Below, piece by piece: positions 1 to 64,000 of a DNA stretch of 64,000 nt (position 1 is the first letter of the stretch; each line of letters opens with the position of its first letter). The translations under genes were made by a program, and so were the position numbers. Source of the stretch: Pelomyxa schiedti (lineage: Eukaryota > Protista > Evosea). The stretch lies in NCBI GenBank assembly GCA_020536535.1, contig JAHLWZ010000022.1, positions 62,001 through 126,000 on the forward strand, written 5' to 3'. A model generated the notes under the pieces. It was given only the letters and a program-made list of their open reading frames with translations, was not told where the DNA came from and ran no database searches.

Positions 1-1588
1 CAAATAAAACAGCAAGCGCAGAAAGAATTGTCCGCTTGTTATTCTCATTGAGGTGTAGCGTGAAGTCATATGAAGGTACAGCAACAACAAGGCTCCAGGA
101 GGGAAAAAAGCTTTTTCGAAAAATAAACGCTTGGTATGGAAGGTAAACAACAAACCTAGTGAGTAAAGGGTATACACTCACAAAAGTTAAAACGGAATGG
201 CCATCCACTCTCAAATTTAGCTGTAACTGGGATGTGGAATTGAAAATAAGAGGTCTCTGCAAATGCAGAAGTTCGGTTCCCACTTGCGCTACTATAGTAT
301 CTTGGCAGTCGTAGACGGATATCAGAGACGAGTTTGCTGCGCGGCCTGCACAAGCGACAGATGATGCTATAATGTACCCAGAAGAGTTACAAAGAAAGAC
401 TACAGTGTCAGATGAAATGTTCAGCCCGTGTGCAAAGAAGTACGATAGGTTGTCGATTAAGAAGTCCTGGGAAAAAGGGCGTTAGATACACTTCAGAGGA
501 AGGTTTACATACGGTACCAAAGGAACCCATGTAAACACCACGAATAAAAACTGGTGCAAAAAAGGAGATAATTGTCTGAGAGGTATTATATGAAGTGGCC
601 TCTTGATGTGGTTGTTCCCACCAACTAGCATTCCCTAGATACTTGGGAAGCCATGTAAAAACGTCATAATACCCTGCAGAAGTCAAATTTTCACCTTTAT
701 TCGCATTACATGCCCATGTCAGTATAATGAAACGGGTATGAAGTGTTTTCGCCATTAGAGTCCAGAATCCACTCAAACTGATTGCTCAGTGTCCCATTCG
801 GATATATAACTACTTCCTATAAGAGTGATAACCTTGTCATTAGGTGCGCACTTGAAACTGTAAGATGCAACAAACCTGTCTGAAAGTTTTTCCAGCTACA
901 TTGTCATAGGAAATACATGTCATGTCCCCTTTCATAGATGCCCAGTAAACATATCGAACGTTATGCGACGGGTCCAGTCTTTTGGTCAAATCCCAGAAAA
1001 AGTGGTGCATTTCGAGGAAAGAAGGGACACTTGGGTTTGTTCCATTCCTTGTTGCCCAATCACTGCTTATTGTGGAAATACTGGAGGCAGAACCCAGATA
1101 GTTTATGCTGTTGCTTTTAGTGCAGAATGAGAAATGACTTTTATGTACGTTTTTTCATAGGCATTCGCGCAAATGGAGTCTGTTAGTGGAACCAACACAG
1201 AGTAGACACTGTCCCGTCCGGACTGAGTGGCAAGTATAACAGGGACAATGACTTTTTTTTTTTTTGAATTGATTGTCAGGGGGAGATAGTGGAGGAATGA
1301 GGCCTAACCTGAGACAATGACAACCACGCTTATAGAAAGAGCAAGAGCTACTTGTAGAGCCGCCGAAACACGTTTCCAAGAGCGCACGGAACGTCCACGT
1401 CCCTTTGGTTTTCCAGATTCCAACGACTTGACGTTGGAATCGCCGGGGGCCTTGGCCGCCCCTCCGTCCTCAACTCCCGGATCCATTACCTCCACTTCAG
1501 ATCTCGCTGATACGACGTTGCTCTGGATCTCCTGCACACTGCTCAACATCGAGCTCGTAAGACTTTTAACGCCGGTTGTCGTAGACAT
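1..1588 (-). CDS. Membrane receptor with extracellular dCache-like sensor domain between two TM helices (3' end outside window)
   Basis: N-terminal TM (VSAALQVALALSISVVVIVSG). Cache-like motif WWEQPH...IISFFAPVFIRGVYMGSFG at 408-776. Near position 1-115, WSLVVAVPSYDF is followed by a second hydrophobic helix (RTILSALAVLF). Multiple short introns. Confidence 0.55.
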
Positions 1589-1846
1589 CGAAAGCCGCCA
1601 CTGCTTGGTTGGTTGGATCTAGATCGCGCGTAATGATGTCGCTCGTTGCGTCGCAAAGCACGTAGCACCAGCAGGATCCTCCGGCCCCCGGTCGGGTGCG
1701 AATGAGAACAAGGTTTGTTTTGTTGGTTTTATGGAATTCAACGTCGCTTCTGTCGCGTTGAACCGAAATATCAAACGATTCGCCGCCGGGATTCGCTTGA
1801 TGAACTCAACAAAAACACTTTTTCGCCATTCTTGTAATAACTTCCT

Positions 1847-2637
1847 TCAGCAAACGCGGTTCGCGAACACCGCACACGCCATCAGTGACAACAACAAACA
1901 AACGGGAGATCCAGCGGTGTGTCCGTGTGCCGAATCTACGCTCTCAGATCTCGAGGTATTTGTTCCTGTCGGTGGGCACGCGTCGGCCTTGGCTACGCAC
2001 CTTTTTGGTTAAGGTTAGTCAGCAGCAAACACTACTTGTATTTACGTTTGTTTACCTCGTCGAGCAGAACATGCATGCGGGATTTGCTGTGCACATAGTG
2101 GCACTGCTTGAGTAAACTTCACAAACTGGACACGCATCTACAAGTCGTCGGCACGAATCGTCGAGTTTACAGTAGTTGCACCACGATGCAGTTTGGCTGT
2201 AATAATAAGAAGTAAAGGTAAATTTAGTGTTTAACTATGAAAAGTTACACACTTATATCGTAACCAACAGTCAAACAAATCAAATCAAACCAAACCAAAC
2301 CAAAATCAAATCAAGCAATATATACCCACCAGAATGTAGAATTGAGTGAATTGCAGCTTGGACAATCAGAGGGGTAAGGCACACAAGCGCCGCCGCAGTG
2401 GTGACACCCTAGCCACCTACAGGCCTGCGGATTGCTGGCAAGATATGAGCACCCACCACTGCCGTTGGTCTGTGGTGACATGTCCACGTCACTCCCTATC
2501 ACGCTGCTGTTACTGTCTGTGGTGTTCTCCATTTCCCCAATTTGTTGCAGTGCATCAGCATCTTGCTGTGCCGTCATTGTTGCCACTAGCACGGCAGCTG
2601 ACACTAGCATCAACAAACGAGCAGTAACCATCGCCAT
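1847..2637 (-). CDS. Small secreted or GPI-anchored cysteine-rich surface protein with three PSI-like repeats (3 exons)
   Basis: Signal peptide MAMVTARLLMLVSAAVLVATMTA. Splicing two GT-AG introns gives repeats CSYLASNPQACRWLGCHHCGGACVPYPSDCP, CNSLNSTFCQTASWCNYCKLDDSCRRLVDACP and CEVYSSSATMCTANPACMFCSTRCVAKADACP, then a hydrophobic tail VCLLLSLMACAVFANRVC*. Confidence 0.7.
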
Positions 2638-2756
2638 TTTTGTATTGCTACTTGGAGGAATAAATAGCCTTTTGTGTCATTTTATTCTTGTGTGGTGTTG
2701 TGACCAAGAAAGTGCTTTTTTGCGCAACTTTTTGGGTTTTTTTTTTTGGCGCTTCT

Positions 2757-4434
2757 TTAGGGGAGGGAATAAGTTAAGTTGCCCTCAGGATCCTCAGTCA
2801 CATTCGCTTCCTCTAATAGCTTGTCCAGAATCAACAGAGGGTCGAAGTTGTCCCTGCGAATTTTTTGTACATTAGAATGTGTGGCCCAAAGTTTGTTGCA
2901 GTGGGTATTTGTGATTGTAGTATTTCAGTCACCTGTGGATAAGTAGCTGTCCAATTGCAGACCGTAATGCAGCGTCGCTCTTTGGAGGGTGTGCTACCTG
3001 AGCCAGGCACCATTTCTGTGCTTTATCCTGGACCCGCACTAGTACCTCTGGGTAGGCTGATGCACGTTTTGGTTTGGCAGCGTGGGCTGGGGGTGCCTGT
3101 TTTGTGTGATGGGTCCATCAGGAAATTCGAACGCAGCTTTAGGGGAAATACGGTATTGATCTTCAGTTTGGTGCCAGTTTTCACCACTGCACCTACTGCG
3201 ACTAAGTAGTCCACCAAAGGTTCCTCCCTCATAGTGTAGGCGCCTCTACAGAATTTCTGCATGGTTGGCGTGAATTTAGCTCTAGTTTTCGGGGCTTGTT
3301 CCTGTGAATGCGTCAGATTTAACAAAGTGGGCTGCTACAAACTGGGTGTTTTTTTAGCCATTTGCGTATTTTAGGTAAGCTGCTCTCTACAGCTTGGTCC
3401 TGGAGTCTGTTGTTTGTTATGTTGAGTTTGTGCTTGGAGAAAGGATGACTTACGCGAGTGGATCATTTGCGACTACGACTTGAGGTACTTTTGGTTTGGG
3501 TGGTAAACTTGGTTTCTTTGGGGCGGTTGCTTTTGGAGGAGCAGAGGCCTTGGGAGGAGGCGGTACTTCTACAGGTGGCGGGGGTGGTATGGTGATAGTT
3601 GTGTCTATTGGAGGAGGAATTGGCGTTTTGGCAAGGAGAGGGACGTCAAACTTCACTGCAAAAGGTGTGGTTGCTGTTCTGCTTATCATTTGGATTGATT
3701 TCACTGTGAATTTCATTGGCTTCCAGTTCAAGGTCTTTATTTGCCTCTCTGTGGCAGCCTGCCAAATATAAGAGAATAAAAAGTGGGAGGATTAGCAACC
3801 TTGCCTCTGCATTGACCAAGTGTCAAGTGAGGATGGAATCCTCCTTCTCGAGCACTTAGATCAGTGCAACCAGGAAAAGTTTGGAGTAATAACTCTTCCA
3901 GTCCTTTCAGAGCATTCACAGGCTACAGAAAGAGCTAAGCTATATGCCAACAACATATAGATATTACCTCTGTGACAGGGAGGGCAAAAAATGTGCAAGA
4001 CGTTGGTCCGTGTTCAAAGAAGCTCAGTTGGTTGAATTCCACAGTAAACTGAGGGAAATTCGCCAAAGCTTCTCTCAATTTCCCAGCGGCTTGTGGAAAG
4101 TTTTTTTCAGGCCAAAACGGATACAACCTAAAGCAAGTCAATAACACCCAGACAAGCAACAAGGAAAGAACAAATGAAGGAAAAAAAAAAAAAAAAAACC
4201 CGTAAATAATGATAACAGGTTCAAAATTGATAATGATGAGGCATAACAAACATGTTGATATGGGGCATCCATCTCTGGTACGCCTTATCGTGTTCTTTCC
4301 TTATAGCCTGTATGGGACCCCATTGCTCCGCAGGCGGACTAACAACAACAGCGCTCGACACTACCTGTGGGCACTGGTGAGGAATCCATTATGGGTGGAA
4401 AAATCTACGGGCGGACATTGGTTATGGCAGCCAT
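2757..4434 (-). CDS. LENG9-like 2H phosphoesterase (2'-5' RNA ligase-like) with Pro-rich linker and two tandem winged-helix-like C-terminal repeats
   Basis: Spliced product SAVVVSPPAEQWGPIQAIRKEHDKAYQRWMPHIN-LYPF ... GFHPHLTLGQ carries two 2H-type His motifs (HIN, HLT). C-terminal repeats KIRKWL..PKT... and KAQKWC..PKS...LTYSLP*. Confidence 0.75.
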
Positions 4435-4627
4435 TGTCGTCTGGCAACGTTTGAGGTTTTTTTCAATATATTTTATTTTCTTTTAAATCAACGGAAACTG
4501 AAAAAGTCTCAGTTCGGAATTGATGAGGAAGCCTGAGGGCGTTGCTGAATACGTGGACCAGGTGCCCTCAGGCAATGAGGAAAAGATTTTTTTTTTTGGG
4601 AAATAAGGAGAGAAGTATGTGGGGGCA

Positions 4628-5821
4628 CTACTCTGATATCAACAGAGATTCACACTTTGCACACTTGACCAGGGTGTTGAGTAAATCACCACAGCGATCA
4701 ATTGGAAACCCGGCAAGTGCACACAATGTAACAGCAGCAGGCCACTGCCTCATGTCGAAGAGCCTGTTTTCCACGTTGTTGTCAGGCAGTGCGTACCAAT
4801 TTGAGACGAGATCATGCTTATGAGCCAATTTTATCCACGGAGCCACTGGTTCTAATTCCTCGTCTTTGAGAGCTCTCAAATTCTCAGGCATCCAGCATGG
4901 TGGTGGACGCGGAACTGATCCGCACTCCTCAACGCAGTACCACACACCAACATATGATGACCTATCATCAGGATCAGGTGAATAGTCGAAAGCCTCGGGG
5001 TAACCAGGAGGCACCGCAGTCGAAATCATTCCATAGCAATAGAAAAACACCCGCTGTGATGATGATGTGGTACCAGCCTGTGGAGCTGGATAGAACCAAA
5101 CCGCACCTTTCAGGGCATTATCTCTGGTCTCTCCGGTGCTCTCAGCCCACGTGCTCTCATACACGATTGCGTGAACTTTTTCCTCGAATATCTTGGGATT
5201 CATGCCCGGCCTCAAAAACGGCCGGCTCTCCGCCTTCAGTATTGACTCGTTCACTTTCACTATCCACCTCTTCGAGTGCACCGCCCTCTGAACAATCCGC
5301 ACGGCCTTTGCTAGGTCCCTCTCATCTTCCCTGTCCCTCTGCACCGACGCTTCTGTCACCTGGTCATCACGGTGCGCAATAGGAGCAGTCACCAGGCCGA
5401 GGTTTGGCCTCACAAACGACCTCGCGCGCATCACCACGCTGACCCTATCGCACGCCGCAAGGCACCTCCTTGAGCACAGTGCGAAGTTGCATATGCACGA
5501 GAACCGGCCGGCACTGCTCACAGAGGGTTTGTCGTCGTCTTCAACAGAAACAGCAGCAGCGGCACTGCTCTTGCTCGTGTTCTTGTTTTTGTGGGGGAGG
5601 GGGGACGCTGGGCAGGGATGCGGCGGAAACGGAGGGCACAGCAAAAAAGCCGCGATGACGTCCATCACCGAAGCGGGGACAACTTGGTCCAGGGGCAAGG
5701 GAGAGCCGTGGGTGGCGGGGCCATGATGCTCAACAGGGCGTTGGACTTGTTGTTGTCGTTGTTGTGGAGATGTCGAGGTGGATGAGAGGATTACCACATT
5801 CCCTCGCCTACGTCGCTTCAT
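4628..5821 (-). CDS. Intronless 397-aa hypothetical protein, possible F-box-like N-terminal helix motif
   Basis: Long uninterrupted ORF. Low-complexity N-terminus followed by VVPASVMDVIAAFL...CICNFALCSRRCLAAC. Confidence 0.6.
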   Translation of the reverse strand: MKRRRRGNVVILSSTSTSPQQRQQQVQRPVEHHGPATHGSPLPLDQVVPASVMDVIAAFLLCPPFPPHPCPASPLPHKNKNTSKSSAAAAVSVEDDDKPSVSSAGRFSCICNFALCSRRCLAACDRVSVVMRARSFVRPNLGLVTAPIAHRDDQVTEASVQRDREDERDLAKAVRIVQRAVHSKRWIVKVNESILKAESRPFLRPGMNPKIFEEKVHAIVYESTWAESTGETRDNALKGAVWFYPAPQAGTTSSSQRVFFYCYGMISTAVPPGYPEAFDYSPDPDDRSSYVGVWYCVEECGSVPRPPPCWMPENLRALKDEELEPVAPWIKLAHKHDLVSNWYALPDNNVENRLFDMRQWPAAVTLCALAGFPIDRCGDLLNTLVKCAKCESLLISE

Positions 5822-6573
5822 CGCAGATCACGGGACCGGCGGGGAGGGACAACACCCTGCCCGTAAATAGACGAAGATCAAAGCACCTAAACACAACTTT
5901 TTGCTCGACAATCATTTTTTCTACGCCGGAAGGCTCCCGTAATTCAGTTTGGACCAGTTGATGGTGCGGGCTTACGGCTGCTGTTCGGTCTAAAATTTCG
6001 GTTGGTTGGGAGTGCACAAAGTGCCTTCACTTCATCGCAAATTTTCTTTAAATCAGTTGATTAATGGCAAGTAGACTATACCGACAACAGGCGTACATCG
6101 TGATGTGATGCGTCAGCATTTCATCGCCATAGAGGTTACCTTCTAGACGCAATGTCTGGAAGGTGGCCTCAACAAACCCTCCCGCCCTGTCCCACAATGG
6201 TGTCTCCCTGCAAAGGGTGACGTTGGAGTGGGACTGGGGCACTTTTCAAAACAAACCCCTGTGAAGCACACAACCACAACAGCCAACCATTTTTTTTAGG
6301 CTTCAAGGTTGCTGGCAGTCTTCTCTTGACACAATTGGGGTTAGTTTCGAAAAGTGCCCAACAATCGCACAGTGTGTTCAAGGAAAAAACCAGGAAACCG
6401 GCCGAAGATGTGCAAGGTAACGACACACCAAGTGCAACCGAAGAAACACGCTCTCGACAGACTTCCCAAAGGGTCCATGCTCGGCTGATGTCATAACTGC
6501 CAGTCAGGTACCTGAAATGATGATTTCTTCGAAAACTTCTTTCAAGATCAAAAAAAAAATTTCCACCAAGCCA

Positions 6574-8190
6574 ATGCACGTCGGCGCTGCGGACGATAAC
6601 ATGGACCAGGTACACCTTTTTTTTTTTTTTCATTTCTTGAGTAGGGATGTATTTTCTCCTTGTATATTTATTGTACATTGGTTTTTTTTTTTTTTAACCT
6701 GCTGTACTTATTTCTACTCCTCCTTGCTGTTCTTAAAGCCTCTGTTTCCCACGAGTTCCTTGTATGCCGCCGGTTTGACGTCATCCACGTCTTCTTCGCT
6801 CGACATCAACTCGTCGTCATCAACTCCGCCTCACTCCACGTCACCCTCGCCACTCATTTCCACATCATCCTCGTTGTCACCGTCGTCGGCGGGCGGCAAC
6901 GTGCTCGGCGGCGGCGGCAACCTCACGGCCACGGTCTCTGCTCTTTCTTCCGCAGTTTCGTCGACACTCGCTGCACTGGCTCCCGCACAGTCGCAGTCAC
7001 CCCACCTCGTCTCTAGCGCTACGTCATTGATCACATCATCCGTGGCTTCGGCTGTCGCTGCTTCGGCCGTTGCGGCTGTGAACGCCGTGGCGGGCTCGCT
7101 GCCGGAAGGGGGCACGAGTGCACGCGACAGCGGCGCCGGCGGCGTCCAAATGCTACCTTCAGGGCCTGACAGCGAGGAGAGCAAAGTCGGGGACTATTTC
7201 ATCAAAACGGGCAGAAGATATGTTGATAAGAGTGTGAGCATACCCTTTTGCTTTCTTACCTTTTGAACTAACTTGGCATACCATTTGTTTTTCTCACCTA
7301 CAGTTGTCAAGCTTCCTCCCAATAACAACACTCCGCTCATATTTTCAAGTCAACAATTCATACGTATACTATAAATTAAGGTATTCCCAAGTTCTTTCCA
7401 CACTCCAGGTTACTAAAAGCCAACAGGATGCTACTCTTACCGTTCCTTCATAAAGTATGTTGGACACCTCTTCAGTCATTCTAACAAGGTTTTAGGGTAC
7501 ATGGGTAAGACAAGCACAACACACAGATGATGGCTCGGCAGTATATTTGCCTCCCAAGGGAGACATCAACGCTCCTGATTTGTATATTCCAACAATGTCT
7601 TTCGTAACTTATGTACTTGTCGTTGCCTTCGTCCTCGGTATTCGGGGAAAGTGTGCGAGTAAAAATACTGCCACATCTCACTTTGTACCAGATTTGCTCC
7701 CGAAATTCTGGGGTTAACTGCAAGCAGTGGTTTGGTGACTCTACTACTGGAACTGGCATTCATTAAGTTCATGTTTTACTTAGTTGGTGCGGCTTCAATT
7801 GCATTTGTGGATCTTGTTGCATACTGTGGATATATTTTCGTGCCGTAAGCAACAAAATTCCTGTATTTGCAAAGTTTGAACTTACCATCCGCCAGTGTTG
7901 TAGTTACAATGTTCATGTGGCTCTTTTTTGGTAGATACGGATATTATTCATCGATATTAATTTTTGGATTCTTCCAGTGTTATGTAATGGTGCGTTTCCT
8001 TTTCCCTGTGATAACTTCCCCTTACGAACTGAACGGATCACACCCAGAACAAAACACTTGGAAGTGTGCTGCTTGTAGACCCGGTTGTTGAGGGTGATGC
8101 AAGACCCTCACACCACGCTCCCCGTCGCACTGTTTTACTGGTCATTTCAGGCCTGCAAGTCCTGCTCACCTACTTTCTCAGTTGTGTATG
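6574..8190 (+). CDS. YIF1: YIF1/Hrf1 family ER-Golgi transport membrane protein
   Basis: Spliced exons give [37 protein letters not shown] and FVDLVAYCGYIFV, characteristic of YIF1. Ser/Ala-rich N-terminal extension. Start codon approximate. Confidence 0.85.
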
Positions 8191-8425
8191 ACCTCCTTGT
8201 TGTCTGGCCCCACTTTTTGTAAAAAGCAAAACAAATCACATCACATACAACACACTCAAAAACTCTAAGTGCCCCCCCAATGCACCTATGTTGAAGTCAC
8301 CACTTCGCTCAAATAAATTAATTCCACACGGGTTTTCAGCAAAAAAAAAAGCCCTCGCTTCGTTTTTTCAGCCGAAATCAAACAACAAAAAACAAAGGCA
8401 CCACGCCCAAAGACATTGATACATA

Positions 8426-10343
<1,918 letters not shown>

Positions 10344-10435
10344 GTCAAAAACAGGAACACAAAATCCGATGTTGTCTTTTTCTGTTCTTGCTCAGAAGCC
10401 CCATAAGAAAATTGCAATTCCACACAAAAACTAAA

Positions 10436-11025
10436 ATTAAAAAAAAATAAAAAATTTGCATCATAAATTTCTGTTTCTTGTGAATGGGCCCAGGCGATAC
10501 GCGCCATGGCCCACCATCAAAAATGGTGTACTAGGATCCAAATAGACCCACACCAGAGAACATTCCTTACGCGTGCAAGAAGGACGACTCCAGCACACCC
10601 CCACCCTTTTTGATCAGTGTGAGTGAGTACAAGGTATGTATTGGAGATACATCCTGAACCTCGCAGGACTACGCGACCGGGAATTCCGGTAGCTTATGGG
10701 ATTCCTTTGTGATTGGAAATTCTCCGGACCCATAATTGGTTGTGTTGAAGGGGACCATTAAAAACCGAAAGGGGATCCATAGGTGTCTCTTCATACATAC
10801 CTGACTGTGTGCACTGCTCGATCAACAAGGAGTGGTGCGCTTGTGGTCGTCCGATACCTTGCACTCGTATTGTGATGATTGCATTGGGATTCCCCCAACA
10901 GGGATCCCAGCAGTGTAATTTTTGTTGAGTGGAGTTTGCATCTTGTGTGCGAACTCCAAATCACCATCAAAACAAAGAAAAAAGCTATCGGTTGTTGTTC
11001 GGAATTGGAAGAATCCTGAGAACAT
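10436..11025 (-). CDS. Possible small multi-exon hypothetical protein
   Basis: Short ORF segments (MFSGFFQFRTTTDSFFLCFDGDLEF..., VCMKRHLWIPFRF..., YTIFDGGPWRVSPG) separated by plausible GT-AG introns. No recognised homology; start uncertain. Confidence 0.3.
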
Positions 11026-11098
11026 AGGACTATGTATGAATGTTTATTGTGGGACTGACATACTGGCAGTCGAATAAATGAGGGGTATTTATTTGCCA

Positions 11099-14000
11099 TT
11101 AACTGTGAAAGAGAAGGCTGTTTTATAAGTAAATTGTTACTCAAAATCGTCATCCTCATCACTCCACCCATCGTCTGAACCGTCCTGTGTGAATGTAAAT
11201 ATATCGCTGGAATTGTATGAAAAAGGGCTGATGTACCACAGCAGGCCTCCGGGAGCTGATGGCAGCTGTAAGGGCACTTACAAGTGACTTCCCTTCAGTT
11301 GAATCCACCGCGGGTGGTGGTTGCTCTGTGCGGAGTGTTTTTCGGAGTGCGGTCCCAGCAACTATACTGTCCAGCAGGGCTTTGTTACTCACAGTCTGTG
11401 TAGTGTTGTTGGTTACTGTTGACATTCAGTTATAATTGAAATGTATACTAATAGTATTTATACGCTTGTCTACTATTTGGTGGGGGGTTAGGGCACACCC
11501 TGTTAATATTTGGAGGAGCATTAGTTGCCTTTGGAGGTGGTGGAGGAGGAGGGGCTGAGGAGGAAGAGGGAGGAGGTGGTGGGGGTGGGGGTGGTGGTGG
11601 AGGGGGTTGTGGAGAAGATGTATCCTCTTCTGTGGTACGACTCCGGGGAGGCAGAGGAGGAGGTGGGGCTGATTCGTCTTCAGTGGGAGGCGGGGGTGCT
11701 GGTGGCAAATCCAAGTCCGGTTCAACTTCAATGTCATCAGGAGGGTGTGGTGCGGGAACTTCGGGCTTCGGTGGTGGGGGTGGGGGTGGTGTGTCAAGTG
11801 GGTCCTCAGATACATTGGCTGCGACTGTTTCAGTGGGTGTTCTTGAAGGCAATGGTGGTGTTTGGATGGGGGTCACTGGCGGTGTTGCTGAAGTGGTTGA
11901 GGATGGTATAGAATTTGCAGATGGCGAGTTTTGTGCGACTGAAACAGGAGTAGGCGTGCGTAGTGGGGATGGTGAGGAATCTCTCGGCTGCGCTGTTGCT
12001 GGGTTTGCCTGTGCTGTTGCTGGGTTTGTCTGCGCTGGGGGTGCTTGAGAAGGGGCTTGCTTGGTTTGCTCTGCCCGTTTTTGGGCAATGATCTTAGGAC
12101 ATAAGTGGGAGAATAAAAAATAAGGAAGCAACCTGCATAACAACTTTACGAATTTCCGGCCTCTGTAAATCTTTCCTGGAAATACCTGCTGCCTGAAAAA
12201 GTTTTTTCCATTCCTCCCAGTTCAAATTTTCGGGGTTCTTTTGATGTGTTATTTCCCGTTTTGCAGTACGAAAGGATAAAAAGTTTCAAACATACATCAG
12301 AGACTGCTTTAACAACAGAACCATTTTCTATTGGAAGACTTATATCTTTTGTGTACGCAATCATTATTTTGACATGCAATTTTCCAGATTGCACTCCCTT
12401 TTTGTTTTAGAAATGCACAATTAAAGCAAAGGGGCAACCTCCAGGCAGACCCACCTATCTTGCCAGTAGTCTGGTACAGTATTTAAATCAATGGTACTAC
12501 CGCCCAAATCATCAGATGAGAAGAAGTCTTTGTCCTTTACAGAACTCAATATATAATATTGGGAAAGAAATATCATCATACCCAGGCATGCAACTTCAGA
12601 GGTTTATTTATGTCTTTGATTTCGATTGAAAAAGATTCATTCCACTTTAAAAAAAAGTTATAAAATGCAGTACAGGAAAGTTCATACAATGGCATGCCTC
12701 CTTGCAGCAAGAGACTTTTTTACAACCTTCGTTTTTGGCTTGTGTCCATCATGCTCCTACGTGACACTAGGTAAGGGGAGTAAATTAGGAAAAGCTTACC
12801 ACAATAATATATGGTGCTGTCTTTCCGTCATAATCTCCAGCAATAAGATCCATGGATTCCATTACGTAAACATGAACCCACATCTTGTAGTTGTCAAAGA
12901 TGCCACATGTTACTGTGATTAAACCTTCCCAGGTTTTCGTTCAATTTTAGCAGACACCTGTAGATCTCTGTCACTAGAAGTATCAGCATAATTTCGAGAT
13001 TGAATTCGAGGTGGCTTAGGGGGGCCACTTGGGATATTGGGATCGGGACTAGGCGACGTAACCGAAGTCGGAGGAGGGGTTATCACCACCATTTGTGGGG
13101 CAGTCTTTGTGTCTGTTACCTGTATTCCTGTCACTGAGGAAAATACATTTGCAGCACTACCACTACAGTTGATGCTTTAAGCTTCCTTGCTTCGTCAGCC
13201 CCACCTTGCTTTCTTCCATCTTCAAAGGCTTGTTTTCTGGCAGCTTCCTCAGAACTTTTCTGTTGGGCAAGAACTTCTGCTGCAGCTCTTCTTTCTTTTT
13301 CAATTGCTTCTTGAACTGCTCTTTTGTTTTCTTCCTCTTGAACTTTTCGTCGGCTCTCCTCCACTGCCGCTTTTCTCGTTGCTTCCTCTACAGCCAAGCG
13401 CATAGCTTCTGTGTGAGTATTTGCATCAATTTGTGCTTGTGTCACAGCCCGCTGGAGTGCAGCTTCAGCTGCAGCTTTTCTTGCCGCTTCATCGGCAGCG
13501 GTGCGTCTCATCATGCCTTCAGCTTGGGCAAGTCTAGCTGCCTCGTCTTCTGCTGCTTTTCTCTTTGCCTGTTCTAGAGCTAATGCTTTATCAGCTTGCT
13601 CTCTGGCTTGCTGTGCTTGTCGTAACATTTCTTCCTCGGCAGCTTTTCGTCGGGCTATTTCTTCTGCAGCTGCCTTATCTGCTTGCTCTCTTGCCCTTAA
13701 GAGACGTTGTGCTTCCCCCTCTGCTGCCAACCTCCTGGCTTGTTCTTCAGCGGCAATTCTGCTTGCTTGCTCTCGATCACGGGCCAAGCGGGCAGCTTCT
13801 TCCTCCAATGCTCGCCTCCTCATTTGCTCCTCGGCCGCCGCGCGAGCAGCAAGTTCTTCCTTCGATTTCAATTGTGCCGCTTCTTGTGCTTTTCTTTGTG
13901 CTTCTTCTTCTGCCCTTTGCTTCTCAGCAGTGAGTCTTCTGGCAGTCTCTTCTGCTTGAAGTCTAAGTGATTTAGTGGACTATGGGGAGAGTAATGGAAG

Positions 14001-16809
14001 ATACCTTGCCTGTGCTTCAGCAACACGCTTAGCTTCCTCTTGTTGCAAACGCCAAATTGCTTCTTGCTGCAATCTCCTTGCATTTTCTTCAGCTTGGAGC
14101 CTAAAGTGAGTATTTACAATTCAGATCTTAAGGAAATTGGTTTACCTGGCTTGCTCTTCAGCAACACGTTTTGCCTCTTCTGCGGCTAAGCGCTTAGTAG
14201 CTTCTTCGTTTTGTTTGCGAAGCATTTCCAGTTCTGCCGCTCGTCTTCTGGCCTCAAGTTCCAGTTTTTGTTGCTGCTCCTCCCACTGGCGGCGTTTAAC
14301 CTGAGCAACAAGGCGTTGTGCTTCTTCAGCTTCACGTTCTTGCTGGATTGTGTTATTTTTTATTTTGGAACACAAGACCATTAGTTCACCTGTTGCCTCT
14401 CTTGCTGTTGTCGTAATAGTTCTGCTTGCTGTGCAAGTTTTACTTCTAGCTCCTATTGCTGTCGGTTACGGCTAAAAGGTGATGAATTAGTATACTCTTT
14501 GTTTGGCCTCTTCTAAAGCAAGTTTCCGTTTGTTTGCCTCCTCCAGTGCTTGTTGCTTTATGATAAGTTCCAGTAAATAAATAAAAGGGTTAAACAGAAG
14601 AATGGACCATGTATCTAGCTTCTTCAGCAGCTTTTCTCTGTGCTTGCTCTATCTTCAGCTGAGCTTCCTCTGCAGCTTTCCTTTTCGCTTCCTCTATTTT
14701 CAGCTGTGCATCTTCTGCAGTTTTCTTCATTTCTTGAAATCTTGCTTCTTTTTCCTCTTCCATCCGCAGAAGGCGGGCTATTTCAGCTTGCCTAGGTACT
14801 TATAAGTAAAGAAATGCTGAGGTAGGGCATGCCTCTCCTGCTCGCGCTTCTGCCATTCTTCTCTTGCCTTCAGTTCTGCCTGTTTTAGTAACTCAGTTTG
14901 CCTGGGCAGTTTAAAAGAAGGCAATGAGAGTGCCTAAAATACCTCTGAGCTTCTTCCGCCTTGCGTCTGGTTTCTTGTGCTGCTTGTTCTTCAGCCCTAC
15001 GTCTGGCTTCTTGTGCTGCCTGTTCTTCAGCCTTTCTTCTGCAAATTTAACTGTGAGAAGCCCTGCCCCTGAAAGGAACCATACCGCATATCGTCAGCTG
15101 CTTGTTGTTCAGCCTGCTTTCTGCTGATGGTTTTTCAAAAGAAAATAAATCAACAACGAACCTTAATGCTTCTTCCACCTTACGTCTTTTCTCTGCTACT
15201 TGTTCTGCTGCTTGTTTCCTACAACTGGTAAGCATAATTGAAAGACAAAGAGTGTGTACTGTTGCAAGTCTCTTTGTTTAATCAAAGCCACAAGCTACAA
15301 TTTGAGTAGAAAAAAGCTAAAAGGAAAATAGGTACTTACTCGTAGATTTTCTTGGTCATCGTTATTGACATTGACCTAAATGAAGTTATGTCATATCCAT
15401 ATGTTAAAATTGATACTGGCGACGAGGTAGTTGGCGGCACAACTGATGGTTGTACTAGGGGGGTAGATGCAGTAAAGCCGACGTGTGAAACAGGAAGTGT
15501 AGTGGTAGGTTGCACAACAGGGAGAGAAGTAATAGAAGGTTGGCCAATGGAAGGCAAAGTAACACTCGCGACTGCCGCTGTAGGTGTGCTGGGTGTTGTA
15601 CCGAAGGTAGAATAAGTGCCAAACTGCTGTCCTGTGGTGGCTGTTGAAGATGGAAACATAGAAGAACTGAGTTGTTGATGGGACATCGGAGTTGTCTGGT
15701 TTGAGACAGGAGCCGAAGGTAGAACATTTGGAGAGGTTGCCTGCACATTTGGGTAGGCTGATGTTACTTGCGGAGCGGGTGCAGGGTACACTGTAGTGAA
15801 GTTTAAAGAAGAAAACTTCGAAAAACACGAATACCTGTAGAAACACTTGTCTTCAAGCATTGCAAACACAATTGATAGGCACAACCCCCAAAACAACACT
15901 TGAGTCTTGTTCCATAGGGTGAAGAGCCACACGATTGGCACCAGAACTGGTTCTGTTCTACACTCATCATAAGAAGGTGGTGGTGGGTAGACACTTTGAA
16001 GAGGTCTTTTCCACAAGGTACTTGTTTTGGAGTTTAATTGAGAAAAAGTGAGGAAGAGGAGATACAGTCAGTTTGGGGTACAGTAGCAGTGAACTTCAGG
16101 CATGATTCACACATGTCATATCGGCAGGTCTGTTGGTATCCAAGAGAGTCAATACATGCGTAACGGGGGTCTTGTGGTGATTTAACAGTATTACAACAGA
16201 AGCACGTCCAACACCCTGAAAGTGGTGGTGCCAGCTTTAGGAAGTGATGGTGGCGTTGTGATGGTAGATTTGGCATCTGATCATAAGGTATTTCTCTCTA
16301 TACAAGACAGATAAGAAAAATAGCCAAGCAAAAATACTATATAGCCAAAAAAAAAGAAAAAAAAAAGAGGGAAATTACAGAAGGAGGAGTGACAGTAAAA
16401 GCAGGACAAGGTGTGTTGCTAGAATATGAATAGACACCATTTCTAAATGAGCCAACGAGGCTGGTTGCTTGTTGAGGGGAGGGATAAGCTCCAAAAAAGC
16501 CACCCTGTTGTTGACAACAACAATTAATTCACCCATAATGGCCACATGGCATAGGACCCGACCCCACACGCGTGGTTCATACGTTTTCACCAACGACCCC
16601 AGCGTGTCGTGCAGCGGAACAAACAGATCCAGCGTACAGGTCCGTCCCATAACAAGGTCCCCCCGCAGTGCACCCCTTGTTACTACCCAAGCAATAGTAT
16701 CTAATTGCGTTGAGCTCAACGTGGTAGAGTGTGCTAAGTTCGCAGACGGGAGCAAAACGAGGGAAAAACCAAAGACACACAAGTTGCCATAGACCCCACA
16801 CGACGCCAT
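11099..16809 (-). CDS. WASP-like Arp2/3 nucleation-promoting factor: LCCL - 2x C1/DC1-like Zn finger - S/T-rich - long A/E/R/Q coiled coil - C2 - degenerate GBD - polyproline - WH2 - C - A
   Basis: LCCL: CYGTDLYAGSVCSAARHAGVV...GSFRNGVYS. His/Cys fingers: HHHFL..WTCFCC..RYAC..CRYDMCESC and HHHLL..FWCQSC..LKCC..CAYQLCLQC. C2: VYVMESMDLIAGDYDGK..KTKVVKKSL..WNESF..DKDFFSSDDLG. GBD-like: KDISLP...EEWKKLFQAAGISRKDL. WH2: ALLDSIVAGTALRKT. C: SLVSALTAAISSRR. A: GSDDGWSDEDDDF. Most introns were checked in frame; the stop is at 11137 (unspliced) or 11099 (with a final short intron). Confidence 0.75.
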
Positions 16810-17034
16810 TCGTGTAGATCTACAACGACTCTCTGATTGCGGTTTGCTGTTTGTTTTTATCCTTTTCTTTTTTTTTTTTCCCCTTTTTTTCCTTTCTTCT
16901 TGTGTGTTTGGGCTTCTTTTCGTTGCATTCGTGTCAGATCTGTTGGTGTTCAAACTATTCAATGCACCTCTTCCACAAAAAGGGTGTCTTGTTGGGGTTT
17001 TTTTTTTTATTGACAAAGTGTAGTATTTTGTCGT

Positions 17035-18099
17035 TCAGTGGTCTTTGTTATGAGTGTTGGGTGTTGCCAGTGTTGAAGCTGTCATTCTCAGAGTGTTCAC
17101 TTGGTTGATGATGTCATATACATCAAGGCAGGGAACGGCTAGTGACACGAGGGTGGGGTACAAATCAAGCCATATCGTGACCCAGAGGTGATAGACAAGG
17201 AACACATCTGTGTGAATGTTTAATAGGCCGTATCACTTGATGGAATTCGTTGTATATTCTTTACTTTAGAAACAGGACACATACAGGAGAAAATGCGTAT
17301 TAATCTTTGCACACTGAACGCAATTAATTGTAGAATCCAAGTCGTCTTTGGCGTCGGTTGAAATGCCTCTCTAATCAGCAATAGGACTGACGAAGTCGCC
17401 GTCGACACCTCCCATATTTGAGTACCAAGGCAGAACGATGGCGGAACTAGTAGACACAAGTACGTGTGGTGATTGCAATTAAAATGCTGGCGAAACAATA
17501 TAGCCATACCAACTGAATATCTGATGAACGTGTGAGATAGAAGACGCAGCAGCGTTCCCGTCAGGTGGTGGCATACTGTGAACCTACAGAGCCGCACCGG
17601 TTTTTTCCCCATATGACATGGAAGTCAATATAGACCACACACGCACATACTTGATGTAAGGGCGCGAGTACATTCCCCGAAGCGGGAGAACGAGCATCAA
17701 GTCAAACAGCCACAATGCGCAGCTCACCGTGCACGACATGTTGAACCAGAAGGCGTCCCCGTAAAAGTAGGCGGCGATTCCAATGTATCCCACAAACGCG
17801 TTGCTCAGCGTCCCGCACGCCGCCCTTGTGATTTTGTGCAACCGTAACCAGTTGAATTCCTCGCCGCCGACCCCGCGCCGCCAGGACGTGGACGAGGGCG
17901 AAGGCGAAGGCGAAGGCGAAGGCGGGTCGCCGTTATGGGATTCGAACACGTCGACCGGCGCCAGCTCCCTCAATGCCCACGCAACCAACGACGCGACGAC
18001 GAACTCGGCGCCAACAAACGCCAAAAACACACCCACGTGCTGCCCCACAACAGCACCGAGCGCATCCCCCTCTTCGTTGGGTGCACCACCACCTGTCAT
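17035..18099 (-). CDS. TLC (TRAM/LAG1/CLN8) domain multipass membrane protein
   Basis: Multiple TM helices; conserved WLFDL, HH (VCHHLTG), EVST and F...R (AFSVQRLIR) motifs. Confidence 0.65.
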
Positions 18100-18360
18100 T
18101 TATGTTGGCAGGAAATTCGGACGTATGTGTAGATACGCTTCAGCACTCATTCCGGTATGGTACCACCTTTTTTGGGTACTTGATTTAGCGGAACTAGTGG
18201 CGGGTGACACAAGAAAACGGTTCCCCTTCTTTTCGTTTCCCACGGGTTACTGTTGGTGGGTGTTAAACCATTACTAAAACTCGCAGATAAACCATAGTAC
18301 AGATTATATTGGGGTTCTCCACTCCCACTACACCTTTCAAACAAACAAACAGTAACAAGC

Positions 18361-21300
18361 TCAATCAACTTCTGCAAGGTCAGGTGACTTCAGTGTTGTG
18401 AACACTTCTTCCATCTGTATGGAAATAAGGGTTGGAATTTGGGGTACCCGGAGCACACAATTTGGTACTGCTCCTCAGTTTTTTGCCAAGCTTCCAAAAA
18501 TACTTTGGCTTGTTGATAGTCCTCATTTTGGCAGCACCTAGAGAAAAAAATTCGGAAGAGAAGAATTCAGAGAGATGGTACCTGTCCTCCTCTGCCCGTA
18601 GACCTACAAGGGATGAATAGGTCTTGTCCTTCAGGCCCTGGTTGTTTGCTTATGATTGGGTTGTACATTATAGACACGCATACAATAATCTCCTGCCATA
18701 GCTCCTTCAGTTGTGTTTTTTGTTCTGTAAGTTTCACTTCAAGACTGTTTTTGACGCCGCTTATCTCGCCCAATTGTTTCTCAAGGAGTATTTGTTCTTG
18801 TTTTACCTGTGGATATTTAGGTGTGGAACATGAGTGGAGTCACCTTTTCGGCAGCGTCATACTCCCTTAAGCGGGCATGTTCACGCTTTTTAGTATCGAG
18901 AGACTGTGCAAACGCCTCCAAATTTTTAAACTTTCCAGAGAGGGTGCGATGGTGGACTGCACAACGCTTTGTATTGACAAAAGAGTCCTGATACAGTAAG
19001 GGTGAAGAAAAAAAAAAGGGAATAAATATGATGACCTCATATTTTCTGGCAAGCTTTCTGAAGGGAAACGAAAAAGAAAATCCTGTGAGGTTTTCTTCAA
19101 CCGCGTCCAGGATTCCCTTTACTTCACCTCCACCAACAAGGAATACAGTTTCAGGTCCGATGGTGATCTTTTATCGTTAGGCAGGCATTTACATCAAAAG
19201 GAAGTGAAACCTTCAGAGAGCTGTCATTAACTAAATAGGTGTCTATCGTCGGATGCCATGGAAACACCTTTTCCGTAGAATTCGCGGAGACTGCAAGCCC
19301 AGCAGGGGTCACTGCTAGCTTAACTGTTGTTTCTCCTTCCTTATTTTTCAGCGAAGCTCGAAAGTGGGTACTGAAAAGGGTAAATTTTCAAAACAAGGTA
19401 TGGGGTGTACCATGTCTTCGATTTGGCTGGTGAAGGTTTGCTACTTGGAGGTAAAGGCTGAGGGACAGTAACAAGAGGAGCTGATTGAGTAACTGCTGGG
19501 CAAGCCTGAGGGATGGTAACAAGAGGAGCTGATTGAGTAACCGCTGAAGGTGTCTGGGTGACAGTTGACAGAGGTGGTGTCGGTGAGACAGCTACAAAAT
19601 GTCAGTAGAATAACCGAACGAAGAAACAGACCTGCCAGTTTGGAAATAGGTGGAATTGGTGGTGTGAGAACTGGAGTTGGTGATGTTGGCAACTGTACAT
19701 TTCTTAACTGATGAGTAGGAAATCCCCAAATTGGTATTTGATACCCGTGAAAATGATTTGCTTGGTATATTCGACTCATAACAAGAAGTAAAAAATTTTG
19801 GGCTAGATCTTGTGTTTCAAATCCAAGTCCAATCTCTGGAAAGTGTTATTCCATAGCACAAAATGGGCACAAACTTTCACAAATAATAAAATATCTGCAG
19901 CTGTCACCAGCTGCAATAATGCTGCGTTCATCAACCTCAAATGAGGATATGGTGATTCGACCTAGTGAAAGTTAAAATACTAAATACCAAAGAGTTATAG
20001 AACCAGTTAGAGTGAGAATGCAAGCACTTTGACGGGCAATGACATTAATAATCACATAGTCAACTGGTTCACCCCAGTTAGATGAAATTCTGAAGACCTT
20101 TCAGTAATATTTCTGGATGACTTAAATTTACATCTCATCACCAGATGTAACATTGAATATCCAACACCCAATTTCCTCAAATGCTTTGAAAGGAAATAAA
20201 TCAGGGTCCATAAGAAAGGAGACTACTGAAAGGAGAAGATTGTGCTCGCATTTTAGTAAGGGGTAAAGATTTCTCAGTTGTAGTTGCAAGCAGGTTGATA
20301 CAGGATGGTGCTCGTGGCCTTAACTAATTCAGATTTACGTCAAGTAATAAAGAATGACCTTGGAGGTAAAGTTAACGTGGGTGGTTCAGCACGTCTGCTG
20401 GAAGGAGATTTTTTCTCTTGAAATGCTTTGAAAGTTTTCAACAGGTCAGGAACTGCTGAGAGTTAGGCCAGTGAGTAGCTATCATAAAGGCAATGCTACC
20501 TATGTGTTTCTTTTTTCTCTTTTTTTTTTTTTAAAGAAACAGTATTAGTTAGTGATAGAATGTCATATTGAAAAAACCGAAGTGGATTCTGGTGCTGATG
20601 TTTCCAGTACTGATTTAGGAACAGGTAAGGTCCTTCTAAGTGCTTCCATAAATACCTCTTGTACACCTTGCATTAATAAGGAGCTGCACTCCATATAGCA
20701 AAGTGCCATTAGATGCTTTGCTAACTGTTCACCCTTTTGTTTCAGTTAATTTGGCACTTCGGAGTTCAGGTTTGTTCCACCTCCTCCCTTGAGACAACAT
20801 CTGCCTCTGGTTTTGTGTCTCGTAAATCTGTCATGGTGCCCACAATGATGTACTTCGCGAGTGAGTCATACCGGACTACTTCAGGCCACCACTAAAAAAG
20901 TTGGACAAAATTACTTCAGCTAAAGGCAAACATTTAGAGAGCAGTTAGTACTTTTGTACGTATATGTTCAAAACTTGTCCGTGAGGCAACTGAAAACACT
21001 AATAAAAAAGCATCTGTGTCAGGGTAGCTCAATGGTCTAAGTCTGTCATAGTCTTCCTTTTGAATTATCAACTCATTCTCATAATTTGCCAAACAAAGAG
21101 TAAACTTGTCCAGCAGTGTCCCACAGTGAAACCAACCGCGGGCTACCATCAACAACGACACTACTGTTGTAGTTCTCGAATACTGCTTAGGAGGTGAACT
21201 CCTCCCAATGAAAGAGAGTAAAAAACCACACCAGTAGGAACATATTCCACTATGAACAACATATGAGTGTGAAAAAGGGAAAAAAAAAAACAAAATTTCA

Positions 21301-21468
21301 GCAAGGCACAACTAGAAAGCAACAAAGAACGCAGCAATAACCAACGCACCCATAATGCGAGAACAACGTACCAGGAAACTTGTGCTCAGTGAAGGCAATC
21401 AGAAGCACGGTCTTTCCGGCGTCGTCGTCACCAATAACAACGATCTTGGTCTCTCTTACAAATGCCAT
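18361..21468 (-). CDS. Atypical Rho/Rac-family GTPase with long C-terminal extension (WH1/PH-like, Pro-rich, FERM-C/PTB-like, coiled coil)
   Basis: [54 protein letters not shown]. There is no stop or CaaX after the G domain, and the frame continues through further exons ([15 protein letters not shown]; [21 protein letters not shown]). 3' end approximate. Confidence 0.7.
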
Positions 21469-21764
21469 CACCGCCCCTGATGATCTTGGGTTTTTTCAAG
21501 TGAAAAGAACAAACGAACTCGAAGCCTTTCAAAGGATGTCAAACAAAATTGGAACGTTCCTTCTGCCAGGGACTCTGAAATTTAGGAACGGGGGATTGGG
21601 AAATGGCATAGTATGCCGGCCGCGAACCCGCCCACCTCCTTTCGGAAACTATGGACGTGCATACCAGCACATTCACAGTTCCAATAAAAAGAGAAATTCT
21701 CAACTCATCTCCATCTTGGTAAGTTGACTTGAGGGGTACGTAGCCGCTGCGCGTGGGGGTAGCA

Positions 21765-23786
21765 ATGTCCTGTGGCTGCATCGTTTGTGGGAGCGGCGAT
21801 GATGATGATGGTGGTTGCATTTCCGCTCGTCCCATAAGTCCAGTTTGCCCGGCGGCGTACGGCCGCTACGCCCCCGCTGCCGTGCCCTCCACCGCCATGG
21901 CCGTGTGCTTCTCCCCCGACTTCGACGTGGACATCGACGCGCCGCAGACGCAGCCCATAATGGCGGTTGACACAGCGGTTGCCTCGGCAACACAAGGGGC
22001 AGCCGTGAGTGGAGTAGGGGACGTGGGGGGCAGAGCCGCGGCGGCGGCGGCGGTTGTTGGGTGCGCTGGGGGCTGGTGGTCGGTGGCGGGGGCGGTGGTG
22101 ACGCCCGTTGTGGTCGTGCTGGTGCTGGTGTGGCTGCTGGCTCCCCCGCCGTCTTCGTATCAGAGGCCAAACCTCAGGGTGTGTGTGCGTGCGTGTGTGC
22201 ACGTCAGTTTGCTTTCTTTGATTGATTGCCTTACTGGTGTGTGTTGTAACTTTTTTTTTTTTTTTTGCTTTGTTTTTCCATTTTGGAAGGCTTTCAGGCC
22301 AACTAGAAAAACACCGGCGGTTACATCAAGTGGTGCTGGTGCCAGGAGGAATTTCTTTGGAGCAAATGTGTGGCTTCCTGGGGAGAATCACTTTCTGGAT
22401 CCCAAGGATGGTATACTTCCCTTTCCCAACAACACTACTTCTAAAAAAGATACTAAACAAAAAAGGTACAAAACACTCATTTCCATCAATTTTGTTACTA
22501 CCTCCATTCTCTCCACCCACACCGATGATTGAGCCTCTTGGTCGTTCTGTTTATTTGAGTGTCATTATTGTAGCCTTCAATGCACAAGTCTATCTCAACT
22601 CATTATTCTGTAAAATACAATCTACCAATGACTAATTAAACTCTTGAAGGCTTATAGTGGCGACAACTTTTAATACTTAAATGAAATAGTTTTCTTTTCA
22701 TAGTTGTAACCATCCCCCAGACCAGGCTGCCTGATCTTCTGAAAGATACTTTATCCTATCTCCACAGTCGAGTCGAAATAGACCCATCTTTCACTTATGA
22801 AATCATTGTTGTGGATGATGGCAGCCGAGATGAAACATCAGAGTGTGCCCATTCATTTATGTCCTCTTCCTTCAATTCCCCTTCATCTGCAAGCCAAACT
22901 GCAACGCAATTTGCAACTCCTCCTACCTCCCTTCTTGGCAGTGGTGTGACTGCATTAATGACAGCGACTTCCTCTGCATCCATGTCATCCTCTTCACCTT
23001 CGGTCACACCATCACATAATCAGGCTTTCAATACATTCAGAGTATTGAAGCTTATGGCGCATAGAGGGATAGGCGGCGCTTTGAAGAGGGTGTGATGGCC
23101 TCAACACCAGTACCCCAATTTCCACTTAAATGCATTAGGGACTACTATGCTGCAGGGGGGACATTATTCTTGTTATTGATTCCGCTGGGAATTACAACTT
23201 TTCCGATGTTGTTGCCCTCGAAGCCAAGATGACTCCCTTCCTAATGCCAGGCAGTGCAAGGAGCTATGCCGCAGTTGCTTTTGGAATTCCCAAGACAAAA
23301 AGGCTGCAACCACCAGGGGTACTTTTTTCCTATATGAACTAATAGCGGTTTTCCAAAACTAATGTAGAAAACAACGCCACAAATTATTGGGATGATTGTT
23401 GTTTATGCTCTTTCCAAACTACTGTGCTATTCTTATCCCCAGAGATTCAATACTTGCGGTCTTTGTATATTCACACGCGAAGCTGTACAGCTTCTTATCC
23501 CCAACCAGCATATTGAAGGGTATTAAATCCCTTACTTGACATACCCAACGCACATCAGGGGTGCCTGTGTTGTAGAATTGGCATACATAGCGGGAAAGAT
23601 AGGTGTTCCTATTTTTGAGGTCCCACTACAGTGTTTGGAAGTGAGTTTGACACCTTTGACTGTAGCCATTAAGGTACCCTTTTCCTCACAAAAAGTGATT
23701 TCTGATACAGTGTTGTCCAGATGGTGTGGGACCTTATTCGAATTCGGCTTATGTACACATTCAGATTGTGGAAAATAGTAGTGTAA
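21765..23786 (+). CDS. ALG5-like GT2 glycosyltransferase (dolichyl-phosphate glucosyltransferase-like), degenerate
   Basis: N-terminal TM; YLSVIIVAFNA, YEIIVVDDGSRDETS, HRGIGGALKRG..CRGDIILVIDSAG, TCGLCIFTREA, MVWDLIRIRLMY...W align with the ALG5 layout. Confidence 0.75.
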
Positions 23787-23886
23787 AAAAAAACAAAAAA
23801 ATCATTTACAGAGACAGATAAAGGTGAAATCGTTTGTTTACGTCTTGTTCACTATTGGGGTAAATACAATAGAATGAGGAAATGAT

Positions 23887-26869
23887 TTAGCTTTGATGTG
23901 CTGGATTTGGAGGTGGTGCAGATGAGGTGTGGTAATAGAGTGTAGCAAAAACTAGCAGGTGAAGCAAGATCACATAGACTGCAATCAACTTCCTGGCCCA
24001 TGCGTGAGAGAGACAGTATCTACCGAATCGCAATAGGACTTTGTCCACAGCATTGAGCTGCCGGTATCTTTGCTCCTTTTCCTGTAGCAGTTGGTTAGGT
24101 TGTTGTTTGTATGAAGAATTTGGGAAAGAACAACCGAGCTATCAAAGGCGGCGAATGGGTTAATTGCTTGTTCATACATTCTGTCATATTTTTCTAGTGA
24201 CTGTGTATGCGTTCTGGAAGCTCTCTGGTGTGTTGTAAGCGAGGTTTTGGATGGAGAAGGAGTGGAGCAACATTATCTGTACGAGGCTCGATGTCAACAA
24301 GAACTGTCCCATTGCCAGTGTTACGACTCTTTAAAGGATGAATGAGAGGAAACAGAGAGGGAAATTGCCTGGTATGACTGCAGAAACTTGATTTTTTGGA
24401 ATAATTTCAAATTGTCATCCTTCAGTTCGGACAAATCCAATGAGGCTTTATCCAGAGCCTGTTTCAGGCTCACTTTGTCCTAGTTGCGAACTTAGAGGTC
24501 TAAGACTGTTTTTGGCCATACTCAACTGCTTCTAGTTGTTCCATTTTCATCTTAAACCGATCCCTTTGCTCACATACAACGGCCACCATTCCTCCTTCTC
24601 CATGTTCAGGTCGAGGCACTGCAGGAGATGTTGAGGGCGATGAAGGTGGAACGTTCGAGACCACTGTTGATGTACTGGAGAAGCCAAGAATTTGATCCAG
24701 TGATGATGCACTAGGAGGGACATCCACAAGAGGTGACGCTGGGGGTGAGGTATGTGCAGCAGAAAGTTGATCAATCTGTGCCTCCAACTTGGATATCAAG
24801 GTAGTGAGTCTTACGTTTTCAGCTTCACAGGTTCGTAAAGCAGCTGCTTTTTCAGCTTCAGATGCTTCATATTGATTAATGCGGGCCTGCCTCAGGTGTA
24901 AAGCTTGGTTGTTGTCACATTCAAAAATATTACAGAGTACTTACACGCAATTGCATTGTTTCTGTTTCCAGTCTTCTGGTTTTTTCCTTAAGAATGACTT
25001 CCACAGAAGGGTTAGGTGTGTGGAGAGTTTCAGACTGCGCGTCTACTGGAGCCTCAAGTGCCTGTGGTATGCGTGCTCAGGCATAGAAGCAGATGAGGAA
25101 AAATTATTTACCCGATATGTCTCCAGTTCAGTTACCATGGTGAGATACTGCTCTCTTGTTGGTAATCCTTTAGTGCATTGCTCCCGTTCCAATCTCTTGG
25201 GTGTTGTAAGTGTGGGATAGTACGATAGAAAGAGTGAACCTCTTGTTTAAGGGATTCTTGAAGGGAATCAATCTTGGTCTGCATGTTGGTCCTACACATC
25301 TTAGTTCGTTTCTAGGCACATCAACATACTGGATGCTGTTTGAGTTTGCCTCCAGATTTGATAGCTTTTCGTTGAGTGATGCAATTAAGATATCCTTCTG
25401 AGTTGCTTGCAGTTCCAATTCTGTTTGTTTCATCATAATGACTGACATCTCTGAGGGTAATGTTGAGGAAGGGTTGCTGTCTGATTGGGACGACTCTGCT
25501 CTCAACCGTTGCTTTATGTGGATTTTTAAAACAAAACAAAACAAAACAAAACAAAACAAAACAAAACAAAACAAAACAAAACAAAACAAAACAAAACAAA
25601 AAAAAGGATCACAGTTTACCATGTCACTTCTCAATGCCATTAACGTTGCTGATTCTTTTTCCAACTCTGCACTTTTGGAGGGGAAAAGTGGTAAGAAAAT
25701 CTGAATCCGACGATAGGGATTTACGTTAAAACATCCATCTCGGTCTGCTTTGCATTTAGTTTTTCCTCTGGAAGAAATAATTAGACAGTGATCATAATAT
25801 AAAAGAAGCTTCACCAAAGGAGGACTTCATATCTACAATTGCATTTTGTGAGTTGCGAATGGTGGTATTGGCTCGTGAGAGCTCATCTTTCAGCGTTTCT
25901 ATTGTCCGATTCAGTTCTGCTTCACTGAAATTCCACAAGTTAGATACGAAAGTATTGGGCAGCTCACCGTTCTTTTGTTGCTTGATATTCTTGCTGGCGC
26001 GTTTCAGATGCCTCTTGTACCTTTTTATCATCTTCCAGCTGTGTTGATTAGAATACTTTACCTTAGGTTTGGTTAACCTTTTGTTCTAGTTCATGTATTT
26101 TCAGTTCATAACGCCTTAGTGTAACTTCCTGATTTTTGAGAGCACTTCAAATGGATTAGCAAGAAAAAAAAGGACATCCCAGTACCTAAATTCTGATTGG
26201 TAGTCAGCGACCTGAGAGCGAAGTTGTTTAACTTCCCCTTCTAGCTCACCAAATCTCGCTTCACGTTTTTGTTTCTCTTCCTGGATGTTCTGTTATTGAG
26301 ACATATCTTACCTCTAATATGAGATTGTATTCTATAATAATTTACACTGTTGACATTTCACCACAACAAACATACCACACCGTGAGTTGGCCAATGACTT
26401 GCAAGGGGTCAGGAATCGTGGAAAGAAGAGTTTGCATTGCTAAAAAAGCTTGTTCAGCTTGCTTGCAACCCAGTGTGAGTCTGTTTACTTCTTCCTAAAC
26501 AATGTCACAAAGTGATTTCAGCACACACAACAAATCCCACCTGATACAAAGTGATCAAAGGAGTCACCAGGCGAATTTTATCCGTATCCGATGCAGCTTT
26601 GAATTCTTGTCGCCAGAGTTCAATGTTGGGATTTCGTTTCTGGCGGAGAGGAAAAACACTCACCTTTTGTATTATCCATAAGTTGTTTCCTGGACGACTG
26701 CCTGCTTTCCTTATTTTTTGCAATAGATGCAGCCTGCTGGTCCCATTGCTGCCTCGTGGAGCCCAGGTCCAACCCTACCCCGAGGTTATGTACAATGGAT
26801 CGAAAACACCAATTGTGGGTGCCTACCTTTCCACAGTTCAATAAACGTGTTGCTCGTCGACTGACTCAT
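23887..26869 (-). CDS. COY1: Golgin CASP/COY1 (CUX1 N-terminal coiled coil + CASP C-terminal domain + TM)
   Basis: N-terminal ESRQSSRKQLMDNTKEFK...LYQEEVNRLT..CKQAEQAFL...IPDP; C-terminal VVCEQRDRFK, DNLKLFQKIKFLQSY, YEQAINPFAAF and TM VYVILLHLLVFATLYY. Confidence 0.85.
25528..25599. repeat. (AAAAC)n pentanucleotide microsatellite, about 14 units, intronic in CASP/COY1
   Basis: Direct reading of the perfect tandem repeat. Confidence 0.95.
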
Positions 26870-27086
26870 CACCCTCGCCAACGTGAGGAATAGAAGAAAA
26901 AGTAAAGCAATTAACAGATTTGGGTGGGAGAGAAATCTAATCTTTTGGCTGCCTGGAGCGACAGTGCCACAAGTTTGGTTGTGAGACATGCCTCAATCCC
27001 AAAAAGGAGAGGGGCTTTGAGCTTTTTTCTTTTGTTTTGGTTTACTTATGTGCATGTATTAATAGGGCTGGGCAAGTTATTGTCTT

Positions 27087-28863
27087 CTATGAGCTCAGAA
27101 ACACAACAGATTTGAGTTCTCGTTGATCTCGTACTGAAACTGCAGGCAAACAAGTGCCAGCAACAATCGGGCCCTCCTGTAAGTTGTGAGCACATAGGCA
27201 GGGATGCAAACTACACACCTGCCAAAATGTCGACATAGTTGCCCTATTGAAAGGTACTTTTGGTGGATCCCAGACATGAACAATAGGTGTGTTTGACAAG
27301 TTAGCAAGCAAGATTATGTAGCACATTTCTTCATGCAGCTTGTGGAGTGTGTCTGCCACGTCCTTGTGACCAGAGCAAATTTGAAGAAACTTACTGCCCT
27401 TGAGGTGATTTTTGGAGAGCTCCTTAATTTTAAACAGTTGCAGGTGATTCCTTCGCATGTACTCATAAATAAAGCTTTCAGCCAATTCGTCACGTGTTTC
27501 ACTGGTTGCCAGGGGTGAGAACACTTCTTTTTTGAGACCGTCAATTTGAAGGGTTATGAGTGTTTCAGTTGCTTTGAAAATTTGTAGGCAAAAACCGCTC
27601 TGCTTTGACGGAATATTACATTGAGTTAATGAGAGCTTGTCATAAACGAAATTGGCGAACATCTGTACTATAGTTGGGGCTATATGAAGTTCGAGATAAA
27701 GGTACATTGTCCCGAAACTCTTTGTATCTAGAAATGATTTCATGTAGCAGAGGAAAACCATTGGTCAAGGAAGGTGCCTCGCCTATAACAGGACAGAGGG
27801 GAGTAGCCTCTGAGGGCCTAGATTCCAATTCGGCTACCTTACGTTGTAGTTCCCAGATTTGCTGTATGGAGTGAGTAAAGATTTTCTTCTAGATGGGAGC
27901 AACCTTATTCTTTAACCGCTCTTCCTGTCTAAGTTGGGATATTGTCACCTCAGACTCCACCTGGTTCTGATTGTTGCAACAGGCAGAAGCGGTATAGTTT
28001 TGTGAAGTGAGTGAGCGTTTGCTAATATTGTGGCATGCTTCCTCCATCTGCCTACATATTTCCGACAAGTTCTGAATGTCCTGGGCGGTTTTCTCCAGCT
28101 CAACTTCTTTGGTGGAGCAATCGCCCTCCCTTGTTATGCACGCGTCCTCTCGCTTACGGCACTCCTCCTCCGCTCGTTGCAGCGCAGCGTCCCTTTCCTT
28201 GAATTCCTCTTCACTCCGTTGCAACACAGTGTCCCGTTCCCTGAACGCATCTTCACTCCTTTGCAGCTGAGCTTCCCTTTTCCTAAACTCCTCCTCACTC
28301 CTCTGTAGCTCCGCCTCCCTTTTCCTGAGCTCGGCTTCCTCCAGTTGCAGCTGAGCCTCCTTTTGCCTGAGCTGCTCCGCAGTATGCGCCAGAGCAAGTC
28401 TTTCGCGGTCCCCCTCTTCCGTGCCGCAGCCACCGTGCCCGTGGTGCTGCTGGTGCTGGTGCTGGTGCTGCTGCTGCTGCTCCTCTTCGGAACTCCCCCT
28501 TCGGCTATGCGAGGCGTGCCTTGCATCGCCTGCCGAATGGCCCTCGCTATCAACCGGGTCCGCGCGTTTGATAACTACCACGACGCTTTTGGGGGCCGCG
28601 CGTGACGGCGACGTTGACGTGGCCGAGCTTCCCCCGCCGGTGACGTAGGTTGTGGTTGTGGTTGTGGTTGTACATGATGATGTACATGTAGGCGGCGAGG
28701 CTGGTTGTGGTGCCCCCGACCGGGCCGTTGTTGTTGCGCCTTTCCTGCGTATGAGTTCCTCCTGGGCCTTCTCTTTATCTCGGGAAGAAAGTTTCTTCCT
28801 AGCAAGTTTGCTGTCATTTTCACCTGTTGGCCCACTGTTGGTGCTTCGACTGCGCAGGTTCAT
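27087..28863 (-). CDS. Coiled-coil protein with C-terminal GIL1/IRKI-, MIEAP- or GrpE-like domain (paralogue A)
   Basis: 14-aa coiled-coil repeats (EAELQRSEEEFRKR). Helical domain NGFPLLHEIISRYKEFRD-MFANFVYDKL. Spliced C-terminus LANLSNTPIVHVWDPPKVPFNRATMSTFWQ-EGPIVAGTCLPAVSVRDQRELKSVVFL*. Confidence 0.7.
28170..28370 (-). repeat. Intragenic 42-bp (14-aa) tandem repeat encoding coiled coil
   Basis: About 4-5 imperfect units: KEAQLQLEEAELRK / REAELQRSEEEFRK / REAQLQRSEDAFRE / RDTVLQRSEEEFKE / RDAALQRAEEECRK. Confidence 0.8.
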
Positions 28864-28936
28864 CGTTTGTATTTTTGCACAGAGAATAATAAAATAACAA
28901 AGTTTTTCTTTTTTGTGTGTAGCCAGCTCAACTTGG

Positions 28937-30842
28937 CTACCATCTAGGTTTTACAAGAACAGTGGCTTTGAGCTCCCGGTGGTCGCCAGTGAAAACAGCT
29001 GGCAAAACGACCAGACTTGCAAGGTAGACCTTTGTGGGGTTGTTCAGGTCCTCTTCTTGCTGAAATAAAATTAGTCACACGTTCAAACAAGATGAAGTAT
29101 CCGCATACTGTGTAGAATTTCTCCATTGTGGTTTTATCAAATTGAGTTCCAACTCCACTCCAAACATGCGTGATTTCGGTATTTGAAATGTGAACCAAAA
29201 TCATCATATTCAGAGCTGACTCGATAATTCGAGACACATCACGGTAGTCTGTTTTGAGGCCGCCGTAATATTGCATATTCAGCACTCGCCCAACCTCACG
29301 AACCATGAGGGGGATGTCAAACAGGTTCTTGTAGTTTCGTCTATAATACTCCATCAGAAAGTTCTGTGTATATGAGTCGAGTGCAGTAAGAAGAAATGCT
29401 CCGGCCACTCTTCTCTGGATATTCTGGATTTCTTTCACCACAAAGTCCTCACTGCTATGAAAAAGCTGGCAACAGAATTGCGCTTGCGCCTCTGGTGTCT
29501 GGTAACTGCGATACAATGGTAGCTTGTCCCATACAAAATTTGCCAACTCCTTCGCGGAAGTCAAGGAAATATGAGAAGCAGAGACAAACTGTATCCCGAA
29601 ATTCTTTGTAGGCTCTCAGAATCTCATGTAAAAGTGGAAAACCGTTGGTTATGGAGGCAGCAGCGCCTGGAACAAGCGGAACTGTTGTCTCTCTGAGACG
29701 CTTTTCAAGCTCAGAAACTTTTTGTTCCAAGTCCCAGTGAGCCTTTGAGTGTGAATTAAGAGGAAAAAAAAAAGGGGGTGGAAATTGACCTTATTTTTTT
29801 GGCGTACTTCATCCTCCAGTTTTGCTTTCTCGATTTCAAATGTTGTTATCTAATCGCGAATGAGGGGATTTCAGAGAAATGAAAAATAGACCTGCTGACG
29901 GGCAGTCCCCAGCTGTACTTTGAGTTCTTTTGTTCTAGAGAGTTCTTCCAAGAAGGAATTATGTTGACTCAATCTTCCAACTTGAAGCTGCATACTATCC
30001 ACCAGTTGTTTCAAGAGTTGAGGCGGTGCAGGGGTTTGTTCTGCCTGTTTCAACTGAGCGTCTTTCTGTCGGAGGCTCTCCTCGGTTTTTTTAAGAACCA
30101 ACTCCCTCGATGCGCACATACATTCTCTCTGCTTTAACATTTCTTCCCTTTCACTCATTGATGCTTCTTTTCTTGTAATAGTTTCTTCTCGATTACGAAG
30201 GTCGGCCTCCTTTTCCTTATTCTCATCCACTCCTGAACCCGGAGCTGCATCTTTTCTTACAAAATGCTCTTCTATCAAAGATGCATATATTTGATTTTGT
30301 TCTTCCAGTCTCCGTTCTTGATCTTGGAATGTAGATACCTCACCATTCAGTTTGAGACAGAATGTCTCGAGCACGGAGCGTCTTTCATCCAGAGATTGGA
30401 TTAAATCCTTCAGCAGTTTCTCCTGCAAGTCTAATTGTGACTGGCGGTCAATGCCCACTTGCTGTTGCGCTTTGAGAGTTTGTACTTGAGAGAGCAATTC
30501 GGTCTTCTCTTTTTCAAGGGACTGTATTTGTTGGTCTTTGAGGCGGAACTCTCCCTGATATGCTGCCCAACACCGCTCGTTTGCCTCCGCAGTTGCTCTG
30601 GAAAGTATTGCCTGCCTTTCGCTATTGTTCAGCTGTCTCACGTGCTCCAGCTGTCTTGTTTCTGCCTTAACTTGCTCCTGGAGCCTGGAAAGAGTGCTCA
30701 TCCGTTCCTCTATTTGGAGGGCCAGGTTATTGCTCAAGACCGTTCTAGGGTCGATTTCCATCACAGTACTTACACTGCCTGTCGGTACTTGGTGTGCAAC
30801 AACCGACGAGGAACCAGTAATGCCCGGCAATGACCCCGACAT
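28937..30842 (-). CDS. Coiled-coil protein with C-terminal GIL1/IRKI-, MIEAP- or GrpE-like domain (paralogue B)
   Basis: Long coiled coil; NGFPLLHEILRAYKEFRD-ELANFVWDKL with the same intron position as paralogue A. Spliced C-terminus VHISNTEITHVWSGVGTQFDKTTMEKFYT-QEEDLNNPTKVYLASLVVLPAVFTGDHRELKATVLVKPRW*. Confidence 0.7.
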
Positions 30843-31011
30843 ACCCTTTTTTTTTGTTTATTTGGTCTTTGGTGTCAACCCAACGGCACCTAAGTTAAGA
30901 ACCAACTAGCTCATGTCCAACTTGGCTTTCAAAATTCCTGGCAGTACTTTGGTGGGTAGGTGGGACAACCAAAAAGCAGTAAAAAAAACAAAAACACCCG
31001 ATAAAACCAAA
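30843..31011. promoter_or_regulatory. Putative bidirectional promoter between paralogue B and the Hsp70-vWA gene
   Basis: About 170-bp spacer between divergent ATGs, with A/T tracts next to both starts. No specific motif was identified. Confidence 0.4.
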
Positions 31012-33744
31012 ATGGCGGCCTCCACCCCCGCAAGTTCGACAACACCCACCAGCAGCTCCTGGAGTAAATACGCAGTCATATGCGCTGTTGACTTCGGAAC
31101 AGCGCGAACTGGGTTTGCGTGGCTGTACACCCAGAATCCAGGGGAGGTGTATGACAACCCGCCATGGCCTCAGACTCCAGGGGGTTACCCAAAGACTTCC
31201 ACCGAGATCATACTTACCAAAGACACGCACGAGGTTGTTGCGTTTGGATTCGCTGCTCGTAACCAGATGGCATCGATGAACGACGCCGCGGCGGCGAAGG
31301 TTTTGCNNNNNNNNNNNNNNNNNNNNNNNNNNNNNNNNNNNNNNNNNNNNNNNNNNNNNNNNNNNNNNNNNNNNNNNNNNNNNNNNNNNNNNNNNNNNNN
31401 NNNNNNTACCCAAAGACTTCCACCGAGATCATACTTACCAAAGACACGCACGAGGTTGTTGCGTTTGGATTCGCTGCTCGTAACCAGATGGCATCGATGA
31501 ACGACGCCGCGGCGGCGAAGGTTTTGCACTTCTCCAAGTTTAAGATGTTTCTGGACCCAAATTCGGCCAGAGCTGTGCAGGTAAAAGCATCAAACTGTGA
31601 TGAAACTTTGCCACTGGTCGAAGTCATTTCAAAGGTGCTGGAGACTGTCAAAAAGGAGGCATTGAAGGTATTTGCGTCGCAAGGAAGAACCCTTGTAGCA
31701 AATTCAATTTTGTGGGTTCTCACTGTTCCTGCAATCTGGGATTCCGCTGCTAAGACCATTATGACGGAGGCTGCTCAAAGGGCTGGCTACGGGACAGATA
31801 ACGTAATGCTAGCACTGGAACCAGAGGCTGCTTCACTCTATTGCATGTTTAAGTCAACGCTGCCTACGCAGTTTCATAGACCAGGAACGAGGTATATCAT
31901 AATTGATGCCGGCGGCGGTACTGTAGATATTACAGTTCATGAGATTCAATCGGATTTATCAGTTCATGAACTATTGCCGGCTTCTGGTGGTGCTTGGGGT
32001 TCAACATATGTAGATGACGGCATGTTGAGGCTAATTGAAGAGATTTTTGGGCAGACTGCAATTGCTGCAGCACGTAAGTTTCCTGATTGGGTAGAAGTTC
32101 TGGAGAAGATAGAGTCAAATAAAATGAGTTGTACGCCAGAATCAGTTGCTGAAGGCGCTCTCAGGAACTTGGATTTTGCTCTAGTGACAGAAGTTTTGAA
32201 GGGTACCACAATTAAAGACTGCATCGCCAGGTTTAATACTTCAAAACCTGGCATGAATCTCACCTGTCGTGGATCTTCTACTGTCCGGATTTCCTCCAAA
32301 ATAATCAGTGACATTATTACTCCGTTGGCCAAAAAAGCAGCCGACCATGTTGCCACACTCCTCGAATCTGTGGATGTTTCACTTATTCTCCTTGTTGGTG
32401 GATTCAGTGAAAGCCCAATTTATCAAAAGATTTTCAGGGATCGATTCGCAACTGACACGAGGCTCGTTATTATTCCACAGAGGCCAGGCTTTGCCGTACT
32501 TTTTGGAGCTGTCCTATTTGGACTCAATCCAGGAGTAATATCCAGCAGATCATCAATGTATACATATGGAATAGATATGATGGAACTGTGGAACTCAGAC
32601 AAACATGGCTCGCGCCCGAAAATTGTAGCGGACGGGAAGAACTACTGTGGGAATGTGTTTGATATATTCATCATGGCCGGGCAACCTGTTGACCTGGTAA
32701 GTCAGGTCAGACGAGTATATACTCCAGTAAGTCCAGACCAGGCGGAAGTAGAACTTTGTGTCTATAGAAGCAAAAATAAGAGTCCCAAATTCACAAACGA
32801 GGAGGGAGTGAAATATGTTGGAGTTCTTTCGTTACCTCTTTCTGATATTGGAAGACCAATTGCTGACAGGCAAGTTGAGGTCTTAATGAAGTTTGGAGGA
32901 ACCAATATAACTGTTTCGGCAATACACAAAAATAGTGGGGAACTAGTCAATGCACAGTACCGGGAATACTTGAGTGAGTATTTATTTTCTACATCAAGGA
33001 AATTAAATATGGTGACATATACCAGATGACGCTGAACTACCCCAAAAACCAGTAGCAACTAGTCCCTATTCCATTGATCTATGTTTTGCAATGGTGTGTA
33101 TTCTGTGTCTTGAAAGTACCCTTTCTCACCTACCAAAGGATTGCACCGGTTCTATGTCAAGCTGGATAACTCGAACGAAGGAGGAAGTTGTGTCTATTGC
33201 AGGGCAAATACGGTCGCGATTTGCCAAGTCCAGTCTGCGAATTGCCTTTATTGGCTACCGCGATCACTGCGACACTCCCATTCATGCTATACACCCCTTC
33301 AACGAGGATGCCGGCAGCATGAAAATATTTCTAGAAGCAGTGAAAGCCACGGGGGGCGGAGACACCCCAGAAGACGTACTCGGAGCACTGATGGCTTGCT
33401 CTCAGCAGAAATGGACTTCTTCAGCCCGAGTGCTGGTCCACATTGGAGACGCCCCGTGCCACGGCACAATGTACCACTCGTGCGGCGACGACTCGTACCC
33501 GGACGGAGACCCCAATGGCCTGACCCATGACTTTGTGCTGCGTAAGCTGGCCGCGTTGAAGATAGACTACTACTTCATGAAGTTGAACAACAGCACCGAC
33601 CAGATGGCGAACATTTACAGCAACACGTACAAGGCAGTGTCTGGGAGGCCCATACACATGATCGACATCGGGTCCAACGTAGCAGCACTTCTGCCAACCG
33701 TCGTGGAGTGTGTTGTAAAGTCCATCACCAAACTGAGCCAGTAA
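31012..33744 (+). CDS. HSPA12-type atypical Hsp70 fused to C-terminal vWA domain
   Basis: AVDFGTARTGFAW, WVLTVPAIW, LALEPEAASLYC, IIDAGGGTVD, SGGAWGSTYVD and LVGGFSES are HSPA12 hallmarks. Two short introns then join DLCFAM-DCTGSM (MIDAS), YRDH, ATGGGDTPED and HIGDAPCHG, a vWA of the VwkA type. Confidence 0.9.
31186..31527. other. Assembly gap (100 N, 31307-31406) flanked by an identical 121-bp duplication
   Basis: 31186-31306 is identical to 31407-31527. Collapsing the copies restores a continuous Hsp70 frame. Confidence 0.9.
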
Positions 33745-34179
33745 CAACTGTAATTTTCGGATAAAAAAAACCTCAAATACGGCGAAAACAAAGAAATTCA
33801 AATGAGTGCATAGGTGCTGCTCCCTTCACCGTTTCTCCAACCCCCCACCTTCGAACCATGCCAAGTTTTAGAATGGAAATCAAGTTGTGTTGTTTAGCTG
33901 AAGGGTTAGATTATGGCGATCAGATCAAATCCGCGAAAAAAGAACTTGTTCTTATCCCATACTTCTTCAAGAACAGATGCACAGGGATGTTGTGTTGGAG
34001 GAGCAAGTGAAGAAACAACATAAACAAAAGTTTTTTTTCTTTGTTTCCCCAGGGTGGCGGCACTGACTGGCTTATGTACATGACCACCCTGAAGCGGTAA
34101 TCTGACTTGACTGCAAAGTGCATCATCAGAGGTCTTTATTTTATTCAGCCAAGTGAGGGGGGTCTGGTAGTAAAATAAG

Positions 34180-37100
34180 TTATGGTTGTTGAGCCATCGA
34201 CGTTGTGGTTGTGGTTGTGGTTGTGGTTTGAGTTGGGGATCTGCAAATTGCCTCAGTCAGAGTGAGTCTAGAATGACTTGGTGGTGCTAAAGCTAATCTG
34301 TTAGGCTCCTGGTTATCAGGGCTTGTGGGGGCTTCCATAATGTTGGGCATCAATGAAACATTTTGTGGTGGCACACTGGCAATCATTTTGAGAGTTTCTG
34401 CCAGTTGGGGTATCTCTGTGTGGCGGTGCTGTCCAACATTGCCTGCCAGTTCCATCATTTTCTCCTCTGCCCCCCAGGCACCAATACTGATGCAGTAAAT
34501 TGGTACCTTTCCTTGAAACTCTTTGAAGATTGCACAGAGCTCTTTTTTCCCCGTCTTGTCACCTCCATCAGAGACAACAATGAGCTGTGCGGAAAATTCG
34601 TCCCTTTTTGGAGACTGTTAAGACGGAAGCTTGAGAGGGAAAATTAATACCAATTTGTACTTCGTAGTACTTCTTGGCACTTGAGCAATGCAGGAGAAAA
34701 CGCTGTTGAACTCCCAAAAGGGCCGGAAACCTTTGATTCAAATTCGAGTGCTTCCTCACGTGTACACGGTGGTATTACATGATCCACTCCTCCAGAGAAG
34801 AAGACGAAACTGTACAAATCATTTGGATTGTCTCTTCGCTGGATATAAGTCTTCACACTGATCACAAGTGCTTCCCACGCGTTACTATAGCCGGTTCCCC
34901 AAGAGTACAAAGCACTCTTCATAGAGGAGGACCTGTCAAGACAAAAAACTACGTGCAGGTCTTGTGGGGTCCCGTGCAAGTGGCTGAACAGGTGCCCATC
35001 TTCCGAAGCATAACCCACTTGTTCCAGAAAAGTGGTCTTTCTGCCTTTGTTGAGAGGACACGGGGGATGCCACAGCGGAAGTAAACACATGACTCTGTCT
35101 CTATGGGAATTGCAACAGGCGTGAGGGCACTGTTTGAACGATGGAATCTGCTCTGGTGCGCACGGATCCACAAAGTTGATGAAGTTCCAGTATTTTTCGT
35201 GGGTGAGTTCATCCTTTGGAGAGTCTGGATCTGGGTTGTACTGCACAACGGCGTGTCGTAGGCCTTCTTCTCCCCTTGAGCAGGTGGTTTTGGACTTGCA
35301 TGGGAGTACGTGGATATGCCCTCTTCCACCTTCAACACAGAATGAATCGCACATTTTTGCCCATCCCACTTCTCCCGCGCGGTATACTTGCCCGTGTAGC
35401 TCAATATCGTTTTCTGTTGAAACAAAGTGTGCATGTATCATTTTGCCATGACGGCCGGTATCGTGTTGTCCCTTGTGCCCAAACTTAAGCTGACAGTTGT
35501 AGCCACAGGCTGGGCACACCTCAAGGCAGAAATGATGAGTGGAGTGCTCACTGTGTCTATGACTGTCACCGTGTGTCAATTTTCCTTCAGGTATCATTGC
35601 ACAACAAGGTAGTTTTCTTTGCTCCGGTACAGTGATTGTATCGTACTCGATGTTCGGCTCCTTCACCGAAACACGGAATGTAACTGGTCTTCGAATGTAC
35701 TTTACCTCGCAACAGCCATCTTGGTTGCAGATCTCTGGACATCTGTGAGCGTTGGCACATAAGTGGGTATTTGCGGTGGAGTCTTCATTTCCATGAAAGT
35801 GGTGGGAGGCGCATGTATTCCGACAGTTTTGGGAGAAGAAACAAGCATGCAAGCACTTATTCATCCCGCAGTCGTGTTGTTTGTGGCTGTCACAGGAAAG
35901 TTTGCAGCGTCGTGCGCAAGGTTGCCCTCCAGGACCAATTGCCGAACAGGGATCTCCACACGTGTGACTTCGAGCACTGCACTTGCAGCCACCGTCGTGG
36001 TTAAGTGGGAGACTGCAGAATTTGTTGCAACCATCTCTGTCTAAGAGTTGGCAGGTTTTATTGCAGGTATGACCCTGCCGGCAGTCGTGCGCTCCACTAT
36101 GGGCAGACGTGTAGAAACATTGGGTTTTTTTCCCAAGCTGATTGCAGTTAACACAGTGGTCTTCGCAGTGGTGAGACCCACAGCAGTCGTGCTCGCCCGA
36201 ATGTTGACGTAGAAGCAAGCAAAGCAATCCACAGTTATCACAAGTATTCGTGCAAAGTGCTAGTGCATCCAGTTGTTGCATGGCACGTGCGACTTCGGTC
36301 TGGAATGCAATAACATTTTGGTCTTCTCTCCATTCCGCCTTTATGTTGGAACTGATCCACAGTTTTACATGGTTCTTGCGGCTTTCTATAACAAGCTCCA
36401 CAAACTTCTTGAATTGATCACGTCCGCTTTGGACTGATTGTTTGATTTTTGGAAAGTACTTTTCAAATTGAGCCTTTAACTCGTTTCGTATTCGAAGTAA
36501 ATCTTGTTCGTCTGTTGTGTCCAGATTAAAATGCGAGATGGGAATTCTTAAGCCAGAAAGCTCGACTTCGTCACAAGAAATGACCTCTCTGGTCAGGAAA
36601 TTGGTGAGCTGTCCAACAGGACTGGTGACTTTGGTTCTCCCATAAGATATGGCTGAAGGAAGCCCTTTTTGAAGCTTTTTAATAGCAATTTTCACATCCT
36701 GACCGACAAGAGAAGACCAGTCCTTCAAATTCAGCTTGGCTAATAACAACTTCATCTCATCTACGAACTCGGCGCCCAGGAACTGCGATCTTTGTTCCTG
36801 AAGGAGTGTCTTGCACCTTTCCAAGCTTTCATTATATCCAGGGGTACCGAAGTGGTGACACAGTATAAACTCAAACTGTCCGGAAAACATGCATGTAAGA
36901 AAATTATTTCCCTGGTTCTGCGAGATGAGCTCACGGAATTTGGACTCAAACTCCGCCCCTAAGCTGCTTATGTCCCTTTCCTCAACATCTCTTGCCATCA
37001 GAGCAAAGAACCCTCTGAAGAGTTTTTCATCACCGTGCACTAGTCCAATGCCCCGCTGAAACTTTTGGAACATCTGCTCAGTTTCCCGGTCAACATTCAA

Positions 37101-40100
37101 TGCAGTCCGGAAAAGAGTCAAGTTTGAGACAGCGGCATTTAAAACTGAAAGGAGAAGGTCTTCTTCCATGGAACGCTCCAAGGAGCACAGACCCTCAAAA
37201 TCCAAGGCAACAATTAACCGATCAGACTTTTCACGCACACTCATCCAGCAGCCGTTTGTGCACCTTCCTCCCGAAATATCGAAGAGAACACCCAAGAGGT
37301 GGTTGAGAACATAACTTTTCCCAGTGCTTTGCTTGCCCATGGATGTGACAACAAACACTGGCTTTCTTGTGCAGGATGCAAAAACTGACTCGAGCAGTCC
37401 AAATGAAATTTCATCAGCGACATCATTCTGGTCTTTGTTCCCAATTGTGCGTGGCTTCTGGACAACACCATTATCTATAATCTCCAAGCAGTTATTGTCG
37501 ACTCGAGCAATCTGGATTGGAACTTGAGATATAAGAGTCTTGAGCCACCTTCCACAACCAGTCGGCTCCATACAGTCCGAGTCCGACTCGTTCCATCCCT
37601 CCTCAATGCCACAAGTGACGTGATTCGAAAAGAATTCATCGGCCCTCTCCCTACCAACCTTGAATAGGCCAGAGAGCAAGGTCTGTCGTTTTGCAAGGCA
37701 CTTTGATACCAGGGTGCTTATCTCAGGTGTCAGTGTTGGTACCACTACCATCAGCTTGCACGGTTTGCAATGCTCATTTGTGTCACAAACTGCTGTGATT
37801 GGAAATTTGTCAAACATCAAGTAAAGGTAATCCAGGATAGGACGAGAAAGTTGTTGATTTGAAACTATCTTGGAGCTCTGCATTCTGAAATCGGTGCGTT
37901 TCACCTGAGCTTCCAACACCACTGAAGAAATGCGGTTCTCACTGGCATGATATTGAACTAAATGTTTCTCCAACTTGCCGGCAGTACAAAAATCCACAAG
38001 GATCGTGGAGCCAAGAAGCTGTGGATTGAGCAAGTTGGTGTCACAGTGGAGTTCAGTGCTATTGCTCGTGAAACTCCTGACAGAAATTCGAGCACTCTCA
38101 CATGATCCAGAAACCTCCATTTGTGAAAGCGTCACAAAACAGTCTCGATCAATAATTAAAGGCCTTCCATTGACTTTCAAGTCACAAATTTTGTTATGCT
38201 CGAAGTCATAGAGCTTAGTTGTCGTTGGAAATAGCAGCATCACCTTGTGTCCTCCTGGAAGAGGGATAACTTCAGTCAACTTGGAGAAGGTTGGGTCAAA
38301 AGAGAAAGAACCCAAAGTTTGGTAATTATTGTATGAGTCAGTGAACATCAGGGCATGAACACTGGCAATTGGTGGAGGATATGCCACAGCAAACACCCTG
38401 GTGGATTCACAGAAATTAAAAATACAACCAGATGCCCGCCTCTTCAGTGTAAAAAAGGAGTCATGGTGCCCCTCCTGACGAATAGAAATGGCCAAATTTG
38501 GATCGCCCTTGGATCTCTCTGTTCCCACAAGCATGATGTTATTTGAAGGCAATAAAAACCCACTCAGAACAGTTGCCAGACGAGATGAAAAACGCCGGGG
38601 TTCCGCGAAAGATTCCCTGCAAGATTCAGCTGTCCTCTCTGCCCCCATTTCTATCACCGTGATTTCTAGGTGCGCAGCTTCCTCTTGTTCGAAGAGAACA
38701 CCAAGCTCAACTTTCCGGCCACTGTGGTCCAGGCTTAAGTTTGTGATGCGGGATTGTTTGGTGTTGGTGGATGGAAGTTCCTTTGCAATTGCTTTATCAA
38801 GTTGAGAAGAAACCTCTTTTGACCAAGCTGCATAATAGTGAGAAGGGTTGCTCAACACATCAACCTTGATCTTTTTGACAAGGGCTTCAATTCGTTGCTG
38901 CAGGCTATTGGGTGCCAGGGTATCTGTTGCCTCCAGTGTTCCAGCTGACGAAATGTGGGATCCTGTCATAGACCTTAACCATCTTCCTGGTTGCATCCAA
39001 GATGATTCTGACTTTCCAAGAGAGTTGTTTTCCAACAGGGAGGAAAGGTCTTTATCGTAGGTGTCCAAGCAAGTGGGGACAAGATCGTCACTGAACTCTT
39101 TTGGTAAAGAATGGAACATTGGCGACTGCAACAATTCCTTGGGCAAGTCACAGCTAAGTTTCATCCTCATGTGTAGCACGACTTGTACCGCAATCCCGTC
39201 AAGTCGTCTTTTTTTCCAACCTTCAAACTCACGCACGAGACTGTGGTTACAAAGATCCAGCAGTTGAAACTTTTGTTCCCAGGTGAGACTCTCTGTGTTA
39301 CACTCACTGCCCTGAAGGAGGGCCAACAGCTGCTGTTTGAAGGAAGAAAGATCGAAGTTGCCAGTGACAGGCACAAGCTCCGATTTTGAAGGGACTTCCT
39401 GCCAACTTACAAACCCCACTGTGTGACTGCCCTTGCACATCATCCAGGGGGTTTTATTTGGAAGAGGGAGAGAGCAAGTAAAACCCTTCTGGACCTCGCA
39501 TCGCTCTTGGATACTGTTCTCTTGAACCACACAGTGTATTAGCCTTGATTCCTGGGATATTGGGCTCTGCTGGTGAAGTTCTTCAATCATTCTCCCGGAC
39601 AAGACAAAGAAAATCCTGTCGCACAGGGTGTAAAAAAAGCGCAGTAAGAGGCATGCAGGGTCAGAAATCTGAACGAGGGAGAAGCTTTCTGCTGCTGGAA
39701 TAAAAACGAGGATCATCACCCCTATGCCCTGCATGTGGGAGCTTGGCGCAAAACTAGTGATAAACGCGTGAATCCCGGGTTGCTCCACGGGGAGTTTTGT
39801 GATGGAAGAAAAAGCACCCGTTCGCATCAAGAACTGCGTCACCGTTGGCGGATCCCCAAAGAACCCGAGTGTGATACTGCACTTGGATCTATCCAGCTTG
39901 TCGAAGTCGATAAACTCACCATCTGTTATGCAAGCCTCCCCCAGAATTCGGTTGGCAAGAGAGAGCACATTTTGTCCCAGAAGCTGAACCTTGTGCACAG
40001 ACCCCTCTACCATGGTAACCAGGTGGTGGGGTTCATGGCTCACTTGTTCCAACATGCATGGAAAGGCACTGGCCGCAGGCAAAGGGGAAGGTGAAGGCGA

Positions 40101-40806
40101 AGGGTTGGAAGAGACAGAAAGTGGTGGAGGGGCTTGGAATAATTCTTTCTTCACGTTCTCCAACACGTTGACAGCTGTTTTTTTTGGCATCTTCACGGAC
40201 TGTATCAGCCTTTCAACATTAAAAGGAAGGAGGTCTTCCAAGTCCTGGAATCCTGCGTTGACCAGCGCAGGAGGGAAATCTTTCAACTTAGAATAAGGGG
40301 TACCCCCTGGGTCACTTATTGGCACTGCTCGCCTTTGCAATTTGAGTGTCCACCCAAGTTTGCAGCCTGAGTCCTGGAAAATTGCCGGAGGAGCCTCCCT
40401 CAACCCAGCCAATGTGCACGGCTTGTCACACATCCTCAATGCTTTGCACACAGACTCTTCAGCATCACACAATCCAATATCTTTTGCAAGTGAGAAACAC
40501 GAAAAAAGAGGGGGAGAGGAAAAAAAAGGCAACATTCTTTCAAATGACCAAAAACATCACAAAATACAAGACTCGTCTATAGGCGCACAGGAAAGCACAA
40601 CCTTTCAACTTGAGGTGAAGATCGGTGACAGACAAGGCCTGACGCACCGACAAGTAGAGCGACGCGTCAACGTCGTCCTTGTTCTCGTCCAGCTGCCGCA
40701 GGAACTCAGTAGGTGGTGTTCCGTCCATATCGAAATTAAGGGCATCGAGCGCACTCACGTCAATCCCCGCGCCGACCAGTGTCTCCCTGACGCTGTGCCC
40801 TGACAT
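34180..40806 (-). CDS. Giant (over 2100 aa) GBP/VLIG/RHD3-type GTPase with N-terminal SAM/HhH-like helical domains, Cys/His-rich repeat region and C-terminal vWA
   Basis: G1 MGKQSTGKS, G2 RCT, G3 DFEG, G4-like RD. Repeated C..C...C.L...H.G.H.C units. vWA: VVFCLDRSSSM...VVSDG...ISIG. One 121-bp intron (40481-40601), a 5.8-kb exon and a short intron near 34.6 kb. Confidence 0.85.
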
Positions 40807-41407
40807 GTTTTCTTTTGTTTTTAACCGGTTTATCTTGTTCTTTAACCCAAAAAACCACGACAACTTAGTTTAAACCAACTTTTTCTGGTTGGAAGACCGC
40901 AATTGCCGATGCACCAAAAGAGACCATTTTCGAACAACCAATAGCCAAGTTACTACTGAAGGAATCTCCAAGTGACACCTGTGTTCCAGACCAGTGAGGT
41001 AATTTCCCTACATTTTGTTTCTGTGTCAATTCCCTTGAGACCCCAACGCCTTTGGTTCCGTTCTATTGATAATCTCTGCACCACGCTCCTTCTAACTTCT
41101 CTTCTTTCCCTGTGTGGGGAATAGTGACTATGTTTTACTTTGTAATTACTTTTGGTGCGTGATGGCCACCGTTTACAGGCACCAAAAGGAGACGGGAGAT
41201 AAAATGTGAAGGAAGCGGAAGGGTAGAGGGCTTGAAGACTTGGGAGTAGGTGGTGTTGCTAGCGAAAAAAGGAGTGTTCCACCAACAAAGCCTGTTTTTT
41301 ACAGCAGTAGTTGAATGGCTGAAAGTTCACCTGATTTTTGTTGGTTAAAGTGATTGCGTTCAGTGAAATGGACCTTTGTTTGCCCTAGACTACTCCCTTG
41401 TCCATCG

Positions 41408-42087
41408 CTAGTCAGTTGATACAGTGCGGAGTGAGAGACATGTGGCGAGTACTAAGGGGACCCATATCGTTCAAAGGGGTACAATCAACACACCAATCCA
41501 TCCACACGGTAGGCAAATTTGAGCTGGGAATGCTTTTCACCTGTCTCAAAAGTCACTAAGTTACAAGGCAACAACAGTACGCTACATTAATCCCAGCAGG
41601 GGAAAACAGTTCATAAGACTGAACGTTGGGGCTCTTGTTGCAAGAGATTGCGTAGAAAGGGATTCCGCCCTGTTCACCATAGCTGAAGTCGATAGTTAGG
41701 CCCCAAACAGTCAAAAGCACCCCTTTTAGTGGAAACAACATACAGTAGTTTAGTCGGAGTGATCATGTATTTCGGAATATCGCAGTAAGAACGTAAAACG
41801 TGCTTCGCCTGCTTTCGCCAATTGTATGCGGCCTCCAGAACACAAGACCCCTCGGCGGATATTTTTGTGTAGGGACAGTACGCCACGAACGAGTTGGGGT
41901 TGCTGGCGCAGTCCTTGGGAATGAAAAACACCTGCCAGTACCGCGCGTTGCACGACGTAGCTGCCGACGCAGATGCAGACGTCGATGCAGATGCAGATGC
42001 CGCGGCGGCAGTTGTGGTAGATGTTACGGCGGCCGTGACGTGGTTCATTTCGACAATTGGTTGTGGTGAGACTTCGGCGGTTGCCAT
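41408..42087 (-). CDS. Hypothetical protein, possible Tubby-C/LURP-one/scramblase-like fold
   Basis: Spliced beta-rich body ending in a hydrophobic helix (NDMGPLVLATCLSLR); Ala/Ser/Thr-rich N-terminus. Confidence 0.4.
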
Positions 42088-42322
42088 TGTTGTTTTGTAT
42101 GTATTGTGTTGGGTAGGCGTTTGTTGTCGTTGTTACGGAGCTGTTTGTTACGCTGGTTTGTTTACAAAAAATGCTCGCTGCAGTGCTCTTATGGTTGTTG
42201 CTTGTCCAGTAGGTGATTTATTTTTCTTTGATAATTCATATTTTTTCTTGTGTCTCGGGTTTTTCTTTTCTTTGTTTTGCAAGTCGGAATAAGAAAGGGG
42301 AATGAAAGCTAAAAATGGAGCC

Positions 42323-45300
42323 TCAGTGGTTCTCTCGTAGCGGGAAGAGCTCGCGTGTGAGGACGCCCTCTTCTCTCTTTTTGTCCAACCAGTGTCCGCA
42401 CGGGAATTTCACTGCGGGCTTATCTCCAACTGTGATTGTGATGCTGTCCAGGAACCAGCCTGGTCCAGGACCCTGTGTGATTGGTGGGATTAGTGCGGTT
42501 TAGTTTGCGTGAGTGTTGCGGAATGAATTTAGAGCTTAGAGCTGAGGATAAATGGAGATTTACGCACAGTGTTGTCGTGCCACACGCGCAGTTTAGAGAG
42601 TGCACCAATGTCCGGGAGCTCCAAGGTGAAGTTGTCTGTGTGCCCCTTCTCGAACAAGTTACCTTTCCCTACAAGAGGGCAAACACCGCTGCTCATCTCT
42701 GGGGGAGTTCCAAAAAGCTCAATGAATACGTTTGCGTCGGTACCGGCATGGGAGAGCTTTCCGGTAACCACTGAAACCTAAAGAAATTTCAATCACGTTG
42801 TGGGGATAAAATCTATTGTGGAGGATACCTGATAGTTAAGATAGGGCAGACTGGGTACCCCGTCTTCAGTTGAAGCCATTATTTGCCGATCAATCTGCTT
42901 ATCTCCTCCATGTTTATCAAACCACTTGCCACAGATAAAGAAGCATTTTTCAAGTGCATTGCCTTCCTCTTTCTCCTTTGTGACGATAACTTTGTCCAGG
43001 AACCAGGCTATGAAAGGGTCACTTAAAAATTACAAGTGAATTCTCCTACCAGAGTTAAATCCGTGGCCGTTGTGACCTATCCTCATATACAACAGTGGGC
43101 CCAAGTCATAGCACTCAAAAACGAAGACATCCTTGCTCCCTCTTTCAAACGATTTGCGTTTTGCAGGGAGCACATATTTACTGGAGTCTCCTAATTTGCC
43201 AAAAAGATGGATGTATACATCGGCATCCGTGCCTGCTCCGCGACAGTTTCCGGTTTGAACTTCGATCACATAACGCAGCTGTGGTGGAAAATAAGTTGAA
43301 TGTTACTGTTTTTGGAAAACATACCATCTCAGCACCGGCAGGAGTGGAAGTGCTTAACTCCCTCTCGATCCTGTGATCTCCTTCATGAACGGAGAACCAC
43401 TGATTGCAGTTGAAGGTAGTAACTACAGACTCTTCTCCTTCTTCTGAAACCATTACTTTCTCCAAAAACCAAGCAGCACCAAATCCGGCATTGTCGTGGC
43501 CAATAGTTACTCTGTTGATCACACCAAGGTCAACACATTCCACACTAAATTTGTCAGTCTTGCCACGCTCGAAACAACTACTCTTCCCCTCCAGCCATCT
43601 TCGTGAAGAGGAGCCGCCAGTGCCATGTAGCATAGCGTAAACATGGGCATCAGTTCCAGCACCACGACACTTTCCAGTTACGACTGTAATTATGTAATGC
43701 TTCATTGGAGCACAGGGTACACCGTCTTCGTTTCTTGCTGGCAACTCTCGGACAATTTGCTTATCATCTTCATCATCTGCAAGCCATCTGCCACACAGGA
43801 AGTACCACTCTTTTCCGCCTTTCAGCATTTCAGATACAATGACTTTGTCCAAGAACCAGCCGGCATTCAACCCGCTGTTATCGTGACCAATAATAACTTT
43901 ATGCAATTCACCCAGGTCTTGGCTTTCCACCTCAAATTTGTTGGTGGAGTTCCTATCAAATCCAGATCTTCCCTCCAATATCTTCTTGCCAGTTGTAGCT
44001 TTTCCTCCCTCTCCCACTATTTCAATAAACACTTTAGCATCAGTTCCACCACCTCTTCTATCTCCAGTGACAACTGTAACTTGGTATTGTTTGAGAGGCT
44101 TGGTTGGATTAACGTCAGACATGCTAGCAGGTAGCTCTCTCTCAGTGAAGTGATCTTCCTCGTCACGGGCAAACCACCTGCCACAGGGGAAGTGCCAAAT
44201 TTTCCCCGAGTCTTGCTCTCGAATAACAACCTTAAAATGTGTAAGCAAGAAAGATTGTTTAAAGGGATAGGATACTTTTTCCAAGTACCAGGCAGCATTT
44301 ACACCACTGTTATCGTGTCCAATTATGATTTTCTGTAGTTCACCCAAGTCAACACACTCAAATTGAAAGCTGTCCATGTGATTCCTCTCAAAAAGATTGC
44401 CCTTGCCCTCAAGTTTCCTCTTCTCTGAGGTTCCTTTTTCACCAAATATTTCCAAAAATACGTTGGCATCTGTTCCAGCACCCCTAATGTTGCCAGTATG
44501 CACATTTATGATGTAAATTCTTAACGGAGAACATGATTCTCCATCTTGAGCAAGTGCTTGAAGTTCTCTAGAAATTTCGTGATCTCCTTTACTCTTATCC
44601 AGCCATTGACCACACAGGAACCACCACTTCTTACCATGCGCTATTTCTTCTTCCACAATAACCTACAAAATTAAAATGTGAGGTACATAGTATAATTTCA
44701 AAGTCTAACCTTATCCAAAAACCACCCTGCGTTTATTCCAAAATTGTCGTGCCATATTTTCAGTGACTTCAGTTCACCCAAGTAGTCGCACTCAATCCCG
44801 AATGTGTCCGATTTCCCTCGTTCAAAGAGATTACCTGCGGCATCTAGTCTCTTTTCTCCACTTGTGCTCTTGTACCCAGTGATATCGACATAGACCCGGG
44901 CGTCGGTACCAGCCCCTCGGCGGTTACCAGTAATTGTAGTTATACGATATCGGTGAAAGGGTAGCGATGTAATGGCGTCGTTGGCAGAAGCAGGAAGTAC
45001 TCTTTCGATTAGCTTATCTTCTTTGCTCTTCGACAACCATTTCCCACAGAGGAAGTAGTAGGTTAAATGGGTTTCCTCCTCATGTATAATGACCTTGTCC
45101 AAGAACCAATCAGCTCCAACTCCTTTATTGTCATGTCCAATTGTAACTTGAACAAGCTTGCCTAAGTCGACACATTCAACCCCAAAATCATCAGATTTGT
45201 TTCTCTCAAAAGTGTTTCCAGGGGCATCCAAGCTGCGCACACCACTGTCACCATTCTCACCATGAATGTTTATGTAGACATTTGCATCTGTGCCAGCACC

Positions 45301-47169
45301 ACGTTTATCTCCAGTTACTGTTGTAATCCTGTAATGTCGTAGAGCTGCACAACTCCACTTTGAACCATCAGAAGCTGCAAGTAATTGTCTCTCAGTCAAG
45401 CCATCTTCCATGTTCTTTGACAGCCATCTTCCACAAGGGAAAGTCCAGGACTTTACACTATCTTCTTCTTTCACGACAATATGGTCCAAGAACCAGGAAC
45501 TACTCAATCCCTTGCCATCGTGGCCAACCACACAGCGTTGAAGATGTCCTAAATCTTGGCATTCAAACCCAAATTCGTCTGTTTTGTTCCTCTCGAAGCA
45601 ATTTCCAGGTTTATCCAGTTTTTTGTTTCCACTTTCACCCTTCTCGCCAAAAACATTTATGTATACATTTGCATCCGTTCCTAGTAGAGTTACATGAGTT
45701 CTCAAAAGTATTATTCAAGTGAAAGCAACCTGCACCACGTCTGTCCCCAGTCTTCACCGTAACGCGGTAACGTTTTGAGGTGGCCGCAGCACCATCAGTA
45801 GTGTCACGGTCGCTAGCAGTTAATTCTCTCTCCCATGGTGACGGATCTCCCAACCAGTCACCACATGCAAAGAACCGTTCACTGACTGCTGGTGTTTCCA
45901 CACAACGCACGGTAACTTTCTCCAAGAACCACGGTGAAGGTGGATCAGTTTGTGCAACAGCCACCTTAACTCCCTGAAGCTCTCCCACGTGTTTAGTTAT
46001 AACACGGAAAATGTCATCACGCCCACGGGAAAATACGCCTTCTGCTGCACTTTCCAAGGGGAGGGCAGGTGAAGTCAATTTGGAACCCACCAATACACAA
46101 GTAACGCGGGATGTTGTAGTGGCACCTTTGCGGTCTCCAGTTTTTGTCCGAATCATGTACGTGACGTCACCCTCCAACACGACCGCCTGGGCGGCAGCTG
46201 CTGAGGAATCAGTCCTGAAGTAATTAGTAAACAAAATAAGAAAGTGACACAGAATACACACCCAGCTTCAGCAACTCGTTGCTTATCATTTAATAATTTT
46301 CCTATAGGAAAGCTCATTTGAGCTCCAGGCTCACCAGAGAGGGTTATTACAGCTACAGTCACTCGATCAAGCTTCCACCCATCAGCCTTTCCTGACTCAG
46401 GTCCACGCTCAACCCTTACCCGTGTAACAGCTCCAGGGTCTCTGGTTCTTACCCTGAAAGTTTTTGAAGATCCACGTGGGAATCCATCCTTTGATTCCAC
46501 TTCCATTGGTGGTGGTGGCGCAACAGCACCAGACCCAATAAACTGTACTTTAACCTTCTGAGAGTTCATTCCAGCACCTTCCTCGTCTGCAGTAAGGAAA
46601 GTGACGTCGAATTGCATCATTGCACTTCCAGAAGCAGCAAATGCAGCAGCACTGGCAGGAGTGGAAGCCGAGCTTACAAAACATAGCCGGAGAGTGAGAG
46701 TGCCATGCTCAACATCAATAAGTTTGTGGGTGGATTCTACAGTGGCCCCTACAGCCAGAGCGGAAGTATCCAGTGGAAAACGGCCAAGTGAATCTATTCG
46801 TGTTGTAATGAGAAAAGAAGACAGGGGTGTTATTTACCGTCCCACACAAGGTCTTCATCGAAGACACGAAATTCCACACACGGTTGCTTCTTAGGAGCAG
46901 CGAGCTTCAACTCAAAGTCTTGGTTCCACGTTGGCTCGAGAGTGTTTTTGATAACCTTGGTCCGTATTTTTTGCGACTTGTTAGACGCATCCGTGTACCG
47001 TATTTCCACGTAAGGGTCAGAACCCCCACCGGCATCTATTGGAACAAAGCGTAAAGTTTTAGCACGCACACTACCCACTAACAACAAACAATAAAGCGTA
47101 GATCTCGACAGTACCTTTGGCCACCAAGTTTGATGCGGAGACCACAGTAACGTACAGTGTCCCGGCCAT
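42323..47169 (-). CDS. C2 domain + about 10 tandem PLAT/LH2 domains (LOXHD1-like)
   Basis: N-terminal MAGTLYVTVVSASNLVAK-DAGGGSDPYV..KIRTKVIKNTLEPTWNQ..VFDEDL (C2). Ten Y.I.V.TG..RGAGTDA.V...F-ER...D.F...DLG.L..I.IGHDN.G...WFL-KV units, the first two divergent. Confidence 0.9.
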
Positions 47170-47345
47170 CCCTTGGTTTTTTTTTTTGTTTTTGAACATT
47201 CCGCTAAGTTCACGTTCGAAAAACCCGTTGGCACTTTAAGGTGCCACTCTCGGTGATTTTTGATTTGATTGACATTGTAGCCTAATTGTATTAATAGCTC
47301 CTGTGGGCCTGTGTCTGGCACGTTTGGAAACATTTTGGGGTTTTT

Positions 47346-59858
<12,513 letters not shown>

Positions 59859-59976
59859 TCCGAGGTAAATTGTATGCACAACTTTCGAAGACGAGAGTGA
59901 CGGAGCTACGGGAAAAAAACTTTTGTTTTGGAAAAGGCAACGACAATCACAACACGAGATCGGGCAGGCAACCTAA

Positions 59977-61964
<1,988 letters not shown>

Positions 61965-62254
61965 ACTTTGCTTGTGGGAGTGCGCTGAAGAGACTGGACT
62001 TTACTAGTACAGTCTTTCTTTTTACTCTTCTCAGGTGAGCTTCTCAGGCATTCCCTCAGAGACCTGTCATCCTGGGAGAAGTGATCAGTTGGTTATTTCC
62101 CCTGTCTTGGTTCTGTGAGGTTTCTGTTTTGAGCCGGATGAACCAAGTTAGTCAGAAGGTACTTTTTTCGGCCGGTTGTTATTACCTGTTTGGTAACCCC
62201 TAACCCAAGTAACTTGTCACGATTTTTTACTCTTGTTACAAACAAAAGACCGCC

Positions 62255-64000
62255 ATGTCGGGGCACAGCGTCAGGGATATCCTGGTAGGCGCGGGGATCG
62301 ACGTAAGTGCGCTCGATGCCCTTAATTTCGATATGGACGAAACTCCAGTGGCAGCGTTCCTGCAACAGCTGGACGAGAACAAGGACTACGTTGACGCGTC
62401 GCTGTATTCCTCGGTGTGTTCCACCTTGTCGCGCTTCGCCGCTTCTGTCAACGATCTTCACCTCAAGTTGCAAGGTTGTTGGGTTTTCCTGGTACCTTGG
62501 ACTCACTTGCAAAAGAAATTGGATTGGGTGAAGCTGAAGAGTCTGTGTGCAAAGCCTTGAGGATGGGTGAAAAGCCGTGCACATTGGTTGGATTGAGGGA
62601 GGCTCCTTTGGCAATTTTCCAGGACTCAGGCTGTAAACTTGGGTGGAGTCTCAAATTGCAAAGGCGAGCAGTGCCAAGCAGTGACCCAGGGGGTACCCCT
62701 TGTTCTAAGTTGAAGGGTTTTCCCCCTGTGCTGTTCAAGGCGGGATTCCAGGACTTGGAAGACCTCCTTCCTTTTAATGCTGAAACCTTGATACAATCAG
62801 TGAAGATGCCAAAAAAAACAGCTGTGAATGTGTTAGAGAATGCAAAGAACATATTATTGCCATCCCCTGCATCATCAACCGCCTTTCCATGCATGTTGGA
62901 ACAAGTGAGCAATGAACCCCACCACCTGATGACACTGGTACAGTTGGAGGAGTCAGTGCACAAAGTTCAGCTTCTGGGACAAAATGTGCTCTCTCTTGCC
63001 AACAAAATTCTGGGAGAGCCTTGTACAGCAGATGGTGAGTTTATCGACTTCGACAAGCTGGATAGATCCAGGTGTATTATACTCGGATTCTTTGGGGATC
63101 TGCAAACTGTGACGCAGTTCTTGATGCGAACAGGTGCCTTTTCTCCTGTCACGGAACTCCCTGTCAAACAAACCGGGATTCACGCGTTTATCACTCGTTT
63201 TGCACCAAACTCCCGTATGCAGGGCATAGGGGTGATGATCCTCGTTTTTATTCCAGCAGCAGAAAGCTTTTCCAATGTTCAAATTTCTGACCCTGCATGC
63301 TACTTCCTGCGATTTTATTACAGCCTGTGCGACAGGATTTTCTTTGTCTTGTCCGGGAGAATGATTGAAGAACTCCAACAGCAGAGCCCCATCTCCCAGG
63401 AATCAAGGCTAATACAATGTGAGATTCAAGAGAACAGTATCCAAGAGCGATGCGAGATACAGAAGGGTTTTACTTGCTCTCTCCCCCCTCCAAATAAAGC
63501 CCCCTGGATGATGTGCAAGGGCAGTCACACAGTGGGGTTTGTAAATTGGGAGGAAGTCTCCTCAAAAACAGAGTTTGTGCCTGCCACTGGCAACATTGAT
63601 CTTTCTTCCTTCAAACAGCAACTGTTGTCCATCCTTAATGGCCGTGATTTGTACACCGATAACCTCACTTTTGAGCAAAAGTTTCAGCTGCTTAATTTTT
63701 GTAACCACTTTGCCATGTGTGAGTTTGAAGGTTGGAAACAAAGACGACTTAATTGGATAATGGGGCAGGTGGAGATACGAATGAGGACGCACCTTGGCTC
63801 CTACTTGCCCAAGGAATGGTTGCAGCCGCCAATGTCCAAAAATGCTTTACCGCGAGAGATCAGTGAGGATATCGTACCCACCTGCTTGGATAAATACGCT
63901 CATGAGGTTGCAGCCCTATTGGAACAAAACTCTCTTGGGAAGTCAGTGTCGGCAACAAGTCGAGAATCGGGCTGGTTTCACCGTATAAGGAGTGTTTCAG
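62255..64000 (+). CDS. Second, inverted paralogue of the giant GTPase-vWA gene (5' part; runs off window)
   Basis: Starts MSGHSVRDILVGAGIDVSALDALNFDMD like copy 1. A 41-bp intron (62475-62515) lies at the homologous position. The frame is then open to the window end and aligns with the 40480-38950 region. Confidence 0.9.

Follow-up and report, generated by a model that had tools for sequence, protein, structure and literature searches.

An HSPA12-type Hsp70-vWA fusion and its linked GrpE-like partners in Pelomyxa schiedti, a gene pairing that recurs in filamentous bacteria and ciliates

The DNA analysed here (the window) is a 64,000-nt stretch of contig JAHLWZ010000022.1 from the anaerobic amoeba Pelomyxa schiedti. 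At positions 27087-40806 it holds four genes, all of them real, in the order A (minus strand), B (minus), HSPA12-vWA (plus) and GTPase-vWA (minus). The initial annotation had put these neighbours about 70, 170 and 430 bp apart, and the measured distances between successive genes are 73, 169 and 435 bp. B and HSPA12-vWA diverge from the 169-bp intergenic region at 30843-31011, which is a candidate shared promoter; the same head-to-head layout was seen in JGI contigs L044/L042.

Gene A (27087-28863, minus strand) is predicted to encode 549 aa in four exons (28863-27904, 27861-27706, 27662-27219 and 27176-27087) separated by GT-AG introns of 42-43 nt. Gene B (28937-30842, minus strand) is predicted to encode 575 aa in five exons (30842-29892, 29849-29790, 29742-29590, 29549-29109 and 29059-28937). 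Across the two genes the introns measure 40-49 nt and are of the GT-AG type, and both models are open. An RNA contig covers A only at its 3' end (27240-27358) and none covers B, so both gene models are predictions. The ATG-started open reading frames at 27761 and 29564 were rejected as gene starts because both read into introns. Protein A begins with a low-complexity N-terminus, followed by a coiled coil and a C-terminal MIEAP/GIL1-like, putative GrpE-fold domain (27087-27662, minus strand), which was located by profile search and consists of a helical part and a small beta domain. B is a paralogue of A, with about 30% identity in this domain, and its model is 77% identical to the deposited model of a second copy, Pelo_18444 (P0149), on contig C1856.

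The third gene (31012-33744, plus strand) encodes an 804-aa protein (P0001) in which an HSPA12-type Hsp70 is fused to a VWA_4-type vWA domain (Pfam HSP70 and VWA_4). The assembly gap at 31307-31406 within it is a scaffolding artefact. Its flanks share an exact 121-nt overlap and it is spanned by a DNA contig (X4/15) that leaves out 221 letters; these two observations rule out a genuine break or lost sequence. The false stretch (31307-31527) consists of 100 N and a 121-nt duplicate of 31186-31306, and the true sequence is uninterrupted, with the frame kept. When the gap was collapsed and introns 32974-33025 and 33094-33138 were removed, the translation was identical to the deposited P0001 over its 804 aa. 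The first of these plus-strand introns (52 nt) connects the Hsp70 and vWA parts, and the second (45 nt, in frame) lies within the vWA MIDAS strand. RNA runs X2 and X3 show both introns spliced out; these runs derive from one sample and were examined as assembled contigs. The splicing rules out two separate genes for the Hsp70 and the vWA. An antisense spliced RNA overlaps the 3' half of the HSPA12 gene and may originate from the GTPase side.

Nucleotide-binding motifs of Hsp70 were located in P0001, and the vWA domain occupies the position of the canonical Hsp70 lid. The top named matches of the Hsp70 part were HSPA12 proteins (E down to 1e-82), and DnaK/HscA models scored Hsp70s of this type at 20-40 bits against cut-offs above 600. 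Over its full length this part is 31-36% identical to animal HSPA12, with the family motifs common to both, and the family is expanded in this genome as it is in bivalves. What sets the Pelomyxa system apart from HSPA12A/B is the C-terminal vWA fusion, which is also present in relatives P0002 and P0003, together with the linked genes of predicted GrpE fold. In a quick tree the HSPA12 family spans bacteria, ciliates, animals and Pelomyxa; the tree gives no donor or direction.

The fourth gene (34180-40806, minus strand) encodes a giant protein of 2152 aa (P0121) composed of a URGCP/GBP/RHD3-type GTPase, a Cys/His-rich region and a C-terminal vWA domain (Pfam URGCP_GTPase, GBP, RHD3 and VWA_2). 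Our model equals the deposited P0121, with introns at 40601-40481 and 34650-34604. The GTPase carries G1-G4-like motifs; GBP scored above its Pfam cut-off (23.2 vs 21.1), and URGCP (41 vs 55 bits) and RHD3 scored below theirs. These matches and the presence of all G motifs relate P0121 to VLIG/GVIN/URGCP and GBP/atlastin proteins, but it belongs to a subfamily of 2,100-2,400 aa with the order GTPase, Cys/His-rich region, vWA (Pelomyxa, Agaricomycete fungi and a liverwort). The GTPase family as a whole was found in Pelomyxa, a liverwort, Agaricomycete fungi and a gregarine transcriptome. The initial annotation regarded the duplicated GTPase as fast-diverging; dN/dS between the two copies is 0.46, and positive selection is without support, pairwise values being below 1 in every region tested. 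It also stated that both NTPases end in a MIDAS vWA. Relative to the consensus DxSxS...T...D, the GTPase vWA has DRSSS and then a later T and D, and the Hsp70 vWA is a VWA_4 variant with DCTGS and a D where T is usual, so that MIDAS-like motifs occur in both and the Hsp70 one is a variant form. BLASTP found no significant similarity between the two domains, which are of VWA_4 and VWA_2 type, and their common origin is without support.

A and B had been called GrpE-like, and this holds as a resemblance in fold on which several methods agree, with weak scores. The partner family was reached only via neighbours of HSPA12 paralogues; a word-based search with the last open reading frame of A gave no match. 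With a profile built from non-Pelomyxa partners only, the domain of A ranked first among the 908 open reading frames of the window (E 0.0055). An AlphaFold2 model of the domain of P0149 (pLDDT 83) matched GrpE, MIEAP and GIL1. In Foldseek, ranks 1-6 for this model were all GrpE (best E 0.023), and when the beta domain was used alone all four GrpE representatives took ranks 1-4 of 48,161 chains (Z 5.3, rmsd 2.9 over 55 residues). The top PDB sequence match of the pooled partner profile was human GrpEL1 (E 0.018). GrpE topped four structure searches and one profile search, each with a weak score (Z <8, E >0.001); singly, no GrpE score is significant. No member of the partner family reached the Pfam GrpE cut-off, three of 32 matching weakly (best E 0.018), and A and B had no Pfam match of any kind, GrpE, MIEAP (PF16026) and GIL1_IRKI_C (PF24994) included. 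Separate Pfam GrpE matches occur elsewhere in this genome.

The best Atlas match of gene A was MIEAP (feature score 0.93). The model of the P0149 domain gave TM values of 0.66 to MIEAP and 0.59 to GIL1/IRKI over about 190 residues, models being predicted on both sides. A Nostoc partner matched the same Atlas clusters (TM 0.72-0.81), and one member of the wider partner family matched the MIEAP/GIL1_IRKI_C Pfam models at E 0.073. We judge it likely that A and B have the fold of the GrpE beta domain at their C-terminal end, behind a coiled coil and a helical part, and conclude that their domain shares its predicted fold with the C-terminal domain of MIEAP and GIL1/IRKI. MIEAP/SPATA18 and plant GIL1/IRKI likewise combine a coiled coil with this predicted fold, but the Pfam sequence models of both miss A and B. 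We found no paper linking MIEAP/SPATA18 or GIL1/IRKI to GrpE or HSPA12.

The tie between A/B and the atypical Hsp70, proposed from the window alone, is supported more strongly by linkage within the genome, by fusions and by conserved adjacency in bacteria and other protists. All copies of the domain on the sizeable contigs C22, C804, C500 and C1856 sit in HSPA12 clusters, and other matches lie on three further contigs; the neighbourhoods read do not extend to contigs C2211, C2809 and C2112 or to more distant surroundings of the GTPase arrays. Two domain copies are fused to HSPA12 in the deposited annotation models P0152 and P0153. Environmental orthologues P0156 and P0003 lie head-to-head, as here, on consecutive JGI contigs sharing a 32-nt overlap. 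Among metagenomic HSPA12 loci with flanks of 1 kb or more, 33 of 49 had an adjoining partner, a count that came from an iterated profile; linkage counts overstate independence because the profile contained those sequences and many loci are related. In bacterial genome assemblies the partner was directly downstream at 19 of 22 HSPA12-like loci, and with a held-out, eukaryote-only profile the gene directly after the HSPA12-like gene took ranks 1-11 of 831 open reading frames. Profiles of Pelomyxa and non-Pelomyxa partners matched each other with a probability of 96% (E 4e-9). Ciliate-like contigs also link the two genes, and overall the adjacency was seen in bacteria, in amoebae and in two ciliate-like groups, with three different orientations. 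The partner was undetected at four standard-code ciliate-like loci and at three of the 22 bacterial genome loci. Two mollusc HSPA12 loci had none within 10-kb flanks, which carries little weight in large genomes, and a metagenome scan with a close HSPA12-vWA alignment found no locus. No published description of the HSPA12 and GrpE-like pair came to light, and its conservation across domains was put to the test in this analysis.

We have proposed a model in which the working unit is, with fair probability, the HSPA12-type Hsp70 together with A and B as its own partners of likely GrpE fold, a dedicated pair of chaperone and nucleotide-exchange factor with variable add-ons. That HSPA12 and A/B are functional partners seems very likely to us; that the activity of A/B is nucleotide exchange, by analogy, seems somewhat more probable than its being another. 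Following DnaK-GrpE, A and B would dimerise through their coiled coils as homo- or heterodimers, and the C-terminal beta domain would dock on the HSPA12 nucleotide-binding domain. The docked partners would release ADP and so reset a private ATP switch, distinct from the Hsp70 system used for housekeeping. In place of the lid, the fused vWA may act as a metal-dependent module for client binding or docking, and the variable N-terminal parts of the partners may decide the site and target of the switch. A role in defence or conflict is a possibility just short of even, and one in stress, proteostasis or organelle quality control is a slightly weaker one.

Further known systems come close to this arrangement. 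In DnaK-GrpE and mitochondrial mortalin-GrpEL1, as here, an Hsp70 ATPase gene is linked to a coiled-coil protein with a terminal GrpE-type beta domain, a probable one in Pelomyxa, and these systems give the best structural and profile matches to the partners. They differ in that the Pelomyxa Hsp70 is of the HSPA12 type, far under the DnaK/HscA cut-offs, with a vWA replacing the lid, and in that the partner measures 300-1500 aa and has a larger helical bundle; no J-domain gene came to notice. The DO-GTPase/GAP1-N2 conflict systems share the theme of GTPase, HSP70 and GrpE (with or without vWA) in multicellular bacteria (Kaur et al. 2020, PMC7159879). Those systems are defined by a DO-GTPase (TRAFAC, Glu in Walker B), GAP1 and FNIII/DnaJ, and occur in actinobacteria and firmicutes (PMC7159879). 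In contrast, our GTPase profiles as URGCP/GBP/RHD3-type, and none of the four genes gave a Pfam match to FNIII or DnaJ. The HSPA12 loci found in bacteria are mostly cyanobacterial or from Thiotrichaceae.

The initial annotation read all four genes as one co-regulated, NTP-dependent defence or proteostasis module; on the defence reading, the GTPase-vWA could be a sensor or effector beside the Hsp70 switch. GTPases of other kinds do accompany the pair: a small TRAFAC GTPase lies directly upstream in L054/L062, in Nostoc L131 a dynamin-like gene comes directly after the partner, and 57% of the members of a Basidiomycota Atlas cluster with the partner fold carry MMR_HSR1. Bacterial loci, mostly from filamentous or multicellular bacteria like the systems of PMC7159879, further contain genes for vWA, AAA, STAND-Schlafen and WD40 proteins and for a second Hsp70, and the antisense RNA over HSPA12 could come from the GTPase side. 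However, a URGCP/GBP-type GTPase was found at none of 102 other HSPA12 loci, many of them short. At least 12 copies of the GTPase family lie on contigs of this genome without HSPA12, the two sets of contigs being disjoint except for C22, and homologues occur singly or in tandem arrays of their own kind. No HSPA12 or A/B gene was found in the 8 kb downstream of the second C22 copy, where the initial annotation had pointed, or within 10 kb of the fungal and liverwort homologues. In L042, the gene downstream of the HSPA12-vWA orthologue does not resemble the GTPase family. The two vWA domains belong to unrelated subtypes in a genome with at least 38 vWA matches, and PADLOC anti-phage profiles gave no match for P0001, P0149, P0121 or a bacterial pair. 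Neighbourhoods thus recur for HSPA12 with its GrpE-like partner and not for the GTPase-vWA. As the GTPase link does not recur, the giant protein is probably a neighbour from another expanded family rather than a fixed part, and we consider the four-gene module unlikely.

Nor do we favour two other readings. The partners could be clients or polymer-forming effectors, their GrpE-like beta domain being only a docking tag for an HSPA12 that holds or disassembles coiled-coil assemblies. The helical part is indeed unlike GrpE (whole-domain rmsd 9-15 Å), the partners are numerous and variable, with spectrin repeats or long low-complexity regions fused to them, and dN/dS is 0.4-0.6 between B and its second copy but 0.04 for the HSPA12 N-terminus. 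Against this, the conserved portion is the GrpE-like beta domain and the preceding helix, the parts through which GrpE contacts the Hsp70 nucleotide-binding domain, and linked loci elsewhere mostly have a single partner for each HSPA12 gene, the pattern that a cofactor would show; this reading is more doubtful still than the module. The third reading, that unrelated expanded families lie side by side by chance because the genome is compact, agrees with the short intergenic distances and the expansion of both NTPase families, and it fits the GTPase. For the HSPA12-partner pair it is contradicted by the linkage, which takes three orientations over bacterial, amoebal and two ciliate-like lineages, and by the held-out profile test, and as an account of the locus it is very improbable.

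According to a 2026 review (PMC13580251), the function of HSPA12 is unknown, and eukaryotes, regarded as keeping GrpE in organelles only, retained no dedicated cytosolic GrpE isoform. The pairing is conserved from filamentous bacteria to ciliates and amoebae, which makes the partner a probable missing cofactor for a family whose function is unknown even in humans. More tentatively, HSPA12-type Hsp70s across life, including human HSPA12A/B, may use their own GrpE-fold exchange factors, a family including MIEAP/SPATA18 and GIL1/IRKI. The pair would then be an ancient ATP switch that works independently of a J domain and is also present in multicellular bacteria, there joined to variable GTPase, vWA, AAA and STAND parts as in conflict systems. 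The pair suggests a concrete hypothesis for the biochemistry of the MIEAP/GIL1 domain and opens a direct test, namely whether SPATA18 promotes nucleotide exchange on HSPA12A/B, or a cyanobacterial operon neighbour does so on its HSPA12-like protein. For the question of defence versus stress, the operons in bacteria are a system amenable to genetics.

The initial annotation placed four neighbouring genes at window 27087-40806, namely A (-), B (-), an HSPA12-vWA gene (+) and a giant GTPase-vWA gene (-), and all four were confirmed, with intergenic spacings of 73, 169 and 435 bp. The gap in the HSPA12-vWA gene (100 N, window 31307-31406) is false: its flanks share an exact 121-nt overlap, and a DNA contig spans it with 221 letters skipped. 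The Hsp70 open reading frame has a stop upstream of the vWA part; introns 32974-33025 and 33094-33138 were spliced out in RNA contigs (runs X2 and X3; one sample), and the spliced product of 804 aa is identical to the deposited protein P0001. The giant GTPase gene model is identical to P0121 (2152 aa), and all G motifs are present. A (549 aa) and B (575 aa) are open predicted models with short GT-AG introns, RNA support being confined to the 3' end of A. Searches with A and B were run per exon; joined models served only for local frame checks and, for B, a local alignment with the deposited paralog. Whole-protein queries were P0001, P0121 and P0149, the deposited model of B's second copy. The genome searched was the P. 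schiedti assembly (PMC8887013; 52.37 Mb, 5,337 contigs). One RNA contig (X1/3) displayed antisense spliced RNA over the 3' half of HSPA12-vWA, with a 74-nt GT-AG intron at window 32762-32835 (-) and the sense intron retained; it is possibly a long 3' extension of the convergent GTPase gene.

A and B had no match in Pfam. They share a motif pattern with genes adjoining other HSPA12 paralogs. When 1.8 billion proteins were searched with a profile of such genes, the matches were seven proteins from Pelomyxa and one from JGI, plus two repeat proteins, which we counted as noise. The AlphaFold2 model of the shared ('partner') domain (pLDDT 83) is a helical bundle with a small beta domain. Whether queried with the whole domain or with its beta domain alone, Foldseek and VIA-align put GrpE in the top ranks, with weak scores throughout; for the beta domain, four of four GrpE representatives occupied ranks 1-4 among 48,161 chains, the best match being a weak one with a Z of 5.3 and an rmsd of 2.9 A across 55 residues. 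Among PDB sequences, the best match of a pooled partner profile was human GrpEL1 (E 0.018, weak), aligned via characteristic beta-domain motifs. These scores are individually weak but mutually in agreement, and they suggest that the domain resembles GrpE. Its nearest named families in the ESM Atlas were MIEAP (features 0.93, TM 0.66) and GIL1/IRKI (TM 0.59). A Nostoc partner and gene A had their Atlas matches in the same clusters, and a profile without any Pelomyxa sequence ranked A and B first and second of 908 window ORFs.

The pairing of this domain with HSPA12 recurs. The window's contig, C22, carries two copies and contigs C804, C500 and C1856 carry repeated copies, all inside HSPA12 clusters; this count covers these four contigs, with other domain matches on three further contigs outside it. 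Deposited models P0152 and P0153 fuse the domain to HSPA12, as annotated. In one JGI sample, contigs _185835 and _185836 overlap exactly at their ends by 32 nt; the first carries the partner ortholog P0156 and the second the HSPA12-vWA ortholog P0003, placed head-to-head. When 80 metagenomic loci were selected by HSPA12 similarity alone, the best matches of a Pelomyxa-centred profile were genes adjoining HSPA12, and with an iterated profile 33 of the 49 loci flanked by 1 kb or more of sequence had an adjacent partner. As a held-out set we took 22 HSPA12-like loci in assembled bacterial genomes, most of them from filamentous cyanobacteria, Thiotrichaceae, Chloroflexota, Streptomyces and Myxococcota. 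There, a profile of eukaryotic partners only gave ranks 1-11 of 831 ORFs to the gene immediately after HSPA12, and a pooled profile detected a partner at 19 loci. Many of the loci are related to one another, and two are shared by both sets, so these counts exaggerate independence. Despite this, partner layout varies among distant lineages: downstream and co-directional in bacteria, head-to-head in contigs where TAA/TAG are sense codons (inferred ciliates), and mostly tail-to-tail in 3-kb contigs of low GC that bear telomeric repeats (inferred rumen-ciliate nanochromosomes). Low-GC contigs of about 3 kb (L063, L071, L074, L090, L092, L123 and others) contain just HSPA12 and the partner, several with CCCCAAT telomeric repeats, and are apparently two-gene ciliate nanochromosomes. 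The linkage is not universal, as some HSPA12 loci had no detected partner. On four standard-code, gene-dense eukaryotic contigs (L052, L053, L057, L073), the HSPA12 gene falls beside those of the code-6 ciliate clade and has no linked partner. The proposed GrpE-like fold of A and B and their tie to the atypical Hsp70 are supported, the latter by linkage in the P. schiedti HSPA12 clusters, adjacency across lineages and annotated fusions.

The giant GTPase-vWA fared differently, and of the initial interpretation the HSPA12/GrpE-like pairing is supported, whereas the GTPase as a recurring member is not. Its family consists of 2,100-2,400-aa GTPase-Cys/His-rich-vWA proteins from Pelomyxa, Agaricomycete fungi, a liverwort and a gregarine transcriptome. 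The P. schiedti genome holds at least 12 copies, on contigs that, C22 excepted, have no HSPA12 matches. A second C22 copy, P0122 (window 62235-64000, continuing to ~130.7 kb of the contig; 80% identity), lies inverted ~21 kb from the first, and the genes in the 8 kb beyond it are unrelated and include no HSPA12. Homologs form tandem arrays of their own in Lactarius and Dentipellis (L045, L151), as in Pelomyxa C505 and C900, and the liverwort homolog adjoins an aspartic protease gene. As these copies and homologs stand apart from HSPA12 and the family profile had no match at 102 other HSPA12 loci (many short), the specific link does not recur. That all four genes form one module is unlikely. 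A GTPase theme is not absent: several bacterial HSPA12-partner pairs are flanked by small TRAFAC or dynamin-like GTPases, as well as AAA, STAND-Schlafen, vWA and WD40 genes, and in a fungal Atlas cluster the partner fold is joined to an MMR_HSR1 GTPase in more than half of the members. The public labels on P0121, P0123, P0125 and P0126, for instance 'E3 ubiquitin-protein ligase TRIP12', appear to be misannotations, since Pfam gives only GTPase and vWA domains. Just past the GTPase 5' end, a gene on the minus strand (window 43178-45705) encodes six or more PLAT/LH2 domains. The window also has a large many-exon gene that is PIKK/SMG1-type kinase-like by eye (53000-59950, -), with a MYST-type acetyltransferase-like gene after it (~60260-62000).

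The HSPA12-vWA fusion itself is found in the environmental relatives P0002 and P0003 (52-53% identity over the Hsp70 part), in a second Pelomyxa gene (P0105) and on a telomere-bearing low-GC contig (L118). Because three further HSPA12 paralogs have a different vWA subtype within a single ORF, vWA was probably joined to HSPA12 at least twice.

The bacterial HSPA12-like and GrpE-like operons (L127-L147), from filamentous or multicellular bacteria, differ in the genes around them, which comprise an upstream gene for an unnamed helical protein of 480-640 aa and ClpB-like AAA, second Hsp70, dynamin-like, STAND-Schlafen, WD40 and vWA genes. PADLOC and NCBIfam gave no family for the bacterial pairs scanned, and the operons look like an undescribed system in their own right. 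In NCBIfam, neither component reached the cut-off of any family, and by the tests made the module falls outside Pfam GrpE, MIEAP and DO-GTPase/GAP1. HSP70 and GrpE occur within GTPase conflict systems (Kaur et al., PMC7159879), but the core parts of those systems differ from ours. A 2026 review (PMC13580251) describes HSPA12 function as unknown and notes that eukaryotes kept no dedicated GrpE in the cytosol. No account of the HSPA12-MIEAP/GrpE-like pair turned up in the literature covered, which excluded most subscription journals.

Observed for the module are its genes, the HSPA12-vWA fusion, the likely fold resemblance to GrpE, the conserved adjacency and the HSPA12-partner fusions in annotation. 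By analogy with DnaK-GrpE, we propose that partner dimers may bind the HSPA12 nucleotide-binding domain and then swap ADP for ATP. The fused vWA could stand in for the Hsp70 lid as a client-binding module, and the variable partner N-termini may direct targeting of the pair.

Sequence variation bears on the role of the pair. Contig C1856 (L012, L023) holds a second version of the A 5' part, B and the HSPA12 N-terminus, with ~82% nucleotide identity to window 28373-31306, and turns identical over the 121 nt flanking the false gap; the assembly has a single HSPA12 body, which the C1856 version joins at that gap. This version represents either a divergent haplotype or else a duplicate. When the versions were compared, dN/dS came to 0.40-0.62 in B but 0.04 in the HSPA12 N-terminus; it was 0.46 for the pair of C22 GTPase copies. 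A constant HSPA12 core with a variable partner would fit a conflict role, though dN/dS exceeded 1 in none of the B, HSPA12 N-terminus and GTPase copies compared. In the code-6 ciliate group, HSPA12 branches are very short in a quick tree, which would fit a housekeeping role in that group.
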